Shown here one piece after another: positions 1 to 48,513 of a stretch of 48,513 bases of DNA. The stretch spans positions 1-48,513 of the forward strand of contig CAYHIR010000005.1 in the NCBI GenBank assembly GCA_964356815.1. Reading direction: 5' to 3'. Within the stretch, counting starts at the first letter, position 1. Each line of letters opens with the position of its first letter. Under the pieces are notes generated by a model. The model was given only the letters and a program-made list of their open reading frames with translations. It made no database searches and was not told where the DNA came from. The DNA comes from an uncultured Candidatus Saccharibacteria bacterium. Its GTDB lineage: Bacteria; Patescibacteriota; Minisyncoccia; Phycocordibacterales; DATGWK01. The position numbers were made by a program, and so were the translations under genes.

Positions 1-595
1 TGACGACAAGCTCGGCGAAAACTTTGTCGATTGCTGGTTGGACGAGTTTTGCGGGATCTTTGACGATAATTTCAGCCTCAGCCGCTTCGTTGACCAATTT
101 TTCTTTCCAGGTTGGTGCAAAAGAATATAAAAATTCTTGGAGACGATAGTTGGCGACGCCGGGGATTTTAAATTCGGCGATTGCAAAGCCGTTGTCGTCG
201 GCGTCTATTGGGGTGACGAGTTTCTGATCAATTTTTTCGGCGATCGCTTTTGCGGCCGAAGTGTCCGTGGCGCCGGAATTTTTTCCCGCGCAAATTTTCT
301 CACCGTATTCTTTCCACACTAAACCAAATGCGGCGTAAGGAATGCCGTTTGCGCGAGCGCCAGAGCCACCGGGCTGATGATGGTCGAAGCGGCGATTTGA
401 TGGATCGTAGACGTGTCCAACATCCACCACATATCCGCCTTCAGCAGTAGTTTGCGCAATAATTTCTTCGTCGCGGGTGCGGACAATGTTTATTTTATCT
501 AAGCCGCCGAGCAAGTGCGCGAGTGTAGCGACGGCGAATATGTCGTCGGCGTGAAATTGGGCGTTGTGGGCTAAGACTGTTGTGGGTTTATCCAT
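1..595 (-). CDS. MYG1 (UPF0160) family metal-dependent hydrolase/exonuclease; runs off the left edge of the window
   Basis: Not in the ORF track. Read by hand from ATG at 595: MDKPTTVLAHNAQFHADDIFAVATL...VDVGHVYDPSNRRFDHHQ...YAAFGLVWKEYG...PIDADDNG, matching the MYG1 HxDD, DVG, RFDHHQ and GLVW motifs. Overlaps the ATPase 3' end by 25 nt. Confidence 0.85.
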   Translation of the reverse strand, partial: MDKPTTVLAHNAQFHADDIFAVATLAHLLGGLDKINIVRTRDEEIIAQTTAEGGYVVDVGHVYDPSNRRFDHHQPGGSGARANGIPYAAFGLVWKEYGEKICAGKNSGATDTSAAKAIAEKIDQKLVTPIDADDNGFAIAEFKIPGVANYRLQEFLYSFAPTWKEKLVNEAAEAEIIVKDPAKLVQPAIDKVFAELVV

Positions 596-3402
596 GTTTT
601 TGGGTTTAGATTTGTGTTTGAAAATTTTCCTGCAAGATACCGCCGCGTAAAATATTTTCGCACTTCCTCGACTAAAATTATACTGACCGCAATACCGACG
701 ACAACTGAAAGTTCGTAAAACGATAACGGCTTAGTATGCAACAATTTTTGAAGAAATGGTACATAGATGGCGGCGAGTTGGAGGACGACGGCAGACAAGG
801 TGGCAACGATGAGAAAAGGATTACCGAAAGAGTGACGTGAGAAAATCGTCTCGTTTTCCGAGCGCACGTTCCAAGCGTTGAACCATTGAAAAACGGCGAG
901 TGCGGTCATGGCCATCGTGGAAGCTTTTACAAAATCGGCGTGATAGTACGAAGCGAACAAGAAGATACTGCCCACCGCCATCACAATTCCCATGTATGAC
1001 ATGCGGAAGATTGCGAGCCTGTCGAACAGTGTGCGGTGACGAATTTTTTGGCCGCTGCGATTATCGCCGGTAGTACCGCGCGCACTCTGCCCGCGCATTT
1101 TTTCCGTCTCAAGACCGAGGGCAAAAACGAAAAAGCCGTCGGTCACTAAATTAAGCCAAAGAATTTGAGTTGGAAAAAGCGGCAACGGAAATGCGAGTAG
1201 AAGGGCGAAAAGAACAGTAAATAGCTCGCCGAAGCCCGTTGAAAAAAGATAGAGAATGACTTTTTTGATGCTTCGATACATGTTGCGACCTTCATCTATG
1301 GCGGCCACGATGCTTTTGAAATTGTCGTCGAGAAGAACGATGTCGGCCGCTTCTTTGCTCACTTCTGTGCCAATCTTCCCCATCGCCACACCCAAATCGG
1401 CGGCTACTAGTGAGAGCGCGTCGTTCACGCCGTCGCCCGTCATCGCTACGATCTCGCCATTTTTGCGATAGAGATTGATGAGTTGGAGTTTTTCATCTGG
1501 CGAAATGCGCGCAAACACAGACACGCGCGACAAACGCATGAGCAATTCTGTTTCGTTCAACTCGCGCAAATCTTTGTCGGTAAGCACCTCATCGTCATCG
1601 CGAAAAATTCCCGCTTCGCGCGCAATTGTTTCGGCCGTCACTTTATGATCGCCGGTAATCATCACCACTTTGAGCCCACGCTCGCGGGCCGCTTCCACTG
1701 CTTCACGCACACCCTCGCGCAATGTGTCACGCATACCAAAAATGCCCACGAAAGTGGCTTTATTTTCGGCGTTGATTTTTTCTGGTTCAAGTTCGCCTTT
1801 GAAAGCCGGAATTACTGCTGTAGCAATCACCCGCTGACCATTTTTCGACATCGCATGAATCTGTTTTTCAATTTCTGTTTTGCGGGCGATTGTGAGAGTG
1901 AGCGCTGACGATTTCGCCGGCGAAGAATCTGCACCATTCGCCGCAAACCACTGCTTATTACAAAGCGGCAAAATAGCTTCCGGTGCGCCGACGATGGTCA
2001 TAAATTGTTTGCCGCCAACGTTGTGAAGCGTGAGATGATATTTTAATTTCGAATCAAAGGGCAGTTCGGCAATTTGTGGTGAAGCCACTTCGAGCTCATC
2101 TTTTTTTAAACCCGTTTTCTCACCGAAAACTAAAAGTGCTGCTTCTGTCGGATCGCCAGCCACATGCCAAATTTTTTCCTGTTCATTAAAAGCCACACGA
2201 GCCGACGCGCAAAAAGTGGCGATTTTGCCCATGAATGCGATCTCCGCCGTCGAAATCTCCGCACCATCCAGCGAAATCTGCCCTACCGGCTCATAACCAC
2301 TGCCGTCGACTGAGAATTTTTTGCCAGCCACCCAAACCGTCTCCACCATAAGCTCGTTTTTGGTGATCGTGCCAGTTTTGTCGACGGCGATGACAGTTGC
2401 CTGACCAAGCGCCTCCACGGCATCGAGATTTTTTACGAGCGCGTTTTGTTTAGCCATTCTGTACGCACCGCTCGCAAGCACAATTGTAATGACGATCGGC
2501 AAACCTTCAGGAATGAGCGACACAGCGACAGCAACGGCCGTGAAAAACATCGTGCCCGCAGAGTTGCCTTGCAGAAACCCCAGAATAAAAACCAGCGCGC
2601 TCGCCACCAAAGTACCAATCGCCACGAGCCTCGAGAGTTTGCGAATATCTTTTTTGAGCGGAATTTCAGTGTTGAGCGTAACGATCTGTTTGGAAATTGC
2701 ACCAATGACTGTTTTCACGCCAGTAGAAACAACAACCGCCTTAGCAAAACCAGCGGCCACGAAAGTGCCTTTGAAAACCATATTTTTCTGATCGCCGAGC
2801 GCGATGGAGTTGGCGGCGTCATGTGCGCCGCGCGAGCTCGCGCGCGAGATTGTCTCGATAGATTTTGAAACCGGAATAGACTCGCCCGTCAAAGCCGATT
2901 CATCTACCCCAAATGTCCTCACTTCAATGAGCCGCGCATCGGCCGGAATTTTGTCGCCTTCGCGAAGCATTATTATGTCACCCGGTACAATTTCTCCGTC
3001 AGCCAAAGACATTTCTATGCCGTCGCGAATTGCTACCGCTTCGGTTTTTGCAAAAGAACGAAGTGCGAGAAGTGTATTGTGCGCGCGACCTTCCTGATAC
3101 AAACCAATAAATGCGTTTATCAAAAGCACGCCGAGGATGACGAAAGAGTCGGTGAGATCGCCCAAAAAATACACGACGACGCTCGCAATGAGCAAAATAT
3201 AAATGAGAGGACTCGCAAATTGGCGCGAAAATAATTTTAAAACGCTCGGGCTTTCTGGCGCAGGCAATGCATTTGCGCCGAAAGTTTTCAAACGCTTCAC
3301 CGCTTCAATAGAAGACAAACCTTGCTCGGTCGCACTCGTCGCAAGATTTAGATTTTTAAAAATATTGGCAACACTTTCTGCGTACCAGTTGGAATTCGCC
3401 AT
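571..3402 (-). CDS. Cation-transporting P-type ATPase (P2A/Ca2+-like)
   Basis: TGES, PEGLP, DKTGT phosphorylation site, MITGD and TGDGVND motifs; multiple TM segments. Confidence 0.95.
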   Translation of the reverse strand: MANSNWYAESVANIFKNLNLATSATEQGLSSIEAVKRLKTFGANALPAPESPSVLKLFSRQFASPLIYILLIASVVVYFLGDLTDSFVILGVLLINAFIGLYQEGRAHNTLLALRSFAKTEAVAIRDGIEMSLADGEIVPGDIIMLREGDKIPADARLIEVRTFGVDESALTGESIPVSKSIETISRASSRGAHDAANSIALGDQKNMVFKGTFVAAGFAKAVVVSTGVKTVIGAISKQIVTLNTEIPLKKDIRKLSRLVAIGTLVASALVFILGFLQGNSAGTMFFTAVAVAVSLIPEGLPIVITIVLASGAYRMAKQNALVKNLDAVEALGQATVIAVDKTGTITKNELMVETVWVAGKKFSVDGSGYEPVGQISLDGAEISTAEIAFMGKIATFCASARVAFNEQEKIWHVAGDPTEAALLVFGEKTGLKKDELEVASPQIAELPFDSKLKYHLTLHNVGGKQFMTIVGAPEAILPLCNKQWFAANGADSSPAKSSALTLTIARKTEIEKQIHAMSKNGQRVIATAVIPAFKGELEPEKINAENKATFVGIFGMRDTLREGVREAVEAARERGLKVVMITGDHKVTAETIAREAGIFRDDDEVLTDKDLRELNETELLMRLSRVSVFARISPDEKLQLINLYRKNGEIVAMTGDGVNDALSLVAADLGVAMGKIGTEVSKEAADIVLLDDNFKSIVAAIDEGRNMYRSIKKVILYLFSTGFGELFTVLFALLLAFPLPLFPTQILWLNLVTDGFFVFALGLETEKMRGQSARGTTGDNRSGQKIRHRTLFDRLAIFRMSYMGIVMAVGSIFLFASYYHADFVKASTMAMTALAVFQWFNAWNVRSENETIFSRHSFGNPFLIVATLSAVVLQLAAIYVPFLQKLLHTKPLSFYELSVVVGIAVSIILVEEVRKYFTRRYLAGKFSNTNLNPKTWINPQQS

Positions 3403-3404
3403 GA

Positions 3405-3983
3405 TTAGTTAGCGCTAAAATTCGCGCGCTCGGCCGCGCCACTACCCGCGTTTTTCCCGCACCACACAAAAAACAAAATTAGAATGAAAGCTGTGAGCGC
3501 CATCGTCGGGATGGTGATGTAGCCGTATTCCATAATGTAGAGAATTGAACACGTGCCGCCTTCAGCTGTGCACGGCGTGAATGAACGGCCACCGAGCTGG
3601 GTGTATGAATGATAGAGCGAAACAAGCCCGCCGAGCACCGAAAGGCCAACGAGATATCGCATTGTGCTTTTCAAACCCTCGCCGCGATCTTTGTAGTACA
3701 TCGCCAAAGCAATTATGAGAATTTGTGGATAGAGCATGATGCGACCGATCCAACAAAGCACGCACGGCTCGTAGCCGAGCACTTCAGAAAAAAACAGGCT
3801 CCCACCAAGACCAGCGAGCGATACGAGCAAAGCCAACCCGAGCATATGACGACCCAAGAAATTTTTCACCGCCAAAATTGCCGGAATTTTTAGCCAATAA
3901 CCCACGAAAAAAATCACCAACGCAACATGACTAGCGAGAGCCAGAAAAACATTTGTGGAAATTACAATTTGAGAAAGTTGCAT
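3405..3983 (-). CDS. dsbB: Disulfide bond formation protein DsbB/BdbC family
   Basis: EPCVLCWIGRIMLYP motif, second Cys pair (PCTAEGGTCS), several TM helices. Start moved to ATG 3983 (MQLSQ). Confidence 0.8.
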   Translation of the reverse strand: MQLSQIVISTNVFLALASHVALVIFFVGYWLKIPAILAVKNFLGRHMLGLALLVSLAGLGGSLFFSEVLGYEPCVLCWIGRIMLYPQILIIALAMYYKDRGEGLKSTMRYLVGLSVLGGLVSLYHSYTQLGGRSFTPCTAEGGTCSILYIMEYGYITIPTMALTAFILILFFVWCGKNAGSGAAERANFSAN

Positions 3984-4015
3984 AAAATTGGCGGCCACGC
4001 GGCCGCAAAAACCGC

Positions 4016-4408
4016 TTACTGCGCCGAGTGCGCCACCGACAAAGGACAACTCGTCTTATCGGCCAATTCTTGAAGTGTGAAAACTTTCACCTCGCGAGTG
4101 CCGTCGGCAAATTCCCATGTTGGATAACCTTTAATGCCGGCGTCGGCGCAGACCGGAAGCGATGGACCCTGCTGGCCGGGTGGTGAGCACTCTATATAAG
4201 GCAAGAGCTTGGCTGATGCACCAAAAACGGCTTTCTGATCTCTACAGTGCGGACACCACCATGCGCCATAAAACCTTACGCCTTTGTCGGCAATACATTG
4301 CGCTAAAGTGTCGTATTTGCCCGGACCAGACGGCTTGGTGAGAATCCAGATAACGCCACCGAGAATAATAAGTGCGATTAAAATGAAAACGAGGGATTTT
4401 AGTTTCAT
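4016..4408 (-). CDS. Membrane-anchored thioredoxin-fold protein (CPHC), likely DsbA-like partner of DsbB
   Basis: N-terminal hydrophobic anchor, FYGAWWCPHC, YIEC and GYPTW (cis-Pro loop); adjacent to dsbB. Confidence 0.75.
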   Translation of the reverse strand: MKLKSLVFILIALIILGGVIWILTKPSGPGKYDTLAQCIADKGVRFYGAWWCPHCRDQKAVFGASAKLLPYIECSPPGQQGPSLPVCADAGIKGYPTWEFADGTREVKVFTLQELADKTSCPLSVAHSAQ

Positions 4409-4435
4409 TAAAACATTATACCAAATATAAATAAT

Positions 4436-5413
4436 TTAGATAAAACCCAATTCATTTATCAATTTATAAGTATTCCCATGCAATAAAAGACCTTTATAAG
4501 AAGCGATGCTTCCCGGTGACTGGTTTTTACTAATATTTTTTATCATTCTTCGCTCAGTCACTTTCCTGACAATTTTATGATCAGAGAAATGCACCCAGCC
4601 AAGAAAATCAACGCCCGAAGAAAAAGTCTTTACAAAAACTTTATCAGGATGAAGTGATAATTTTAAATTTTTTTCTAAAAATTCAGCGATTTTGGGAATC
4701 ATGTTAAGTAAGTGATTCCGATCTTGGTCGAGAATTACAAAATCGTCGGCGTAACGAATATAATATTTTGCTTTTATTTTATGCTTCATGAACTGATCAA
4801 ATTCATTCATGTAAATATTTACAAAAAGCTGTGATGTGAGATTGCCAAGAGGTAGACCAACACCTGGGCGTGTGGAATAAAAACTTCCAATAATTTCTGA
4901 CAAAAGTTTTAATACATTTTTATCCGAAATATACAGGCCAAGAATTTTTAGAAGAGTTATTTGATCTATTGATGCAAAAAATTTGCGAATATCGCATTTC
5001 AAAACCCAAACAGTTTTTGTGTGATTTTTGGATGCCTCAAAAGCAAAAGATTTGAATCGCGCCATCGCTTTATGCGTGCCTTTATTTAATCGACAAGAAT
5101 AAGAGTCAGGTGCGAATGTTTTATCGAAAAAAGTATAAAGTTTTCTGTAAATAGCGTGATGTAATAATCTATCTCTCACACTTGCCTTGTGAATCTCGTG
5201 AAATTTTGGATCGAAAATGGTAAACGGTTTATAAAAAGAGTGAGTGTATGTTTTTGCAACCAAGTCTCTATGAAGCAACATCATATTGCCCATAAGATTT
5301 CGCCCAAATTCTTGCACATCTTTTCGGTTGCGTTTACCATTTACAAATTCACCCCACGCTTCGAGAAGATTCTCGATGGAGATGATATCCTTATATTTCA
5401 GTTCGAAATGCAT
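4436..5413 (-). CDS. DGR reverse transcriptase
   Basis: GLPLGNLTSQLF (GxxxSQ motif), YIRYADDF catalytic motif, RDRLLHHA, KCDIRKFFASID; 325 aa with no maturase or endonuclease domain; next to TR. Confidence 0.95.
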   Translation of the reverse strand: MHFELKYKDIISIENLLEAWGEFVNGKRNRKDVQEFGRNLMGNMMLLHRDLVAKTYTHSFYKPFTIFDPKFHEIHKASVRDRLLHHAIYRKLYTFFDKTFAPDSYSCRLNKGTHKAMARFKSFAFEASKNHTKTVWVLKCDIRKFFASIDQITLLKILGLYISDKNVLKLLSEIIGSFYSTRPGVGLPLGNLTSQLFVNIYMNEFDQFMKHKIKAKYYIRYADDFVILDQDRNHLLNMIPKIAEFLEKNLKLSLHPDKVFVKTFSSGVDFLGWVHFSDHKIVRKVTERRMIKNISKNQSPGSIASYKGLLLHGNTYKLINELGFI

Positions 5414-5453
5414 TTAGTAAAATATTACAACACAAAAAATAAAACCATGAATA

Positions 5454-5462
5454 CCCCCCCCC
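5454..5462 (+). repeat. C9 homopolymer between ATG 5447 and the avd reading frame
   Basis: ATG AAT A CCCCCCCCC GCAAAATTACTCCCA TTG. There are 25 nt between AAT and the avd-frame TTG, so removing one C restores the frame. Confidence 0.85.
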
Positions 5463-5477
5463 GCAAAATTACTCCCA

Positions 5478-5837
5478 TTGTTGCAAAAAATGAAAGAGGT
5501 TTATTTAATCTGGTATAGCTATTATCAAATTCTACCAAAAACACATCGTCACTCGCTTGGTCAAAAAATCGACACTTTATTTGTAGAAATTATTGAAGCA
5601 ATCGCTGTTGCAAGTTTTTTAAATCGCGAAGAAAAACATCCGTGGGTCCGACTCGCAATCCGCAAATTGGATGCTCTAAAAGTATTGCTCATGGTTCTAT
5701 GGGAAACAAAATCGCTTGATAATAAAAAATATATTGCTTTATCACTAAAAATTGATGAGATTGGTCGAATGCTCGGCGGATGGAATGGACAACTAGTAAA
5801 ACAAAACTCCCCCGCCACAAAGACGGAGGAGAAATGA
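5478..5837 (+). CDS. avd: DGR accessory variability determinant (Avd)-like four-helix-bundle protein
   Basis: About 120 aa, helical; LPKTHRHSLGQKIDTLF and EIGRMLGGW motifs typical of Avd; lies between RT and TR. The native start may be ATG 5447 (see findings). Confidence 0.85.
   Translation: MLQKMKEVYLIWYSYYQILPKTHRHSLGQKIDTLFVEIIEAIAVASFLNREEKHPWVRLAIRKLDALKVLLMVLWETKSLDNKKYIALSLKIDEIGRMLGGWNGQLVKQNSPATKTEEK
5798..5831 (-). terminator. GC-rich hairpin plus U tract 3' of TR, embedded antisense in the avd 3' end
   Basis: Minus strand CUCCUCCGUC-UUUGU-GGCGGGGGAG then UUUUGUUUU: a 10-bp stem with two G-U pairs that would be C-A mismatches on the plus strand. Confidence 0.65.
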
Positions 5838-5842
5838 AATGA

Positions 5843-5980
5843 TTTGCGACGGACAAACACGAAACGGTTGTCAGCATTCCAGACATTGTCAGGGTTGCCG
5901 TTGTTAGCGTTGAGCCACAGCTCATCGTTGTCGTGTTCGATGCTGAACACGTTGAGGTTGCCGTTCGAGTCCGTTATATA
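5843..5980 (-). repeat. DGR template repeat (TR)
   Basis: 138-nt ungapped match to 6372-6509; 20 mismatches, all at TR adenines; 11 AAY codons in the target frame. Confidence 0.95.
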
Positions 5981-6215
5981 TAGAGCGCCATCCATGCCAC
6001 CACCCAGCGTGAAAGCTTTTGGCTGATCTTCTGGGTTGTATCGTATTCGGTATCTTAAATACCCTAGCGCTCCATACCAAGTATTTTCATTTTTTATGAA
6101 GTTCTACATAAGCCCTCCGTCCGAAACCGTAATCGCGGACGCTCTCAGCTTATGGATACTGGATTCGGTAGCGAGAAACCTTGATCTCCCGCGCATTCAC
6201 CTACTACCACTTTTT

Positions 6216-6242
6216 ATTTTATCAAATTATAAAAAATGTAAA
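6216..6242 (-). promoter_or_regulatory. Candidate promoter for the TR RNA
   Basis: TTTACA-N15-TAAAAT with TG-A extended -10, immediately after the target-gene terminator. Confidence 0.4.
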
Positions 6243-6268
6243 AGAAAAACCCCGAGCAATGCCCGAGG
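6241..6268 (-). terminator. Intrinsic terminator of the DGR target gene
   Basis: CCUCGGGC-AUU-GCUCGGGG (8 bp with 2 G-U) followed by UUUUUCUUU. Confidence 0.6.
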
Positions 6269-6293
6269 CTGAAGTTTTTCACTACTTCAAAGT

Positions 6294-6363
6294 GTTGCGA
6301 CAAAATTGTCGCGAACTAAGGACTAAGGTCAAAGGATCCAAAAGATCCGAGTGACAAAGTCCT
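6294..6363. other. Stem-loops immediately downstream of VR/IMH (candidate retrohoming hairpin/cruciform)
   Basis: Nested AGGACT/AGTCCT (6319-6324/6358-6363) enclosing GGATC-CAAAA-GATCC (6334-6348), plus GCGACAA-AA-TTGTCGC (6297-6312). The position matches the hairpin required downstream of IMH in characterised DGRs. Confidence 0.6.
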
Positions 6364-6368
6364 AAGCA

Positions 6369-7163
6369 CTACTTGCGACGGACAAACACGAAACGGTCGT
6401 CAGCATCCCAGACATCGCCAGGGTCGCCGTCGTGAGCGCCGAGCCACAGCTCACCGTCGTCGTGCTCGATGCCGAACACGCTGAGGTCGCCGTGCGAGTC
6501 CGCGATAGACTCCGTGGCAATGATGAGCCACTCACCTTTGGGCTGGTCGGTGTACTGCAGGCGCAGTTGCGGGCCAACCTCGTTGGGACAAAGCTCGAGA
6601 CCAAGTTCCTGTGCCTTTGCACAGATTTGGTCGTACCTAGCTCCGTCCTTGAAGCCGAGTTCGGCCACTGACAGGTTGACCAGGTTGACTTCTTGCTCGG
6701 TCTCGCTCGCGGTAAACGCGGGCTTGCCGAGGATGTCGTTCGCCCAGTCGCCGACTTTCATTCCCGCCGCCTTGATGGCAGTGCGAAAACCTGCGGCATC
6801 CTTGATGCCAGTGCCGAGCTTGAGGGTCTTCCAGACCTTCATCGTCGATGGCATCTTTGGGAATGCCCTGTCGAGCAGACCCTTGAGTTCCAAGAGTCGC
6901 TCATAAAGCATCCCGTGCCACGAAACGTGACCCGTCTGACGTTCGGCGAGAAGCGCAAGCGGTCGCTTGAGGGCTTCCTCGAGTTTATCGAGACTGCCGC
7001 TCTTCGCGTCGTTCTTGGTAGCGAGAGTCGTGGTTGCCACGATGACTTCATCGCGAAGCACCTCTCTCACCCTTTCCTCACCGCCGACCTTCTTGACCAG
7101 GGCATTCAATTCGCCACCAGTCAGGTTGGCTATCGCAAAACGCTCTTTCGTTGCAGTCGTCAT
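6369..7163 (-). CDS. DGR target protein with C-terminal variable region (probable C-type-lectin-fold domain)
   Basis: VR encodes the last ~46 aa ending RFVFVRRK; AAGGAG RBS; no signal peptide or TM segment visible. The CLec fold is inferred from DGR precedent. Confidence 0.9.
   Translation of the reverse strand: MTTATKERFAIANLTGGELNALVKKVGGEERVREVLRDEVIVATTTLATKNDAKSGSLDKLEEALKRPLALLAERQTGHVSWHGMLYERLLELKGLLDRAFPKMPSTMKVWKTLKLGTGIKDAAGFRTAIKAAGMKVGDWANDILGKPAFTASETEQEVNLVNLSVAELGFKDGARYDQICAKAQELGLELCPNEVGPQLRLQYTDQPKGEWLIIATESIADSHGDLSVFGIEHDDGELWLGAHDGDPGDVWDADDRFVFVRRK
6372..6509 (-). repeat. DGR variable repeat (VR)
   Basis: Differs from TR by 16 A>G and 4 A>C; ends at the target stop codon after the A-free run CGTTTCGTGTTTGTCCGTCGC shared with TR. 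Confidence 0.95.
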
Positions 7164-7230
7164 GGGAGTCTCCTTGGGCTCATTTGCCCATTTTCTGATT
7201 TCCTCTCATCCGAGGCGGAGCAATGACCGA

Positions 7231-7284
7231 AGTAGTCATAGCCAGAAAACACTGAAAAATCAGGGTCTTTTGGCTATGACTACT
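7231..7284. promoter_or_regulatory. Long hairpin in the 5' leader of the DGR target gene
   Basis: Perfect 14-bp inverted repeat AGTAGTCATAGCCA / TGGCTATGACTACT with an inner CTGA-AAAA-TCAG cap. Confidence 0.7.
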
Positions 7285-7315
7285 CGCAAGTAGTTTCAAT
7301 GTTCTATCTTTTTGT

Positions 7316-7344
7316 AGTATACACCCAAATTGGCTTTCTGTCAA
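7316..7344 (-). promoter_or_regulatory. Sigma70-type promoter of the DGR target gene
   Basis: TTGACA-N17-TATACT. Confidence 0.75.
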
Positions 7345-7367
7345 GCTCACTCAGCTCGGCGGGCATA

Positions 7368-7802
7368 TTAAACAAACTCTTCAAAACATCTCCTCGTCGC
7401 TGGCCAAATGAGCATTTTTTCCATGTCGGATTTTGTAAACCAACCATGATCGGCAATTTCGCTGTCGTTCATGCGCACTCGGCCGGAAGAAATTTCGCAT
7501 AGCCACCAGTGCGTCGTCTGATCCCCCACATCGCCCGGCGTTTCGGCAATTTTTCGCGTTGGACGCACGAGCACATCGAGCTCTTCTTTCATTTCGCGCA
7601 CGAGCGCCGTTTTTTCATCTTCCCCATTTTCCAAATGCCCGCCCGGCGGATACCAATAGCCCGTAAATCGCCCAAAATCTTTTTTCGATTTTATTAAAAG
7701 AAATTTTTCGACGCTCGCCCTCGCGGCGGCGACAGCGTATGCGCCTCTGCCGGCGCCACTTTTAGCTTTTTTAGAAATTATGCCAACGACGACGTGTTTC
7801 AT
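7368..7802 (-). CDS. NUDIX hydrolase
   Basis: Nudix box GGHLENGEDEKTALVREMKEELDV. Confidence 0.9.
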   Translation of the reverse strand: MKHVVVGIISKKAKSGAGRGAYAVAAARASVEKFLLIKSKKDFGRFTGYWYPPGGHLENGEDEKTALVREMKEELDVLVRPTRKIAETPGDVGDQTTHWWLCEISSGRVRMNDSEIADHGWFTKSDMEKMLIWPATRRCFEEFV

Positions 7803-7805
7803 TTT

Positions 7806-8177
7806 TTAAATATGAGACCTAGCGGCGATGCCAAAATAATCAAAATATTTTTGTAAATCAACGAGCTTGGTGCCATACTCTTTGCCGCCTAAAATTGCGT
7901 CGCAAAAAAATTCGCGCGCTCGGCCGATTTCCTGAAGCCGCCCTTTTCCACCGCCATTTTTACTTCCACTTTTACTGTTCTCTCGCCAGCGTTTGTCTGA
8001 AAGAGTTAAATCGAACAATTCCAAAGCTCTGTCTGAAGCCGCATCGAAAAGTTTCTTATCTTTTCCCTCCTGTCTGGTCGCTCGCGAAACTTCACTGCCA
8101 ATATTCCCCATTTGTTCTGATAGAGAAAGCTCGCCCCATCGTCCAGCGGCTAAATTTTTGTGAATTGGTGGTGTCAT
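7806..8177 (-). CDS. Conserved hypothetical protein (helical)
   Basis: Clean 123-aa ORF, collinear with neighbours (RWGELSLSEQMGNIGSEVSRA); function unknown. Confidence 0.7.
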   Translation of the reverse strand: MTPPIHKNLAAGRWGELSLSEQMGNIGSEVSRATRQEGKDKKLFDAASDRALELFDLTLSDKRWRENSKSGSKNGGGKGRLQEIGRAREFFCDAILGGKEYGTKLVDLQKYFDYFGIAARSHI

Positions 8178-8189
8178 CGCGGCAATTTT

Positions 8190-8549
8190 TTATCGAATCA
8201 CGATTTTTCCAACAATTTCTCTTATTTTCTCTTTAATGGCCGCATCTCCCACACCCCTCGTCCTGTTTCCAAGCGCCGGCTTAAGATTGATCATCGAATC
8301 AAATTCAATAAAATCTTCTTCGTCAAATTTGTCTGGATAAATGTTTATGCCCCAAATATTGTTGTGCGAAGCTCTATTATCTTTCTCCATAAGCGTTGTT
8401 TCAATATCAACATGAAGCTCGCCACCAATGGCTACCGTTCCATTTTCAATATCAACTACCGCTTTTATCATGTCGCCAAAGCCTTCGGCGGCAATTCTTC
8501 GGAGCTCGGCGACAGTAATGGGTTTTTCTAGAATTTGGATTTCAAACAT
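8190..8549 (-). CDS. DUF5674-like protein
   Basis: MIKAVVDIE..GGELHVD..NIWGINIYP..IEFDSMINLKP..NRTRGV pattern, recalled as DUF5674; TGnTAAAAT 6 nt before the ATG. Confidence 0.7.
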   Translation of the reverse strand: MFEIQILEKPITVAELRRIAAEGFGDMIKAVVDIENGTVAIGGELHVDIETTLMEKDNRASHNNIWGINIYPDKFDEEDFIEFDSMINLKPALGNRTRGVGDAAIKEKIREIVGKIVIR

Positions 8550-8570
8550 GTCTTTATTTTAACAAAAATT

Positions 8571-11192
8571 TTATGCGCCATGACACTTCTTATACTTCTT
8601 TCCACTTCCACAAGGACAAAGTTCATTACGACCAACCTCTGGCACGCCGGAATTTTTTGCCGCAGACGCGGCAGAATTTTTCACATCACCACTCGGATTC
8701 GCTGCACCACCCACAAGGGCGGCATTTTCGTGCACTTCGGTAAGATTTTTTGGTGTTTCGACGACGATAGTACTGCCAAGATTTGGAATGGCTTTGAGAA
8801 GTTCGTCATCCACTGCGGCCTGCATTTCTTTGAAAAGACGGAGGCCCTCTTTGCGATATTCCACGAGCGGATCGCGCTGGCCGTAGGCACGAAGATTTAC
8901 ACTCGATCGCATGTAGTCCATCACTTCAAGATGTTCAACCCAAAAAGTGTCGATGATTTGTAAAAAAGCTTGACGAAGCACCGAGCCAAAACGCTCATCG
9001 CCAAGTGCGGTGCGTTTGTCTTGGATAATTTTTTGAAAATCGGGCGGCGGAGTATTGTTGGAACCGTCATCAACAAAATTTATATCATCCGACGGTACAA
9101 CACCTGCAACGACCTCGTTAACCTCCGCAAAAATCTCTTCGGTAGAACCAGTAAGAATTTTTCGGCGGCGATTGTAGACAGCGGCGCGTTGGACGTTTAA
9201 CACATCATCAAATTCGAGAATGCGTTTGCGGGCATCGAAATTAAAACCCTCTATCTTTGTCTGCGCTGACTCAAGCGAGCGCGTGATCATGCCGTTTTGG
9301 ATTGGTTCATCTTCAGCCAAGCCCATACGGCCCATGAGTTTTTTTACCGTGTCTGACGCAAAAACGCGCATCAGAGTGTCTTCGAGGGAAACAAAAAATT
9401 GTGTTTCGCCTTTGTCGCCCTGGCGACCAGAGCGGCCGCGGAGCTGATTGTCGATACGACGTGCTTCGTGTCGCTCGGTACCGATCACGAAAAGCCCGCC
9501 CATGGCTTCCACCTCATCACGCATTTCCGGTGTGGCTTGAATGCCGCCAAGCTTAATATCCACACCGCGGCCAGCCATGTTGGTGGCAATAGTTACCGCG
9601 CCTTTGCGACCGGCGGCGGCAATAATCTCACCTTCTTTTTCGTGATTTTTAGCATTCAAAAGCTCGTGCTTAATGCCTTCGTTTTTTAAATAGTCGGAAA
9701 GCAGTTCATTTTTTTCAATCGAAACTGTACCCACGAGCACCGGTCGGCCGGTGGCATTTAGCTCTTTGATACGCTTCGCGGTTGCCAAAAATTTGCCGTG
9801 TTCCGTTTGGAAAATGAAATCGTTGTGATCGAGGCGTTGCGGCGTTTTATTTGTAGGGATAGCAAAAATATCCAAGCCATAAACCTTGAAAAATTCTTCT
9901 TTCGAAGTGAGCGCTGTACCCGTCATACCCGCGAGCTTTTTATATAGACGAAAATAATTCTGGAAAGTGATAGACGCAAAAGTCCGCGACTCTTGCTCAA
10001 TTGGTACACCCTCTTTCGCTTCAATGGCCTGATGCAAACCTTCCGACCATCTTCGGCCCGGCTGCATGCGGCCGGTAAATTCATCAACAATGATGACTTG
10101 ATTGTCTTTCACAACATAGTTTCGGTCGCGCAAATAAAGAGCCTTAGCTTTGACCGCCGACTCCAAATGATGCACATACTTCATGCTTTTTTCGGTGTAA
10201 ATATTTTCCACGCCGAGCTTTTTCTCAGCGTAATCGATACCTGCTTCGGTGAGAGAAATGGCGTGAAGTTTTTCGTCGAGTGTGTAGTGATCATTTTCCT
10301 GCATGCCGACGGCAATCGACGCGAATTTTTCGTACAGTCTTTCCGACTGATTGAACGGTGCAGAAATAATGAGCGGTGTACGCGCTTCGTCTATTAAAAT
10401 AGAATCAACTTCATCGACAATTGCATAATTGTAGCCGCGCTGGCGCAAATTTTGCGGATTATATTCAATGTTGTCGCGCAAATAATCAAAACCGAATTCA
10501 TTATTCGTTCCATATGTAATGTCTGCTGCATACGCCTCTTTGCGCGTACATGGTCGCAAAAATTCGTGGACAACCTTAAATGAGCCGAGTTCGTCGCGTT
10601 CACTGTCTAGGTTTTTCGCGTCACCGTCGCCTGCGTCGACATTTTTTTCCGCGGCGTTTATGTGCGCCGCATCATACAAAAAAGATTGATCGTGATTGAT
10701 CACACCCACAGAAAGTCCGAGCGCATTGTAAATCTGTCCCATCCACACGGCGTCGCGGCGAGAAAGATAGTCGTTCACCGTCACCACATGCACACCGTCG
10801 CCACGCAAAGCATTTAAAAACGCGGGCAGTGTGGCGACGAGAGTTTTTCCTTCACCAGTGCGCATCTCCGCGCCGTTGCCTTTGTGCATAACAATGCCGC
10901 CGATAAGCTGAACATCGAAATGTCGCTGACCGAGTGTGCGCTTCGATGCTTCACGCACAAGGGCAAAAGCCTCGGGCAAAATTTCGTCGAGTACAGTCTC
11001 TAAATCTTCCGGCGCTGAGTCCTCTTTCGTGGCCGCTTTCACCCGCGCGCGTAGATCGGCCGTTTTAGCTTGCAGAGCCTCGTTTGAGAGCTTTTCTATA
11101 TCAGCCTCCAGGGCATTAATTTCCTCGACTAGGGGCAAAAAAACCTTTGTTTCTTGGCCTCCAGAGCCGAAAAGTTTTGAAATTATAGACAT
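8571..11192 (-). CDS. secA: Preprotein translocase subunit SecA
   Basis: [49 protein letters not shown] and C-terminal SEC-C ([13 protein letters not shown]). Confidence 0.98.
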
Positions 11193-11244
11193 AAAAAGAT
11201 ATAAAAATCGGGCTTATTGTAACACAAAAACACACATAAAGCCC

Positions 11245-11280
11245 AAAACAAAATCCTCCAATTTCGGAGGATTTTGTTTT
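11245..11280. terminator. Bidirectional intrinsic terminator
   Basis: AAAACAAAATCCTCC-AATTTC-GGAGGATTTTGTTTT, a perfect 15-bp stem with T runs on both strands. Confidence 0.8.
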
Positions 11281-11344
11281 TTCGAAAATTACGAAAATCT
11301 CTTGAACACTCTCGGCTGTTTAAGGCCTTGAATGCCGCAAAAAT

Positions 11345-11434
11345 TTATCGGCGACGCTTTGTTGCTTTTTTCTTCGCCTTTGTCTTTCGCTTTGTAGTCT
11401 TGCGCTTGGTTGTGCGCTTTGCTTTTTTCTTCAT
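11345..11434 (-). CDS. Small Lys/Arg-rich basic peptide (histone-H1/protamine-like), 29 aa
   Basis: MKKKAKRTTKRKTTKRKTKAKKKATKRRR*, ATG to TAA, followed by the 11245-11280 terminator; below the ORF-track cutoff. Confidence 0.6.
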   Translation of the reverse strand: MKKKAKRTTKRKTTKRKTKAKKKATKRRR

Positions 11435-11640
11435 TTTTTTTGCGCGTAGAACGCGAATTATTGATAAGCTCGCACTTGTGTTGGATCGAAAAATAAAATC
11501 TTTTTTCTTTTATTTATTTCAACAAAGCCGAGAGAGTTTGTGGCCTACGACCATTACTAATTATGCGCTCAATTTGTTTTCAAAACAATAATTTTGCGCA
11601 CGCAAATGTGGATAACTAAAAAAATATTTTCGCGCGATGT

Positions 11641-12720
11641 TTACGCCGCGCGATTTTTTATTTTTTCATTACTCACCCACTCTACTTCTGGTTCTAAAAT
11701 TATTTTTGTTTTTTCTTTTACGATGAGTGCGATTGTCTCCGCGAAATTTTTTATATCGCGCGATGTTGCACCGCCACGATTCACAATAACAAGCGCTTGA
11801 TTTTCATATGTCGAAACTTTTTCTGTGCCGCGACCAGCAAGCCCTGCAATATGATCGATAATCCACGCGGCAGAAACTTTTAGCTTACCCCCACCCACCG
11901 AATGACCAGGCAAAAGTGGAAATTGCGCGCGAATTTCAGTGGCACGAGTCTCACTTATAATTGGATTCTTAAAAAACGAGCCGGCATTGGGTACAATTTC
12001 CGGATCGGGCAATTTTCGACGGCGAATGACGATGACTGCTTGGCGAACATCTTGATTTGTCGGCGCGGAAATATTGGCGTTTTCTGGAGAAAAATATTGT
12101 GCCAAATCTTTGTATGAAATATTTGGCCGCGCGGATTTTGCCAAACTTAAACAAAGAGCAATTTTTGTAATAATAAATTTTTTACCAGCCGGAGTTTTAA
12201 AAACACTCATCCGATAATCAAACTGACACTCATCGCGAGTCATTCGCACAAATTTTCCACTTTCAACATCAAAAACTTCGACCCATTCCAAAATATTTGA
12301 GAGCTCAACACCGTACGCGCCGATGTTTTGCACCGCCGCGGCACCCACGAGCCCTGGTATGAGTGAAAGATTTTCCAAGCCGCCCCAACCACGCTCAACA
12401 GTGTCGCGCACTAAGTCATCCCACTTTTCGCCGGCGCTCGCAATTACCAAACTTTTATCTGCGCCCGTATCCGCCGTTTCTACTGCTTCATACTCAATTC
12501 CCTTTTCAACTATTTTTATAACCACCGCATCGAACGGATCATCAGACACTAGCAAGTTTGAACCTGCGCCCAGAAAAAACATTGGCAAATTTTTTGCCTG
12601 CGCAAAAGCTACTGCCTCGGGCAGTTTTTTTGTGTCGGAAATAGTTATAAAAAAGCGTGCTGGCCCGCCGACTCTAAATGTCGTGAGCGAAGATAACGGT
12701 ACAGATTCTTGGATATCCAT
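11641..12720 (-). CDS. murB: UDP-N-acetylenolpyruvoylglucosamine reductase
   Basis: TTFRVGGPA, GAGSNLL, GLENLSLIPGLVGAAAVQNIGAYG, PNAGSFFKNP and LEPEV motifs. Start moved to ATG 12720 (MDIQ). Confidence 0.95.
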   Translation of the reverse strand: MDIQESVPLSSLTTFRVGGPARFFITISDTKKLPEAVAFAQAKNLPMFFLGAGSNLLVSDDPFDAVVIKIVEKGIEYEAVETADTGADKSLVIASAGEKWDDLVRDTVERGWGGLENLSLIPGLVGAAAVQNIGAYGVELSNILEWVEVFDVESGKFVRMTRDECQFDYRMSVFKTPAGKKFIITKIALCLSLAKSARPNISYKDLAQYFSPENANISAPTNQDVRQAVIVIRRRKLPDPEIVPNAGSFFKNPIISETRATEIRAQFPLLPGHSVGGGKLKVSAAWIIDHIAGLAGRGTEKVSTYENQALVIVNRGGATSRDIKNFAETIALIVKEKTKIILEPEVEWVSNEKIKNRAA

Positions 12721-12742
12721 GAAGTAAATTCCGCCCTGTCGC

Positions 12743-12797
12743 GGCCGCCGGCTGCGAGCTCCTAAACAAATGTCTATGTGAGTGCTAACCGGCGGCC
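12743..12797 (-). promoter_or_regulatory. GC-rich hairpin in the murB 5' leader
   Basis: GGCCGCCGG/CCGGCGGCC 9-bp stem ending 22 nt upstream of the murB ATG. Confidence 0.55.
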
Positions 12798-12934
12798 ATG
12801 GCAAAGCGCAATGATTTTCACTTCAAGGCGCGATCGGACCATTAAATGATAACAAAACTTCAAATATATAAACACACCCTATTCAAGAAATATTTAAAAA
12901 ATTATAAAAACCATACTCCGCCGCCGGCGAGACC

Positions 12935-12964
12935 AGAAACGCAAAACCCCGCCGAAGCGGGGCC
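12935..12964 (-). terminator. Intrinsic terminator with UUCG tetraloop
   Basis: CCCCGC-UUCG-GCGGGG then UUUUGCGUUUCU. Confidence 0.75.
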
Positions 12965-13012
12965 TTACGCAGACATTCGTTTGTTTGGGCTAGCGGTTGG
13001 CTAGCACTCACA
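12940..13012 (-). ncRNA. Candidate ~70-nt small RNA or attenuated leader upstream of murB
   Basis: Short non-coding interval between a consensus promoter and an intrinsic terminator; internal GCUAGC-CAACC-GCUAGC hairpin. Confidence 0.5.
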
Positions 13013-13018
13013 AGAGGT

Positions 13019-13047
13019 ATCCTAGCAGATTCGAGTAAAAATGTCAA
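13019..13047 (-). promoter_or_regulatory. Sigma70-type promoter
   Basis: TTGACA-N17-TAGGAT with TG-C extended -10. Confidence 0.7.
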
Positions 13048-13078
13048 GCCCTTGGTCAGTAGAGTTGTGCACACCTCC

Positions 13079-15322
13079 CTACGGATTCCTGCCCGCCTGA
13101 ATTTCTTTTATATAATAATCGGCTTGATTTTTGGTCGCCGGAATTATCTCACCGACACGGCGAAGCTCAGAAATGGCGGCTGGTCTGTTGCCTGCTCTCA
13201 AATAAGCAGCGGCTAAAGAAAAATAGTGCTGAGGATTTTCTGGATCGATTTTTATTCTCTTCTTAATAATCTCAGCGGCCCGAGAATACTCACCAACGGC
13301 AGAAAGAGCGATCAAAATTCTCTCCTCAGAGGCAATTTCTCTTTCTTCAAGATCGGCTAGCAAATAATCGGCGAGCTTTAGATCTTTGGCGTATATTGCG
13401 CCGATAGCATACATAACTTTTGCCTCACCAAACTCCGGCGCCGAGTCGTAAGCCATCTTTAATTTTTCTAGAGCCGCCTTTGGGTTGCCACTATTTATAT
13501 AGGCTGTGCCGAGTTCAAAAAAGATTTGCTGTTTTTTTGGCGAAGTTTCGAGAGCTTTTTCTAAAACGCTCACAGCGTCATCAAAACGCTCGAGTCGAGC
13601 CAACAAACTGCCGAAAAACAAAAGGTAGCGGGTATCGTTTGGAGTTTCGCTTATTTGAATTTCATATTGCCTGACCGCTTCATCTTGAAAAGCCTTGCGA
13701 GTCTCTGAAGAAACCCCGTCGGCTTGAAATTTATTTAGATTAAAAAACATTTGCTCGCGAATCTCTGGGTTGCCGAAAGTATTTAAATCGAGAGCTTTGT
13801 TGAAATTTGCGAGAGCAACCTCGGCAGTTAATTTTTGATCTCTTGAGGAAGCGATGGCATCTAGAAGCGTCCGATTGGCAGAAAGTGGTTTGATATTGAC
13901 GGTGTAAATCATAAAAATCATCGCCAAAAAGACTACTGGCACGAGTACCATTTGGGCCACATTTTTATTTTCAGCCACACTATTTAGCCAACCGATAGCC
14001 GCTTTGGATTTTGTTGAATCAAAATGGAAAAATGCGAGCAGAGAAAAAAGATAAATGTAGCCCATCAAATTGTCGAAAACGAAAATACTTTGGAATATAT
14101 AGCCGGCGATCAGACCAAGAAAAATCGCTTTTTCTTTTACACTAAGCGAACTGCGGAGAGTGTAGAAAACTAACGCCGCCAAAATGGCTAGGTATGAGAG
14201 AAGGCCGAGTAATCCGCCAGCGATTAGCCAATCGAGAAACGCATTGTGTGTGCGGTCGAACCAAGACTCTTGATTGAACATGGCCGGATTGTAGTGCTCG
14301 TTGAAAACATAATTGAAACCTTCCTGACCCCAGCCGAGAATCGGTCTCTCTTTAAAACCTTCAATTGCCATCGGCCAAACGAAATAACGGCCTTGAGATT
14401 TTATTTCGCTCGGTGATAGCGAAGCGAAGCGAGCGAGCACCGGACTTTTCTGCACAAAGTCAGAACCGCGAGCCAACCAAAATCCACCCACGAGAACCGC
14501 AAGAACGACCAGACCACCAATCGCAAACTTGCGGACTTTTTTATCCTGACGCTCAAAAATCGCAATAATGAGCGCGGTTAAAATTGCTCCGCCAACGAGA
14601 CCGAGAATCACGCCTCTACTAGCCGTGTTGTAGAGAATAGTGGTCTGCAGGGCGATTGCCACGAGATATAAATAGCGCGACCACGCAAAATCGCCGCCAT
14701 CGCGCGCACGGCCGCGTGTGCGGTCGTTGCGATCATTTTCATTTTGCCGCGGCGATCTTACAAAAAGAAAAACGGCGAAAAAGATATTGAAAAGCATGTA
14801 GACGGCCAAATAAATGGCGTTGCCCATCGTGCCGTCTAGGCGCACACCACCCTGATTGATAACCATTTTTCCTGCGAGCTGAAGGAAACCATAAAAACAC
14901 ATGATGATGCTCGCGATGACAGAAGTGTTTAAAAACACTCGCCAAAGTTTTTCGGTATTTAATACGCTACTAACCACCAAAAAATACATAAAAACGTGAA
15001 TAAGGGTCAAAAAACCTTCCATGCGTTCGTAATTACTCCAAAAACTTTTATATGGATTGATGCCAAAAAAGTCGGCCACACCAATAATGGCCACAAAAGC
15101 CGTCACTGCCACCAAAATCCAAGAGAAGCGCGGCAAAAAAGTGCGTTCCCGCACAGCGAGCAAAACCCAAAGCGCAAAAATAATTTCCACACCGATTCTA
15201 AAAGTGAAAGCTTTGCCAGTGATGAACGGAAAAAATTGCGAGTCGGTGACGATAAAAGGTATGAAGAGAACGGCGAGGAGGCCGGTGATGAGGGTGCGGC
15301 TAAGAATCTGTTTAACAGACAT
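13079..15322 (-). CDS. O-antigen ligase/polymerase-like (Wzy_C) membrane protein with C-terminal TPR domain
   Basis: About 12 TM segments, TASRG, RYFVWPMAIEGFKERPILGWGQEGF and DRTHNAFLDWL motifs, TPR-like tail. Start moved to ATG 15322. Confidence 0.85.
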   Translation of the reverse strand: MSVKQILSRTLITGLLAVLFIPFIVTDSQFFPFITGKAFTFRIGVEIIFALWVLLAVRERTFLPRFSWILVAVTAFVAIIGVADFFGINPYKSFWSNYERMEGFLTLIHVFMYFLVVSSVLNTEKLWRVFLNTSVIASIIMCFYGFLQLAGKMVINQGGVRLDGTMGNAIYLAVYMLFNIFFAVFLFVRSPRQNENDRNDRTRGRARDGGDFAWSRYLYLVAIALQTTILYNTASRGVILGLVGGAILTALIIAIFERQDKKVRKFAIGGLVVLAVLVGGFWLARGSDFVQKSPVLARFASLSPSEIKSQGRYFVWPMAIEGFKERPILGWGQEGFNYVFNEHYNPAMFNQESWFDRTHNAFLDWLIAGGLLGLLSYLAILAALVFYTLRSSLSVKEKAIFLGLIAGYIFQSIFVFDNLMGYIYLFSLLAFFHFDSTKSKAAIGWLNSVAENKNVAQMVLVPVVFLAMIFMIYTVNIKPLSANRTLLDAIASSRDQKLTAEVALANFNKALDLNTFGNPEIREQMFFNLNKFQADGVSSETRKAFQDEAVRQYEIQISETPNDTRYLLFFGSLLARLERFDDAVSVLEKALETSPKKQQIFFELGTAYINSGNPKAALEKLKMAYDSAPEFGEAKVMYAIGAIYAKDLKLADYLLADLEEREIASEERILIALSAVGEYSRAAEIIKKRIKIDPENPQHYFSLAAAYLRAGNRPAAISELRRVGEIIPATKNQADYYIKEIQAGRNP

Positions 15323-15373
15323 AGAGAATAATATAGCACAAAACAAACCCCACCTAAGCTGAGCAAGAAGGTG

Positions 15374-16336
15374 CTATAGAGTTTGTTCAATAATATTATG
15401 TACATGAATTATTCCAGTTAACTGTTTTTTAGAATTGACCACAAAAATACTAGTTATTTTGTAGTTTTCCATGGTAGACAATGCGATTTGTAGTGAGTCT
15501 TCTTCTTGAACACACTTGGGTTTTGAGGTCATAACATCTTTCGCCAAACACTCATCCATCTTATTACTTTGCAAAATAAATCTTCTAATATCTCCGTCGG
15601 TGATAACGCCCACGACATTATCTTGAGAACCAACCACTGCGGTTACCCCGAGGTTTTTATTATTTATTTCTTTTATAGCATCCAAAAAACTACTCGTTTT
15701 TTTTACCTTCGGAACTTTGCTACCGCTTATCATACTATCTTTAACCTGTTTAAGACGTAGACCAAGTGAACCTCCGGGGTGATACACGGCAAAATGTTTA
15801 TCTTTAAAAGCACCGTTTATTACGGCTGCAACAATCATGTCGCATATAACCAGCGTGGCTGTTGTCGATGCCATCGGGGCAAAACCATTCGGGCTCCCCT
15901 CACTTTCAACGGGAACTTCTACACAACAATCTGAAATTCTCCCGAGAGAAGAGCCCTTATTTTTGCAAAGCACAACAACGGGAACATTAAAATTTTTCTT
16001 GGCGTAGTTAACGATACTTATAACCTCTTTTGATTCTCCGGAAAAAGATAGAGCGATCAAAACATCTCCCTTCGACAATATACCGAGATCACCATGTAAA
16101 GCTTCGGTTGGGTGGATATAAAAAGCTCGCTCGCCAAGAGAAACTAGTGATGCTGTAAACTTTTGACCAATAAACCCCGACTTTCCGATACCAGTCACAA
16201 CAATATCTCCTTTTCTATCTTTAATTGTTTTTGCTGCCCGAATAACATCTGTAATAGAACCATCCAAACCTCTCAAAGCATCCTTAGCTGCATCAAGTGT
16301 TTTTCTTGCTCGATTCTCTGTATTTTTTCCTTTCAT
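15374..16336 (-). CDS. kpsF: KpsF/GutQ-family arabinose-5-phosphate isomerase (SIS + 2 CBS)
   Basis: VTGIGKSGFIG, HPTEALHGDLG, SFSGES, APMASTT, HPGGSLG and a CBS pair. Confidence 0.9.
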   Translation of the reverse strand: MKGKNTENRARKTLDAAKDALRGLDGSITDVIRAAKTIKDRKGDIVVTGIGKSGFIGQKFTASLVSLGERAFYIHPTEALHGDLGILSKGDVLIALSFSGESKEVISIVNYAKKNFNVPVVVLCKNKGSSLGRISDCCVEVPVESEGSPNGFAPMASTTATLVICDMIVAAVINGAFKDKHFAVYHPGGSLGLRLKQVKDSMISGSKVPKVKKTSSFLDAIKEINNKNLGVTAVVGSQDNVVGVITDGDIRRFILQSNKMDECLAKDVMTSKPKCVQEEDSLQIALSTMENYKITSIFVVNSKKQLTGIIHVHNIIEQTL

Positions 16337-16377
16337 GTTCTATAAGGTATCACATGTTTAATATCACGACGAAGAAT

Positions 16378-18183
16378 TCATTGGATTTTATTAGACATCA
16401 ACTGCTCCACCTTATCAACCGCCCATGCACTTCCATTTTTATGTGGATCTCCAAAATATTGTTCCTGGAGATCGAGGAGGGTTTTACGTGGAATTGTATG
16501 AGCATAATGTATTCGAGCAGTTAATTCTTCTGGGTTTTCAGCAAGAAAAATGCGCCGATCCTCTGATTCAGCCATACGATAATAATCTCCCCATTTGTGC
16601 GTATAGATAAAAATTGGAGTCCTGAGCTGAAGCAACGCCTCAAGAACACCGGTACTATGACACCCAACAACGACATCATTACTTTCAATAGCATCCTGCA
16701 TATTTCCTTTAATTATTTTGATATTTTTAGAATTTAGGATGTTCGGTTCATTCACCAAAAGCCAATCTTCAAACCCATCACGAAATGGTCTGAATTTTAT
16801 TGTCAATTCAATATCTGATCGATTCATAAGCTTTTTTAGATATGGCATCACCTCGAGGGGCACGGCGGTCTGCTCGCCGATAAAGAGAACCCTTATCCGA
16901 CCATAATCATGGCGGTTGTCTTCGACTAATTCGATCTGACGAACCAGGGGTCGCATCGGACCAGAGACATGTAATTGTGCTGGTTTGTATGTAAAGCTTT
17001 CTTTAATATAGTGCGCCCGCCACCACTCACTCCATACACCATAAACATCGAGTGAGAGACTTTTTTTGCCATCAAAACCCGTCATGTAATCGTATGGGGT
17101 AGAGTGACGCGAAGCAACACCATGAAGTATTCCCACTGTCGGAATATTGTTCAGTTTACACCCTAATACGGTGTGGAAATTCCTTTCAAGGGCGGCTGTA
17201 AACAAACCGACTCTAATTTCAATGATGCGCAAAATTAATTTCATAATCTGTATTGCCCAAATGTCATCATTTACCCTGATTAAATAACTGGTTACGATCA
17301 TGAGTTTAAACCGCTTTTCTGGAGATGTTTCCGAATCGAATATGTGAGAACCAAATCTTCGCAGAGCCGACCTTCGTCCACCAGTAACTATGCTCAAAAA
17401 TCTCCCCATAGAGGCAACGGCCTCAGAATAAATAACCGGACGCCTTCTTATAAACACATGCTTTAATAGCGTTTTCCAGGACTCCAAACTTCTGATAAAT
17501 TCAACAAAGGAAATATCCCTTCTTCTTAATTCTTCGTAAACGAATTTCATTCTAAAATCATAATCTCGTGATTTTTCTAATTTATCACCAATAAAAACCA
17601 ATAATCGACATTTTTTAAATGCCAAAACAAGCACACTAAGCGCGGTGACAAAAATTTGAATAAAAATTCCAAAAGGAATGTGGGTATTTTTTTTAAATCC
17701 TGATTCATTAAGAATTTTCATTTCCCGCCAATAACCATAGAGGTAACAAGAGAATAAATTTTTGTTTGGTGGTCGATAAAAAGTAACCTTCTGAAACTCT
17801 TTAAGGTATTCGAGCAATCTTTTATACTGAGTGTATGGAAGACAAAAGTGATAAAAAAAATTATTATAATTAATCCACCACAACTCATAACCCTTATAAA
17901 TAAAAGATTTTGAGACAGGGTTGCCATCTGCAAATGATATTTTAGGAAGCTCTTCGAGCATCGCACTGGCTTCGTAGACACTACCTGGATCAATAAATGT
18001 ATCGAGTTCAGCAAAATCATAGCCCAGGGTATGCACATGATTTTTAAACATTTTTGGAGCAACAACTATGGTAAATTTTTGTACAGATAAACTTTTTAGA
18101 CGAGGAAAACTTTCTCCGAAAACGACGAGTGCAGTACCTTTGATCTTTTTGTCACCCTCACTAAATTGATTGGGCATTATCAT
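16378..18183 (-). CDS. Hypothetical protein with C-terminal GT-B-like domain (capsule/glycan transferase-like)
   Basis: 601-aa ORF in the glycan locus; KFRP, DVVVGCHSTGVLEALL and HGV motifs suggest a GT-B C-terminal domain. Confidence 0.5.
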   Translation of the reverse strand: MIMPNQFSEGDKKIKGTALVVFGESFPRLKSLSVQKFTIVVAPKMFKNHVHTLGYDFAELDTFIDPGSVYEASAMLEELPKISFADGNPVSKSFIYKGYELWWINYNNFFYHFCLPYTQYKRLLEYLKEFQKVTFYRPPNKNLFSCYLYGYWREMKILNESGFKKNTHIPFGIFIQIFVTALSVLVLAFKKCRLLVFIGDKLEKSRDYDFRMKFVYEELRRRDISFVEFIRSLESWKTLLKHVFIRRRPVIYSEAVASMGRFLSIVTGGRRSALRRFGSHIFDSETSPEKRFKLMIVTSYLIRVNDDIWAIQIMKLILRIIEIRVGLFTAALERNFHTVLGCKLNNIPTVGILHGVASRHSTPYDYMTGFDGKKSLSLDVYGVWSEWWRAHYIKESFTYKPAQLHVSGPMRPLVRQIELVEDNRHDYGRIRVLFIGEQTAVPLEVMPYLKKLMNRSDIELTIKFRPFRDGFEDWLLVNEPNILNSKNIKIIKGNMQDAIESNDVVVGCHSTGVLEALLQLRTPIFIYTHKWGDYYRMAESEDRRIFLAENPEELTARIHYAHTIPRKTLLDLQEQYFGDPHKNGSAWAVDKVEQLMSNKIQ

Positions 18184-19420
18184 TATTTTTATCCAACAAA
18201 ATTTTATATACCGAGATCAAATATTGAATTTTAGACTTTATATTGAATTCAGCTTCCACTCTTTCTCGACTGGCTTTTCCAAAACTCTCTCTTTTGGACG
18301 GAATACGAAACAGGTCAACGACCCTATTAGTTATTTCACTTGAGTTAAAAGGATTTACCACAAAACCCGTTATATCATTCTCTATAATTTCCGGTGCACC
18401 TCCATAGCATGTGCCGACAACAGGCTTTCCTGACGCCATCGCCTCTAAGACTGTGCGCGGAAAAGAATCGAAACAAATAGATGGCACCAAAACAATATCG
18501 GCGCTTGCGTAAGCAAATTTCATTTCCTCTCTTTTTATCCAACCAGTAAAAATCAAATTGTCACCAATTCCTAATTTTTGTGCTTCTGTCACCATTTTTT
18601 GTGTATGACCATCAAGATTGGCCGTAACTAAAAGCCTAGCATCAGGAAATTCTTTGACAATTTCAACCATTGCAACGAGTACTTTTTGACCACCCTTTGC
18701 CTCGCTTAGCCGACCACCAAACAAAATATTTTTTTTATTTTCTAATTCGTGTTTACTTTTAAAGAGATCCACCGAATCTTGTGACACTGTCCACTCAGAT
18801 AGATCTACCCCTGTATGAGTAATTTCCACATTGACGATACCGTTTTGCTCCAAAGCGTCTTTCAGGGCAACACTAACTGCAAAAAGCCTATCCGCGTAAC
18901 GAAGGTATTTTTTAATAAAAAAATTTCGGAACGGATTCCATCTTTTTTTTGCCTGATTAAGATGATCGAGCCAAGTTGTATGATAATCGAAATTTTCCAA
19001 ATATCGCCTTGTTGTTAATTTTGCAAAATTAAATGCCATGACATCGCGGCCAGTCCACACAACTACCTTGGCATACCTCTTTGCCACTTTTATGGAGTGG
19101 TACGAAAGATAAAAGTGAATGTTGTTGACATGAACCACGTCCGGTCTTATTTTTTTTAACAATTCTTCCACCCGAAGCAGGACCGGCCTGTTGTACAAAC
19201 TCACATACCACCGCCACTTACTCGGATAATCACTCGCGATTTTAAAAACCCTAAGACCATTGTATTCGAACTCTCCAGCTTCTTCTTTTTTTCTGCAAGT
19301 GGTGATGACAAAAACCTCTTGACCGGCTTTTTTCATACCGGCAGCTAAGTCATATGTGGAAATTCCAGCCCCACCAAAACTCTGGGGTGGAAAATCATCT
19401 GAAAGAAATACGATTTTCAT
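18161..19420 (-). CDS. Glycosyltransferase family 4
   Basis: FPPQSFGGA, GGRLSEAKG, PSICFDSFPRTVLEAMASGKPVV. Confidence 0.9.
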   Translation of the reverse strand: MKIVFLSDDFPPQSFGGAGISTYDLAAGMKKAGQEVFVITTCRKKEEAGEFEYNGLRVFKIASDYPSKWRWYVSLYNRPVLLRVEELLKKIRPDVVHVNNIHFYLSYHSIKVAKRYAKVVVWTGRDVMAFNFAKLTTRRYLENFDYHTTWLDHLNQAKKRWNPFRNFFIKKYLRYADRLFAVSVALKDALEQNGIVNVEITHTGVDLSEWTVSQDSVDLFKSKHELENKKNILFGGRLSEAKGGQKVLVAMVEIVKEFPDARLLVTANLDGHTQKMVTEAQKLGIGDNLIFTGWIKREEMKFAYASADIVLVPSICFDSFPRTVLEAMASGKPVVGTCYGGAPEIIENDITGFVVNPFNSSEITNRVVDLFRIPSKRESFGKASRERVEAEFNIKSKIQYLISVYKILLDKNNDNAQSI

Positions 19421-21168
19421 CGAGGAGAATAAATTAGCAGATCACCGAAATCGGCTTTTTTTTCAAGAAATGCATACTGATCCAACTTCCACAAGGGATC
19501 ATTTTTTTTATCCCAAACAATGTATTCAACTTCATATGTCGACAGAGTATTTTGTAACCATACAGAGGTTGGAACCGAGAGAGTGGTTTTGTAAAGATCG
19601 ATAATTTTTTGTATTTCTTCATCCGGGATTGCTTCGTAAGAACCGAGGAGCTCTCGGTAATGTATAACGTACACGCTTGCAGAAATAAATCCACGTTCGG
19701 CAAAAAATACACCATCAGCGTCCTCGCCCACTCCTCTTAAACGATAAAAAGTAAACAAAACATCGAGCAAACGTGACTTGGTGGCAGCAAGAGAGTAACC
19801 GGCAGCTCGATGGTAAAAAAGATTCAATGGAGTGTAAATAGCCGTCAGGTGAGAAATTTCGTCCGTGGCTAAAACCACAGATTCCTTTTCAGCATATTGA
19901 TTCAACCAGTCCATAACGGTGCCATATCTCTGCCTTTCGATTGCAACTTCTCCACCGTCACGAGTGTCATTAAAATATGAAGATACTTGGATAAATACTG
20001 CCGTACCGACACTCGCCGTGATTATCAGAATCGCAAAAATCTTTTTTGTAAAAAGCATTCGACGTTTTGTTAAAAAATAGAAAACTACTATTAGCACAAA
20101 AATTATTCCGATCGGCTTGTGAAAAAACCAATGATAATGAGCCTCTTGGAGAATCTTGCCAGTCAAAATTTGCTGGTTCAATGTGAGAAATGGCGCGAGT
20201 AATAAACTTAAACCAAAAAAATATTTTTCTCTATCTTCTCTTGGAAATCCAGCAAAAAAAACGATCAGTGCAGCAATTACCGCCATTCCCACGAATACTA
20301 AATCATGATTAAAAACAATGCCTGACCGAATACTCGCCTCTTCATATACAGGATGAGATGTAACTCTATATAGATTAATAACATATGGGATTGCAACAAC
20401 TAGAGCACCAACATACACTGCGGCAATCATTCCAACATCTCGCCATTTTTTTTGAATGATAAGCAACAAACCTAGAATAGCCCCGAACGCATATAGATAT
20501 GTCCAAGAATAAAAATAGTTATAGAAATTTAAGCCCAAAAGTACCGCACTTGCGATTCCATATCTCCAGTCTCTGTTTCGATAAAAAATCCAGAAGGTCA
20601 CAAGAAACGCGAAAAGAAAAATATAAATCATGGCTGGATTGACTGGCCTAGCTAATCGCAAAAAACTATCGGGGCTTAATCCGTGAAAAATTCTCAACAG
20701 TCCCGATAAACTTAAGACTGAGTCAGCAAGTAAAAGTACGGCGGCCGCAGAAAGAGCGGTAAGGCGCTCCCGAGAGAGCAGAAAAATAAAAGTGTAGATT
20801 AAAATAAAAGTAACAAAAGGAAGAACAATTCGGGACAATAATATTGTGTCGTTTATATCAAGTGAGAGAGCTTGACCCATATATGCCACAACCATAGATC
20901 CAAGGGGCTGAAAAAGATACGGATTATCTTTTCCATCTTTATAGTAAATACTGCCAAAATTTGGATGACCGTCCTGAACCTCTCTGACACGAGCAGACCA
21001 CGGAGAATCTGGTAGAAGCTCTACACCTCGATATATATCATGGTGATCAGATCGGAAATAAATTTGTGGGAAAATGGTTATTATGGAAACAAGAAACGCA
21101 AAAATGAACGCGATTTTATGTTCTTTTAAAATTTGTCCGAGTTTTAGCATATAAAATATTCTAATCAA
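19417..21168 (-). CDS. Polytopic membrane protein, possible GT-C glycosyltransferase
   Basis: Many TM helices with an early loop and a C-terminal YIVWD-type motif; located in the glycan locus. Confidence 0.55.
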   Translation of the reverse strand: MIRIFYMLKLGQILKEHKIAFIFAFLVSIITIFPQIYFRSDHHDIYRGVELLPDSPWSARVREVQDGHPNFGSIYYKDGKDNPYLFQPLGSMVVAYMGQALSLDINDTILLSRIVLPFVTFILIYTFIFLLSRERLTALSAAAVLLLADSVLSLSGLLRIFHGLSPDSFLRLARPVNPAMIYIFLFAFLVTFWIFYRNRDWRYGIASAVLLGLNFYNYFYSWTYLYAFGAILGLLLIIQKKWRDVGMIAAVYVGALVVAIPYVINLYRVTSHPVYEEASIRSGIVFNHDLVFVGMAVIAALIVFFAGFPREDREKYFFGLSLLLAPFLTLNQQILTGKILQEAHYHWFFHKPIGIIFVLIVVFYFLTKRRMLFTKKIFAILIITASVGTAVFIQVSSYFNDTRDGGEVAIERQRYGTVMDWLNQYAEKESVVLATDEISHLTAIYTPLNLFYHRAAGYSLAATKSRLLDVLFTFYRLRGVGEDADGVFFAERGFISASVYVIHYRELLGSYEAIPDEEIQKIIDLYKTTLSVPTSVWLQNTLSTYEVEYIVWDKKNDPLWKLDQYAFLEKKADFGDLLIYSPR

Positions 21169-22726
21169 AAGAAAACGTCCGCTTTATTGTGTAGGTGTCG
21201 CCGTCTTTTTTTTCATCCCAGACAGGCACCATCTGACACACCGCGAATTCTTGAGCCAAAGCGTATTTTGAGCTTGGAACAGCACTGTAAGCCGATTTTG
21301 CTTCCAACAATATAGCATTTCTTGATTCGGCTCCAATCACAATATCGGTGATAGCCACCACCCGAGAACCATACTCAACATTTCGTTCAAATGCGATACC
21401 TGAGCGATTAGAATAGCTAATCATTTGAGGTCGTAAAAATTTTTTCATACTTCTTTGTAAAAAAGAAAATCTACCGAATAATAACTGCCAAACCTTGAAC
21501 GCAACAGACAAAGCGGTTTTAAGCAACGGTTCTTTAATACACTTTACGAATCCCGAAACATGAAGACTACCAGGCCGGAAAGAAATTTGATTAGCATCAT
21601 CAAGAATTCCTGCAGAAAAATTCCCATGATGAGAAGAAACTTCTACTGCGCTATCGTAATAATTTTTATCTTTTGAATACAACCTCAATGACCCACCTTT
21701 CTTTCCGTTTACAACCAAAAAGTATGATTCATTAACTACCCTCAATATCCCACACTCATTTAAAAATTCTTCTTTATTTACCAAAACAGGGATTTTTTGA
21801 GGAGCAACGATTAGGCCTGTGTAAATCCAATTATACAAAACATAACAAAGATACCGATCGTCGAGGTGAGTTGGAGTTATTGCACCTAGATATGGGAGAG
21901 TTTCTGATGGAATAATGTACTCAGTGTTTCGAGACATATATTCTCCGCCCGCGGTAACATCTGGAGCAATAAATTTTTCTACAAAATATTTTGCTCTCTG
22001 GATTGATTCCGTCAATGGCTCGAAATTTTTTTGTGTAATAGATAGTTTCTGGTATTTTTCAAGATAGCTTATCGTGAGGGTCAAATAACCAATGTCTGGT
22101 CCTCCGTACTCCATCCACCAGCCCTCAGGACTCTGAAGAGACATAAGATGATTTAAAAGCTGCTGAGCAGTTTCAATAAAAAAATCATTATTCCGAAGTT
22201 TGCCAACTGACGCGATTGCAAAAATTGCACCTGATACTTGATTCATAACTGTTTGTTCACTTGCCCTTATCAAAAAAATAGCAGCTCTTTCAAGAACCCC
22301 CAAAATTAACTCTTCTTCTTCTTCGATAACAACTTTATTTTTCCTAAATAAATCAATTGATTCGCTTAAGGCCGCTACGAGAAATGCCGTTGCAACATAG
22401 GAACCTTCATTTATATACCACTCATCAAACGAGCCGTTTCGTCTCTGGAGACCGGCAGTAAAACAGAACGACGCTCGAATGTATTCGAGCAATTTTTTAT
22501 CTTGAAAATAATTATTCCCTTCAACATCACTGCAATACAAAAGGACGAGTGTATAAACAGCCTCTTGATAACGCGCGCAACTTATATCGTTAGTCCGATA
22601 GTGCCAATACGCACGATCAAATGACCCATACGAAACCGAGGATGGATTACGGTTAAGCTGACCGAGCAGTCTCGGAATTTGTTCTAAAGATAATTCAATG
22701 AACTTATTGCTTTTTATTTTTGACAT
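21161..22726 (-). CDS. Hypothetical protein, possible (alpha/alpha)-toroid glycan-modifying enzyme
   Basis: Repeated LQRRNGSFDEWY / LQSPEGWWMEY helical-toroid-like motifs. Start moved to ATG 22726. Confidence 0.5.
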   Translation of the reverse strand: MSKIKSNKFIELSLEQIPRLLGQLNRNPSSVSYGSFDRAYWHYRTNDISCARYQEAVYTLVLLYCSDVEGNNYFQDKKLLEYIRASFCFTAGLQRRNGSFDEWYINEGSYVATAFLVAALSESIDLFRKNKVVIEEEEELILGVLERAAIFLIRASEQTVMNQVSGAIFAIASVGKLRNNDFFIETAQQLLNHLMSLQSPEGWWMEYGGPDIGYLTLTISYLEKYQKLSITQKNFEPLTESIQRAKYFVEKFIAPDVTAGGEYMSRNTEYIIPSETLPYLGAITPTHLDDRYLCYVLYNWIYTGLIVAPQKIPVLVNKEEFLNECGILRVVNESYFLVVNGKKGGSLRLYSKDKNYYDSAVEVSSHHGNFSAGILDDANQISFRPGSLHVSGFVKCIKEPLLKTALSVAFKVWQLLFGRFSFLQRSMKKFLRPQMISYSNRSGIAFERNVEYGSRVVAITDIVIGAESRNAILLEAKSAYSAVPSSKYALAQEFAVCQMVPVWDEKKDGDTYTIKRTFSFD

Positions 22727-24045
22727 CGGATTACAGCTATCGACCCAAGCCAACCAAACCGCTTAAAGCCCTGCAACCGAAGTAGGGCGTCCAAAGTTTT
22801 ACTTATAAAATCTGTCCGCCGCTCACGATGAAGATAGCTTGAGCCCTCACTTGCAACATACTGCAAAAACATTTGGTAAATTTGTTCAAAAAAAACAGGC
22901 AGAATAAAGTAACCTTCCCATCGTATATCCTTAAAACCCTCTGCACGCAACTCACTTACGATAGAAGAGACAGAAATTGGTTTGTATGGACCAAAAAAAT
23001 TAAAAATCCCTGTACGGCGGATATCTTTTCCAAAAAACATTTTTATGCATAAAAAGAAAAGTCCTAAAAAGATATTTTGCTTTCTTGAAATAATCAAAAA
23101 CTCTCCACTAACGACTTTGTAAACCTGTTTCCGAACTGACGCTGGAATTCTTTCAAGTTTAAATACAATGGTACTGGCATTAAAGGCGACCTTCTTTCCA
23201 TCACTATCTGAATCATCATCCAAAACCTTGGAGTTAATTTTTATGTCGAGTAGCTCCGCCGCCGCTTTGGTATATTGCGCAGTTTCTTCGCAAAGATCTA
23301 GGGTTGTTAATTCAGTATTCTCAGGAAATTCCCGTATATATGCACCATCGTAACTTAAAATGTCCTGAACTGGACCATTGTACAAAGCGAGTTCCCTTCG
23401 GACAAGCTCTCTTTCTAAGCCAGACATTATATCCATTTCCTTCCCCATAAAAGTCTTCCGACAATAGAAACGCTGATGGTTTACAAGATCCTGCCGACTC
23501 CATTTTTCGGGGTTGTAAAGGAAAGAGATTGTTCTTGCCGCCATGTAACTACCCCAATGTATAACCTCCCCAACATTTCTGCGTGGCACGGGAATTGTTG
23601 TCTGAGCCTTTTCATCAGCGTATCCTAAAAGCACAAAACAACAAATCGTTTGGCTGTCAGGAATATTGAGAACCTTTTTCACCTTATTATCTCCTCCGTA
23701 ACTATTCATTGGTAGTGATCCAAGACCGTACTCAGTAGCTGCCAATAATATATGCCCGACGGCTAGAGCTCCACCTTGTATAGCCTCTTTATAATTCCAA
23801 CCATCGTAAGAGACAACAACAATCATGGGGACTCGCCGTAAAAGAGTGCTTGATGCTGCTTCCTTTATTAGCCTTTCTTTTGTGGGAGCGTCCTCAACGA
23901 CAGTAAAATTCCAAAGTTGCTGATTGCAATTAGTGGGAGCATGAGTGGCAACTTCAATAATCTTTTCGACAAATTCTCGTGGTACGGGTTTATTCAAAAA
24001 ACTTCGAACACTTTTTCTAGATCGAACTAAATTCAAAAATTCCAT
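22714..24045 (-). CDS. Nitroreductase-family N-terminal domain fused to a methyltransferase-like C-terminal domain
   Basis: RSRKSVRSF, APTNCNQQLWNF and LAATEYGLGS are nitroreductase motifs; the C-terminal half has DILSYDGAY / LTTLDLCE, a degenerate SAM-fold pattern. Confidence 0.7.
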   Translation of the reverse strand: MEFLNLVRSRKSVRSFLNKPVPREFVEKIIEVATHAPTNCNQQLWNFTVVEDAPTKERLIKEAASSTLLRRVPMIVVVSYDGWNYKEAIQGGALAVGHILLAATEYGLGSLPMNSYGGDNKVKKVLNIPDSQTICCFVLLGYADEKAQTTIPVPRRNVGEVIHWGSYMAARTISFLYNPEKWSRQDLVNHQRFYCRKTFMGKEMDIMSGLERELVRRELALYNGPVQDILSYDGAYIREFPENTELTTLDLCEETAQYTKAAAELLDIKINSKVLDDDSDSDGKKVAFNASTIVFKLERIPASVRKQVYKVVSGEFLIISRKQNIFLGLFFLCIKMFFGKDIRRTGIFNFFGPYKPISVSSIVSELRAEGFKDIRWEGYFILPVFFEQIYQMFLQYVASEGSSYLHRERRTDFISKTLDALLRLQGFKRFGWLGSIAVIRCQK

Positions 24046-24974
24046 TATATTTTTTTATCATCTTCTCGAACCATGTATAAATTTCGACCAGTATTCTGTC
24101 TGATCAAAAGTTCGCCTAAAAAACCCGAGGAAAAAAGCTGAATACCAATAATAACCATGAGCACTCCAAGAATAAGGAGGGGGCGATTACCAATTAAAAC
24201 TCCATCAAAAATTTTTATATAAACAAGATACGCCAAAATTACTACTCCAACAAAAGAAAAAAACGTACCAATAATACCAAAAAAATGCATAGGTCGATCT
24301 ATAAATCTCCTGACAAGAAGGAGGGTTATAAAATCAAAGAAACTTTTTGAGATACGCCGAAAATTTCCATACTTTGAGACACCAAATTTCCGATCTCGAT
24401 GATTCACAGAAATTTCGGAGATATTAAAACCCATACTCGTAACGAGTGCCGGGATATAGCGATGCATGTCGCCATAAAGATTGAGTGATCTTGCTACTTC
24501 CGCCCGATAAAGCTTAAACCCACAGTTCATATCATGAATTCGCGTACCTGTAAAAAAACGAGTGAGTCTATTAGCAATTTTTGACACACTACGCTTAGCA
24601 AAACTGTCTACACGGTTTTTTTTCCACCCACAAACAAGATCATAATGACCTTCTTTTATATGATCTAGGAAGCGAGGGATTTCATTTGGATCATCTTGTA
24701 GGTCACCGTCAAGAGTAAAAATATATTCTCCTTTTGCCGCTCGGAAACCTGCTTGCAGTGCTTGAGATTTACCAAAATTTCTTGTTAGAGCAATAAAGCT
24801 TATCGGAGTTAGTTTTCTGAGTTCGGAAACTGTTCCATCAGTCGAGCCATCATCAACGAAAATAATTTCATACGCCACGCCCAAACGCCCAAGTACAGCC
24901 ACAAGTTCTGAGTGAAGAGTAGGCACACTCCCTTTTTCGTTAAAAACAGGTATAACAACAGAAATCATCAGCAT
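24045..24974 (-). CDS. Glycosyltransferase family 2, polyprenol-phosphate type (GtrB/ArnC/DPM1-like)
   Basis: VIPVFNE, VDDGSTDG, RNFGKSQAL, DGDLQDDP, HDMNCGFKLY; two C-terminal TMs. Confidence 0.9.
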   Translation of the reverse strand: MLMISVVIPVFNEKGSVPTLHSELVAVLGRLGVAYEIIFVDDGSTDGTVSELRKLTPISFIALTRNFGKSQALQAGFRAAKGEYIFTLDGDLQDDPNEIPRFLDHIKEGHYDLVCGWKKNRVDSFAKRSVSKIANRLTRFFTGTRIHDMNCGFKLYRAEVARSLNLYGDMHRYIPALVTSMGFNISEISVNHRDRKFGVSKYGNFRRISKSFFDFITLLLVRRFIDRPMHFFGIIGTFFSFVGVVILAYLVYIKIFDGVLIGNRPLLILGVLMVIIGIQLFSSGFLGELLIRQNTGRNLYMVREDDKKI

Positions 24975-24980
24975 ATGATG

Positions 24981-25238
24981 TTACATAATCTTGAAGAAGT
25001 CAAAGAGTACATAGCGAAAAATAAAGGTGCTTCCAATAACAATCACGCTTGAAATTATGGTTGGAATTCCAACGATATCTATAAACAACCAAAGAAGAAA
25101 AATGTTAAACAGAGAGACAAAGACACTTATCCAAAAATAGTGCGCAAATTTTTTATGTATAAACATCCGTCCCACAGAAGTATTTCGTAAACTAGTAAGC
25201 GTGCGTTTGAAGAAGGTGGTCGTGTCAATAGAAATCAT
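24981..25238 (-). CDS. GtrA-family small membrane protein
   Basis: Short hydrophobic ORF, SLFNIFLLWLF pattern, adjacent to the GT2. Confidence 0.6.
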   Translation of the reverse strand: MISIDTTTFFKRTLTSLRNTSVGRMFIHKKFAHYFWISVFVSLFNIFLLWLFIDIVGIPTIISSVIVIGSTFIFRYVLFDFFKIM

Positions 25239-25271
25239 TTTTGATATTTTAATAGAGGTCGGTAGGGTAAA

Positions 25272-26186
25272 CTAGTTTTTATGAGGAGTAGCAACTATAA
25301 TAACATAATCATCTCGCCTTAATACATGCACGGCGTGAGCCAAAATGGTTCTCACGATTGTTCGAACTGAGCCTCGCTTTTCATTATCCTGATTTGTATC
25401 ATTGTTTTGCTCGAAATGATTCGAATCATTTTTATTTTTCTCTTCATTCTTACTAATTTTAAAACCGAGTCGCAAAAGAGAGTTGCTAATAGAAGCTTTC
25501 TGCCAATCAAAAGATCGATACTTAATCACAATTATCTGGTACCCCGACTGGTCTAATAATTTTATTAATGATTTTTTGTTCCAATAAAATAAGTGCTCCG
25601 GGTAAACAAGATGATTTTTGTGGTTTGTTATTCTTTGGATTGGAGCAGTCGAATTTGGTGTTTCCATTACCAAAACGCCATTCTCGGTCAAATTACTCCT
25701 GATAATTTTTAATGTCTCTCGGGGATCAGAGAGGTGTTCGAGAAGATGGAAAAGTGTGGCACCTTTAATTTTTTTTCCATTCACAACCTTTGTGAGGTCA
25801 TTGATTTTACCCTGAAATACATTTAGCCCTCTTTGCTTTGAAATTCTTAAACCATTTTCACCGGGCTCCAAACCTACGCAATTTTTATAACCCCGTTCCT
25901 TAAGAGCAGTCAGAAATGTTCCGTCTCCTGATCCAAGATCATAAATATTGTCAGGCGGTAAAAATTTTCTGAGCGTATCGATTTGATCAAAAGTATTCCT
26001 CTCTCTTTTTTTCTTTTTACTATTTTGATTATCAACCTCTACGGTATCGTAATAATCATCAGGGAGGTCGAACGAAACGCGCCATGCCAAAGAACAATCC
26101 GGACAAATTAAAATCTCCAAGCCGTTCCACACCTCCGGCCTACCTGAGCAATGACATAAAATACATTTACTTGGTGCTAATTTCAT
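25272..26186 (-). CDS. Class I SAM-dependent methyltransferase with N-terminal Cys motifs
   Basis: YDLGSGDG, FHLLEHL, ETPN, HLFYWN; CxxC...CxxC N-terminus. Confidence 0.85.
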   Translation of the reverse strand: MKLAPSKCILCHCSGRPEVWNGLEILICPDCSLAWRVSFDLPDDYYDTVEVDNQNSKKKKRERNTFDQIDTLRKFLPPDNIYDLGSGDGTFLTALKERGYKNCVGLEPGENGLRISKQRGLNVFQGKINDLTKVVNGKKIKGATLFHLLEHLSDPRETLKIIRSNLTENGVLVMETPNSTAPIQRITNHKNHLVYPEHLFYWNKKSLIKLLDQSGYQIIVIKYRSFDWQKASISNSLLRLGFKISKNEEKNKNDSNHFEQNNDTNQDNEKRGSVRTIVRTILAHAVHVLRRDDYVIIVATPHKN

Positions 26187-27327
26187 TTTTTAGCTCTTTT
26201 ACTAAAGAGTCAACTGTCCCAATCACTTGTGCAGCACTTATAGAATTTACTTGTCGTATTGCTTCATCATAATTATACGACTTGGCGTTAAGCACAAAAA
26301 GTTCAGGCTTTCTATCGCCTTGAGGAACAACAACCTTATTTCTAGGCCCTATCGGCGGTTGCTCATTTTCATCAATTGGTCCAGTTATATCTACAGTAGG
26401 AATTCCAAAGGCCTCTGCAATGTAAATTGGACCAGTATCAACTGAAATAAAAAGGTTAATTTTTGATATAAAAGCCTTAAGTTCGTCAACATTAAAATCT
26501 GTAACACTTACACAATTCTTTATTACCTTCAAATGTTCCAGCGTGCGATTTACTTTTTCTCTGTCATTTGGACCGCCTATTATTATTACTTTTGCCTGAT
26601 GTTTTGAAGCCAGATGATCGACGACCTCTGCAAATTTTTCTTCAGGCCATTCTTTTATTTTATTACCCGCTGACGGTGAAATGGCAACGATAAAATCCTT
26701 ACCCACAAGAATCCCCTGATCAACAAAGAATTTTTGCGCTCTCTTCTCTGCCTCCTGAGAAAAAGCTAAGTGTTTTTTGGTATCGACTGAAATGATTCCA
26801 AGAGACCGGAGCGCGCTCAACCTCTCAAGAGGTGCATACTTGCCGATTTCATACGGATAAGTTTTTATAAATCGTTTAAGTATTTTATATGGGCGTGTTT
26901 CTGAGGGTGAAAAGCCTCCTACTACGCTAGGGGCAACAACCAATGGAATGCGTGCAACGTAAAGTAGAACTGTTGCCAAATATGATGGACCGGTAACGAC
27001 AGCAACATCTGCGTGTACTTTTTTTATCCGCAAAAGTGCCCCCTTGCTTTCAAGATCTAGATATTCATCCACAAGTCCACTTTCAGACAAAACTGCGCGT
27101 TGGAGTTTGGTGGCACCGCCCACAATTATTCGAGTACGAGGAAGATTTTTTCTTATAGCGAGAAGAACCGGGGTTCCACAAACGATATCCCCCAGCTTTC
27201 CAGTTAACACAACGACAATTGTTGATTTTTTTTTTGGTTTTTTATCTGATCTTCCTTGAGTTAGATAAACAAAAACAGATACAAACAAAAGAACAAAGCG
27301 GCTTAGTCTTTTATGGAAGTTATTCAT
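26167..27327 (-). CDS. Glycosyltransferase family 9 (heptosyltransferase-like)
   Basis: GKLGDIV, PSAGNKIKEWP, FISVDTGPIYIAEAFGIPTV. Confidence 0.85.
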   Translation of the reverse strand: MNNFHKRLSRFVLLFVSVFVYLTQGRSDKKPKKKSTIVVVLTGKLGDIVCGTPVLLAIRKNLPRTRIIVGGATKLQRAVLSESGLVDEYLDLESKGALLRIKKVHADVAVVTGPSYLATVLLYVARIPLVVAPSVVGGFSPSETRPYKILKRFIKTYPYEIGKYAPLERLSALRSLGIISVDTKKHLAFSQEAEKRAQKFFVDQGILVGKDFIVAISPSAGNKIKEWPEEKFAEVVDHLASKHQAKVIIIGGPNDREKVNRTLEHLKVIKNCVSVTDFNVDELKAFISKINLFISVDTGPIYIAEAFGIPTVDITGPIDENEQPPIGPRNKVVVPQGDRKPELFVLNAKSYNYDEAIRQVNSISAAQVIGTVDSLVKELKNEISTK

Positions 27328-27343
27328 ATGGTGTGTTCAGTGA

Positions 27344-28315
27344 CTAGTTGGCTTCCCCATCAACCAAATATGTTTGAACGTAGTCTCGAATCCCTTCTTC
27401 CAGCTCAACAAAGGGTTTATCGTAACCCGCCGCTTGCAACTTGGATATATTAGCTTGAGTCGAGTATTGAAATTTGTCCCTTATATTCTCAGGCATTTCA
27501 ATAAATTCTACATTTGGTTCCATCCCACGAGCTCTGAATATAGAATTTGAAAGATCTAAGTAAGTTCGTGCCTTACCTGTCCCGACATTAAAAATCCCAC
27601 TCTGCTTCGGATGATCGAGAAAGAAAAGGATCACGCTGACAATATCCTTAACATATATAAAATCCCTTTCTTGACCCCCATCTTTATAGTCAGACCTATA
27701 GGATTTAAATAATTTTACCTTTCCTGTCCGCTTTATTTGCTGGAATCCTTGGTAAATCATCGAGGCCATCTTCTCCTTATGATCTTCGTTTGGTCCATAC
27801 ACATTAAAAAATTTTAAGCCAACCCATTGACTCGGCTTGTTTGGACTGTTGAGAATAAATTCGTCGAACCAATATTTTGAATAGCCATACAAATTAAGGG
27901 GTTTGAGATTACGCTCATTGTCATCAAACCCCATTTCCCCACCACCGTATGTCGCAGCCGAAGAAGCATATATTAATCGCACATTCTTTTCAAAACAGTA
28001 TTTAAAAATCTTCTTTGAATAATCAATGTTGTTCTCTTTAAAGTAAGCCTCGTCCTGCACAGTTGTGTCGGTACATGCTCCCAAGTGAATTATCAACTCA
28101 ACATCTTGAATGTCGTTCAGAGAATTTAAAAAAACTTTTTTATCAAAATATTTTTGATATTTCAAGTTATCGAGATGTTTTTTCTTCCTATCATCATTTA
28201 GATCGTCCACAACATAAATATTTGTAAATCCTCTATCATTTAGTGCTTTGTGCACATTCGAACCAATAAAACCCGCTGAGCCGGTAATTATTATCTTTTT
28301 ATCTTCTTTTGACAT
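27344..28315 (-). CDS. rfaD: ADP-L-glycero-D-manno-heptose 6-epimerase
   Basis: TGSAGFIGS, HLGACTDT, YASSAATYG, PLNLYGYSK, FFNVYGPNEDHKEKMAS, RDFIYVKD. Confidence 0.9.
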   Translation of the reverse strand: MSKEDKKIIITGSAGFIGSNVHKALNDRGFTNIYVVDDLNDDRKKKHLDNLKYQKYFDKKVFLNSLNDIQDVELIIHLGACTDTTVQDEAYFKENNIDYSKKIFKYCFEKNVRLIYASSAATYGGGEMGFDDNERNLKPLNLYGYSKYWFDEFILNSPNKPSQWVGLKFFNVYGPNEDHKEKMASMIYQGFQQIKRTGKVKLFKSYRSDYKDGGQERDFIYVKDIVSVILFFLDHPKQSGIFNVGTGKARTYLDLSNSIFRARGMEPNVEFIEMPENIRDKFQYSTQANISKLQAAGYDKPFVELEEGIRDYVQTYLVDGEAN

Positions 28316-28373
28316 GGTAATTTAAAGTATATCTGGATATACATTCACTATCAACTAGCGGTAACAACCCTCA

Positions 28374-29546
28374 CTATATTTTATTTTTTATAAAATCAGT
28401 GATAGCCACACCCCGTTTCTCCCACGTATATTTTGTCTTAGTTATCCCAGAATTATTTGAAATCTTTTCTCCTAGTTCTGGATTGCTGTAAATTTTGAGA
28501 ATTGCATCAGACCAGCCTCTAGGGGTGTTGCTGTCTACAATAATAGAACCAAAACCATCAGTCAAAACTTCTTCAATACACTCGGCTCGACCAGCGATAA
28601 TTGGCCTACGAGCTGCTAGTGCGGGGAACATTTTTGCAGGCGAATCTCCAACTAAATCTTTTTTACGTTTTGGAATGAGATTAGCATCAAAAGCCTGAAG
28701 ATATTTTGGGATCAAACTTCTCTCTTGCCAAGGTACAAAAATCACTCGGTCTGAGACTAACGCTTTTTTGGCGATATCACGAATCCACCCCGCATTGCCG
28801 TTTAGCTCACCAACAACCACAAAAATAATGTTTTTAGGAAGATGACTCAGACTCAAAACAACATCGTCGATCTCATAATAATCGTTGTTTGGATTGATTC
28901 CGGTGACACCCGTATAGCCAACAATAAAGGCCTCCATCGGTAACTGCAACAATTTTCTGAAGTCCACCTTGCTTTTTGAATGGTCGAACCACAAATCTTC
29001 AGCCGCACTACAAAGCGAAATCAGAATATTTTTATTAATTTTTTGATAATAACGCTTGAGACCAGAGCTAATAGCAATAACACCGTTAGAAAAATAGACA
29101 GCTAAAATATTTTTAATTTGACGATATTTTTTCTCATAAACAGCGTGAATTTCAAAAAAAACTTTTTTCCGCATCAAGAAGGCCGCTAAAAAAGCCGCTA
29201 GAAAAAGAGACTCGTCGCGATAATAAATTGCCTCAAATTCACTTCTTTTTTTAAAAAGAAACCAAGCAATGCAGATATTTGCAATCAAAAAAACAAAAGA
29301 TTCGTAGCAAATTTTACCTCCATGACTCGACGATGTATCTGTGACCCCTAAGCAAGTTATGTGGAATGGTTTGATAATCCCCATTTTTTTATTAAAAGCA
29401 TCTTGATCTCTAGTCTGGTCGGTCGTGATAAGTGTAACGGAAAAACCAAGGACTGAATTAATGGCTTCACATGTCTTAGCAAGATTGTAGACATTAGTTC
29501 TTCCGGATAAAAGATTTATTCTAGAAATGTAAAATATTCGAGTCAT
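28374..29546 (-). CDS. Glycosyltransferase family 4
   Basis: GT4-like N-terminal domain; SPAKMFPALAARRPII variant of the EX7E region; YTWEKR tail. Confidence 0.75.
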   Translation of the reverse strand: MTRIFYISRINLLSGRTNVYNLAKTCEAINSVLGFSVTLITTDQTRDQDAFNKKMGIIKPFHITCLGVTDTSSSHGGKICYESFVFLIANICIAWFLFKKRSEFEAIYYRDESLFLAAFLAAFLMRKKVFFEIHAVYEKKYRQIKNILAVYFSNGVIAISSGLKRYYQKINKNILISLCSAAEDLWFDHSKSKVDFRKLLQLPMEAFIVGYTGVTGINPNNDYYEIDDVVLSLSHLPKNIIFVVVGELNGNAGWIRDIAKKALVSDRVIFVPWQERSLIPKYLQAFDANLIPKRKKDLVGDSPAKMFPALAARRPIIAGRAECIEEVLTDGFGSIIVDSNTPRGWSDAILKIYSNPELGEKISNNSGITKTKYTWEKRGVAITDFIKNKI

Positions 29547-29558
29547 TTTATATATATT

Positions 29559-30470
29559 CTACGCTTTCTCTAAAAGCTTCTCGAAATCGGCTATCAGCTC
29601 AGCACCATCTTTTTTTTGTCCAACACCCTTTCGAACCGATTCCTGGAGATAATACAAAAACAAAAAGCCATCATAAACGCTGACTTCGACGTCAATGTTC
29701 TCAAAATAATCTGCTAAGTGTCTTAAAAGGCTACTATAAAATGATCCGGCCAACTCTGCCCGCTGCTTTGATTTTGATAAAAAATGAAACAAATCAAATC
29801 CTGGAAGCATACTCAAGCCAACATAGTCATAATCAATAAAATATATTTTATTGCCCGAAACGAGCACATTATCTGGAGTCATGTCCCCGTGCTGAAGAAT
29901 TTCGGGAAGTTTAATGTTTTTATCAATAGAGAGACTCGAATAATAATTCTCGAGCAACCGTGCTGACTCAGAGCTCATTTCAAGCTCATGAATAGCACTG
30001 AAAGCAATCCTTTGTAAATCTTTTGCCCCCAAGATCTTTTTATGACTGACTGCGAGTCCCGTCTGCCAAACACCATACTGCTTAAGAACAAGTTCATAGC
30101 TACTATTTTTTACAGAAAATCTTTCTCCAGGACACACTGTTTCTATACAGAAAGCCTCAACTCCATCATCATAAAAATAGAGCGGCTTAGCAAAAATGCT
30201 ATTTGTCGTATTTTTTAAAGCATGATCAATAAGCAATCTCAGATTTGTGTAGTTTCGATTAATAATCTCTGCGGCGGAATAAACACGAGTTGCTTTTACA
30301 CAAAGGGTTGGCAGTTTTCTACCACTTTCAAAAACAAATAAAACAATCTTTCCTTGACTTCTCTTAGTTCCAGAAGTTGGGGTGCTCGTCTTTAAAAAAG
30401 ATATTTTTGAACTTGGCGAATAAAGCCACGAGGGGTTCTCCGCAATCAGCTGTCGCAAGCGTGGAATCAT
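29559..30470 (-). CDS. APH/choline-kinase-like phosphotransferase
   Basis: QHGDMTPDNVL and FIDYD kinase motifs. Confidence 0.75.
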   Translation of the reverse strand: MIPRLRQLIAENPSWLYSPSSKISFLKTSTPTSGTKRSQGKIVLFVFESGRKLPTLCVKATRVYSAAEIINRNYTNLRLLIDHALKNTTNSIFAKPLYFYDDGVEAFCIETVCPGERFSVKNSSYELVLKQYGVWQTGLAVSHKKILGAKDLQRIAFSAIHELEMSSESARLLENYYSSLSIDKNIKLPEILQHGDMTPDNVLVSGNKIYFIDYDYVGLSMLPGFDLFHFLSKSKQRAELAGSFYSSLLRHLADYFENIDVEVSVYDGFLFLYYLQESVRKGVGQKKDGAELIADFEKLLEKA

Positions 30471-31417
30471 TTTGTTATTACAATACCAAAACTAAAAAAA
30501 ACATACCGATATATCCTAAGCGCAAATGGCACGTGGGTCAAAATCCAAATTATTTTTCGTTTTATTCCTGACGATGACATAAGTGAACGGAAGGTATAGG
30601 AAAGTGCATTTAGATTATCGTATGGAATCATAATCCGTGGAAGGTTATATCCTGGGTACGGAAGATAAAAAACAAAATTACTAAAACCAGAGTCTCTGAG
30701 AAGTTTCTCGTAACCCATTTTAGTATATGTGTAGGTGTCATATCGTTTTTCTAGACGAATTTTTGTATAAATGTCTGCCACCCATCGAGGCATATAGCTT
30801 GTAAAGCGCAAACCGCTATGATCAATCCCTCGCAAATACGATAATGCAAGGCGGTTTTCTATACCGACATACAGATGACCACCTTTTTTTAATAATTTCC
30901 TTGCAATTTCTAAACTAGCGATCTGAGCTTTTCGTGGATCATTATATCGGCCAGTCGCTCCTACCCACTCTATTAAACCGTTCATAACAATGAGATCGAA
31001 ACTCTCTTCTGCAAATGGGGCATCGAAAATGTCTCCGACACAAACCTCAATATTATTTAATCCTTCTTCCATCGCTCTCAGTTTTAAAAACTTCATCCTC
31101 AAAAATGATTGATCCATTGAGACAACGCTTTCAGCGACTCGGGCCAATGGAATGCTGATTCGACCCATACCCGCCCCCGCATCGAGAACTGAAAATTTTT
31201 CAGGAAGTGGCACAACAAAACGCCAATCTGCTCGATTCTCTTCAAAAGTCATGTCGAATTTATTTTTATAACGAGCCCTAAATTCTTCCCAGCCTTTTTC
31301 ACCTAAAAATTCCAAAGCACTTTCGAGCTCTGTCTTAGATGCCTTACCCCAATAGCGATCCTCCGAAAAAAAAGATATGCCTTCAACGGTTTTAAACGGA
31401 GCTTTAATTGTGTTCAT
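30467..31417 (-). CDS. Class I SAM-dependent methyltransferase
   Basis: VLDAGAGMG, FDLIVMNGLIEW, LKKGGHLYVGIENR. Confidence 0.9.
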   Translation of the reverse strand: MNTIKAPFKTVEGISFFSEDRYWGKASKTELESALEFLGEKGWEEFRARYKNKFDMTFEENRADWRFVVPLPEKFSVLDAGAGMGRISIPLARVAESVVSMDQSFLRMKFLKLRAMEEGLNNIEVCVGDIFDAPFAEESFDLIVMNGLIEWVGATGRYNDPRKAQIASLEIARKLLKKGGHLYVGIENRLALSYLRGIDHSGLRFTSYMPRWVADIYTKIRLEKRYDTYTYTKMGYEKLLRDSGFSNFVFYLPYPGYNLPRIMIPYDNLNALSYTFRSLMSSSGIKRKIIWILTHVPFALRIYRYVFFSFGIVITK

Positions 31418-31421
31418 ACTT

Positions 31422-32036
31422 TTATTTAGTCACTTCAAGGTTTAGAGAATTGTCTCTATTCGATTTGTCTTTAAAAGCATGTAGATCGGCAGTTTGAACA
31501 TCCCAATGCAGAGGCTCACCAGAAAACCCAACTTCCCTTAAAATTTTCTTTGCATAATTAAAATTCCAGATAGTACAGTGTCTGTCGTAATCCCTATCTT
31601 GGCCAAGGAGCTGATTAACAATACTTTCTGTTTCCTTTCCCGAAGCATTGTAAATTGCTATAAGTTTGTCGATATCGGGCACACCGAACCTCAAGACACC
31701 TCCAGGTTTTATAACTCGACACCACTCACTCAAAGTTTTTTTTAAATTGGCCCTTGGAATGTGCTCGATCACATGACTTGCATACACCATATCAACAGAA
31801 TTGCTTGGAAACACAGAGAGGTTTTGAATATCCAAAACCCAATGAGTTCTCCTGAAAGGAAAAGCGTCAATGTTTATAAATTCTCTAGAAGTATTGACGC
31901 CACAGCCGAGATTTAGATAGATTTTTCCATCAGCATTCTTTGGAATTTTTTCTCTTAAAAAAGTGAACTTCAGACGCCACAAGAGACGGTACAGGCGGTA
32001 CCGGAGAGCAATAACATACATTTTCAGTTTTTTCAT
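31422..32036 (-). CDS. Class I SAM-dependent methyltransferase
   Basis: LNLGCG, YASHVIEH, VIKPGG. Confidence 0.85.
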   Translation of the reverse strand: MKKLKMYVIALRYRLYRLLWRLKFTFLREKIPKNADGKIYLNLGCGVNTSREFINIDAFPFRRTHWVLDIQNLSVFPSNSVDMVYASHVIEHIPRANLKKTLSEWCRVIKPGGVLRFGVPDIDKLIAIYNASGKETESIVNQLLGQDRDYDRHCTIWNFNYAKKILREVGFSGEPLHWDVQTADLHAFKDKSNRDNSLNLEVTK

Positions 32037-32062
32037 CAGAATATTTGTCCCTATTATACTTT

Positions 32063-33121
32063 TTAATTTTTGAGGTGCAATTTCTCCAGAATTTTTTGGG
32101 CTAGGATTTTAGGTGTAAATTCTTGTTGATACAAGTGATACGCATTTTCGGCCACCCTATTTAGTTCTTCTGGTCGATTTCTCAACTCGACGATTTTATG
32201 AGCCAAACTACGATAATCACCTGGCGGCACAGCAAAACAAGTCTGGCCGTCTCGGACAACTTCTAGAACCCCCTTATTTTCTCCTGTCAGGTATGGGAGC
32301 TTCATTGCCATACTCTCGAAAACCTTGTGCGGAACGGTAGTCTGAACACGTGGGTGATCGGCCAATTGACCCAAAGACAAATGACACTCGAGCATTTTGT
32401 TTCGCAAAATGTCGATTGGGAGTAATTCGGTAATGAGCTCAACATTCGAAGGTTTTAACTCCTGAATAAGATCTTGGATTTCCTTCAAAAGCAGACCACG
32501 GCCCAAAATTCTCACACTGATGTTTTCTGATTCTAGTTCCTTGGCCGCTTGAACGACAATATCGGCACCAGCTTCAGGCAAAAAAGCTCCACGAAAAACC
32601 ACTGTAAAATTGTTTAATTTGGGTATTTCTGGATCAAAATAAAATTTTTCATCGTCTGTTCCAACAAAACAGACTGAGATTTTGTCCGGATTAATTTTAA
32701 AAACCCCAACCACCAAATCTTTCTGAGTCTGGCATTCGAGAAAAGATTGACTTGCAAATCGAAAAGCTAGAAAATCAATCAGATAATACCAGGGAGCACT
32801 AAAAGAAAGGAGTGAGCCTCCGCCACGAGAAACAATCATACTGTCGTAAAAAGTCGCTAACGCATTATAAACAATCCTTTTCCGCGTCCGAAAACTAAGT
32901 AACCTAATAAAAATAACCAACACACTGCCCGCATAGCCGATCATATACAAATCATATTCTTTCTCACAAGCAACAAACTCCCGAGCAATATTTATATATT
33001 TCTTTAGACCTGGCGTCTTGTCGGCAATTTCTTTAACAACAACTCCGTTTTCTCGCAATCCCCGCAAGGTGATTTGATCCCTTGAGTTGTTAAGATTAAA
33101 ATTTATGTAGCAAATTTTCAT
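32063..33121 (-). CDS. Glycosyltransferase family 4
   Basis: GT-B pattern, PHKVFESMAMKLP. Start moved to ATG 33121 (MKICYINF); ATG 33148 is an alternative. Confidence 0.8.
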   Translation of the reverse strand: MKICYINFNLNNSRDQITLRGLRENGVVVKEIADKTPGLKKYINIAREFVACEKEYDLYMIGYAGSVLVIFIRLLSFRTRKRIVYNALATFYDSMIVSRGGGSLLSFSAPWYYLIDFLAFRFASQSFLECQTQKDLVVGVFKINPDKISVCFVGTDDEKFYFDPEIPKLNNFTVVFRGAFLPEAGADIVVQAAKELESENISVRILGRGLLLKEIQDLIQELKPSNVELITELLPIDILRNKMLECHLSLGQLADHPRVQTTVPHKVFESMAMKLPYLTGENKGVLEVVRDGQTCFAVPPGDYRSLAHKIVELRNRPEELNRVAENAYHLYQQEFTPKILAQKILEKLHLKN

Positions 33122-33199
33122 TTTCTCTAATTTGAACTCACCTATCATAACCCAAAAGGTCGAGTGTCCCAACAGAGAAGGAAATGTTAACCTTACACT

Positions 33200-34462
33200 G
33201 TGATAAATAAGATAAAACAGCGGATTTCCCCATGGTTTCGATGGGGCGATAGACACCTGAAGACAGACACCGCTTATTTGGCCCGAGGAGGCTTTTGGCT
33301 TGTAATCGGCCAGGTCGTCGCCATGTTGGCAGGTTTTTTAATGTCCCTGACATTTGCCCACCTTATCTCCAAAGAAACTTTTGGTACCTACAAATTCATA
33401 CTCTCAGTCGCTGGAATTTTAGGAATATTCTCTCTGACTGAAATTGGGACTGCTATTACCCGAGCTGTGGCCAATGGTTTCGGCGGCACACTTAAACAAG
33501 GTTTCAAAATAAACCTGAAGTGGAGTGTCGGAATGTTAATTGGCGGATTTGGCTTGGGTATCTACTATTACATTAGTGGCAACAATGTCTTATCTATATC
33601 TTTTATTCTCGCGGGAATTTTTATTCCGATAACAACAAGCGCAAGCCTGTATGCCGCCTATCTTTTGGGTAAAAAGGATTTTAGAAAAATTACAATGTAC
33701 GGCACAATTCGAAATATTGTGCCGGCAGCTATTCTAATTCTGACACTTTTTCTAACACAGAACCTGGTAATAATAATGGCGGTTTGTTTTATATCTGCCA
33801 CCATTACCGCCTTGGTCCTTTACATAATTACCGTAAAAAAATTCCAGAAAGAAAACGACAAAATTGACATGGAGCTTTCTACCTACAGCCGCCATCTAAG
33901 CTTGATGCAAGTCATAGGAGGCATCGCAAATTTTATTGATAAAATTCTTGTCTTTCATTATCTTGGAGCCGCGCCTCTTGCCATTTATGCCTTTGCCATC
34001 GCCCCAATCGAACAACTTCAAGGAGGAAAAAAAGTTCTTAGTTCATTAATCTTACCGAAAATAAACGGGCGTTCTTTCGAAGAGCTCCAAAAGTCTGGGC
34101 CGCGCAAAGCCCTTTTATTTACGGCCTACGCTTTGAGTCTGGCCGGAATTTATTCACTTCTCGCGCCATTCTTTTTCAAATTCTTATATCCACAATATCT
34201 CGACTCTGTTTTTTATTCTCAGATATATTCTCTGACTCTACTTGCGATATCTGGAACGATATTTGACTCAACCCTTGTGGCTCACAGAAAAACCAAGGAG
34301 CTATATGTTCACAGAACGACAATGCCAATTATTAAGATAATTCTTTTTATCACTCTCCTGCCAATTTACGGCCTCATGGGTCTCATTGTGACTCATGTTA
34401 TTGTAAGATCCACCTCTGGTCTTCTGGGATATTACTTGGTGAAATATCCATTCAAAAACTAG
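33200..34462 (+). CDS. wzx: Wzx-type oligosaccharide flippase
   Basis: About 12 TM segments, polysaccharide-biosynthesis exporter pattern (FGTYKFILS, IDKILVFHYLG). Confidence 0.8.
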   Translation: MINKIKQRISPWFRWGDRHLKTDTAYLARGGFWLVIGQVVAMLAGFLMSLTFAHLISKETFGTYKFILSVAGILGIFSLTEIGTAITRAVANGFGGTLKQGFKINLKWSVGMLIGGFGLGIYYYISGNNVLSISFILAGIFIPITTSASLYAAYLLGKKDFRKITMYGTIRNIVPAAILILTLFLTQNLVIIMAVCFISATITALVLYIITVKKFQKENDKIDMELSTYSRHLSLMQVIGGIANFIDKILVFHYLGAAPLAIYAFAIAPIEQLQGGKKVLSSLILPKINGRSFEELQKSGPRKALLFTAYALSLAGIYSLLAPFFFKFLYPQYLDSVFYSQIYSLTLLAISGTIFDSTLVAHRKTKELYVHRTTMPIIKIILFITLLPIYGLMGLIVTHVIVRSTSGLLGYYLVKYPFKN

Positions 34463-34469
34463 ACGCTGT

Positions 34470-35129
34470 ATGTCCTATATATATAAAATCGGCCGAATTA
34501 AACTTCGAGAACAAATAAGAAAACACTCGAAATACATCCAAGGAAAAGTCCTCGACATCGGGGCTGGTAATTTTTCCAGATATAAAGATCTTTTTAACTT
34601 TACTGAGTACATTAAGATGGAAACGACACCAGGAGAAGGGATAGACGTGGTCGGCAGAATTGAAACCATACCCTTTGAATCAAACTCTTTTGACTCTATC
34701 GTCTGCACGCAGGTTTTGGGCGACATTTACGAACTTCCCAAAGCCTTCGGTGAACTTCATCGAGTTTTACGTCCAGGTGGGACAGTTCTGATAACAGAGA
34801 GTCTCTTTGACCCATTGCATGATGAGCCGAACGATTTTTGGAGATTTACGAGCCACAGCCTTCGTCGACTCGCCGAAGACTCGGGTTTTACCATAGTGAC
34901 AATTGAAAGCCGTGGTGGGTATTGGAGTGTGATGGCTCAACTAAAAGCCCGCTACTGGATTGAACGCCTAGAAGCAAACGGAAAATCGTACTCTCGACTC
35001 CTCAGTTTATTCTTAAAGATTTTTGGAAAAATCGCATTATACCTTGATAAAGTAGACACCAGTCGAGCTAGTAAATTATTTACTCTGGGTTATATTCTTA
35101 TTGCTCGGAAAAATACTCAAAATGCTTAG
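34470..35129 (+). CDS. Class I SAM-dependent methyltransferase
   Basis: VLDIGAG, FDSIVCTQVL, VLRPGG, DFWRFT. Confidence 0.9.
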   Translation: MSYIYKIGRIKLREQIRKHSKYIQGKVLDIGAGNFSRYKDLFNFTEYIKMETTPGEGIDVVGRIETIPFESNSFDSIVCTQVLGDIYELPKAFGELHRVLRPGGTVLITESLFDPLHDEPNDFWRFTSHSLRRLAEDSGFTIVTIESRGGYWSVMAQLKARYWIERLEANGKSYSRLLSLFLKIFGKIALYLDKVDTSRASKLFTLGYILIARKNTQNA

Positions 35130-35880
35130 AGTGACCACCAGCTGGGACGATGGCGACATTCTAGACAAGCGTCTAGTCGATCTTTTGAATCGATACGGGG
35201 TCAAGGGCACATTCTACATCACAAAAAACTATCGTCCGGAAAGACTTTCAGATGCTGAGATACGCGAAATCTCAAAAACCCACGAGATTGGCGCCCACAC
35301 CCTGACCCATTTTGACCTTCGTAGCCTTTCGCCTGAAAAACAAAAAGGGGAAGTGGCAGAGAGCAAAAAATGGCTCCAGAATATTTTATCTGTGGAAAAA
35401 AAATTAGATGTGGAAATGTTTTGCTATCCGAAGGGATTTTACAATGAAAGTGCGGTGCGAGCCGTCAGAGAAGCTGGTTTTATCGGGGCGCGCACGACCA
35501 ATCTTGGTTTTATCAGCATCCAGTCCGATTCATTTCACATGAACACAACTGTCCAAGTTTATCCATTCCCATTTCGAAAACTCAACAAAGAAAAATTCTA
35601 TTGGCGAAAAATTTTAGAGCCACTACGCCAAAGAGCACCTACCCTTATGGCCATTGGGATTCCGATATTATCAATGAGCTCTTGGTTATCCATGGCAAAA
35701 GCAACATTCGATATCTCGGTCAAAAATGGTGAGGTTTTCCATTTATGGGGCCACTCTTGGGAAATCGAAAAATATGGCATGTGGAATGATCTTGAAAAAT
35801 TTATTCGATACATTGCGAACAGAAAAGAATGCGAGTATGTAACGAATGGCGAACTAATTAAAAATAGAACCGATGAATAA
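35122..35880 (+). CDS. Polysaccharide deacetylase (NodB/CE4-like)
   Basis: TTSWDDG, EIGAHTLTH, FCYPKG, FHLWGHSWE. Start moved to ATG 35122. Confidence 0.9.
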   Translation: MLRVTTSWDDGDILDKRLVDLLNRYGVKGTFYITKNYRPERLSDAEIREISKTHEIGAHTLTHFDLRSLSPEKQKGEVAESKKWLQNILSVEKKLDVEMFCYPKGFYNESAVRAVREAGFIGARTTNLGFISIQSDSFHMNTTVQVYPFPFRKLNKEKFYWRKILEPLRQRAPTLMAIGIPILSMSSWLSMAKATFDISVKNGEVFHLWGHSWEIEKYGMWNDLEKFIRYIANRKECEYVTNGELIKNRTDE

Positions 35881-36508
35881 CCCAAAAAACTTTAAAAATA
35901 CCCGAGAAGTCATCTTACACACCAGGCAATTTATTAAAGGAAAAACACTGGATTTTGGTGCTGGTCGGGCAAAATATAAGGGGTTAATTGTTCCCCATAC
36001 ATCTCAATACACGGCTTTCGACATGGTGGAGGGAGAGAATATTGATGTTGCGGGTGATGCTTTACATCCACCATTTCCCAATAATCACTTTGATACGATA
36101 ATCTCAACTCAAGTCCTTGAACACGTTAACAAGCCCTGGATTATGATTAGTGAAATTGGCCGAATCTTAAGACCAGGAGGTATTTGTATTATGACTGCAC
36201 CCTTCATGGTCCCCTATCACGCCGATCCTTATGACTTTTTTCGTTATACAAAAGAGGGCCTCATGAGCCTTTTCCAGAATGAGGGATTTGAGATCATAGA
36301 AAGTAACAGCTACGGTAAAACCTTTACAGTTTTGTCAGAAATGATTCATTTCGTCTATTTTAGTCATTATGAAAAAAGATCTGCCACAAAAAACCTTTGG
36401 GCTAGTCGCATCATGCGCATCATAAAACCATTAGCCTTCAGACTTGACTCCTTTGTCAAAAATAAAGTTCTCTACCCAAACTCATATGTCGTCGCGAAAA
36501 AGAAGTAG
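35873..36508 (+). CDS. Class I SAM-dependent methyltransferase
   Basis: LDFGAG, ISTQVLEHV, ILRPGG, DFFRYT. Confidence 0.9.
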   Translation: MNNPKNFKNTREVILHTRQFIKGKTLDFGAGRAKYKGLIVPHTSQYTAFDMVEGENIDVAGDALHPPFPNNHFDTIISTQVLEHVNKPWIMISEIGRILRPGGICIMTAPFMVPYHADPYDFFRYTKEGLMSLFQNEGFEIIESNSYGKTFTVLSEMIHFVYFSHYEKRSATKNLWASRIMRIIKPLAFRLDSFVKNKVLYPNSYVVAKKK

Positions 36509-37537
36509 CTCCATTGCCGGCTTCAACTCACCGACTAATTTTTCTAAGCTATGTTTTTGGGCTCTCAGCCGAAGATTTTCAGAAAGTTTTTTCTTATCAG
36601 TTTGACTCAATGCAAGCATAAAGATCAGTTTTTCTGCAAGATCAACCGGATCATTGTGCTTGAAAAAAAACTGAGGCTCAAGAATATCTTTTAGCGACCA
36701 GTTTGAAACCAAGACAAGGGTTCCGCAAAGCATTGCCTCGATAATTGTTTTGTCGAAGCTTCCCGAGTCCGTAAGATTAACAAAAATTTCATGTTCGTTG
36801 TAAATAACGGGAGTTTTTGTATTTGCAACCTCATCTCTGAAAAAAAGTTTTCCTATTTTTTCGAGTTCCTCAGCTTCGTCTTTTATTTTTTTAAAGTAAC
36901 CAGAATCTGCCGGCGTGGGTCTGCCATATATGTAGGCCTGAAAATTTTCACCTCTTGAATGAAGAATTTCCAGTGATTGAATAAGAACGTCGAGATGTTT
37001 GACTGGCGAAATTCGACCCAAAAAAAGAATTGAGCGAGGAATTTTCCTAATCTCTGGCATCATACTAAAAAAATTGGAATCAATTCCAACCGGCATAAGT
37101 TTGGTTTTTTTAAATTGTGCAGTAAATGATCCAACAGAGGTGCAGAAAACCTGATCTGACATAGCAACTGCCAGTCGTGTAAAAATATTACCTTTTTTGT
37201 GATTTCTCCAAAGAAGTATTTTTTTACCCAAGAACTTCCAGATTTTCCAGCCTAGAAAAATATACTCTTGATTCATGTGCACAAAGACTAGGTCATAGTG
37301 TTTTCTTTCCTGCAAAATATATTTATAGAAATTAAAAAAATACCAAAAACGGGAAGCTTTTTTTTCCTTACCAAGCGACAATACCTTTACATTTGAAGGT
37401 AGATCAAACTGACCTTTTTGCAAACAAATAACCGTTACTAATTCAAAATGTTTTGAAAACTCAGCCACCCAGCGATGAAAAAAACCAAGAACTGAATCGT
37501 TGATATCGATTTTTTGGGTGACAATGAGAATCCTCAT
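36482..37537 (-). CDS. Glycosyltransferase family 4
   Basis: FLGRISPVKHL, GSFDKTIIEAMLCG. Confidence 0.9.
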   Translation of the reverse strand: MRILIVTQKIDINDSVLGFFHRWVAEFSKHFELVTVICLQKGQFDLPSNVKVLSLGKEKKASRFWYFFNFYKYILQERKHYDLVFVHMNQEYIFLGWKIWKFLGKKILLWRNHKKGNIFTRLAVAMSDQVFCTSVGSFTAQFKKTKLMPVGIDSNFFSMMPEIRKIPRSILFLGRISPVKHLDVLIQSLEILHSRGENFQAYIYGRPTPADSGYFKKIKDEAEELEKIGKLFFRDEVANTKTPVIYNEHEIFVNLTDSGSFDKTIIEAMLCGTLVLVSNWSLKDILEPQFFFKHNDPVDLAEKLIFMLALSQTDKKKLSENLRLRAQKHSLEKLVGELKPAMELLLFRDDI

Positions 37538-38418
37538 GATTTGTTGAAACGCGACAAAAACTTTTTTCCATATACTCCCTCAAGCAAACCGAGATCTTTT
37601 TTACTTTCCAACAAAAGGGAGATGTTTTTCTTTTTCATAGCATTGATCATTGTCAAACCGACAGGATCGCCGACCAATTTTTTGAAAAGTCTAGAAAGAG
37701 TCTCGAAGTCCTTTATATGACAATCACCACCAACACCTCGACCAGCTGATGGGTTGGGTTCGATATGCCACTTAGCAATTACCGGATCCTGGAAAGCGAT
37801 CATTGGATCTTTTATAATTAACTCTTTGATATCAGCCCAATTTACCCCCAGTTTTTGAGACAGATCGTACAAAATGTTCATGTATATAGATCTAGCAAAA
37901 AGTGAGGTGTTGTGGACATATTTAAAAAGCTCAGCAGTTTCTGACGAAACTATTTTACCTGGGGCTTTTGAAAGAACGACGATAACTGCCTTAGCTCGCG
38001 CCTTATATGCCAGACTATTTTTTGGAATACCGATAATATTTAAAAGTGGATGAGCTGCATCATAAGCTGCCGTACCCCGACTTAAAAACTCCGGACTATG
38101 CATGACAAAAAGTTTCGGAAACTGCTTTTGAAGCGAGGTTGTTGTCTGTGGAACCAGAGTCGATTTTATGACGGCAGTTGTTCCTGGAGAAAGGTTCATC
38201 AGAGCCTGATGCACGATACTTGAGTCAAAACCTTTGGGTGTAGTTGGAGTGGGCACAGCAATAAAAACAATGCTGCATTCTTTGATTTTTTCCTTATTAC
38301 CACAATAAGGCTCTTCTAGGGCGTAGCGTACGGTTTTGTAACCACGTTTTTCAAAATCGTCGGCATAATTCTTACCAATCCAACCTTGACCGATAAATCC
38401 GATAAGTGGTTTTTTCAT
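37534..38418 (-). CDS. UDP-glucose/GDP-mannose dehydrogenase-family protein lacking the C-terminal domain
   Basis: GQGWIG, IAVPTP, VIKSTLVP, SPEFL, AELFKY, GVGGDCHIKD; only 294 aa. Confidence 0.75.
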   Translation of the reverse strand: MKKPLIGFIGQGWIGKNYADDFEKRGYKTVRYALEEPYCGNKEKIKECSIVFIAVPTPTTPKGFDSSIVHQALMNLSPGTTAVIKSTLVPQTTTSLQKQFPKLFVMHSPEFLSRGTAAYDAAHPLLNIIGIPKNSLAYKARAKAVIVVLSKAPGKIVSSETAELFKYVHNTSLFARSIYMNILYDLSQKLGVNWADIKELIIKDPMIAFQDPVIAKWHIEPNPSAGRGVGGDCHIKDFETLSRLFKKLVGDPVGLTMINAMKKKNISLLLESKKDLGLLEGVYGKKFLSRFNKS

Positions 38419-38422
38419 AGCG

Positions 38423-39598
38423 CTATATTATAGCCGATTCCAAATTATTTTTATACTGCCCAAGATAAATTTCTTGACTTCGAACAACAACTTTACCAAG
38501 TCGACCGTAAGCCTCATTGACTGAAAGATCACGCGTCACAGGATCCTCAATTATTTTAGAGACACTCTTGAAAAGCGCGGTCATGTCACCAATCGGACAA
38601 ACAAAAGCTGGATCGGAGGCGCGGTCACCGATTAACAACTCCCGAGCAATTCCAACATCGGTTGAAACAACTGGACAGTGACAAGCGACCGACTCAATCA
38701 AAGTTAGCCCGTAGCCTTCATAATTTGAAGTCAGAAGAAACAAGTCGGCAGTTTTGTAATACGAATAAATATCTTCCTGCCACGGTTCAAAAACCACACT
38801 TTTATCCAAATTCAAAAACTCGACCCGACGCTTGAGATTATATTGCTCTGGCCCAGAACCGACAATTAAAAGGCCTGTGCGAGGATGAGTCTTCAAAAGT
38901 TTTTGGAGGGTCTCAATTCCTAAAGAAATGTTTTTTTCTTTTGTTAATCGTGATGCCATTAAAATAATAAAATTAAACTGCGGATACCTTTTTTTCAAAT
39001 TTAAGTTGATAGGTAACGCTTCGATTTTTTTAATGTCAACAAAAATCGGCAAAACTTCGGGCGCAACAGCAGGTTTCAGACTAATGACCGATGATAAACC
39101 TTCGATTGTCTTTTTATTCACCGCCCTTACAGCATCAGCTTGAGCCAAAACTTTTTTCGCCATTCTAACCCGCAATCGATTAAGTAAAGACTGTTTAACA
39201 AAATAAGGACTAAGAAAATCGGTGTGAATCTGAATTTGCAACCCTAAACCAAAAGCTTTCTTGAGGCGAAGGCCGACAAGACCAGATTCAAAGGGATCTT
39301 GAACTGTTACCACTGTATTTTCTGGCAAAAATTTTCGATCTTTTATTATCCTACCAGCGACCTTTGAAGCTTGTTTTATATGTAAAAATTTTGAGAAAGA
39401 TTGAGTACTATAGACCCAGACGTTTGGTGCAATTTGAATTTTGGCTGGCAAATTGGCCGGAAAAAACAAATTCTCGATTGTAAAAACCACGATATGGAGC
39501 TCTTTGAAAAGCCTGCCGTATTCGATCTGACGATCTCGAACCGCACTACCCTCTATGAAAAGATTCCTATCGGAACCAATACTTATAACATTGATCAT
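38423..39598 (-). CDS. Glycosyltransferase family 4
   Basis: ASRLTKEKN, SNYEGYGLTLIES. Confidence 0.9.
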   Translation of the reverse strand: MINVISIGSDRNLFIEGSAVRDRQIEYGRLFKELHIVVFTIENLFFPANLPAKIQIAPNVWVYSTQSFSKFLHIKQASKVAGRIIKDRKFLPENTVVTVQDPFESGLVGLRLKKAFGLGLQIQIHTDFLSPYFVKQSLLNRLRVRMAKKVLAQADAVRAVNKKTIEGLSSVISLKPAVAPEVLPIFVDIKKIEALPINLNLKKRYPQFNFIILMASRLTKEKNISLGIETLQKLLKTHPRTGLLIVGSGPEQYNLKRRVEFLNLDKSVVFEPWQEDIYSYYKTADLFLLTSNYEGYGLTLIESVACHCPVVSTDVGIARELLIGDRASDPAFVCPIGDMTALFKSVSKIIEDPVTRDLSVNEAYGRLGKVVVRSQEIYLGQYKNNLESAII

Positions 39599-40626
39599 TT
39601 TGTTTTAGCGATTAGCAAAATCTCCTTACATATTTCGACCCAGCTGTGGGTAAAATTAAAAGCTTCAACTTTTTGCTTCTGAAAATCATAGTTGTCCTTA
39701 TTGGCCAAGAATAAAATTTTTTCTTTTATGTCCTCCACACTCTCCGGATCTACGAAAACTGCGATGTCTTTGAGTTTTTCGTACAGCCCGGTATTTTTAG
39801 TCAAAATAAATGGCGTGTCTGAACGAATAGCATCAAGAATCATGTTGGGGCTAATGTCTGAAATAGAAACTAGAATCACTGCATAACTAGTTCTGATTTC
39901 TTTCAAAAATTCCTCGTAAGGCAAATTGGAAAAATTGAACGATATCGAAGGGTCAATTTTTTGAGCGGCGACAAAAGCTTCTTCAAGTCTACCAAAATTT
40001 TTTAATTTTATAGACCTCGATCCCGCAACAAAAGCCCTGTTAGTCTTTTCTAGTCTTGGCAACTTTTGACCGTAGAAATTCTCAACAACAAAATTTCTTT
40101 CGGAGTCTAAGTCGTAAGCTGTCTCAAAAATTTTTCTCTGCCAATCCGTGCTAAATATAACTGCGCCTACATTTGACAATGTCCACCGCGTAACTTCATA
40201 TATTACTTTCTCTTTCCAATTAAAATTATCTTTGCTCTTTTTGTAAAAAATATTCAACGGTACCAAATCCCCTGTCCTCTCCACATACGATTCCCACAAA
40301 AAATCGCCGCCGGTGCGGATAACTATTTTTTTACCAAGAATTTTTGCGGCTACAGCCGCTGGCAAGCCAACACTAAAAGCATCCAGGGCAATGATAAAAT
40401 CACCGGAACGACGCCCTCGCATTCTCATCTTTAAGATAACCGACAAAGTTTTCCATAGAAAAAACCCATGTCGTATAAATGTCGGAAGATATCGTTCAAA
40501 TGTGTACGTCAAAACCCTGACCGTATGCCCCTGCCGACGAAATTCGTCTTCGATTTCTTTGGCATATTGCGCTGGCCCACCGATAGCGGGCGGATAAATG
40601 CCGGTGCAAATTAATATTTTTGACAT
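39595..40626 (-). CDS. Glycosyltransferase family 4
   Basis: GIYPPAIGGPA, DISPNMILDAI. Start moved to ATG 40626. Confidence 0.8.
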   Translation of the reverse strand: MSKILICTGIYPPAIGGPAQYAKEIEDEFRRQGHTVRVLTYTFERYLPTFIRHGFFLWKTLSVILKMRMRGRRSGDFIIALDAFSVGLPAAVAAKILGKKIVIRTGGDFLWESYVERTGDLVPLNIFYKKSKDNFNWKEKVIYEVTRWTLSNVGAVIFSTDWQRKIFETAYDLDSERNFVVENFYGQKLPRLEKTNRAFVAGSRSIKLKNFGRLEEAFVAAQKIDPSISFNFSNLPYEEFLKEIRTSYAVILVSISDISPNMILDAIRSDTPFILTKNTGLYEKLKDIAVFVDPESVEDIKEKILFLANKDNYDFQKQKVEAFNFTHSWVEICKEILLIAKTK

Positions 40627-40694
40627 GAGTTTTAAATCGCCCCAACTACCTAACTTCAACTGTCGGCGGCTGTCCTAAACTGCCCGCGGTTGTC

Positions 40695-41855
40695 CTAAAC
40701 CTTCGAAAATATCTTAATCTCCATATCCTTAGCGATATTCTCCCAGTTGTATTCGGAAATGGCCAACTCGCGGCCCTTGGTGATGACTTTGGAGCGCAAA
40801 TCGGCGTCCTCCAGAAGGGTCATAACGCTTGACGCCAGACTAACATGATTGTCGACTTCACAAAATAGGCCGGTTTCGCCGTGGGTCAGAAAGTCGGGGA
40901 TGCCACCCACATTGGTAGCAATAACGGGCAAACCAGCCGCCATGGCCTCTATAAACGAGTTTCCTAGGCCCTCAGAGCGCGAAGGACGGACGAATACATC
41001 AGCGACCTTCAAATACTTGGGCATGTCTTCATGAGAAATAAACCCCAGAAAAACCACCCGTTTTTCAACCTCCAAATTAAAAGCTAGATTCTTTAATTCA
41101 CCCTCAAGTTCACCCTCGCCGAGCACCAAAAGACTGACATTTTCCGGCAAAAGAGGCAAAGCGCGGATCACAGTGTCGACACCATTCTTCACAACTAGCC
41201 TAGAAGTTGTGACGAGCCAACGATCACCCAAAATTTTGCCGACCGTTTGTTTTAAGTTTTCAATTTCATCGACAGAATATTCGCGTGCAAATAGCCCGGT
41301 ATCGACACCGTTTTGAATGACATGGATCGGCGCGGTGGCACCAAAATCGCGCGCCATGCCGGCGAGAAAGTTGGAAATTGTTTGAATAACATTCGCCCTT
41401 TTAAAAATCATCAGAAAAAGCGGGTGAGCAATCCACGCGCGTCTTTTTAAATGTTCAATCGGATCACCCTCTTGAAGCGTGAGAATAAATTTCACTTGCG
41501 GTTTTAGAAAGGTGAAGAAAAGTGTCGCGAAACCAGCGTACTCAGCCATAATCGACCACGCGGCCGAAAAATGTAGCCGATGATGAAGACGCAAAGCTTT
41601 GAGCGTGCCGAGTATCGGAAAAAAATATTTGGCAATTTTCCAACCCGTCGCTTCGCCGATCGCGCCTAGTGCACGACCCACTCGATAGACATGCACATCA
41701 TCGATCTTTTCGTAAGCTTTTTCTTTACCGTTTAAATTGACGGTCACTAAATGAAACTCGACGCCAGTTATTCGCCGCGCAATTTCACGAACAGCAATTT
41801 CTGCACCGCCCACAAATGGATAGTATGCGACTGAAAAAATTATTATTCTCTTCAT
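40695..41855 (-). CDS. Glycosyltransferase family 4
   Basis: YYPFVGGAE, SRLVVKNG, PSRSEGLGNSFIEAMAAGLPV. Confidence 0.92.
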   Translation of the reverse strand: MKRIIIFSVAYYPFVGGAEIAVREIARRITGVEFHLVTVNLNGKEKAYEKIDDVHVYRVGRALGAIGEATGWKIAKYFFPILGTLKALRLHHRLHFSAAWSIMAEYAGFATLFFTFLKPQVKFILTLQEGDPIEHLKRRAWIAHPLFLMIFKRANVIQTISNFLAGMARDFGATAPIHVIQNGVDTGLFAREYSVDEIENLKQTVGKILGDRWLVTTSRLVVKNGVDTVIRALPLLPENVSLLVLGEGELEGELKNLAFNLEVEKRVVFLGFISHEDMPKYLKVADVFVRPSRSEGLGNSFIEAMAAGLPVIATNVGGIPDFLTHGETGLFCEVDNHVSLASSVMTLLEDADLRSKVITKGRELAISEYNWENIAKDMEIKIFSKV

Positions 41856-43795
41856 TATTTCTCTGTCGCGCGTTCTGTCGAGCCGAGGACCTTTCGCAAC
41901 AATTCTTCCGGCACTTCTTTTTGAGCTTCTTTTTTCGGCGGAGTTTGCGGCGCAGATTGCGGAGTTGGGGCCGATGGTTTTTGCGGACTCTGGGCCGGTC
42001 GATTTTCTACCTTCTTCTCGTGTTGAGATTTTTCCACAATGCCTTTGAGCGCCTCTTTAAGGTCGGAAAGATTTTTGCCACCCGGACCTTTATCTTTTCT
42101 TAAAGCATCTAGTGATATCGGCGGCTTAGTAGGAGTGACGGGGCCAGCAGGGCTGATTGAGTTGATCGGACGAACTGACGGCCTATGAGTGGCCTGATTT
42201 GTGTGGGTGACGGTAGCAGCTGGAGCAACTGGGGCAGTGTGGGGATGTGGAGCTGGACGATGATGTGTGGGCGCTGGATGAGGGGCTGGGGCTGGAGCGT
42301 GGGCGACAGCCGGTTTGACTGGAACAACTGGAGTCGCCGCCGGTACTGGAGCCGAAGTCACCGGAGCAGCTGGTCGCGGCGCAGAATGTGGAGCTGAGTG
42401 CGCGGGCGTTGGCGCCGCGGGTGACGCCGAAGAACTCGCCGCGGGTTTCGGTGGCAACTTTTTTTCCTCGCTCGAAGCAGGGCGTGGAGGTGGAGCAGGA
42501 CGAGCAACGGGCGCATGCCATTTGCGAATCGTTTCGTCTACCTCGGCGCGCGGATTGGCAAATTGTTCGCGCGATTTTTCGATGATGTCGTTGCGGAAAG
42601 AAATGTCGGGCTTTTTAATTGGCGGTAAAGTGGCGGCAGAAAAAGGTGGCGAAGTGACGCCGTCGATCATGAGCTTCAAATATGTTTGGACGAAACCGAG
42701 GTTGACCAAATCTTCAGCGGTGAATGTGGGTGCAAATTCTTTTTCGAGTACCTCAGCATCGTAAGCGCCAACGCGGAACGTAATCATCGTGCCCACGTTG
42801 CCGAAAACTGCGGCGCGCACTTCTTCCGACATTTGTTCTATATATTGATGCGCAACAGTAAGACTCAACTTATATTTTCGTGCCTCGGAAAGAATGTCAG
42901 CGAAAGATTCATTGGCAAAGTTTTGAAATTCGTCGACGAAAAGATAGAGCGGCGGCAGAGTTTTGAGTTTAGACTCAGTGACATCTGCACGCGAAAGTGC
43001 AGCGAGGAAAATTTTTGTGATGATCATACTGCCGAGCAAATTGGCATTGGCCTCACCTACTCTTCCCTTCGAAAGATTGATGATCATAATTTTTTTCTCA
43101 TCCATGATCTTGCGAATATCAAAGCTCGACTTTGGCTGGCCAATAATATTTCGCACCAAAGGATTGGAAACGAACTGGCCGATTTTGTTTTGAATGGCCG
43201 CGCCGGCTTCCTGCATGTATTTTTCGCCGTACTTGGCAAACTCGTCTACCCAAAAAGATTTTACAGATGGATCGGAAATATTATCCACCACGAGTTTGCG
43301 ATAATCTTTGTCTGAAAGCATTCTGTTCACACCAATGAGCGTCGAGTCTGGATACTCAAGAAGCGCGAGCAAAATGTTGTTCAAAATATATTCCATTCTG
43401 GCCGACCATGCGTCAACCCAGATTTTTTTAAACGCACTCATGAGTCCGTTGGCTACCAAATGGCGTTTGTTTGGCCCGACATCTTCCATGACGTTGAAAG
43501 AAATTGGAAACTCAGTGTCGAACGGCGCGAAATACACAACATCTTTTATTCTGTGTTGCGGCACATATTCGAGCAAAAGATCGGCTGTTTTACCGTGAGG
43601 ATCTATAAACGCAATGCCTTCGCCGTTTTGAATATCCTGCACCGCCATATTTTCAAGAAGAGTCGACTTACCCATGCCCGTTTTGCCGATCACGTACATA
43701 TGACGCGAACGATCCTTATTTTTTATACCAAACGGCATTCGCTTATTTCGCGAGTCGGTTTCGCCAAAATATGTGATTTTCTCGTCGTTGTTCAT
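41855..43795 (-). CDS. VirD4/TraD-like (type IV coupling protein/HerA-FtsK superfamily) ATPase with Pro/Ala/His-rich tail
   Basis: Walker A GKTGMGKS, IDPHG, Walker B LFVDEFQNF, EARKYKL..AHQY; low-complexity C-terminal ~200 aa. Confidence 0.85.
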   Translation of the reverse strand: MNNDEKITYFGETDSRNKRMPFGIKNKDRSRHMYVIGKTGMGKSTLLENMAVQDIQNGEGIAFIDPHGKTADLLLEYVPQHRIKDVVYFAPFDTEFPISFNVMEDVGPNKRHLVANGLMSAFKKIWVDAWSARMEYILNNILLALLEYPDSTLIGVNRMLSDKDYRKLVVDNISDPSVKSFWVDEFAKYGEKYMQEAGAAIQNKIGQFVSNPLVRNIIGQPKSSFDIRKIMDEKKIMIINLSKGRVGEANANLLGSMIITKIFLAALSRADVTESKLKTLPPLYLFVDEFQNFANESFADILSEARKYKLSLTVAHQYIEQMSEEVRAAVFGNVGTMITFRVGAYDAEVLEKEFAPTFTAEDLVNLGFVQTYLKLMIDGVTSPPFSAATLPPIKKPDISFRNDIIEKSREQFANPRAEVDETIRKWHAPVARPAPPPRPASSEEKKLPPKPAASSSASPAAPTPAHSAPHSAPRPAAPVTSAPVPAATPVVPVKPAVAHAPAPAPHPAPTHHRPAPHPHTAPVAPAATVTHTNQATHRPSVRPINSISPAGPVTPTKPPISLDALRKDKGPGGKNLSDLKEALKGIVEKSQHEKKVENRPAQSPQKPSAPTPQSAPQTPPKKEAQKEVPEELLRKVLGSTERATEK

Positions 43796-43803
43796 GGAGA
43801 TTG

Positions 43804-43955
43804 TTTAAAAAAATTATAACACATAGCGTTCTCATATGTACTCTGAAGTAACCGGCGTAGATTTCTGCTGAAATCTCGCCTCACTCTCAGCCCGTCGGCT
43901 TCCGAGAGTTACTTCAGAGTACATATGAGAACTTTTGAGTTTATAATTTTTTAAA
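43804..43955. repeat. Y-shaped inverted-repeat element, copy 1
   Basis: Perfect 25-bp arms 43828-43852 / 43908-43932 around a 55-nt two-hairpin core; additional AT-rich outer arms. Confidence 0.85.
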
Positions 43956-43989
43956 AAGAAAAAACCCGTCACATCTGAGATGCAACGGG
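43953..43989 (-). terminator. Intrinsic terminator of the PEP-CTERM-like gene
   Basis: CCCGU..CAUC-UCA-GAUG..ACGGG followed by a long U tract. Confidence 0.6.
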
Positions 43990-44035
43990 CTTGAGATTTG
44001 GCTTTTGAATCGGAGCCTACCGACCGGCGCGGCGT

Positions 44036-44707
44036 TTAGCGGCGACGGCGACAAAACATGCACACGCTGACAAACACGAGGCCGGCGGTACCCGGAGTGG
44101 GTACGAACGGTGCGCCGAGGCGATCGCCTTCAGCGCCAGGGCCGAAGGAACCGTAGAAGTCGAGACTGAAGTAGAAGAAAGTAACATCAGGCTCACCCTC
44201 AGTGCTCAAGACCTGCTCGTCGTAGTGCAAAAGCACTGAAGACAAATTGAATGGCAACACGCTGATGAAGGCGTAGCCGGTGTTGAAGGACACGTTGTTG
44301 TGATCCAGACCAGCATACAGCTGGTTCTGCTGGTACAACGATACACCACCAAGATTTAGATCCAGAGACGAATTGTGCTCGTGAGTGTTGAGATCGCTGT
44401 TCTTGAAACCACTGATGCTCAGCGACCCATAACCCTCGCTTGAATCTTCCGACCAGGTGGAGAAAGACGTATTCACCTGATGGATCTCGTGAACACGACT
44501 CGTCACAGAGAGATCGACGTAGATCTTCCTGTGGTCGTTCTCGGAGCTAGAAATCTGCCCATAGAAACCGCCGAAGTTGAACGAGCTGGAGGAGTACGAT
44601 CCGTATTGCGGCGCCCCCATCGCCTTCCCAGGCACCCCGCCGAAGCAGAGCGCGTAGAGGAACGAGATGACGATCGAGGCAACCAGACCGAACTTGGAAA
44701 TCTTCAT
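44036..44707 (-). CDS. Secreted protein with PEP-CTERM-like sorting signal (VPTPG-TM-RRRR)
   Basis: ATG 44707 with AAGGAG RBS; N-terminal signal peptide MKISKFGLVASIVISFLYALCFGG; C-terminus FVPTPGTAGLVFVSVCMFCRRRR. Confidence 0.75.
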   Translation of the reverse strand: MKISKFGLVASIVISFLYALCFGGVPGKAMGAPQYGSYSSSSFNFGGFYGQISSSENDHRKIYVDLSVTSRVHEIHQVNTSFSTWSEDSSEGYGSLSISGFKNSDLNTHEHNSSLDLNLGGVSLYQQNQLYAGLDHNNVSFNTGYAFISVLPFNLSSVLLHYDEQVLSTEGEPDVTFFYFSLDFYGSFGPGAEGDRLGAPFVPTPGTAGLVFVSVCMFCRRRR

Positions 44708-44816
44708 TGAGAAACTCCTTCTGTGTTGTGGGTCAACTAGACCCTTGTGAGGTACAAATGTGAGGCTATACAGCCCCAGAAACACGAAATCGGCTACACA
44801 GCCGACTTACCCCTAT

Positions 44817-44845
44817 ATACTAGCATATGTGGAGGGAATTGTCAA
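44817..44845 (-). promoter_or_regulatory. Sigma70-type promoter of the PEP-CTERM-like gene
   Basis: TTGACA-N17-TAGTAT with TG-C extended -10. Confidence 0.65.
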
Positions 44846-44858
44846 TGGCAAAGGGTAA

Positions 44859-45857
44859 TGTGCACACACATATGGCGGTTTCTCCTAGAATGGAGGAATG
44901 AGCATATGTATGGCTAAAACAATCAAAGAAGAGCGGGTAAGATGGGTCCTACCCATCATTAGGAAAGAGGTGAAATTAGTGGATGTAGCAAAGGTCTGCC
45001 CGCATGGTAAAAGAAGTCTGGAGCGTTGGGTGGCGACATACAGAATCGGTGGTGAGAGTGCACTTGAACCTAAGTCGACCGAACCTAAAACTCAACCAAA
45101 GGAAACAACGATCAGGATCAAGGAGAGAATTGTAGAGATCAGAAGACAAACAAAGAAGTGTGCCCTAAAGATACACTGGCAACTCCAAAAGGAAGGTATC
45201 GAAATTGACGAGAGAACGATTGGAAAGATCCTGAAGAAGGAAGGACTGGTCAGAAAGTATCGAGTGAGAAAGATCACATACAAGTACATTAGAGCCATAC
45301 GAAAACCTGGGGATCTAATTGAGATCGATGTGAAGTATGTGCCAGGACACATTGCAGGTAGGCAGTATTTTCAATACACAGCCATTGATACAGCTTCTCG
45401 CTGGAGACATTTACTGGTGTACGACGAACAAACCACACATCACTCGATTGCATTCCTTGAAGAAGTGATGGGTTTGTTTCCTCATCGAATCCAAGCAATC
45501 AAAACTGACAACGGTAGCATTTTCACCAACTACTACCTCGGCACCAACAAACGAAGTGATGTTACAGTCAAAACACTCCACGCACTCGATGTCTTTTGTC
45601 AGCAAAACAATATCATCCATTACCTGATTGATCCGGGTAAACCTGCACAGAATGGAACCGTAGAGAGAAGTCATCGTGAAGATCAGGAGAAATTCTACGA
45701 TCAGAACAAGTTCAGAAACATCTGGCACTTGCGAGATGGTATCAAGAGATGGAATACTTACTACAACAATCTTGAGCACTGCGGATTGGGTGGCAAGACA
45801 CCGAATGAATTTCTTGCCAATTATTCAAAAACTAATCCGCCATATGTGTGTACCTAA
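44859..45857 (+). mobile_element. IS481-like insertion sequence
   Basis: Single transposase ORF bracketed by perfect 15-bp inverted repeats ACACACATATGGCGG (44864-44878) / CCGCCATATGTGTGT (45837-45851); left end begins TGT; no clear target-site duplication. Confidence 0.8.
44898..45857 (+). CDS. DDE transposase (IS481-like; HTH + rve integrase core)
   Basis: IEIDVKY (D), KTDNGSIF (D), QNGTVERSH (E); the ORF ends in and just past the right inverted repeat. ATG 44910 is an alternative start. Confidence 0.9.
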   Translation: MSICMAKTIKEERVRWVLPIIRKEVKLVDVAKVCPHGKRSLERWVATYRIGGESALEPKSTEPKTQPKETTIRIKERIVEIRRQTKKCALKIHWQLQKEGIEIDERTIGKILKKEGLVRKYRVRKITYKYIRAIRKPGDLIEIDVKYVPGHIAGRQYFQYTAIDTASRWRHLLVYDEQTTHHSIAFLEEVMGLFPHRIQAIKTDNGSIFTNYYLGTNKRSDVTVKTLHALDVFCQQNNIIHYLIDPGKPAQNGTVERSHREDQEKFYDQNKFRNIWHLRDGIKRWNTYYNNLEHCGLGGKTPNEFLANYSKTNPPYVCT

Positions 45858-45911
45858 AACAAAAGTGAACCGTAACGACAAAAGTCTTATTCTAGGGCGT
45901 TTTTTCACCTT

Positions 45912-46187
45912 TTACTCATACAACTCACTATGAGATCCAATAGAGTCAAATCGCACGATGTTTGTGCCGTCCTTATCTTTATTCATCTCTTTATACACAG
46001 CTCGAATGTCAGCGGTGATATCAATACTCCTGTATCCAGTCCATTCTCCGGCGAGATGATGATTGTTTAGATGGCGATCCCTCGGATTGGTCGTGAATAG
46101 ACGCAGTTTTTCTAAGGCTCTATCTTTAATTTTTTTTGACAACTTTCTAAATTGTTTTTCGAAATTCTTTGACAGAAAATACTGCAT
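45912..46187 (-). CDS. YafQ/RelE-superfamily toxin (mRNA interferase)
   Basis: LNNHHLAGEWTGYRSIDITADIRAVY..IGSHSELY. Confidence 0.85.
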   Translation of the reverse strand: MQYFLSKNFEKQFRKLSKKIKDRALEKLRLFTTNPRDRHLNNHHLAGEWTGYRSIDITADIRAVYKEMNKDKDGTNIVRFDSIGSHSELYE

Positions 46188-46208
46188 GACTGTGAAAAAG
46201 TGTCTTGT

Positions 46209-46496
46209 CTAAAGTTTTTTAAGCCTAGCGAGAAATTTTTGACTGGTAAAAGGACCGAGGGCTTCGCCGCGAGCATATTCCGCGTTTGCGTCTTTAAGAA
46301 TTTTTTGAAGATATGGGGTTGGCTTGAGTTTGTTGGCAGAAAGAGTTATTTCTTTTTCGCGAACAAATTGCTTAAGAAAGGCATTGATAGCCGTACTTAA
46401 AGGCAGGCCTAATTCTTCGGCTGTTTCCCGAGCAGCTATTTTCAAACTTTTTTCAGTTTTTATATTTAATATGGTTTTGGTGTTCATAGATTTCAT
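46209..46496 (-). CDS. RelB/DinJ-family antitoxin
   Basis: ARETAEELGLPLSTAINAFLKQFVREKEI ribbon-helix-helix pattern. Start moved to ATG 46496, 7 nt after TATAAT. Confidence 0.85.
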   Translation of the reverse strand: MKSMNTKTILNIKTEKSLKIAARETAEELGLPLSTAINAFLKQFVREKEITLSANKLKPTPYLQKILKDANAEYARGEALGPFTSQKFLARLKKL

Positions 46497-46531
46497 ATAC
46501 CACATTATATACAATGGTATAAACTGGTCAA
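46496..46531 (-). promoter_or_regulatory. TA promoter with overlapping palindromic operator
   Basis: TTGACC-N16-TATAAT; TATACCA-N12-TGGTATA inverted repeat flanks the -10. Confidence 0.6.
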
Positions 46532-46593
46532 CCATACCTGTAATTCATTCTTGTAATTTTCGCGATTATAGCAAAAGAAATCGTCAACAGAAC

Positions 46594-46830
46594 TTAATAG
46601 GTATTATCGCTTCGTCTCTCAATCGCAATAATGCTAGTTTTCTTGTTTTTATAGAAAAAAATTATCCTAATATTCCCCACTCGAACCCGGTAAACCTCGT
46701 CGTACCCCTTTAGCTTTTTAATATCGAGATTAGCGCCCCATTTACCGTTCACAATTCTCTCGATGCACTGCGCCACACGCACACGCTCATCCCGACTCAA
46801 TCGCTTGAGAAATTTTTCGATTTTGTTCAT
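46594..46830 (-). CDS. RelE/ParE-family toxin
   Basis: DIKKLKGYDEVYRVRVGNIRIIF..RRSDNTY. Confidence 0.85.
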   Translation of the reverse strand: MNKIEKFLKRLSRDERVRVAQCIERIVNGKWGANLDIKKLKGYDEVYRVRVGNIRIIFFYKNKKTSIIAIERRSDNTY

Positions 46831-46833
46831 CGG

Positions 46834-47130
46834 CTACGCATTTAGCTTTTTTAAAGCCTTCAATACATCGAGGGCAGAGACACCGTTTTTATTAATTTTT
46901 GAAAAGTCGACAACAGTTTCCCAAGAACCACTTTTTTCTCCATCAACCTCTTCAATAGGTGAAACCCTAAACACAGGCTCGGAACGACGAACCACAGTAA
47001 AAGATTCGCCGCGACCGACCTTTTTTATATACGTTTCAATATTGTTTCGGAGCTCCTTCAGGCCCACGATTTTATTGTCTATATTTTTTATATTTTTTTG
47101 AGCTTTTTGAGGTAGGTTTTTCACAAGCAT
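46834..47130 (-). CDS. Phd/YefM-family antitoxin
   Basis: VGLKELRNNIETYIKKVGRGESFTVVRRSEPVF; GTG 47124 is an alternative start. Confidence 0.8.
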   Translation of the reverse strand: MLVKNLPQKAQKNIKNIDNKIVGLKELRNNIETYIKKVGRGESFTVVRRSEPVFRVSPIEEVDGEKSGSWETVVDFSKINKNGVSALDVLKALKKLNA

Positions 47131-47161
47131 AAGTTTATCTTAAGATGAACTTAGTGGTCAA
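47131..47161 (-). promoter_or_regulatory. TA promoter with palindromic operator
   Basis: AAGTTTATCT-TA-AGATGAACTT (one mismatch) overlapping TTGACC-N18-TAAACT. Confidence 0.5.
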
Positions 47162-47425
47162 GCTTTTTATTCACTCTACGCTACGGAAAAGGATAAAATT
47201 TTGTCTAGAATAAATCCTTTTATGCGGATGTTGAGTATTTTTTGTAATTTTCCGCTTGCTGATGCTAGTAGCCCCTTCGGACATTCACATCACACCTTAC
47301 ATCCCTCAACAAAGGATGTTATTCGGTCACCGTAGCGCAGAATGAACAAATGACGAAAAACCTCTGGCAAGAAAGGTAACATAGGGTGATCAAGATTCTT
47401 TTAAGAAAGAATAAAGGCTACTTTG

Positions 47426-47499
47426 CGCGGCCGACCGGATTTGAACCGGCAACCTCTCACGTGACAGGCGAGGGCTCTAACCAGTTGAGCTACGGCCGC
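47426..47499 (-). tRNA. tRNA-Asp(GUC)
   Basis: Cloverleaf with GCGGCCG acceptor, CT-GTC-AC anticodon loop, GGTTCAAATCC T arm and G73; CCA not encoded. Confidence 0.95.
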
Positions 47500-48164
47500 A
47501 ATTTATTTCTTTTTTTCAAAAACCTCTTGTATACATTCTTTTTCCTAGGAAGAAAAAGTGTCGAGTCTAAATCTGAGTACATCAACTCATATAACTTTAT
47601 AGAGCTGTGTATGCTGTAATATAGACGATAATAGGTGCTCTGGCAATACAACCCGCCTTTAATACCATACTTTAATAGTGCCTCTCTCAGATCTTCGAGA
47701 AAAGCTTTTGAGCAGGAGGTAAAAACAGTCTGAATCGCTAAGTGCGAGGTTTTTCTATCTTTATGAACTTTTCCTACCCAGACATTGCCATCGCCATCAA
47801 AATATCCCCTTACGAAATGTAAAAATAAGTGACTGGGGATGTTCGGGAGTAGCAATTTGTGAGTTTTCTTGATTGCAAAGCCAAGGCTCAAAACATCATT
47901 GCACAACTCCTTACTTCCAATCTGCAACCTAAAACTATTTTTTCGCCTCACATCACCAGCCCGGCGACTTATTTTGTGATTGGAACCAAGGACTTTTCTA
48001 ATTTTTCTAATCAGATGGCCATCGTTTATTTCTAAACAGAAAAAATAGGCCCCTCTTTTGTTTTTTGTAATGTATCCGTCGGCGGCGTAAAAACCTAAAA
48101 TATACGCCATCTCCGACGACCATTTTTTAAAAAAATCTTTGTTTAACTTTTTAGTGACAGGCAT
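47490..48164 (-). CDS. Free-standing double-motif LAGLIDADG endonuclease-like protein
   Basis: YILGFYAADGYI and FVRGYFDGDGNV motifs; ATG 48164; stop codon lies inside tRNA-Asp. Confidence 0.85.
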   Translation of the reverse strand: MPVTKKLNKDFFKKWSSEMAYILGFYAADGYITKNKRGAYFFCLEINDGHLIRKIRKVLGSNHKISRRAGDVRRKNSFRLQIGSKELCNDVLSLGFAIKKTHKLLLPNIPSHLFLHFVRGYFDGDGNVWVGKVHKDRKTSHLAIQTVFTSCSKAFLEDLREALLKYGIKGGLYCQSTYYRLYYSIHSSIKLYELMYSDLDSTLFLPRKKNVYKRFLKKRNKLRP

Positions 48165-48216
48165 GTTGCCTAACCATTTTACCACGAACTAATCGTGACC
48201 AAAAAAACAATTAATG

Positions 48217-48290
48217 TGTCGAGGGTGGGAATCGAACCCACTACCTGGCGCTTATGAAACGCCCGCTCTAACCAGATGAGCTACCTCGAC
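48217..48290 (-). tRNA. tRNA with CAU anticodon (elongator Met or Ile2)
   Basis: GTCGAGG/CCTCGAC acceptor, TT-CAT-AA loop, GGTTCGATTCC T arm; paired 1-72, so not an initiator. Confidence 0.9.
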
Positions 48291-48320
48291 AGTTCTTAGA
48301 TATTATCAGCTTCCCTACAT

Positions 48321-48433
48321 AAATTACAAATGTGTTATGGAATTGACTCTCGCAAGCCGCGCAGGCGGCTGAGAGTGAGGCGAGATTTCAGCAGAAATCT
48401 ACGCCGTTCAATTCAATAACATATTTGTAATTT
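48321..48433. repeat. Y-shaped inverted-repeat element, copy 2 (inverted relative to copy 1)
   Basis: 48367-48406 is the exact reverse complement of 43853-43892 (40 nt); flanked by 26-bp arms 48321-48346 / 48408-48433 with 2 mismatches. Confidence 0.85.
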
Positions 48434-48439
48434 CTCTTG

Positions 48440-48511
48440 TTGCGGGGGCCGGAATTGCACCGACAATCTCAAGGTTATGAGCCTTGCGAGTTACTGTTAC
48501 TCTACCCCGCT
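48440..48511 (-). tRNA. Initiator-like tRNA-Met(CAU) with non-canonical D and T loops
   Basis: A1xA72 mismatch, GCGGGG/CCCCGC acceptor, CAAGG-CTCATAA-CCTTG anticodon arm, T loop TGCAATT, D loop without GG. Confidence 0.8.
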
Positions 48512-48513
48512 TT

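Follow-up and report, generated by a model that had tools for sequence, protein, structure and literature searches.

A chromosomal DGR of a Patescibacteria host with a predicted separate template RNA and a structured leader 5' of the template repeat

Organisation of the cassette and its repeats

The window, which is the whole stretch of 48,513 bp that was analysed, contains a genuine DGR, an element of targeted hypermutation, in the chromosome of a Patescibacteria (CPR) host. All four parts were present: a reverse transcriptase (RT) gene, a template repeat (TR) and a variable repeat (VR) within a target gene, all on the minus strand, and an ORF with an Avd domain on the plus strand. Profile, PDB and repeat analysis thus bore out the first-pass annotation, which had reported an RT with the expected motifs, an Avd-like ORF and a TR/VR pair. 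The neighbouring genes encode a P-type ATPase, DsbB, a thioredoxin-like protein, a NUDIX protein, DUF5674, SecA, MurB and glycosyltransferases. Within ~15 kb of the cassette neither phage nor integrase domains were found, which agrees with the earlier description of a cellular DGR among housekeeping genes.

The RT (325 aa, 4436..5413, minus strand) matched RVT_1 at 2.4e-21. Its best PDB match was the DGR RT of Bordetella phage BPP-1 (8ub7, E=8.8e-40, residues 10-296); group II and retron RTs matched at 1e-15 or weaker, some 25 orders of magnitude behind. The LGNLTSQ motif aligns to IGSLTSQ of bRT, and the catalytic YADD motif is present. Judged by its motifs ([ILV]GxxxSQ and YxDD) and best PDB match, the enzyme can be assigned to the DGR clade. 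The avd gene (accessory variability determinant, 5447..5837, plus strand, frame open from 5451) matched PF22296 (bAvd) at 1e-13, above the cutoff, and NF033474 (DivGenRetAVD) at 2.3e-17 with 63.2 bits, under the curated cutoff of 80. On these profile matches the ORF qualifies as the Avd accessory protein of a DGR, with a caveat on the frame of ATG 5447 (see below).

The avd gene is placed between TR and RT and is inverted with respect to both, as in architecture B3. Its position on the opposite strand, divergent from RT, had been noted before, and each of the 74 fetched relatives for which upstream DNA is available has the same orientation. TR and VR lie on the RT strand in 58 relatives and in the window (59 loci). 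According to Wu et al. (2018, Nucleic Acids Res, PMC5758913), B3, or TR-(avd)-RT, accounts for 90% of CPR DGRs; its equivalent is DGR clade 2 of Roux et al. (2021, PMC8144416), which is restricted to Patescibacteria. The inverted avd is the standard published layout of CPR DGRs and not new. Since it has been catalogued from 2018 on, the present locus is one more example, and this is an ordinary part of the finding. The suspicion that the layout might already exist in surveys was correct, whereas the implied rarity of an inverted avd was not supported.

The repeat search found a single direct repeat (5844-5978 and 6373-6507, offset 529). Alignment defined a TR of 136 nt with 39 adenines (5842..5977, minus strand) and a VR (6371..6506, minus strand) that takes up the final 45 target codons. 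The number of mismatches, read on the minus strand, varies with the choice of the TR 5' boundary: 19 at 39 adenines over 5977..5842, and 21 at 41 adenines over 5981..5842. Within both choices none was at a non-adenine TR position (hypergeometric P 1e-12 to 6e-14). From TR to VR the substitutions were A>G (16-17), A>C (3-4) and A>T (0), and all 11 AAY codons were changed. The first-pass annotation had counted 20 mismatches over 138 nt, all at adenines and including all 11 AAY codons; this count falls within the range of 19-21, and realignment over these boundaries gave no mismatch outside adenines. When 4 non-adenine boundary positions were included, a span of 145 nt contained 25 mismatches, distributed 13:7:5 over codon positions 1, 2 and 3. 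It is more likely that the homology starts at 5977, directly adjoining the conserved RNA helix described below.

At the other end, VR stops where the target stop codon begins (CGC AAG TAG, 6371..6369). TR and VR share the GC-rich ...GTCCGTCGCAA at this 3' boundary and diverge afterwards. Directly 3' of VR lies an imperfect inverted repeat (6320..6362, minus strand; stems GGAC/GUCC, GUCA/UGAC and GGAUC/GAUCC; DNA fold -8.9 kcal/mol, z=-3.5), a counterpart of which is absent after TR. Relatives carry an inverted repeat at the same position with changed arms, e.g. GGTTC/GAACC or GGGTC/GACCC. The 3' boundary is thus of the IMH type known from DGRs.

The target gene (6369..7163, minus strand) encodes 264 aa, with VR in frame at its 3' end. 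The protein contains no Pfam domain and gave no sequence match in Pfam or PDB; it has more than 1000 homologues, all hypothetical. In the structural model, residues 110-264 (the C-terminal ~155) have a pLDDT above 93, and the top Foldseek matches of the model were nearly all C-type lectin domains, although weak (E 0.07-1, TM-score 0.40-0.47). Upstream of the gene, a sigma-70-like promoter is predicted (7316..7344, minus strand; TTGACA, 17 nt, TATACT; 11/12 matches). It is followed in the 5' UTR by a long conserved hairpin with 13-bp arms GTAGTCATAGCCA and TGGCTATGACTAC (7232..7283, minus strand), kept in eight relatives. Foreign contigs pile up at 7209-7275, in the same 5' UTR. An intrinsic-terminator-like site is predicted behind the gene (6240..6270, minus strand), and similar GC hairpins with T runs end the target genes of relatives.

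The leader and the putative TR RNA

Directly after each target terminator hairpin an extended -10 promoter-like motif, with the clade consensus TnTGnTAnAAT, is aligned and conserved in 59 loci; in the window it reads TTTGATAAAAT (6216..6226, minus strand). It stands just before a conserved structured region of ~230 nt that extends to the edge of TR (5978..6212, minus strand), and that would form the leader of a TR RNA. In the predicted structure (all on the minus strand), a hairpin (6192..6171) is followed by an outer stem (6154..6148 with 6113..6107) enclosing a second hairpin (6142..6117), by a strand that would pair with the 3' flank of TR (6092..6085), and by an invariant ACUUGG (6082..6077). 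The last nucleotide of ACUUGG begins a helix strand (6077..6066), whose partner is the strand abutting TR (5989..5978). Between the two lie a stem-loop (6063..6049), single-stranded CGAAUACGAUACAAC (6049..6035) and a further stem-loop (6035..6003).

The nucleotide identity of the leader was 66-85% in relatives with an RT identity of only 57-68%. RNAalifold gave 45 pairs, 39 of them with compensatory changes. In the alignment 95.3% of the cells were paired, against 40-50% in slid controls, and 655 cells showed double changes, against 90-151. The covariation score was 0.737 compared with 0.12-0.19, and none of 500 shuffles reached the observed values. In the 12-bp helix of 6077..6066 with 5989..5978, both sides were changed in 18-27 of the 59 sequences at 9 of the 12 positions, and the G-U pairs kept in 51-53 of the 59 fit the TR strand only. 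Searched against Rfam the leader gave no match, and in the DGR literature searched we found no paper describing such an RNA 5' of TR.

A second pairing is predicted between 6092..6085 and the strand just 3' of TR, UUUCAUUU (5832..5839, minus strand), which holds the avd stop codon on its other strand. Cognate duplexes had a mean of -6.44 kcal/mol compared with -4.46 kcal/mol for non-cognate ones, a value reached by none of 5000 permutations. Cells in register were paired in 84%, against 72% in shuffles and 50-60% in slid registers, and compensatory swaps (G-C/A-U and A-U/C-G) were seen. This duplex is short and A/U-rich, and with 84% versus 72% in shuffles it is far less well supported than the 12-bp helix.

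The presence of its own promoter-like motif, together with the lack of a known RNA family, would suit a role outside reverse transcription, either as an independent small RNA or in the cis-regulation of the target gene. However, the leader lies directly 5' of TR in 59 of 59 loci with a detected TR/VR pair, its strongest helix uses nucleotides abutting TR, and a second strand of it shows covariation with the nucleotides immediately 3' of TR. We consider such an independent function very improbable.

Eleven nt after TR, an intrinsic-terminator-like hairpin is predicted (5798..5831, minus strand), with a 10-bp stem CTCCTCCGTC/GGCGGGGGAG followed by UUUUGUUUU. It overlaps the last avd codons of the opposite strand. 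A perfect-stem hairpin with a T-rich tail follows TR in 55 of the 59 relatives, with differing stem sequences. Instead of, or besides, terminating transcription, this hairpin could be the Avd-binding stem-loop that, in the predictions of Handa et al. (bioRxiv 10.1101/2023.10.23.563531), comes directly after TR in many DGRs, those of CPR among them.

Such stem-loops would also suit an element wired as in BPP-1. In that case TR would be co-transcribed with RT through antisense avd, the functional spacer with the priming site and the RT- and Avd-binding elements would lie 3' of TR, and the upstream region would be only a promoter or a 3' UTR. TR, antisense avd and RT do follow each other in that order on the same strand, and a hairpin is present directly after TR. 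However, a conserved U tract comes after the hairpin in the 55 loci, so that the hairpin looks like a terminator. Synonymous sites in avd vary freely, codons 104-106 in the C-terminal tail being the only exception, so that no structured RNA of 140 nt is embedded there. Furthermore, the partner strands of both TR boundaries are located upstream and covary very strongly. BPP-1-like wiring is therefore unlikely. A BPP-1-type spacer between TR and RT, as a candidate in its own right, was rejected on the same three points: the terminator, the lack of antisense constraint and the 5' position of the partner strands.

With a separate TR RNA, four transcription units would result: the target mRNA (promoter 7344-7316, terminator 6270-6240), the TR RNA, avd on the plus strand and RT on the minus strand. 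The TR RNA would be a discrete minus-strand transcript of ~415 nt, comprising, behind the extended -10 at 6226-6216, the leader of ~230 nt and TR, and ending at the terminator (5831-5798) in the antisense avd tail. Read-through from TR into RT may occur. This wiring was derived from the window sequence and 59-80 relatives, in which promoter, transcription start and terminator are sequence predictions. It is in keeping with the separately transcribed parts proposed in the first-pass annotation, as the predicted signals around target and TR and the divergence of avd and RT suggest.

The 5' end of avd and the state of the element

ATG 5447, which had been proposed as the avd start, lies 33 nt from the RT start codon (ATG 5413) as described, but in the assembled sequence it is one base out of the Avd frame. 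The cause is a homopolymer of nine C residues (C9, 5454..5462, plus strand), encoding Pro-Pro-Pro in the Avd frame, because of which full-length Avd cannot be read from ATG 5447 in the assembled consensus. The element had been called intact; this holds for the presence of all parts, but not for the reading frame across C9. A tract of C8 or C11 would link ATG 5447 to the Avd frame. Among 75 relatives, 67 carry C7-C14 at this site and the others (CCAA)n, (GCCAG)n, (GA)n or (CT)n; the upstream ATG is in frame with Avd in only 17 of the 67. In-frame starts are available at TTG 5478 and ATG 5490. Avd may start at one of these; alternatively, most cells may carry a silent element.

A structurally complete cassette that is currently silent, or phase-OFF, in most of the population would make no full-length Avd from ATG 5447 with C9, and its VR would be frozen. 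The one-base offset that C8 or C11 restores fits this, as do the conserved N-terminal residues AKLLPLLQK encoded between the tract and ATG 5490, and the Logan contigs, which in 2 of 4 runs are interrupted at the tract. In the assembled Logan contigs of six runs from two studies no VR variants were found, the VR contig being identical throughout, and the 90% protein cluster of the target consists of a single member sequence. The contigs thus give no sign of ongoing diversification. However, contigs hide minority variants, so that low-frequency diversification is possible. Starting at TTG 5478 or ATG 5490 could yield an Avd that is a little shorter but spans profile positions 4-102 all the same, and metagenome assemblies can misstate the length of homopolymers. 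We regard a silent state as a tentative possibility, short of even odds; it is compatible with the separate TR RNA and does not exclude it.

The only listed VR 'variants' were the element's own TR cross-mapping onto VR. The out-of-frame avd start would fit a silent element.

Proposed mechanism and comparison with known systems

Our preferred reading, to which we assign a probability of about 70%, is that of a chromosomal B3 DGR with a separate TR RNA, in which a 5' leader clamps both ends of TR. As in other DGRs, RT copies the TR RNA, misincorporating opposite adenines, and the resulting cDNA replaces VR, the 3' end of the small target gene. The leader would carry what the BPP-1 element holds in the spacer 3' of TR. 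Its strand 6077..6066 would form the 12-bp helix with 5989..5978 at the TR 5' edge, analogous to the cPRT Stop duplex; six nt upstream, 6092..6085 would form with 5839..5832 just 3' of TR a primer:template-like duplex of 8-9 nt. With both boundaries paired with the leader, TR would be looped out between two helices. Synthesis of cDNA would begin beside the last mutated adenine (5843) and end on reaching the first helix. The TR RNA would be a circular permutation of the BPP-1 DGR RNA, and with such a permutation co-orientation of avd would no longer be needed.

For the B3 Patescibacteria clade as a whole, we give somewhat better than even odds to a broader model. It holds that these elements use an autonomous, permuted template RNA of ~0.4 kb with a spacer-like domain 5' of TR (the partner strands of the stop and primer:template duplexes, and protein-binding hairpins) and a terminator in the antisense avd tail. 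In addition, a slippage-prone avd repeat (C9 here; out of frame in the window and in about three quarters of the relatives) would gate mutagenesis.

The reverse-transcription mechanism of DGRs is known from one phage element, which has its essential non-coding RNA on the downstream side of the template, and CPR bacteria are the densest known DGR population. Given the very strong covariation, their DGR RNA seems to place BPP-1 spacer-type elements upstream of the template. If true, the RT-Avd-RNA machine tolerates permutation, exact RNA boundaries become available with which a CPR DGR could be reconstituted in E. coli, and spacer searches confined to 100 nt downstream of TR are corrected. The avd repeat tract would, if its role is true, add an on/off layer to targeted hypermutation.

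Compared with the B3 (Roux clade 2) DGRs of CPR, the layout shows no difference. Target/VR, TR, reversed avd and RT have the same order and orientation, one target lies next to the cassette, and the host, judged from relatives, belongs to the CPR. The target lacks a recognisable domain, signal peptide or transmembrane segment, which both papers also report for CPR targets. In the sections consulted, PMC5758913 and PMC8144416 do not describe a conserved structured leader upstream of TR, a terminator separating TR from avd or a simple-sequence tract where avd begins.

The comparison with BPP-1 (mtd-avd-TR-brt) uses the order of RNA elements given by Handa et al. (bioRxiv 10.1101/2023.10.23.563531). 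In contrast to BPP-1, the element is cellular and not phage-borne, its target gene does not encode a tail fibre, avd occupies the opposite strand and a terminator follows TR. Shared with BPP-1 are the RT, for which 8ub7 is the closest solved relative, the Avd protein, adenine-specific mutagenesis, and a VR at the 3' end of the target followed by an inverted repeat. In both, TR is bracketed by two RNA duplexes (here predicted), whose partner strands are separated by a few nt within a single non-coding segment; behind it come a short stem-loop, a single strand containing A and another stem-loop. The non-coding segment lies 3' of TR in BPP-1 and, permuted, 5' of TR here.

Components of the cassette and its genomic setting

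All cassette parts listed in the first-pass annotation were present in the region. The reverse transcriptase (RT, 5413..4436, minus strand, 325 aa) matched Pfam RVT_1 (2.4e-21). In a PDB comparison its best solved relative by far was the RT of the diversity-generating retroelement (DGR) of Bordetella phage BPP-1 (bRT, 8ub7; E=8.8e-40), with group II intron and retron RTs at 1e-15 or weaker. The annotated RT motifs were also confirmed: LGNLTSQ aligned to IGSLTSQ of bRT in the 8ub7 alignment, and YADD was present. The ORF of the accessory gene avd runs on the plus strand, opposite to the RT, and ends at 5837; it matched PF22296 at 1e-13, above the cutoff, and NF033474 at 2.3e-17 (63.2 bits, cutoff 80).

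A repeat search returned a single direct repeat (5844-5978 and 6373-6507), corresponding to the template repeat (TR, 5977..5842, minus strand) and the variable repeat (VR, 6506..6371, minus strand). The VR runs exactly up to the stop codon of the target gene, which is a 264-aa ORF (7163..6369, minus strand); no second VR was found within the window. The TR/VR differences had been reported to fall on TR adenines only. Read on the minus strand, this was the case for 19 of 19 differences over 5977..5842 and for 21 of 21 with the boundary at 5981; realignment over either range gave no non-adenine difference, and the AAY codons were indeed all changed (11/11). The hypergeometric probability of this restriction is ~1e-12 to 6e-14. 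As read from the sequence, the restriction of the differences to adenines proves that mutagenic homing has taken place.

The substitutions from TR (5977..5842) to VR (6506..6371) were strongly skewed (16 A>G, 3 A>C, 0 A>T), which makes the VR rich in Asp and Gly codons. Selection on the displayed surface may account for the skew, as may a misincorporation bias of the RT.

A VR-bearing contig identical to the window was present among the assembled Logan contigs of six runs from two studies, and no VR variants were found in the assembled contigs of these six public runs. Apparent C>T variants on the VR were rejected, being due to cross-mapping of the element's own TR contig (80-85% likeness). 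The 90%-identity protein cluster of the window's target has one member sequence. Assembled contigs hide minority alleles, and identical VR contigs therefore do not show inactivity.

The cassette is neighboured by genes for a P-type ATPase, DsbB, a WCPHC thioredoxin-like protein, NUDIX, DUF5674, SecA, MurB, an O-antigen-ligase/TPR protein, a SIS-CBS protein and glycosyltransferases. In agreement with the earlier annotation, no phage or integrase domain was present within ~15 kb. The G+C content of 4001-6000 (RT, avd and TR) was 39%, that of the target and adjacent genes (1-4000 and 6001-11000) 44-53%, and that of most of the remaining window 36-42%. The G+C profile along the window gave no clear sign of recent import.

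Inverted avd and its 5' end

The relatives were the 80 closest RT loci in a species-representative genome collection (RT identity 57-68%), labelled almost throughout as Patescibacteria/CPR MAGs; RT, Avd and adenine-biased repeat pairs were located by script in all 80. In every locus with DNA upstream of the RT (74/74), avd was found directly upstream of the RT on the opposite strand. In the window and the 58 fetched loci with a detected TR/VR pair, the TR is on the RT strand just past the avd 3' end, with the VR 370-570 nt beyond it, upstream on the same strand. The inverted avd had been presented as noteworthy, yet it is not unusual, being common to these relatives and already published. The accompanying hedge that the layout might exist in surveys was correct: it is architecture B3, TR-(avd)-RT, as defined by Wu et al. 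2018 (PMC5758913), who also state that DGR parts on different strands require at least two transcription units. Roux et al. 2021 (PMC8144416) describe a Patescibacteria-restricted clade of cell-encoded DGRs with targets lacking recognisable domains. The cassette is a genuine DGR of a CPR bacterium, and its architecture is known and common; the parts that merit experiment are the leader of the TR RNA and possibly the avd repeat.

The ATG at 5447, annotated as the avd start, does lie 33 nt from the RT ATG (gap 5414-5446), but it is one base out of the Avd frame and was rejected as the Avd start for the sequence as assembled. Between this ATG and the Avd frame, at the avd 5' end, lies a C9 tract (5454-5462), and C8 or C11 would link the two. 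Read in the Avd frame the tract gives Pro-Pro-Pro, followed by AKLLPLLQK, which is conserved in relatives. At the same place, 67 of 75 relatives had tracts of C7-C14, and others had (CCAA)n, (GCCAG)n, (GA)n or (CT)n. Through the tract the Avd frame was open in 67 of 67, yet only 17 of 67 had an upstream ATG in frame. Logan contigs broke at the C9 tract in two of four metagenome runs (X4 and X5). The tract fits a slippage-prone repeat, a candidate phase-variable switch on Avd. A homopolymer assembly error also fits, as does the use of a downstream start for Avd, for which TTG 5478 and ATG 5490 are in frame.

Given the 33-nt gap, divergent promoters of RT and avd must each lie within the coding region of the other. 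The sequence TGTTGTAATAT is located ~8-18 nt ahead of the RT ATG, a position which suggests that the RT mRNA is leaderless or has a very short leader.

Target gene and its flanking repeats

More than 1000 target homologues were found, every one of them annotated as hypothetical and none with a Pfam domain. The majority measure ~200 aa, and just a few have the N-terminal extension of the window target (~65-100 aa). The target had no sequence match in Pfam, NCBIfam or PDB, and matches to MASP-1 (E=0.04) were discarded as chance. An AlphaFold2 model (53 sequences) had a pLDDT >93 for residues 110-264 and a helical N-terminus of low confidence. The top Foldseek matches in the PDB were almost only C-type lectin domains, though weak ones (E of at least 0.07, TM-scores 0.40-0.47). 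The modelled fold is compatible with a divergent CLec.

Directly 3' of the VR is an imperfect inverted repeat (6362..6320; DNA fold z=-3.5), which recurs in relatives with altered arms; the TR has no counterpart. In DGRs it is, as a rule, the recipient repeat that is marked by a hairpin, and the window agrees with this. In the 50-70 nt after the VR, at 6320-6372 (minus strand) in the window and at the same place in nearly all relatives, a CTTNG motif is repeated quasi-periodically, with 5-8 copies spaced at 7-10 nt. These copies overlap the inverted repeat and may form an array for protein binding or contribute to recognition of the target site.

A consensus scan predicted a strong target promoter (TTGACA-17-TATACT, 7344-7316, minus strand). 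Between it and the target ATG, where foreign contigs pile up, the 5' UTR (7209-7283, minus strand) contains a conserved long hairpin with 13-bp arms (GTAGTCATAGCCA and TGGCTATGACTAC) and, ahead of it, a small hairpin, ACTACT-TGCG-AGTAGT. By BLAST, at least 8 relatives have the long hairpin in front of their target genes, and it may be a regulatory leader.

A probable separate TR RNA and its structured leader

The same scan placed a predicted target terminator at 6270-6240 and a predicted TR terminator 11 nt past the TR (stem 5831-5807 plus UUUUGUUUU), both on the minus strand. In the alignment of 59 loci a TnTGnTAnAAT motif is conserved after each target terminator; from this alignment an extended -10 is predicted in the window at 6226-6216 (TTTGATAAAAT, minus strand). 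In 55 of the 59 loci the TR is followed by a perfect-stem hairpin and a T-rich tail; the sequence of the stem takes many different forms. Synonymous variation in avd was ordinary along the codon alignment except at codons 104-106, which overlie the TR terminator region. On the basis of the extended -10, the hairpin with its T tail and the synonymous pattern, the TR probably forms its own RNA of ~415 nt, which would end within the antisense avd tail and not run on through avd into RT. A structured RNA spanning antisense avd was unsupported by the synonymous-site analysis. In a single soil metatranscriptome run, two low-depth contigs from a relative covered the TR and the avd 3' end, with no strand direction.

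The ~230 nt upstream of the TR, here called the leader (6212..5978, minus strand), had 66-85% nucleotide identity in relatives (BLAST, MAFFT) whose RT proteins are only ~60-65% identical. When Logan contigs were aligned to the window at 85% likeness, those of other organisms piled up at 6103-6208, showing that the VR-TR intergenic region is common to many different elements in the same metagenomes. Odd joints among these contigs (e.g. 5975 to 6474), all short-sided, were put down to artefacts of the assembly graph or to other organisms.

RNAalifold folded the leader into 45 pairs in 7 helices, with compensatory changes at 39 pairs. In the same alignment 95.3% of cells were paired, versus 40-50% with partners slid; double-change cells numbered 655 versus 90-151 in controls, and the covariation score was 0.737 versus 0.12-0.19. 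The observed values were reached by 0 of 500 shuffles. G-U pairs are conserved in 51-53 of 59 sequences and would be C-A on the opposite strand, which places the leader RNA on the TR/RT strand. Hairpin insertions of 20-50 nt were observed exactly in the loops of leader helices in the alignment of relatives A1 (loci L005, L020, L049, L075, L013, L044, L080, L023 and L033), for example one of ~40 nt in the A-rich region ahead of the primer-like strand; such insertions are typical of structured RNA with variable peripheral stems. A search of 4300-7500 against all Rfam families (E<=1) gave only a chance snoRNA match, so the leader is in no curated family, and no published description was found in a literature search. 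Handa et al. (bioRxiv 10.1101/2023.10.23.563531) limited their search to 40 nt on the upstream side of the TR and 100 nt on its downstream side, a range in which this leader would escape detection.

The best-supported leader helix is long-range, pairing 6077..6066 (GUAUGGAGCGCU) with 5989..5978 (GGCGCUCUAUAU), and adjoins the first TR position. Both sides had changed in 18-27 of 59 sequences at 9 of its 12 positions. A TR start at 5981-5985 was rejected, as 5985..5978 match the VR at only 3 of 8 positions (chance level); the first TR position is most likely 5977, next to this helix.

Six nucleotides upstream of strand 6077..6066 the leader has a conserved AAAUGAAGA, which in the window reads AAAUGAAAA (6092..6084). 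Its complement is UCUUCAUUU, likewise conserved and located a few nt 3' of the TR, where the window has AUUUCAUUU. In the window a G-to-A change in this second duplex is met by C-to-U, and G-C/A-U and A-U/C-G swaps occur at several positions. Cognate duplexes were more stable than non-cognate ones (-6.44 versus -4.46 kcal/mol), an advantage reached by 0 of 5000 permutations. The share of paired cells was 84% in register, versus 72 +/- 1.2% for shuffled controls and 50-60% when the register was slid. Of the two pairings, the 12-position helix is clearly the more secure; the second duplex is A/U-rich.

In BPP-1 the DGR RNA has the order upstream avd strand, TR, spacer. The spacer starts with an Avd-binding stem-loop and a strand that pairs to the 3' end of the TR, with priming from A56; two nucleotides further a strand pairs with the upstream avd segment (cPRT Stop), and a short stem-loop, unpaired adenosines, a single-stranded thumb ring and an RT-binding stem-loop complete it (Handa et al., bioRxiv 10.1101/2023.10.23.563531). 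The window RNA starts with two hairpins sharing a CGAYYANGGUUU loop motif and the strand pairing 3' of the TR. Six nucleotides including an invariant ACUUGG lead to the strand pairing at the TR 5' edge, followed by a short stem-loop (6063..6049), single-stranded CGAAUACGAUACAAC, a stem-loop at 6035..6003 and the TR. By analogy, we infer that the window leader would correspond to the BPP-1 spacer, including putative protein contacts and priming. On this correspondence, the window order would be that of BPP-1 opened between TR and spacer with the ends rejoined, a circular permutation.

Follow-up and report, generated by a model that had tools for sequence, protein, structure and literature searches.

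A run of nine cytosines at the 5′ end of avd, an accessory gene of a diversity-generating retroelement (DGR) in the stretch of DNA that we analysed (48,513 nucleotides in full, referred to here as the window), is probably one copy of a conserved, slippage-prone repeat that lies between the start codon or codons of avd and the body of the gene, where it acts as a stochastic on/off gate on mutagenesis. The repeat occurs in the inverted-avd type of DGR, which is common in the Patescibacteria (the Candidate Phyla Radiation, CPR).

The window contains a complete DGR, consisting of a reverse transcriptase gene, avd, a template repeat, a variable repeat and a target gene, with the RT, the body of Avd and the target all intact. 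The DGR reverse transcriptase (RT; 4436..5413, minus strand; RVT_1, 2.4e-21) adjoins a template repeat (TR; 5844..5978, minus strand), a 135-nt repeat that is 87% identical to the variable repeat (VR; 6373..6507, minus strand). The VR lies at the 3′ end of the target ORF (7163..6369, minus strand; 264 aa) and ends at the target stop. Within the 135-nt repeat, all 18 mismatches between TR and VR (18/18) fall on TR adenines; together, an RT next to a TR/VR pair, differences restricted to adenines and a VR at the 3′ end of the target assign the element to the DGRs. Since the TR-VR differences lie purely at adenines, the DGR of this strain was active in the past. The Avd reading frame (5451..5837, plus strand, frame 0; 128 codons and a stop; bAvd, 7.9e-14) is inverted and stands head to head with RT, the two genes being divergent and overlapping at their 5′ ends. 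This inverted, head-to-head organisation of avd corresponds to the B3 architecture, which makes up 90% of the CPR set (PMC5758913).

Two further features were observed around the TR. Directly after it, inside the last avd codons, lies a terminator-like hairpin followed by TTTTGTTTTA (5807..5831, minus strand; 10 pairs, including 7 GC). If the TR RNA ends at this hairpin, as it may, RT would need a promoter of its own inside the antisense strand of avd; a scan of positions 5250–6300 found no sigma-70-like promoter. On the other side of the TR, the non-coding stretch 6103–6208 (minus strand), between the target stop and the TR, shows ~85–90% identity to many contigs from other organisms in the same metagenomes, and the summed depth over it rises from a baseline of ~40 to ~260. 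The stretch has the look of an RNA element that many CPR DGRs conserve on the 5′ side of the TR.

The tract itself, C9 on the plus strand (5454..5462) and G9 on the RT strand, encodes PPP in the Avd frame and is the proposed hypermutable repeat. Two candidate start codons precede it, both in frame 2: ATG 5447 (5447..5449, plus strand), 7 nt before the tract, and ATG 5408 (5408..5410, plus strand), which abuts the RT start codon on the other strand (ATGCAT). With nine cytosines, ATG 5447 opens a dead-end ORF of 23 codons (5447..5518, plus strand; ATG AAT ACC CCC CCC CGC ... GTA TAG), which yields MNTPPRKITPIVAKNERGLFNLV followed by the stop. Frame 0, which is that of Avd, opens at 5451 (I PPP AKLLPLLQKMKEV...); just upstream of the tract it is closed by a TGA (5448..5450, plus strand), and between this TGA and the tract it contains no ATG, GTG or TTG. 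Ten cytosines would lead into frame 1, in which TAA 5440 is a stop and no ATG is available. Because TGA 5448 closes frame 0 and TAA 5440 closes frame 1, Avd can be reached from a start codon only with C8, C11 and so on, each of which would connect both ATG 5447 and ATG 5408 to the gene. Sequence and frames thus confirm the original prediction, made from the letters of the DNA, that C9 places avd out of frame with ATG 5447, leaving a 23-aa dead-end peptide, and that C8 or C11 would read into the full Avd; ATG 5408 is now added as a start in the same frame.

ATG 5408 deserves attention as a start. It lies 46 nt before the tract, and the conserved avd ATG of related loci is found 37–49 nt before theirs, making ATG 5408 a candidate start at the family's conserved avd ATG position, so that ATG 5447 need not be considered alone. 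On our reading of the alignment, the conserved avd ATG of the relatives is antisense to a His codon of the RT N-terminus. Starts of the CCATGAATAC type also occur in frame in relatives, as in L070 (MNTTPPPRMLP) and P0059 (MNTTPPQKMLP).

Starts downstream of the tract are the ones used in existing annotations. Initiation at TTG 5478 gives the 119-aa form present in NCBI (P0176), and gene finders call a 115-aa ORF beginning at ATG 5490 (P0001; 5490..5837, plus strand); gene callers thus truncate or misplace avd at such tracts, giving 115 or 119 aa in place of ~130–141 aa. It had been pointed out that TTG 5478 and ATG 5490 have no visible Shine-Dalgarno (SD) motif, and the genome is indeed SD-poor; yet this provides no argument against the two codons, as an SD-like motif stands in the 20 nt upstream of only 3 of the window's 34 long ORFs. 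Many ORFs carry a TAnAAT box 6–10 nt before their ATG, for example RT at 5413 and the ORFs at 21150, 29546 and 38418, which suggests that the source organism makes leaderless mRNAs or mRNAs with very short leaders.

Several properties of the tract set it apart within the window. Its unit is not a multiple of three, it lies near the 5′ end of an ORF, and it is at least seven G/C residues long, the combination by which contingency loci are recognised. It is the sole run of at least six C or G in the 48.5 kb. Among the proline codons of the window CCC is the rarest (14%), and CCC-CCC occurs in none of the 18 Pro-Pro pairs. Since 6 of 100 dinucleotide-preserving shuffles of the window also contain a C9, the excess over chance is marginal when the window is taken alone; the matter was settled by comparative data.

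For this comparison we assembled 77 analysable loci, namely 76 species representatives (one per species) and the window, anchored on the conserved Avd motif. The relatives are almost all Patescibacteria, from groundwater and lakes. A simple repeat was present at the homologous site in 69 of the 77 loci (~90%), 1–9 nt before the conserved [KR][LI]LP[LV]LQK motif and always downstream of the avd ATG or ATGs. Most of these repeats are poly-C tracts of 6–13 residues (59 of 69), the remainder being seven tetranucleotide repeats (units CAAT, CAAC, GAAC, CAGC and CAGT), two dinucleotide repeats (CA and GA) and one heptanucleotide repeat. Only units of 1, 2, 4 and 7 nucleotides are therefore represented, and none of the 69 repeats at the site has a unit of 3 or 6. 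Runs of at least seven G or C occurred 57 times at the homologous site and not once elsewhere in 427,897 bases of the related loci.

The phases of these repeats are equally informative. An upstream ATG is in frame with Avd in 32 of the 69 loci, a shift of +1 is needed in 23 and of −1 in 12, and two have ATGs in both other frames. In-frame lengths are modestly enriched over the one third expected (p = 0.03), and both in-frame (32) and out-of-frame (37) lengths are found at homologous loci, with close relatives differing in phase. In 54 of the 69 loci the upstream ATGs occupy a single frame, while 15 have ATGs in more than one (13 in two frames, 2 in three). All eight loci lacking a repeat (8/8, with L075 read by eye) are in frame with the conserved upstream ATG. 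Taken at the level of sequence, the repeat at this site bears the signature of a contingency locus, unlike a chance proline-rich linker.

Conservation on the far side of the repeat indicates how it is translated. In the homologues, the conserved Avd N-terminus, PP(P)x[KR][LI]LP[LV]LQK, runs through the tract; from the LLPLL motif onward, entropy at the three codon positions is 0.91, 0.48 and 1.38, P9 is invariant, and L8 and L11 are kept in at least 90% of the sequences. No conserved start codon was found in the relatives between the tract and the conserved tryptophan, and the position of Met-14 of the window (ATG 5490) is occupied by M, L, I, V or T. As conserved coding sequence follows right after the tract and no downstream start is conserved, translation must come through the repeat.

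The predicted structure of Avd agrees with its family assignment and places the tract in a permissive part of the protein. The match to bAvd (PF22296) scores 52.1–52.5 bits against a cut-off of 40, and AlphaFold2, run on a 55-sequence alignment, predicts four long helices (residues 9–26, 36–55, 59–85 and 91–119) at a pLDDT of 89.6. A Foldseek search with this model matched BPP-1 Avd (4dwl; TM 0.91, rmsd 1.5 Å); a sequence search of the PDB with the family profile gave no match. In the model, residues 1–4 (I-PPP) lie in a disordered tail and helix 1 begins at the invariant P9 (5475–5477). Such a tail can accommodate PP, PPP or PPPP, and likewise the peptides read from tetranucleotide repeats. 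Initiation at ATG 5490, giving the 115-aa form, removes P9, L8, L11 and the first five residues of helix 1.

Changes in tract length were seen directly in related organisms. Within an Avd cluster (at least 90% identity), identical 123-aa bodies carry N-termini that imply tracts from C6 to C12. The DNA of this related lineage confirms it: contigs from different samples with 0–3 mismatches in 650 nt of flanking sequence read C8, C9, C10 or C11, and one further contig reads C6. Because C8–C11 occur between near-identical flanks, the tract at the avd site of this lineage changes far faster than point substitutions accumulate.

In this lineage (L009, L010 and L087–L099), ATGs are present in all three frames before the tract (ATGACC...TATGAATGTTA-Cn), and each length from C6 to C12 gives Avd, with a leader of MTLKNTTYECY-, MNVT- or ML-; here the repeat swaps leaders and does not switch avd off. 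We also observed a foreign contig, from another organism (X4, X6 and X7), that matches positions 5420–5462 with 4 mismatches, over the 27 nt that lead up to ATG 5447, then ATGAATA, then the poly-C. This contig continues with GCTACTACCAAAACCGCTCCCAGTGATA, which is not Avd; in X4 its tract is C11, with an open frame (MNTPPPATTKTAPSD), and in X6 and X7 it is C9, with a stop after 13 codons. It looks like a second poly-C locus with a common leader and a length that differs between samples; a search of genome contigs for it gave no match.

Evidence on the strain itself comes from assembled contigs, which drop rare variants. Logan contigs of X1–X4, X7 and X8 (six runs from two studies) have exactly C9, as do the ENA assemblies Hain_H41_01um_R1 and Hain_H41_02um_R3. 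Because every spanning contig, from six runs and two ENA assemblies, reads C9, the tract is not an assembly error. Among these spanning contigs no length variant of the strain's own tract was present, and a scan of metagenome contigs allowing a variable gap between exact flanks returned only the known C9 contig. In the remaining two of the eight runs, X5 and X6, contigs break at the tract, with abnormal junctions (a 9-nt overlap, or a gap, in place of the usual 27–30). The breaks fit length heterogeneity, but they can also arise from k-mers shared across the tract with a relative, seen in X6, or from poor coverage next to the homopolymer, with low depth beside the tract seen in X5, and we do not count them as evidence.

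The VR of the strain was likewise constant. At full depth, the main contigs of X1–X6 all carry the same VR, with 0 differences, although contigs would hide rare variants, and no ongoing diversification of the VR in the population was seen in these main contigs. An unchanged VR together with a C9 consensus in every sample fits an OFF or low state in most cells, although it does not prove one. Separately, 12 substitutions and 2 indels distinguish the strain in X5 from the window; they cluster within ~80 nt (7442–7525) of a 144-aa ORF (7802..7368), and the 2.8 kb around them are identical. These differences may represent a small recombination tract.

These results bear on several points raised by the original prediction. 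An assembly error, with C8 as the true length, had been named as a refutation of the idea, and this test failed to refute it, all contigs that span the tract reading C9. The suggested alignment of homologues turned out in favour of the idea, with a conserved N-terminus running through the tract, a poly-C or another frame-shifting repeat retained, and no consensus for a downstream start. Tract length was expected to vary in and out of frame, and it does so, both among the 69 repeat loci (32 in, 37 out) and as C8–C11 between near-identical flanks in the related lineage. The proposal that this assembly represents the OFF or low state is in line with the VR being unchanged in six runs.

If the tract is a switch on avd, it would work as follows. 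Slipped-strand mispairing during replication would gain or lose repeat units, and a single phase out of three (here C8, C11 and so on) would join ATG 5408 and ATG 5447 to Avd, with the remaining phases ending as a short peptide (23 aa for C9). Avd, in its family a pentamer that binds RT, would be needed for cDNA synthesis by the DGR reverse transcriptase, as is established for BPP-1; PMC6182149 reports this requirement for the BPP-1 DGR, and given such a requirement the tract would gate mutagenesis. In this way the targeted hypermutation of the target gene (7163..6369) would be under a heritable, reversible and stochastic gate. The sampled population of the strain is in the out-of-frame state, which would be OFF, or low through leak. 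We infer that slippage occurs at a useful rate in this strain, and that an out-of-frame tract leaves too little Avd for retrohoming. Several observations count against a strict switch: the spanning contigs showed no length variant of the strain's own tract; TTG 5478, TTG 5481, ATG 5490 or the near-cognate ATA 5451 could still yield some Avd; where ATGs occupy two or three frames (15 of 69 loci), a change in the tract alters the leader peptide but leaves the gene on; and in-frame lengths exceed one third only modestly.

The strongest alternative, which we regard as possible yet unlikely, is that Avd is produced whatever the length of the hypermutable tract, which would then tune the level of Avd or its leader with no on/off effect. 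Avd could leak through +1 ribosomal slippage on CCC-C, RNA polymerase slippage on C9, or initiation at ATA 5451, TTG 5478 or ATG 5490. Work on tRNA-Pro m1G37 and EF-P has shown that ribosomes are prone to shift by +1 at CCC-C close to a start codon. Such a shift is exactly what the C9 state requires; it has two CCC-C sites, one directly after the other, near its start, and a +1 slip here (reading ATG AAT ACC CCC, then passing over one C to CCC GCA) gives exactly MNTPPAKLLPLLQK.... Loci that need +1 outnumber those that need −1 by 23 to 12 (p = 0.09), and an ATG-C10 arrangement needing +1 is common to four species (L037, L046, L054 and L071). Also consistent with leak are the 15 of 69 loci with ATGs in several frames, the stability of the C9 consensus across samples of two studies, and the fact that SD-independent initiation is the rule in this genome.

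Against this, all three phases occur (12 loci require −1), and no single out-of-frame arrangement is conserved, as it would have to be for a programmed frameshift; moreover, the slippery CCC-C codon is missing from the tetra-, di- and heptanucleotide repeats. The internal Met is unconserved, a start there costs the protein the invariant P9 and five residues of helix 1, and the VR remained unchanged in six runs. The occurrence of three phases, and of repeats that lack CCC-C, also leads us not to favour a programmed +1 ribosomal frameshift as the designed mechanism. The original prediction had offered a phase-variable switch or a +1-frameshift switch, and only the first half of this pair is supported; as a source of leak from the C9 state, +1 ribosomal frameshifting is plausible.

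A second alternative, improbable in our judgement, is that the repeat acts at the level of transcription or RNA, its length altering promoter geometry or the 5′ leader of RT, and not the frame of avd; such an effect would amount to phase-variable transcription, as at other divergent promoters. The divergent arrangement of RT and avd with overlapping 5′ ends is compatible with this, as is the position of the tract in ~60 related loci, where the RT ATG lies 9–42 nt (mode 14) on the RT side of it, and the foreign contig that shares 27 nt, the ATG and the poly-C suggests a portable promoter-start module. Nevertheless, the tract is always downstream of the avd ATG or ATGs and is followed, after 1–9 nt, by a protein-coding pattern of substitution, and repeats of 47–72 nt (L025, L063, L065 and L067) are hard to fit to promoter spacing. 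The absence of units of 3 and 6 is explained only by an effect on reading frame, every repeat-less locus is in frame, and the scan of 5250–6300 revealed no sigma-70-like promoter.

Gating of the RT reading frame by the tract was considered as well and rejected for the window. An in-frame TAA precedes the RT ATG, leaving the tract 41–49 nt upstream, in the RT leader and outside the RT ORF, and most relatives likewise have their RT ATG to the RT side of it. In the L003–L080 loci the poly-G, as the tract reads on the RT strand, is found most often 13 nt before the RT ATG, compared with 40 nt in the window, and in those loci it could double as an SD-like element (GGGGG) for RT.

That C9 is a homopolymer error, or avd a broken gene in a dying DGR, is very improbable: homopolymers are error-prone, contigs break at the tract in two of eight runs and the VR shows no visible diversification, but C9 is identical in six runs from two studies and in two ENA assemblies, the RT, the Avd body and the target are intact with all TR-VR differences at adenines, and the repeat is kept across dozens of species.

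A repeat switch on avd, the reading that we prefer, has close parallels in intragenic contingency loci, such as the poly-G/C tracts of Campylobacter jejuni, Helicobacter and Neisseria and the tetranucleotide repeats of Haemophilus influenzae. There too, a repeat whose unit is not a multiple of three lies just after the start codon and sets the frame by its length, ON and OFF lengths are found among close relatives, G/C homopolymers are otherwise avoided, and different lineages have different repeat units at the same position. In contrast to those loci, the gated gene here is no surface or modification gene but the accessory protein of a second, programmed hypermutation system, and the hosts of the candidate switch are uncultured Patescibacteria. 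Phasevarions and mutator switches (repeat-controlled DNA methyltransferases and mismatch-repair repeats) are similar in that a hypermutable repeat controls many phenotypes or the supply of mutations, whereas the effect here would be confined to one VR of one target through adenine mutagenesis, and would be neither genome-wide nor regulatory.

The DGR of the window shares with that of BPP-1 (4dwl; RNP structures 8ub7 and others) the Avd fold, the RT, adenine-specific TR-VR differences and a C-terminal VR. Its avd differs in being inverted and head to head with RT. We know of no repeat tract at the 5′ end of the BPP-1 avd. Spontaneous or programmed +1 frameshifting at CCC-C (tRNA-Pro slippage and prfB-type sites) resembles the C9 state, which needs exactly +1 and has CCC-C at ORF positions 4–5, but the loci described here lack both a conserved out-of-frame arrangement and a stimulatory element.

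In the full-text literature that we searched, no paper connects DGRs to contingency repeats, to homopolymers or to avd phase variation, and neither PMC5758913 nor PMC8144416 mentions contingency repeats in DGRs. What we propose as new is the application of contingency-repeat phase variation, itself known, to the helper gene of a programmed hypermutation system. Beyond the single window, we lean slightly towards the view that, in a large clade of Patescibacteria DGRs, a contingency repeat in the avd leader enables adenine mutagenesis in a minority of cells and keeps the target frozen in all others, that the consensus is out of frame in about half of the species sampled, and that in the present groundwater strain the OFF allele C9 and a frozen VR persist across samples.

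Such a switch could be of use in two ways: the phase of the tract could predict DGR activity in metagenomes, and engineered DGR systems could borrow the avd leader as an adjustable switch for mutagenesis. Surveys have found that many DGRs look inactive in nature, and to our knowledge the control of DGR activity is largely unknown; if the switch is real, a built-in stochastic gate would explain these inactive-looking DGRs. Most cells would then keep a proven variant of the target and a few would diversify it, limiting the cost of mutating a working gene, which would amount to bet-hedging layered on bet-hedging.

Follow-up and report, generated by a model that had tools for sequence, protein, structure and literature searches.

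The window analyzed here, a 48.5-kb stretch of DNA, contains a complete DGR (diversity-generating retroelement, a system for targeted mutation) comprising a target gene with its VR, a TR, an inverted avd gene, and a reverse transcriptase gene (RT). On the minus strand, shortly past the TR, the DNA encodes a G+C-rich hairpin followed directly by a U-rich tract. We consider it probable, at about 0.72, that this hairpin and U-tract close off a stand-alone DGR template RNA, ~410 nt long, as its 3′-terminal module, acting as its terminator and likely also as an Avd-docking stem-loop. Transcription would start at an extended −10 element just past the terminator of the target gene, giving an RNA that spans roughly 6210..5798 on the minus strand. 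Its order would be a structured 5′ domain of ~230 nt, the TR, a short linker, and the hairpin, where intrinsic termination would occur.

The genes and repeats of the locus are:

6369..7163, minus strand: target gene, with the VR at its 3′ end (6373-6507)
5843..5973 (approximate), minus strand: TR (template repeat), delimited by comparison with the VR
5478..5837, plus strand: avd (accessory variability determinant), an open reading frame with its TGA stop at 5835-5837
4436..5413, minus strand: DGR reverse transcriptase, matching RVT_1 (2.4e-21) and carrying GNLTSQ and YADD motifs

The TR and VR differ at 17 positions, every one of which (17/17) is an adenine in the TR, and the differences are likewise confined to adenines in 55 related loci. 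The avd product matches the Pfam family bAvd (PF22296, 1e-13) over residues 2-103 of 119, as well as NF033474 (2.3e-17). Since avd lies on the plus strand and the TR and RT lie on the minus strand, avd is convergent with the TR and divergent from RT. Relatives of the RT, with more than 8000 matches in the RT family search, are annotated as Patescibacteria/CPR; the DGR is one of ultra-small groundwater bacteria. The locus combines an adenine-specific TR/VR pair, a DGR-type RT, and an Avd gene inverted between the TR and RT. This is the gene order, with the same orientations, of DGR architecture B3, "TR-(avd)-RT", which makes up 90% of the CPR set of Wu et al. 2018 (PMC5758913). The accessible portion of the paper treats B3 as a gene order only, and an overlap between the end of the TR RNA and avd, a terminator, and a 5′ RNA domain are absent from it.

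Three adjoining elements lie between the TR and the body of avd:

5832..5839, minus strand: linker UUUCAUUU from the TR to the hairpin, forming the 3′ strand of a long-range helix (H4) and holding UCA, the antisense of the avd stop
5807..5831, minus strand: terminal stem-loop of the proposed template RNA, with a 10-bp stem that includes two G-U pairs and a 5-nt loop
5798..5806, minus strand: U-tract UUUUGUUUU, directly 3′ of the stem and antisense to K108-Q109-N110 of Avd

Read from 5831 to 5807, the hairpin is CUCCUCCGUC-UUUGU-GGCGGGGGAG, and with the TR ending near 5843 the stem begins about 11-12 nt past the TR. A first-pass annotation of this DNA had described a minus-strand 10-bp stem with a U-rich stretch some 11 nt past the TR, and the sequence itself, a consensus scan, and folding all confirm it. 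The scan returned a terminator-like site of 10 pairs (7 G-C) with 8 U in 9 nt. The minus strand folds at −18.8 kcal/mol, against a shuffle mean of −7.5 (z −5.36), with 0/200 shuffles folding as well. On the plus strand the same bases reach just −9.6 kcal/mol because the two G-U pairs turn into C-A mismatches, and the statement in that annotation that these pairs work on the TR strand only is correct. A bidirectional terminator that would also serve avd was rejected on the weak plus-strand fold, its two C-A mismatches, and the lack of a U-tract after the stem on that strand. The hairpin has the shape of an intrinsic terminator, that is, a G+C-rich stem-loop with an immediate U-tract on the transcribed strand. 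Under a stringent terminator filter the 48.5-kb window holds 11 sites, compared with 1.85 in shuffles, and the hairpin is among the strongest of them. An Rfam cmscan of positions 4000-7600 at E ≤ 1 matched no curated family here, with one chance snoRNA match elsewhere.

The hairpin is conserved across related DGRs. A profile built from 26 RTs recovered 80 loci in species-representative genomes, nearly all of them Patescibacteria MAGs. The avd gene is divergent from RT in 74 of the 75 loci in which upstream sequence was retained, and the 55 loci with a callable TR/VR pair have the TR on the RT strand, ending a few nucleotides from the avd stop. In 59/72 loci the 9 nt after a hairpin situated ~12 nt past the TR-VR homology include at least 6 T, and in 64/72 they include at least 5; most of the other loci among the 72 have large loops that the hairpin detector missed. 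It is clearly missing from a single locus, L062, and three others (L012, L015, and L069) are ambiguous in this respect. The family consensus reads CUCYCC, a variable inner stem and loop, GGRGAG, and then UUUUGUUUU, with a median stem of ~9 bp, loops mostly of 4-5 nt, and zero nucleotides between H4 and the hairpin.

A covariance model built from 14 copies of the hairpin gave one match per locus at the post-TR site and a single spurious match (E 0.82). In the covariance-model alignment 97.4% of the stem cells are paired, compared with 79.7% in shuffles; this alignment was fitted to the model, which somewhat inflates pairing, and the raw sequences show the same compensations. All 9 stem pairs have changed on both sides in the family alignment, and the stem covariation score is 0.511 against 0.208 in shuffles (0/500), with slid controls at ~0.1. 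Compensatory change across homologous DGRs, with the antisense stem preserved, was what the first-pass annotation had predicted, and it is seen at 9/9 pairs. The stem cells of the family alignment include 46 G-U pairs and only 12 that are unpaired, which indicates that selection acts on the helix in the TR/RT strand, as RNA or as its single-stranded DNA. The same count upholds the assignment of the hairpin to a TR-strand RNA and not to the avd strand. By these sequence comparisons, the hairpin is a conserved RNA element of the TR strand. It is not absolutely required, since L062 retains H4 without it.

The hairpin is also protein-coding on the opposite strand. Read on the plus strand, its bases end the avd reading frame with VKQNSPATKTEEK and the stop, encoding the Avd tail KQNSPATKTEEK; avd codons 108-119 and the stop together overlap the U-tract, the hairpin, and the linker. 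This double use of the bases had been pointed out beforehand and is evident from the reading frame at 5478..5837. For 65 codon-aligned avd genes, we determined third-position entropy among the sequences sharing the commonest residue. Codons 1-106 are neutral-like, their two-fold sites having ~0.9-1.0 bit and their four-fold sites 1.7-2.0 bits. Entropy drops to 0.33 at K108, 0.19 at Q109, and 0.00 at N110, the codons antisense to the U-tract and the closing G, and is lowered to 1.0 and 1.2 at S111 and P112, which correspond to the 3′ arm of the hairpin. Synonymous constraint in avd begins exactly at the U-tract and hairpin, with none further into the gene, and the expectation that third positions would be constrained exactly beneath the antisense hairpin is borne out across the 65 genes. 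Confinement of the constraint to these two elements implies that the functional RNA has nothing downstream of them, and the frozen synonymous sites imply that the U-tract itself is selected, as fits a terminator.

The overlapped Avd tail falls outside the bAvd domain, and the position of the avd stop varies, lying beyond the hairpin in 35 loci and within it in 25. A stop that wanders, in a tail outside the domain, argues that the protein tail follows the RNA element and not the reverse. Judged from these sequences, the dual coding of the avd tail and the hairpin looks real but secondary. The overlap would result from the inversion of avd against the TR, with the codons of the tail dictated by the RNA element. 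The locus is also a clean case in which the tail of a convergent gene is constrained by an RNA element, at its synonymous sites and probably in its amino acids too.

Upstream of the TR, the proposed template RNA and its flank contain the following elements, all on the minus strand:

6248..6270, minus strand: terminator-like hairpin and T-run after the target gene, separating the target mRNA from the template RNA
6216..6224, minus strand: extended −10-like box TGATAAAAT, with family consensus TGnTAnAAT and a putative transcription start near 6210
6085..6092, minus strand: 5′ strand of H4, AAAUGAAA, which pairs with the linker; candidate primer-side strand
6079..6084, minus strand: junction of H4 and H5, AUACUU, with an invariant A (6083); candidate region for the priming nucleotide
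6066..6078, minus strand: 5′ strand of H5, which pairs with 5978-5989; equivalent of the cPRT-Stop duplex of BPP-1
6037..6048, minus strand: conserved single-stranded motif GAAUACGAUACA, after stem-loop H6; resembles Sp79-90 of BPP-1
5978..5989, minus strand: 3′ strand of H5, ending a few nucleotides before the TR

The interval between the VR and TR is 260-400 nt and carries structured RNA, not mere spacer. A G+C-rich stem and then a T-run are kept in relatives ahead of the template-RNA −10, and positions T11, A12, and T16 of the −10 box are held in at least 90% of sequences. After the TGnTAnAAT box comes a strongly conserved, covarying 5′ domain of ~230 nt. With 44 full-length RNAs aligned by plain MAFFT, RNAalifold yielded five heavily compensated helices, and H4 and the terminal hairpin were added to this structure. 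The full structure has 60 pairs, with 93.0% of cells paired compared with 73.2% in shuffles and a covariation score of 0.652 compared with 0.258 (0/500); slid controls score 0.13-0.19. On this comparative evidence, the hairpin lies at the end of a transcription unit that has its own promoter and no functional RNA beyond the U-tract. The first-pass annotation had offered the hairpin as "the 3′ end or priming module" of a stand-alone template RNA, and of these two roles the 3′ end is supported by the comparative evidence, the conserved promoter, and a −10-like element belonging to RT, while the priming module is not.

The long-range helix H4 pairs AAAUGAAGA (6092..6085) with UCUUCAUUU (5839..5832). 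Its strands are ~250 nt apart along the RNA, and the linker is 8-9 nt long. In a sequence-based alignment 84% of H4 is paired and 7/9 pairs have changed on both sides, with compensations across loci that include AAAAUAAAGU/ACUUUAUUUU, AAAAUAACA/UGUUAUUUU, and AACGAAGA/UCUUCGUU. Cognate strands pair at −7.55 kcal/mol, compared with −5.54 ± 0.27 kcal/mol for permuted strands (0/1000 permutations), and a repeat analysis agrees. H4 is absent from the single-sequence minimum-energy fold. That fold contains a local hairpin, UUCAU/AUGAA, around an A-run, which was rejected as not cognate-specific (261/1000 permutations were equal). H5 comprises 12 pairs, is 96.8% paired, and has 10 pairs changed on both sides, and beyond it the elements follow in the order stem-loop H6, single strand GAAUACGAUACA, and stem-loop H7/8. 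In the proposed RNA, H4 would join the linker to one 5′-domain strand, and H5 would join the next strand of that domain to the segment just before the TR. With H4 and H5 adjacent, the TR would be looped out between the two helices.

The reverse transcription of DGRs is understood from one Bordetella phage element, BPP-1. In the BPP-1 RNA, TR117-129 pairs with Sp47-56, of which A56 is the priming nucleotide, and two nucleotides on, Sp59-70 and the 20 nt upstream of the TR form a duplex termed the cPRT Stop (Handa et al., bioRxiv 10.1101/2023.10.23.563531). Next come a short stem-loop, G79 A80 A81, a single-stranded Thumb Ring, and a bRT-binding stem-loop, and between the TR and the primer strand lies the Avd-binding stem-loop, Sp3-33 (10.1101/2023.10.23.563531). 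All cis-acting RNA elements of BPP-1, except the 20-nt upstream stretch, are downstream of the TR. Putative Avd-binding stem-loops are predicted just after the TR in 207/278 DGRs, CPR included (10.1101/2023.10.23.563531).

The core of the BPP-1 RNA likewise consists of two adjacent helices with the TR looped out between them. The corresponding run in the window RNA is the H4 5′ strand, UAC(UU), and the H5 5′ strand, and the partner of the latter ends just before the TR. After the stop strand, both RNAs have a stem-loop, GAA, a conserved single strand, and a further stem-loop. The GAA/thumb-ring-like motif, GAAUACGAUACA in the window RNA and GAACACGUUACA in BPP-1, occupies a structurally equivalent place in both, and across 12 kb of BPP-1, on both strands, nothing but GAACACGUUACA at Sp79-90 matches GAAUACGAUACA at 10/12 or better. 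The two RNAs differ in how these parts are joined. In BPP-1 the core elements are 3′ of the TR in a 140-nt spacer, whereas in the window RNA they are 5′ of the TR and the hairpin appears to be the last element of the chain. An additional 5′ segment of ~110 nt (H1-H3) in the window RNA lacks any known counterpart. The arrangement would reproduce the BPP-1 template:primer and cPRT-Stop duplexes on a chain whose ends have shifted, which amounts to a circular permutation.

The hairpin also resembles the Avd-binding stem-loop of BPP-1. Both follow a template-side strand, have a stem of 9-11 bp and a loop of 4-5 nt, lie beside the template-positioning duplex, and occur in DGRs that encode Avd. In the family as a whole, the position (past the TR, with zero nucleotides after H4) and the shape (~9 bp, with 4-5 nt loops) are those of an Avd-binding stem-loop. 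The hairpin stands where the Avd stem-loop of BPP-1 does, so by analogy it probably also docks the Avd pentamer, as both position and shape suggest. There are differences. The BPP-1 stem-loop is followed by GGCCUUUCCUCAA and 107 nt of spacer, and the window hairpin by a conserved U-tract and then the presumed RNA end; the window hairpin, unlike that of BPP-1, is antisense within the coding end of avd. Nor does the chain enclose the window hairpin between the template strand and a primer strand farther downstream; the partner of the linker is upstream, and the chain seems to end after the hairpin.

Extending this comparison to the CPR class as a whole, we think the chances slightly favor a template RNA that is a circularly permuted version of the BPP-1 RNA. 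The primer and stop strands, the GAA/thumb-ring, and the RT-binding hairpin would be located 5′ of the TR, and the Avd stem-loop would have become the 3′ end and terminator, with the Avd tail overprinted on it. The BPP-1 layout is impossible in B3 DGRs, since avd is inverted directly after the TR. The hairpin would mark the end of the RNA and by implication place the other elements upstream, yielding a testable structural model for the B3/CPR class of DGRs. If the model is correct, the RNP core tolerates a rewired RNA chain, with a natural example of such a core on permuted RNA, and nature contains a DGR RNA that is compact and self-contained from promoter to terminator. The ~410-nt promoter-to-terminator boundaries could guide efforts to reconstitute or engineer a CPR DGR in E. 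coli. The B3 gene order and stem-loops after the TR were already known. The terminator form of the hairpin, its overlap with avd and the frozen synonymous sites, the end of the functional RNA at this point, and the permuted layout are, as far as the accessible papers show, apparently new.

An unlikely alternative is that the hairpin is a plain intrinsic terminator or insulator that serves only to keep the template RNA from extending antisense into avd and RT, with no function in the RT-Avd RNP. Its shape is canonical, the U-tract is kept at synonymous sites, and L062 keeps the long-range helix without the hairpin. What the family shares with intrinsic terminators in general is a 7-11 bp stem rich in G+C, a short loop, an immediate U-rich tract of 7-9 nt, and a position at the end of a unit with its own promoter. 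Unlike them, the window hairpin has an unusually conserved stem sequence and lies inside a convergent reading frame whose synonymous sites are constrained. The outer stem, CUCYCC/GGRGAG, and the fixed zero-nucleotide spacing to H4 are far more conserved than is usual for a terminator, and the site coincides with that occupied by the Avd-binding stem-loop of BPP-1 and by its putative counterparts in the 207/278 surveyed DGRs. These features speak against a plain terminator. The U-tract contains a conserved G and is short in a subgroup (UGAGUUUUG), and termination may consequently be leaky.

Termination at the hairpin would mean that no minus-strand transcription proceeds antisense through avd into RT, which would be expressed from its own promoter. 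A candidate −10 for RT is located as follows:

5422..5427, minus strand: RT −10-like hexamer TAATAT, 8 nt before the RT ATG

This hexamer had been proposed from the window sequence, and it fits a pattern found in the family: of 56 loci, 20 have a TAnnnT hexamer with its end 7 nt ahead of the RT ATG, and 29 have one ending 3-12 nt ahead of it, compared with 17% expected. With a conserved −10-like hexamer ahead of it, RT needs no read-through from the TR, and to judge from the position of the hexamer its mRNA is probably leaderless and made from its own promoter. The evidence bears on a further alternative, in which the hairpin is an Avd-binding stem-loop only and the RNA reads through, antisense to avd, to double as the RT mRNA, as in co-transcribed TR-RT cassettes. 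The TR and RT do share a strand, the U-tract is broken by a G, and no transcript ends have been observed. We regard this as improbable, as the RNA-level constraint stops at the U-tract, a conserved −10-like box sits 7 nt ahead of the RT start codon, and read-through would yield RNA antisense to the entire avd mRNA.

In the reading of the hairpin as a terminal module, the priming strand would lie elsewhere. Analogy with BPP-1 makes the 5′ domain its probable location, and not the hairpin or the RNA after it: the strand with the properties of a priming site is 6085-6092 together with the junction at 6079-6084. The invariant A at 6083, at the junction of H4 and H5, is a candidate for the priming nucleotide by comparison with A56-G57-C58 of the BPP-1 Sp. 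A priming module at the hairpin itself, in which the hairpin or the RNA just 3′ of it primes the cDNA, for example by folding the U-tail back onto the A's at the TR end, is very improbable. The BPP-1 primer does come from RNA 3′ of the TR, and the U-tail could pair with GCAA. However, the template-like linker, which is 5′ of the hairpin, has its covarying partner ~250 nt upstream in the 5′ domain; the G of the U-tract has no compensatory partner; and there is no RNA-level constraint past the U-tract. The hairpin and U-tract accordingly have neither a covarying partner nor constraint beyond them of the kind expected at a priming site of the Sp A56 type, and by position the hairpin matches the Avd-binding stem-loop Sp3-33 and not the priming site of BPP-1.

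Two other candidates touching on priming were examined and set aside. A pairing of the U-tract with the 5′ A-run, in which the G would pair with the C before the run, shows no compensatory change where the G is replaced. An extra A after GCAA in the TR of this locus was considered as an adenine-mutagenized site in the VR; the VR has G at this site in nearly all loci, whatever the TR carries, which makes it a difference between IMH and IMH* and uninformative on the start of the cDNA.

Guo and colleagues are said to have described, in 2011, a GC-rich inverted repeat downstream of the IMH at the VR, with BPP-1 reportedly having none after the IMH* on the TR side. The window hairpin is not a hairpin or cruciform of the VR-side IMH type, as it follows the TR and its G-U asymmetry points to RNA. 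That the element is a DNA-level cruciform or recombination marker (compare the VR-IMH hairpin of BPP-1), or reflects merely the conservation of the Avd protein tail, is scarcely credible: GC-rich inverted repeats beside DGR repeats are known (PMC3240598; Wu et al. 2018, PMC5758913) and the arms do encode conserved residues (KQNSP...GEK), but the hairpin adjoins the TR and not the VR, only one strand tolerates the 46 G-U cells, synonymous positions are frozen, and the stop moves within an element whose encoded tail is outside bAvd.

A search of sequencing runs returned only DNA runs for the window, and no RNA run for the window or for two Hainich-type relatives. In the soil metatranscriptome X15, a relative is represented by two short, unoriented, low-depth contigs, one carrying the TR, the second the 3′ part of avd, which abut at the linker.

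The template RNA, the proposed minus-strand RNA of ~410 nt (~6210..5798), begins with a 5′ domain that has an extended −10 element of its own and contains a short motif.

5979-6210, minus strand: template-RNA 5′ domain, ~230 nt, conserved and heavily covarying
6048..6037, minus strand: motif GAAUACGAUACA within the 5′ domain

When GAAUACGAUACA was compared with 12 kb of the Bordetella phage BPP-1, the sole match of at least 10/12 fell at Sp79-90 in the spacer of the phage's DGR RNA, the segment comprising A80/A81 and the Thumb Ring. No family match to the 5′ domain was found in Rfam.

The ends of TR and VR (5843-5848 and 6372-6377 in the window, respectively) differ in the same way in nearly all loci compared, with TR ending in GCAA-C-U and VR in GCAA-G-U, the latter supplying a Lys codon and the stop. 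The C/G change after GCAA is a fixed IMH*/IMH difference, that is, one between the TR-side and VR-side end elements. Neither A of GCAA differs in VR in any locus compared. Approximately 8-10 loci have CGAAAC in TR and CGCAAC/G in VR, a pattern that may place the cDNA start 1 or 2 nt 5′ of the AA.

Two inverted repeats flank the target gene.

6290-6368, minus strand: imperfect long inverted repeat directly after the target stop codon, AGGACUUUGUCAC..GGAUCUUUUGGAUCC..UUGACCUUAGUCCU, then GCGACAAUUUUGUCGC
7231-7284: 25-nt inverted repeat, 88% complementary, with a 4-nt gap

Parts of the first (CUUAGGAC and CCUUUGA) are kept 3′ of VR in relatives, and this repeat may be the VR-side target-recognition hairpin. 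The second lies directly upstream of the target gene and has a strong promoter-like site (7344..7316) on its other side.

The spacer between avd and RT contains a G:C homopolymer of variable length (7-17 nt) in 50 of the 56 relatives among loci L001-L080, the set fetched by RT profile.

5454-5462, plus strand: C9 tract, the window's version of this homopolymer

In L036, L037, L048, and L074, the tract is replaced at the same spot by tandem repeats, (GATTGCT)n or (GGCT)n. The spacer tract looks like a slippage-prone contingency locus. In many loci a −10-like hexamer ends 7 nt upstream of the RT start codon, implying a leaderless RT mRNA; the corresponding stretch of the window is 5414-5427, where the spacing is 8 nt.

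The template RNA has lineage-specific inserts of 20-50 nt, located in its hairpin loops or at its junctions. An almost identical insert, CACCCUAAACAAGUA(A/C)AACUUGUCGGGU, is found in both L001 and L055 (columns 227-255 of alignment A5); L018, L059, L074, L002, and L040 carry theirs in other loops. The positions concerned tolerate expansion. L062 (3366-3560) is the sole relative found to be clearly without the terminal hairpin and U-tract. It retains the long-range pairing of the linker, CAUGAAGAA/UUCUUCGUG, and encodes an Avd whose tail is shorter. L041, alone among the fetched loci, has its Avd match on the RT strand, ~1.6 kb upstream, while its TR-like repeat occupies the other strand, a different cassette arrangement inside the same RT clade.

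Relatives are also present in RNA libraries, as indicated by two short contigs from a 2015 soil metatranscriptome (X15) that match the window at 5700-6300 with <90% identity. One spans TR and the other the 3′ part of avd plus the hairpin, with their junction at the linker; neither carries strand or end information.

Follow-up and report, generated by a model that had tools for sequence, protein, structure and literature searches.

Comparative sequence evidence for a dedicated, previously undescribed pair of base-pairing small RNAs in Paceibacteria

The window considered here, by which is meant the whole 48,513-nt stretch of DNA that was analysed, belongs to a genome of 765 kb that is 94% complete. 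All genes around the finding lie on the minus strand, and from the upstream side they are the following:

15346-13079, minus strand: gene for a Wzy_C (O-antigen-ligase-like) membrane protein with TPR repeats, the upstream gene
11641-12720, minus strand: murB (UDP-N-acetylenolpyruvoylglucosamine reductase), with its ATG at 12720
11345-11434, minus strand: Lys/Arg-rich ORF of 29 codons, between murB and secA
11192-8571, minus strand: secA

The gap leading from the Wzy_C gene to murB measures 358 nt and contains every feature of the initial annotation, which had proposed an undescribed cis-encoded sRNA, or else a long-range switch, controlling peptidoglycan precursor synthesis. Database records in which this RNA occurs carry the label Paceibacterota or Parcubacteria and comprise Taylor-, Yonath-, Zambryski-, Vogel- and Sungbacteria. 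On the far side of murB, a single DnaA box (TTATCCACA) is found at 11607-11615 on the minus strand, directly 3' of the murB terminator, and about 35 nt past this box there is a -10 box of the form CATAAT/GATAAT, followed by the 29-codon Lys/Arg-rich ORF before secA. Since both the box and the -10 element are kept across families, and even in another order (L008, L016, L035, L049, L075, L076, L089, L107, L079, L231), they suggest the presence of a DnaA-controlled promoter. A replication origin at the DnaA box was considered as well and rejected, because the GC skew is monotonic over the window.

The gap harbours two elements. The first one, termed sRNA1, has the following parts:

13019..13047, minus strand: sRNA1 promoter, with a -35 box TTGACA at 13047-13042, a 17-nt spacer and a TG-extended -10 box TAGGAT at 13024-13019
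12935..13014, minus strand: sRNA1, a putative transcript of about 78 nt known from its sequence, the RNA running from about 13012
12999..13012, minus strand: block A of sRNA1, UGUGAGUGCUAGCC, at the 5' end, with the conserved core GUGAGUGC at 13011-13004
12989..13005, minus strand: hairpin H1 of sRNA1 as predicted by folding, GCUAGC-CAACC-GCUAGC, overlapping the final 2 nt of the block A core
12971..12982, minus strand: block B of sRNA1, AAACGAAUGUCU, whose conserved core is its 3' seven nt, AAUGUCU
12935..12970, minus strand: intrinsic terminator of sRNA1, with a 14-bp stem, a UUCG loop and the tail UUUGCGUUU

The near-consensus promoter, strong and of the sigma-70 type, scores 10/12 and is the sole promoter-like site between 12300 and 13500, and a layout of the form cTTGACttttt...TGCTAnnnT recurs at a constant distance upstream of GTGAG in 68 relatives; because this distance is fixed, GUGAGUG can be taken as the 5' end of sRNA1. 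When folded, the 80-nt sRNA1 region (-36.8 kcal/mol, z = -4.8) is predicted to consist of a 5' single strand, hairpin H1, a single-stranded linker with block B, and the terminator, in this order, and the covariance model built here for sRNA1 (R1) matches it with 87 bits. The alignments of relatives place the H1 hairpin at an equal position with a varying sequence and length, and the 14-nt extension of block A beyond its core is particular to this genome. The terminator reads GCGUAAGGCCCCGC-UUCG-GCGGGGUUUUGCGU followed by UUU, its stem displays compensatory changes in the relatives' alignments, and it was skipped by the terminator scan only because the stem runs into the U-run. Both the promoter and the UUCG terminator are therefore present where the initial annotation had located them. 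In one relative (G032, L017:1139-1554), a segment of about 100 nt that includes the sRNA1 terminator occurs as three tandem repeats between sRNA1 and RNA2.

The second element, termed RNA2, lies between sRNA1 and the murB start codon:

12727..12812, minus strand: RNA2, a stem-loop of 86 nt which in this genome constitutes the 5' leader of murB
12777..12790, minus strand: block A' of RNA2, GGUUAGCACUCACA, with the core GCACUCAC at 12785-12778
12764..12775, minus strand: block B' of RNA2, AGACAUUUGUUU, in the apical loop of free RNA2
12754..12763, minus strand: (U/A)GGAG-CUN-GC strand of RNA2, near-invariant, the internal partner of block A'

In RNA2, a lower stem of 13 bp and a GC stem of 9 bp are topped by an upper helix with an apical loop; the element has a minimum free energy of -45.4 kcal/mol, scores 78.8 bits with its own covariance model (R2) and shows compensatory changes in 21 of the 29 predicted pairs. 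The GC stem is formed by GGCCGCCGG (12797-12789) with CCGGCGGCC (12751-12743), and the loop that it closes holds both target blocks, so that the description of two adjacent targets in crossed order inside a GC-rich 9-bp hairpin upstream of murB is borne out. GGAG is invariant among 65 sequences; a small peptide encoded after it was considered and discarded, as none of the aligned sequences has a start codon at a usable distance. In this genome, 8 nt separate the base of the 22-bp stem from the murB AUG, in a linker that contains no Shine-Dalgarno sequence, and across 54 murB-linked loci the median distance is 11.5 nt, the linker being again usually devoid of a Shine-Dalgarno sequence. In about three quarters of the murB-linked loci, the stem base is less than 30 nt from the AUG and no terminator intervenes. 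Finally, about half of the loci possess a -10 box ending 7-11 nt upstream of RNA2's first base, which indicates that the RNA begins with its stem.

The relationship between both elements resides in their sequence complementarity. Block A of sRNA1 (UGUGAGUGCUAGCC, 13012-12999) can pair with GGUUAGCACUCACA (12790-12777) at 14 of 14 positions, and block B (AAACGAAUGUCU, 12982-12971) with AGACAUUUGUUU (12775-12764) at 12 of 12, or 13 if extended, with one G-U in each duplex, exactly as initially annotated. The order of the blocks is crossed between the two RNAs, that is, circularly permuted and not mirror-symmetric. When sRNA1 was shuffled against the hairpin with its dinucleotides preserved, a run of at least 14 pairs arose in 31 of 5000 shuffles, and two runs of at least 12 in only 3 of 5000 (0.06%, a figure that concerns this window alone). 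A motif search found both target motifs together nowhere else in the 765-kb genome; RNA2 is thus the only bipartite target of sRNA1 in it, and matches to single blocks occur at chance frequency. In a seeded, genome-wide RNAduplex ranking of targets, the energies of which are uninformative because they ignore accessibility, the true partner RNA2 does not come first.

The evidence that carries the case is comparative and derives from cognate pairs of 65-67 genomes. In block A, 97.9% of cells are paired and five of the eight pairs have changed on both sides, whilst in block B 88.9% of cells are paired and six of the 12 pairs are doubly changed; for both blocks together, this amounts to 11 of 20 pairs doubly changed and 94.5% of cells paired, as compared with only 36-45% pairing when the partners are slid by 1-3 columns. 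None of 500 shuffles reached the observed covariation values, a statistic that ignores phylogeny. In block A, GUGAGUG is almost invariant. The core of block B, seven pairs long, is nearly always Watson-Crick and comprises up to four pair types, four being found at two positions. The apical loop of RNA2, of 13-15 nt, covaries accordingly with sRNA1. In some genomes, block B has been wholly rewritten and is nonetheless complementary, as in G074 (AAAGUAAACAUC with GAUGUUUACUUU), in G017 and in the unlinked pairs of G079 and G176. Cognate duplexes are also more stable than non-cognate ones (-23.2 versus -19.8 kcal/mol). The covariation in relatives that had been named as a check is hence confirmed for both blocks.

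As the blocks are inverted repeats when regarded as DNA, they might be operator half-sites, recombination sites or the remnant of an inversion, or they might simply have arisen by chance. Such explanations are extremely improbable. Mismatched cells in the pairing blocks comprise 73 G·U against 14 A·C, a type of mismatch that is workable only on the strand of the promoter and the terminator, which places the pairing at the RNA level and upholds the assignment to the transcribed strand made in the initial annotation. Moreover, the permuted block order lacks the mirror symmetry of such DNA sites, covariation extends to unlinked loci, and the chance probability is about 6e-4 for this window alone. 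The pair yields no plasmid or phage match and is present in one copy per genome, which also led us to reject a mobile-element origin. As judged from these comparisons, the sRNA1-RNA2 pairing is maintained by selection at the RNA level, and the two form a dedicated RNA pair that has co-evolved to base-pair at two sites, RNA2 being the one conserved partner of sRNA1.

How widely this pair is distributed became apparent from its relatives. A blastn search with the gap against 40 of them revealed two conserved segments, the promoter with sRNA1 and the hairpin, separated by an unconserved spacer of 45-230 nt; across families these segments are 75-92% identical, as opposed to 40-49% for the MurB proteins. 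In 301 genomes of the order, representing more than 117 families, R1 matches 218 genomes and R2 208 (about 70%), and R2 additionally matches 46 genomes from other orders of the class, where sRNA1 adjoins RNA2 and block B is different but complementary. With sRNA1 accepted at E up to 1e-4, both RNAs are present in 165 genomes, sRNA1 without RNA2 in two, RNA2 without sRNA1 in 43 (19 of which have a weak sRNA1 match) and neither in 91 (about 30% of the order), counts that vary with how sensitive the covariance models are at strict filter settings. The odds ratio of co-occurrence is 175, with a p-value inflated by relatedness. Second R2 matches within a genome, considered as possible further targets, were rejected since they represent the reverse strand of the same hairpin. 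Two deviations in copy number were seen: G055 carries two sRNA1 copies (C3:71392 and C1:53281) and one RNA2, and G051 has two identical sRNA1/RNA2/murB matches (C1 and C31), in what looks like a duplicated contig. Searches for sequencing runs containing this organism returned DNA metagenomes only. One run of unknown kind (X18) corresponds to a 9.2-kb DNA contig of a relative with 90-95% identity, in which both blocks are found and the spacer is replaced.

The arrangement of the two genes is decisive for how they may interact. sRNA1 and RNA2 are located on opposite strands in G046, G087, G157, G052, G160, G183, G290, G283 and G030, 2 kb apart in G229, and on different contigs in nine genomes (G211, G129, G079, G176, G094, G162, G205, G115 and G241). 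In the latter nine, RNA2 accompanies murB in seven cases and precedes secA in G079 and G176, whilst sRNA1 stays beside the Wzy_C-TPR gene in six. Pairing is retained in all of these genomes with divergent, distant or unlinked genes, about 18 in number, including the double swaps of G079 and G176, and must therefore act in trans. A related observation is that, in several families (L071, L100-L107; G046, G229, G087, G157, G052, G160, G183, G290, G283), only the sRNA1 gene, of about 120 bp, is inverted, which places it in convergent orientation to the Wzy_C-TPR gene and in divergent orientation to RNA2 and murB.

These arrangements bear directly on the idea that read-through of the sRNA1 terminator, which is conceivable, generates one long transcript whose leader, about 290 nt in length, adopts a pseudoknot in cis. 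In this genome and most relatives, both elements do share a strand, with 45-230 nt between them. However, a single cis-folded transcript cannot be the general mechanism, because opposite strands, different contigs or a separation of 2 kb are found with the pairing intact; besides, the spacer is unconserved, the terminator stems are strong and conserved, and the -10 box immediately before RNA2 in about half of the loci speaks for a start of its own. This reading is accordingly highly improbable, and the long-range switch within one transcript postulated initially is not supported. As for the undescribed cis-encoded sRNA, the undescribed sRNA gene with its promoter and terminator stands, but the attribute "cis" has to be given up, as the genes are unlinked or divergent in those genomes. 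At the sequence level, sRNA1 shows two traits of trans-encoded sRNAs, namely a transcription unit of its own, with conserved promoter and terminator, and a pairing under selection, as reflected by the covariation of both blocks.

A further feature emerges from the upper helix of RNA2, in which GC-A-CUC-A-CA is opposed to UG-GAG-CUN-GC, with 97-98% of cells paired. The nucleotides of this helix are those of block A', which are also complementary to sRNA1. Two genomes display triple covariation at this site: in G094, a C-to-U change in RNA2 is matched by G to A in sRNA1 and by G to A in RNA2 itself, and in L040 a G-to-A change in RNA2 is matched by C to U in both sRNA1 and RNA2. Such changes indicate, at the level of the aligned sequences, that block A' has two mutually exclusive partners, either the internal UGGAG..GC strand or the 5' end of sRNA1.

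Taking together the two genes, their co-occurrence, the covarying pairing in trans and the mutually exclusive helix, all of which can be followed through the genomes compared, we infer transcription of both RNAs, an order of events and a regulatory output as follows. Single-stranded AAUGUCU in block B of sRNA1 would first kiss the apical loop of RNA2 at AGACAUU, establishing a 7-bp contact, whereupon block A (GUGAGUGC), the free 5' end of sRNA1, would invade the upper helix and take GCACUCAC away from its internal partner UGGAG..GC. The product would be a bimolecular complex resembling a four-way junction, with crossed helices and the invariant GGAG strand released. In the leader form, this refolding would most likely alter translation or the fate of the murB mRNA, in the direction of either activation or repression; possible routes are access to an occluded start region, GGAG serving as a standby site, or cutting of the long stem by RNase III. 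The reading towards which we lean, albeit with modest confidence, is therefore that of a dedicated sRNA switch acting on a leader, here controlling murB, and made up of two separately transcribed small RNAs that base-pair with one another.

Whether murB is the purpose of the pair can be approached through genomes with a different gene content. Of the 301 genomes of the order, 72 lack the MurB C-terminal domain, most of them at least 90% complete; murB has thus been lost or replaced repeatedly. RNA2 is kept in 42 of these 72 genomes, the odds ratio between RNA2 and murB being only 1.9; G039, for instance, has no murB at all, in G051 RNA2 follows murB, and in G578 the gene behind RNA2 is a different one. 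A canonical terminator lies within about 5-50 nt behind RNA2 in at least 17 loci, which identifies it there as a free-standing small RNA. These copies still covary with sRNA1 and keep the long lower stem and the invariant UGGAG-CUN-GC, and the most diverged, fully compensated block B sequences (G074, G114, G017, G079 and G176) all belong to free-standing RNA2 genes. In addition, a direct effect on ribosome access is not obvious, because the partner of sRNA1 is the top of the hairpin rather than the arm covering the start region. Control of murB is thus plausible in this genome but, going by the comparison, cannot be the whole story. The same applies to the control of peptidoglycan precursor synthesis proposed initially: with the stem base so close to the AUG, it is plausible here, but as the purpose of the pair it is weakened by the murB-less genomes and the free-standing loci.

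A serious, though less likely, alternative is therefore that the pair is an autonomous RNA device in two pieces, either a functional particle or a functional sRNA (RNA2) switched by sRNA1, and that its position at murB reflects inherited gene order together with an opportunistic use as a leader. Beyond the retention of RNA2 without murB and the free-standing loci, which have a -10 box and a terminator of their own, what speaks for it is that the strongest compensated variants of block B and the kept lower stem and UGGAG strand are found in such free-standing genes, that sRNA1 and RNA2 are gained and lost together, and that the free covariation of block B argues for a single partner and not for many mRNA targets. 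It is at odds with the short, terminator-free distance from stem to AUG in most murB-linked loci and with the fact that RNA2 accompanies murB where the two genes have become separated; furthermore, no protein partner or activity can be named, and the share of the order without either RNA excludes an essential housekeeping role. In its most general form, this would be a class-wide, murB-independent device of Paceibacteria in which one RNA is the circularly permuted antisense of the other and the partner swap leads to a crossed-helix complex exposing GGAG-CUN-GC. Independence from murB would follow from the persistence of the pair in the 42 murB-less genomes and as free-standing genes, and we regard this formulation as tentative, ranking it clearly below the leader switch.

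Free-standing RNA2 genes could also be explained if RNA2 were a decoy, or sponge, titrating sRNA1 away from its true targets, which would be other mRNAs recognized through a single block. The near-invariance of GUGAGUG in block A, reminiscent of the seeds of multi-target sRNAs, would fit this proposal, but it is equally accounted for by the constraint of three-way pairing. Genomic matches to single blocks do not exceed the chance level and none joins both blocks, and the core of block B changes along with RNA2, which many targets would forbid. A sponge is hence improbable, and a switch acting on its dedicated partner, in this genome on the murB leader, is still the reading preferred here.

When considered in relation to known systems, the pair is hard to accommodate. 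CopA-CopT of R1, RNAI-RNAII of ColE1 and Sok-hok are plasmid systems composed of an antisense RNA and a target stem-loop, in which antisense RNA and target are transcribed from opposite strands of one piece of DNA and are fully complementary. Like these, the pair described here is a one-to-one relationship directed at a leader stem-loop, in which pairing would start with a loop contact of about 7 bp and continue with the free single-stranded end, giving rise to crossed helices as in a four-way junction and possibly to a substrate of RNase III. At the sequence level, the topology and the conserved 7-bp core are compatible with kissing and subsequent formation of a four-way junction. In contrast to plasmid antisense RNAs, sRNA1 and RNA2 are separate genes on the same strand or unlinked, they occupy a chromosomal, class-wide locus, and they share only two complementary blocks, of 8-14 and 7-13 nt, in permuted order, instead of the full complementarity to an opposite strand that defines cis-antisense RNAs.

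A second group for comparison is formed by trans-encoded sRNAs acting on a structured 5' leader, such as DsrA, RprA and ArcZ, which in E. coli act on rpoS; these bind the arm in which the ribosome-binding site is sequestered, make use of Hfq and address several targets. sRNA1 resembles them in being a separate gene with a promoter and a terminator and in pairing imperfectly with a hairpin of the leader by which the start region is occluded; it differs in that it pairs with the apical loop and upper helix, has a single partner and possesses a seed that covaries, and RNA2, unlike the rpoS leader, also exists as a free-standing RNA. CopA-CopT-like antisense pairs of plasmids and DsrA-like sRNAs that target leaders would thus, by analogy, be the nearest counterparts in mechanism, and the pair falls outside both definitions since it is not cis-antisense, does not pair with the occluding arm and lacks multiple targets. 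Nor is it a riboswitch or a pseudoknotted leader, in which all partners are on one transcript, given the arrangement in the approximately 18 genomes mentioned above. Finally, RNA2 has in common with the T-box (RF00230) that a leader reads a trans RNA via two separated contacts; however, its ligand is not a tRNA, and there is no specifier loop, T-box sequence or terminator/antiterminator alternative. A T-box was rejected, as RF00230 gave no match and sRNA1 is not a tRNA.

Searches for known families lead to the same picture. With Rfam 15 at gathering thresholds, only three tRNAs in the window reach the threshold, and when E values of up to 10 were allowed for the region 12600-13200, the sole notable match was the terminator part of RsmY, at 22.8 bits against a threshold of 57, which falls on the sRNA1 terminator. 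The Rfam search suggested initially as a check therefore returned no family that explains the element, and a full-text literature search found no published description of the pair; the sRNA1/RNA2 pair is previously undescribed. SRP RNA and 6S RNA were contemplated for RNA2, which is a long hairpin near secA in a group where neither RNA was found. Both were rejected, as RF00169, RF01854 and RF00013 do not match RNA2, its loop covaries with sRNA1 and it is absent from about 30% of the order. As a side result, 13 genomes (G000-G013) gave no Rfam match for small or large SRP RNA or for 6S RNA, nor a Pfam match for the Ffh M domain (PF02978), whilst control genomes were positive in both searches; either the signal recognition particle has been lost or has strongly diverged in the lineage, or the first-look filter misses it.

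The bearers of this pair are ultra-small groundwater bacteria, the Paceibacteria of the candidate phyla radiation, a group with tiny genomes and few recognizable regulators, for which a literature search found no characterized regulatory small RNA. Against this background, an RNA-RNA pair is now available with unusually strong comparative support, which comes from about 200 of the 301 genomes of one order plus other orders, from intermolecular covariation that extends even to unlinked genes, and from evidence for a defined partner-swap switch. Here, the two RNAs precede murB, a cell-wall gene that is essential. Owing to its small size, the pair can be tested in full in vitro or in a laboratory host, an advantage with uncultured organisms, and its persistence in genomes without murB makes its real function a directly testable question.

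What the first reader, a model, noticed from the sequence alone, without database searches (positions are those of the whole stretch)
43804..43955. Y-shaped element, copy 1: conserved two-hairpin core inside site-specific long inverted arms
Seen: perfect 25-bp arms (GTTCTCATATGTACTCTGAAGTAAC and its reverse complement) enclose a core with two hairpins, GGCG-AGATTTC/GAAATCT-CGCC and CTCTC-AGCC/GGCT-GAGAG. Forty nt of the core recur exactly at 48367-48406, but the arms there are unrelated in sequence. A MITE would conserve its ends, whereas here the middle is conserved and the arms differ. It lies between a terminator and the ATPase promoter (TGnTATAAT in the outer arm). Inference: a small mobile or REP/REPIN-like unit that creates inverted rather than direct target duplications, or a processing signal needing any long stem.
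Basis: partly seen in the sequence, partly recalled or inferred. Interest (0 to 1): 0.65.

Follow-up and report, generated by a model that had tools for sequence, protein, structure and literature searches.

The report
Capped-hairpin repeat family in Paceibacteria
The Y-shaped element is one of about 39 copies of an uncatalogued small DNA repeat in a tiny groundwater bacterium: a conserved two-hairpin cap on a long stem, part of which is an inverted copy of neighbouring DNA, so it shows how a genome can build long perfect hairpins behind its genes.

Summary
Window 43804-43956 is a 49-nt inverted repeat (inner 25 nt perfect) around a 55-nt two-hairpin core. The core recurs exactly (40/40) at 48367-48406 with unrelated arms.

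It is one of about 39 copies in this 765-kb Paceibacteria (CPR) genome. The family occurs in all nine sampled genomes of the same family and patchily across the order and class. No Rfam family matches.

All 38 own-genome copies checked are intergenic. Most lie directly behind a stop codon or tRNA, about 3-4:1 in sense orientation.

Both cap and stem pair almost only by Watson-Crick pairs: there is heavy covariation and essentially no G·U.

No RAYT/IS200 transposase is present, and no target duplication was seen in the one case examined.

For copy 1, 21 orthologous ATPase loci carry the extended -10 promoter, or a close variant of it, but no inverted partner. The left outer arm is therefore ancestral and the right outer arm is its inverted copy. 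In relatives, hairpin stems likewise mirror the invariant last codons of rpsG.

Best reading: a REP-like repeat without a transposase. Its distal stem is made and kept perfect by inverted duplication of flanking DNA (template switching). It probably acts as a 3'-end RNA hairpin. How the cap spreads is unknown.

The parts
43804..43827 (.). Copy 1, left outer arm. It is the ancestral promoter region of the ATPase gene, with TGTTATAAT on the minus strand at 43821-43813, 17 nt before the ATG at 43795.
   Evidence: The orthologous ATPase genes in 21 loci mostly carry TGnTATAAT or a close variant within about 25 nt of the ATG. None has an inverted copy of it.
43828..43852 (.). Copy 1, left inner arm: 25 nt with perfect pairing. 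The last 8-10 nt (..TGAAGTAAC) are conserved in the subfamily.
43853..43907 (+). Copy 1 cap, a three-way junction. Linker C 43853. Hairpin 1 43854-43880 (4 bp, bulged T, 7 bp, loop TGCT). Linker TCA 43881-43883. Hairpin 2 43884-43908 (5 bp, 4 bp, loop CGTC, 3' bulge TCC).
   Evidence: Covariation on 56 distinct sequences from other genomes.
43908..43932 (.). Copy 1, right inner arm: the exact reverse complement of 43828-43852.
43933..43956 (.). Copy 1, right outer arm: a derived inverted copy of the ATPase promoter region (15 of 16 match for TTTAAAAAAATTATAA). It carries TATAAT on the + strand at 43941-43946.
43962..43992 (-). Ordinary intrinsic-terminator-like hairpin plus T-run of the upstream 249-aa gene (44036-44785). 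It is not part of the element.
41855..43795 (-). VirD4/TraG/HerA-like ATPase gene whose promoter lies in the left outer arm.
48321..48433 (-). Copy 2. 5' arm 48433-48408, cap 48407-48347, 3' arm 48346-48321 (26-nt arms, 2 mismatches). It starts 5 nt after the 3' end of tRNA-Met (48439-48511) and is in sense with the tRNAs. The 3' arm holds the -35-like TTGTAA of a promoter-like site facing tRNA-Met 48216-48290.
   Evidence: Orthologous element at the same site in genus g3 (L014).

Best explanation
The element is one copy of a multi-copy, REP-like intergenic repeat of Paceibacteria for which no transposase was found.

The conserved unit.

The distal stem. This further 12-40 bp is not carried by the unit in this genome. 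It is an inverted copy of DNA that was already next to the insertion point. The two arms are then kept identical by the same kind of event. The most likely process is short-range template switching during DNA replication or repair. The new strand folds back on the hairpin, copies its own flank, and returns. This creates, lengthens and homogenises inverted repeats in single steps.

Function. Copies sit directly behind stop codons and tRNA 3' ends, about 3-4:1 in the sense orientation. They are therefore most probably transcribed into a very stable Y-tipped hairpin at the 3' end of the upstream transcript. That hairpin would act as a terminator, a 3'-end protector or a processing site.

What is shown: the family, its structure with covariation, its positions, the Watson-Crick-only pairing, and that one arm is ancestral at copy 1.

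What is inferred: template switching as the mechanism, and the RNA-level role.

What is unknown: how the cap reaches new sites.
For: Family size and spread. There are 39 copies in G000 and 3-10 in each of the nine other genomes sampled from the same family. Other lineages show bursts of 16 and 22 copies. In the class, 24 of 300 further genomes have a match.

Structure. 93% of cells are paired. 279 cells show changes on both sides, against 78 in shuffles. Along nearest-neighbour links there are 76 Watson-Crick to Watson-Crick double changes against 49 one-sided changes.

Pairing type. In the ungapped arms there are 583 Watson-Crick pairs, 6 G·T and 7 A·C. G·U makes up about 1% of cap pairs.

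Long hairpins go with the cap. The genome has 42 perfect hairpins with stems of 14 bp or more, against 1 in a shuffle. 30 of them (plus four variant caps) carry the cap.

Position. All 38 own-genome copies checked are intergenic, with 8 convergent and 2 divergent sites. Stop-adjacent copies are sense 14:2 in G000. In relatives the count is 26:9.

One arm is ancestral. The ATPase promoter, or a close variant, is present in 21 orthologous loci, none with an inverted partner. The window has a 15/16 inverted copy. The last 5 codons and stop of BipA are mirrored in the 3' arm of copy C1:19763. In metagenome relatives the invariant rpsG end (HFAW-stop) is mirrored in the 3' arm of hairpins, while about 13 loci are empty, with spacers of 4-32 nt.

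Recency. Identical 65-nt caps sit on unrelated arms. The arms match nothing else in the genome.

Known mechanism. Template switching is described as creating, lengthening and homogenising inverted-repeat arms (PMC8794818, PMC8604942, PMC13100816).
Against: No insertion polymorphism or intermediate (a cap without a distal arm) was caught. Logan contigs break inside the cap.

In G011, G022 and G028 the arms are similar among copies. One 109-nt unit with its arms is found in two unrelated contexts. So whole hairpins can also be copied, and not every arm is local.

The clearest coding-sequence examples (rpsG) involve plain hairpins, not Y caps.

Template switching alone explains neither the sense bias nor the spread of identical caps to new loci.

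Only about half of the sense copies have a T-run after the stem, by my reading of the flanks. No RNA data exist.
Confidence: 0.55

Rival explanations
1. It is an ordinary non-autonomous transposon (MITE/REP type). The whole hairpin, arms included, is cut and pasted by a transposase supplied in trans. Arm diversity then reflects old divergence plus compensatory evolution.
For: The same 109-nt unit, including its 20-nt arms, sits in unrelated contexts in G002 and G009. Arms are similar among copies in G011, G022 and G028. C12 and C16 share arms. The distribution is patchy with bursts. An rve integrase gene lies 0.9 kb from copy 1.
Against: Caps identical over 65 nt sit on wholly unrelated arms in G000. 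No target duplication is seen at the L014/L015 borders. There is no Y1/RAYT transposase in the genomes richest in copies. The outer arm of copy 1 is the gene's own ancestral promoter.
Confidence: 0.15
2. The cap inserts into the loops of hairpins that were already there, such as long terminators. Both arms would then pre-date the cap.
For: Copies sit where terminators sit. Orthologous sites in other species hold other long hairpins. One subfamily has terminator-like arms, A-run/CCCC..GGGG/T-run. Long-stem plain terminators exist (C3:11041).
Against: Copy 1 has a separate normal terminator beside it. Its arms contain a promoter that has no inverted partner in 21 orthologous loci. The BipA and rpsG coding ends are mirrored in 3' arms. 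34 of 42 long perfect hairpins carry a cap (30 the Y cap, four a variant cap), so cap-free long hairpins that could serve as targets are rare.
Confidence: 0.1
3. It is a functional structured RNA or RNA signal under selection, for example a cap recognised by an RNase III-like or other protein that cuts or binds any long stem. The perfect stems would be a product of selection, not of a DNA copying process.
For: The loop (TGCT) and junction bases are conserved across genera. Covariation is strong. Copies show a sense bias behind genes and tRNAs. The same sites are occupied in distant lineages: tRNA-Met, rpsG-fusA and the region upstream of the ATPase. Stems of 22-33 bp match double-stranded-RNA enzyme substrates (my knowledge).
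Against: G·U pairs are almost absent and show no strand bias. The distribution is patchy, with bursts of identical copies. About a quarter of copies are antisense. 14-nt mirrored coding ends cannot arise by point mutation. No Rfam match was found.
Confidence: 0.15

Closest known systems
REP / BIME / REPIN elements (with or without RAYT transposases; PMC3733652, PMC3116915)
   Same: They are small palindromic extragenic repeats present in tens of copies. They lie mostly downstream of genes, between co-directional or convergent ORFs, and are probably transcribed as 3' hairpins. The CGTC-type REPs also lack a dedicated transposase.
   Different: Here the conserved part is a branched tip and the outer stem is locus-specific. 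This is the reverse of a REPIN, which has conserved arms and a variable loop. No GTAG tag is conserved. No RAYT is present in the genomes that carry the element.
Bacterial MITEs that fold into long hairpins (Correia/CREE, ERIC, RPE; named from my knowledge and from PMC10969869, which I saw by title and abstract only)
   Same: Similar size (about 110-150 nt), a long foldback, intergenic location, lineage-specific bursts, and possible effects on termination, processing and promoters.
   Different: MITEs carry their own conserved terminal inverted repeats and make direct target duplications. In G000 the distal arms are unique. No target duplication was seen in the one case examined (L014/L015), and no parent IS was identified.
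Template-switch (quasipalindrome) mutation (PMC8794818, PMC8604942, PMC13100816)
   Same: It creates reverse-complement copies of adjacent sequence, lengthens and homogenises inverted-repeat arms, and gives multi-base 'compensatory' changes in one step. This matches the mirrored promoter and coding ends and the lack of G·U intermediates.
   Different: It is a mutation process, not an element. It does not explain a conserved cap spreading to 39 sites, or the orientation bias.
Intrinsic (Rho-independent) terminators, including bidirectional ones
   Same: The position is right behind stop codons or tRNAs. One subfamily has an A-run, a GC stem and a T-run.
   Different: The stem is 22-50 bp with a 55-nt branched tip. 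Many copies lack a T-run. Copy 1 sits beside a normal terminator and is antisense to the flanking genes.

Membership tests
REP/REPIN-RAYT system | A RAYT (IS200-like Y1 transposase, PF01797) gene in the genome | tested here: not met
   no match in G000, G001-G004 or G006-G009, nor in G028 (22 copies). The control genomes do match.
REP/REPIN-RAYT system | A conserved 20-40 bp palindrome with an unpaired GTAG or CGTC tag at one end; REPIN = two conserved inverted REPs around a variable spacer | tested here: not met
   the conserved part is the central three-way junction. GTAG occurs only in one subfamily. CGTC is a loop, not an end tag. The outer arms vary.
REP/REPIN-RAYT system | Extragenic location, mostly downstream of ORFs between co-directional or convergent genes | tested here: met
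   all 38 own-genome copies checked are intergenic, with 8 convergent against 2 divergent sites. The cap's 5' side lies next to a stop codon 26 times against 9 in relatives.
MITE | Terminal inverted repeats conserved among copies | tested here: inconclusive
   In G000 only the proximal 8-10 nt are shared and the distal arms are unique. In G011, G022 and G028 the arms are similar among copies.
MITE | Direct target-site duplication flanking the element | tested here: not met
   the same 109-nt unit in two contexts has flanks TTTTTTC/TGGATAA and TTATTGT/AGAGAAA, with no direct repeat. The recurrent TC/TC mismatch is constant, not site-specific.
MITE | A parent insertion sequence with the same ends | not tested
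   Only PF01797 and PF00078 were surveyed. The ends of the nearby rve integrase gene were not compared.
IS200/IS605-derived palindrome-associated elements | Sub-terminal hairpins recognised by a Y1 TnpA | tested here: not met
   no Y1 transposase in G000 or in its family, apart from one sub-cut-off match in G005.
Intrinsic terminator | GC-rich stem followed at once by a U-run | tested here: inconclusive
   The terminator scans flag only the neighbouring plain hairpin, not copy 1 or copy 2. By eye, about half of the sense copies have a T-rich 3' arm or tail.
Any Rfam 15 RNA family (ribozymes, cis-regulators, sRNAs) | Covariance-model match at or near the gathering score | tested here: not met
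   copy 1 gives only generic long-hairpin (miRNA precursor) hits far below threshold. Caps in 10 other loci give nothing.
Inverted repeat made by template switching | One arm is an exact reverse-complement copy of pre-existing adjacent sequence | tested here: met
   ATPase promoter; BipA end; rpsG end in relatives, with empty sites.
Inverted repeat made by template switching | Direct observation of the switch event (ancestor-descendant pair, four switch points) | not testable with these tools
   No close strains were found: the best rpsG relative is 81% identical, and Logan contigs break in the cap.

The most novel reading that the evidence does not exclude
The cap is the active core of a new kind of protein-independent mobile module, a 'capped palindrome'. 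A self-folding three-way junction would be copied to new gene ends by template jumps of the host replication or repair machinery. It would then prime fold-back synthesis on its own flank. Each insertion would thus build a long perfect hairpin from local DNA and install a new 3'-end signal, and sometimes a mirrored promoter.
Probability: 0.2. Interest if true: 0.8.

Novelty: new variant of a known kind. Interest (0 to 1): 0.6.

Why it matters
If the reading holds, streamlined CPR genomes carry a class of repeat that inverts the usual logic of small mobile DNA. The tip is conserved and the stem is manufactured on site.

It gives natural, datable examples of template switching that build 20-50 bp perfect hairpins, copy promoters and copy gene ends. 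It also explains how compensatory stem evolution can occur without G·U intermediates.

These elements fill the gene-end positions behind rpsG, fusA, rplL and tRNAs. They probably shape transcript ends in organisms whose termination and RNA processing are unstudied.

Practically, the repeats break short-read assemblies. Five of the eight near-exact core matches lie within about 1.1 kb of a contig end.

Tried and rejected
- **Rfam.** The gathering and E-value scans gave no family.
- **Hammerhead, twister, attC and tRNA-like readings.** Considered by eye and dropped, because the defining motifs are absent.
- **RAYT/IS200.** Absent.
- **Reverse transcriptase as mobiliser.** G000 has 4 RT genes, but ten element-bearing genomes have none. 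I computed an odds ratio of about 3.8 by hand from the tables, which I judge too weak to count.
- **Empty sites from public runs.** Logan contigs end inside the cap, so they give no information.
- **Exact-protein look-up of the neighbouring 249-aa gene.** Not on record.
- **RNA-seq runs.** None were found.
- **Strand test by G·U against A·C.** No bias: 6 against 7 in the arms.
- **Arms as guides or imports from elsewhere in the genome.** There are no other matches of 16 nt or more, except the C12/C16 pair and one isolated 16-nt match (E = 0.003) for the C8:29890 arm.
- **Replication-direction polarity.** Rejected: both orientations occur among same-strand genes on contig C3.
- **The rule 'the cap's 5' side abuts the nearest gene end, start or stop'.** It held 22:8 in G000. 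The start-codon part did not replicate in relatives (4 against 8), so only the stop-codon sense bias is kept.
- **Cap flipping inside fixed arms.** The asymmetric TC/TC internal loop always keeps the same orientation relative to the cap, so there is no evidence of flipping.

Full report
**1. What is in the window**

The sequence at 43804-43956 is as described.
- Two 49-nt arms are 84% complementary, and their inner 25 nt are perfect.
- The 55-nt core folds into two hairpins on top of the long stem, on either strand. The free energy is -71 and -74 kcal/mol against about -27 to -29 for shuffles.
- The core recurs exactly (40 of 40) at 48367-48406 on the minus strand, where none is expected by chance.
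- That second copy has its own 26-nt arms, unrelated to the first.

Copy 1 lies between two minus-strand genes.
- Upstream is a 249-aa ORF with an ordinary terminator-like hairpin at 43992-43962.
- Downstream is a VirD4/TraG/HerA-like ATPase gene (41855-43795).
- The cap is antisense to both genes.

Copy 2 lies between two tRNA-Met genes. It is in sense with them and starts 5 nt after the first tRNA.

**2. It is a family**

The host genome is 765 kb in 25 contigs at about 45% GC. Its relatives are labelled Paceibacteria/Parcubacteria, and it comes from groundwater.

- nhmmer and a covariance model built from 25 copies find about 39 copies in at least four sequence subfamilies.
- Each of the nine other genomes sampled from the same family has 3-10 copies.
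- Elsewhere in the order the element is patchy, with bursts of 16, 10 and 22 copies. 23 of the 41 genomes searched have none.
- In a sample of the class, 24 of 300 further genomes have a match.
- No Rfam 15 family matches copy 1 or the caps in ten other loci.
- Four literature searches found no description.

**3. Anatomy**

The conserved unit is a three-way junction with these parts.
- A closing stem, GTNAC/GTNAC or ATGAC/GTCAT. It is often preceded by TTCGAA and followed by TTCTCAA, with a constant TC/TC internal loop.
- Hairpin 1: 4 bp, a bulged T, 7 bp, and the loop TGCT, which is conserved in at least 90% of 60 copies from other genomes.
- A short linker.
- Hairpin 2: a GC-rich stem, usually the loop CGTC, and a 3-nt bulge on the 3' side.

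Evidence for the structure on 56 distinct sequences from other genomes:
- 93% of cells are paired.
- 279 cells carry changes on both sides, against 78 in shuffles.
- Sliding the partners destroys the signal.
- Along nearest-neighbour links there are 76 Watson-Crick to Watson-Crick double changes, against 49 one-sided changes.
- G·U is only about 1% of cap pairs.
- In the ungapped arms there are 583 Watson-Crick pairs, 6 G·T and 7 A·C.

The structure is thus kept in a DNA-like, Watson-Crick-only manner, with no sign of which strand matters.

**4. Where copies sit**

- All 38 own-genome copies checked are intergenic. There are 8 convergent sites, 2 divergent sites and about 21 co-directional sites.
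- The arms usually run up to the neighbouring gene end.
- The neighbours are core genes: between rpsG and fusA, after fusA, after rplL, between rplI and rpmA, and next to smpB, frr, rpsS and tRNAs.
- Copies within about 35 nt of a stop codon are in sense orientation 14 to 2 in this genome. This is my count.
- In 53 copies from other genomes, the cap's 5' side lies within 40 nt of a stop 26 times. The 3' side does so 9 times.
- Both orientations occur among same-strand genes on one contig. The bias therefore follows transcription units, not replication.

**5. Origin of the arms**

Several observations bear on this.

- **Recency.** Caps identical over 65 nt sit on unrelated arms (C5:43848, C3:140, C6:1093). 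The arms match nothing else in the genome apart from the C12/C16 pair. They therefore arise at, or soon after, arrival of the cap.
- **Long hairpins go with the cap.** The genome holds 42 perfect hairpins with stems of 14 bp or more, against 1 in a shuffle. 30 of them, plus four with variant caps, carry this cap.
- **Copy 1.** The orthologous ATPase genes in 21 loci mostly carry an extended -10 box or a close variant (TTGTATAAT, TGTTATAAT, GGTATAAT) within about 25 nt of the ATG. In the window this box (TGTTATAAT, minus strand 43821-43813) lies in the left outer arm. Only the window has an inverted copy of that region (15 of 16). No ortholog exceeds 12 of 16. The left outer arm is therefore ancestral and the right outer arm is derived from it.
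- **BipA.** In copy C1:19763 the last five codons and the stop codon of BipA lie in the 5' arm and are mirrored in the 3' arm.
- **rpsG.** Among 80 metagenome loci with rpsG, the protein end ANKAFAHFAW-stop is invariant in the 16 loci whose ends I printed.
  - About 13 loci have an rpsG-fusA spacer of only 4-32 nt. These are empty sites.
  - Five loci have hairpins whose 5' arm is ..ATTTTGCTTGGTAA (HFAW-stop) and whose 3' arm is its reverse complement. A synonymous TTT/TTC difference is mirrored in the partner arm.
- **Another orthologous site in genus g3.** It shows related arms that stay paired after about 30% divergence, a decayed cap, a one-hairpin cap, an unrelated hairpin, or nothing.

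Stems in this lineage therefore grow by inverted duplication of the flank, and their two sides change together.

This is what short-range template switching is known to do. It creates reverse-complement copies, homogenises and expands arms, and yields multi-base compensatory changes in one event (PMC8794818, PMC8604942, PMC13100816).

**6. What does not fit a purely local origin**

- In G011, G022 and G028 the arms are similar among copies.
- A 109-nt unit with its 20-nt arms is 93.6% identical in G002 and G009. In G002 it sits behind tRNA-Met, the ortholog of window copy 2. In G009 it sits in an unrelated context, with no direct repeats at its borders. Whole hairpins can therefore also be copied.
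- No RAYT/IS200 gene occurs in the genomes richest in copies.
- Reverse transcriptase genes are present in G000 (four of them) but absent from ten genomes that carry the element.
- How the cap moves remains open.

**7. Function**

The evidence is indirect.
- Copies sit behind genes and tRNAs with a sense bias.
- The same junctions are occupied repeatedly in distant lineages.
- At rpsG-fusA, different lineages carry the Y cap, a second cap family of about 90 nt, a third small cap, or plain long hairpins.

Together these point to a transcribed 3'-end hairpin: a terminator, a protector against 3' exonucleases, or a processing site. No RNA runs hold this organism, so this is inference.

Copy 1 is one of the antisense minority. 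It sits beside a normal terminator. Its main visible effect is to have mirrored the ATPase promoter.

**8. Comparison and verdict**

The closest known things are REP/BIME/REPIN elements and hairpin-forming MITEs. They share the location bias and the probable RNA role (PMC3733652).

Membership fails on three defining features.
- There is no RAYT.
- There are no conserved outer repeats in this genome.
- No target duplication was seen in the one case examined.

The architecture, a conserved tip with a locally made stem, is the reverse of a REPIN. I file it as a new variant of the small palindromic repeat kind.

Earlier notes of this scan on other copies reached similar descriptions. They did not supply the evidence used here.

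Noticed in passing
L063, L064, L069, L071, L073, L079, L080, L083, L087, L089, L092, L100, L104, L126 (just after the rpsG stop): A second, unrelated cap family of about 90 nt (core ..GCGCAGTAC-N-GTACAGCTTGGTCGC..) also sits on locus-specific arms at the rpsG-fusA junction of many metagenomic Paceibacteria. A third small cap occurs in L065, L067 and L113.
   Followed up: partly
L090, L099, L101, L112, L133 (rpsG 3' end): Plain terminator-like hairpins have stems of 18-29 bp that include the last four codons and the stop codon of rpsG, mirrored exactly downstream. The five loci share downstream sequence, so they may stem from one event.
   Followed up: partly
window 47490-48185 (-): A free-standing LAGLIDADG endonuclease ORF lies between tRNA-Met and tRNA-Asp. 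The orthologous tRNA cluster in G002 (L014) has only about 215 nt there, so the ORF looks like an insertion.
   Followed up: partly
window 44898-45857 (+): An rve-type integrase with an HTH domain lies 0.9 kb from copy 1. Its ends and copy number were not examined.
   Followed up: no
window 4436-5413 (-); also G000 C9:340-951, C19:8387-8998, C3:59869-60474: There are four reverse-transcriptase genes of about 325-357 aa in a 765-kb genome. They match the group II intron RT model below its cut-off and are possibly of the diversity-generating type.
   Followed up: partly
G000 C3:58432-58450: A truncated cap (its first 14-19 nt plus a 5' arm) abuts the fusA start. It resembles the full copy at C6:1093, whose arm also ends 1 nt from a start codon. 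The cap appears to have been lost by deletion between short TTCTG repeats.
   Followed up: partly
L011 1625-1746: Another repeat of about 120 nt, unrelated to the cap, has copies on several contigs of G004 and G006. It sits next to the element.
   Followed up: no
L021-L046, 7-25 nt upstream of the ATPase ATG: The orthologous ATPase genes mostly have an extended -10 box or a close variant very close to the start codon. This implies very short or absent leaders without a Shine-Dalgarno sequence.
   Followed up: partly
G000 C3:160, C6:1099, C16:137, C14:828, window 48367: Five of the eight near-exact core matches lie within about 1.1 kb of a contig end. Logan contigs also break inside the cap. 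The repeat appears to fragment short-read assemblies.
   Followed up: partly
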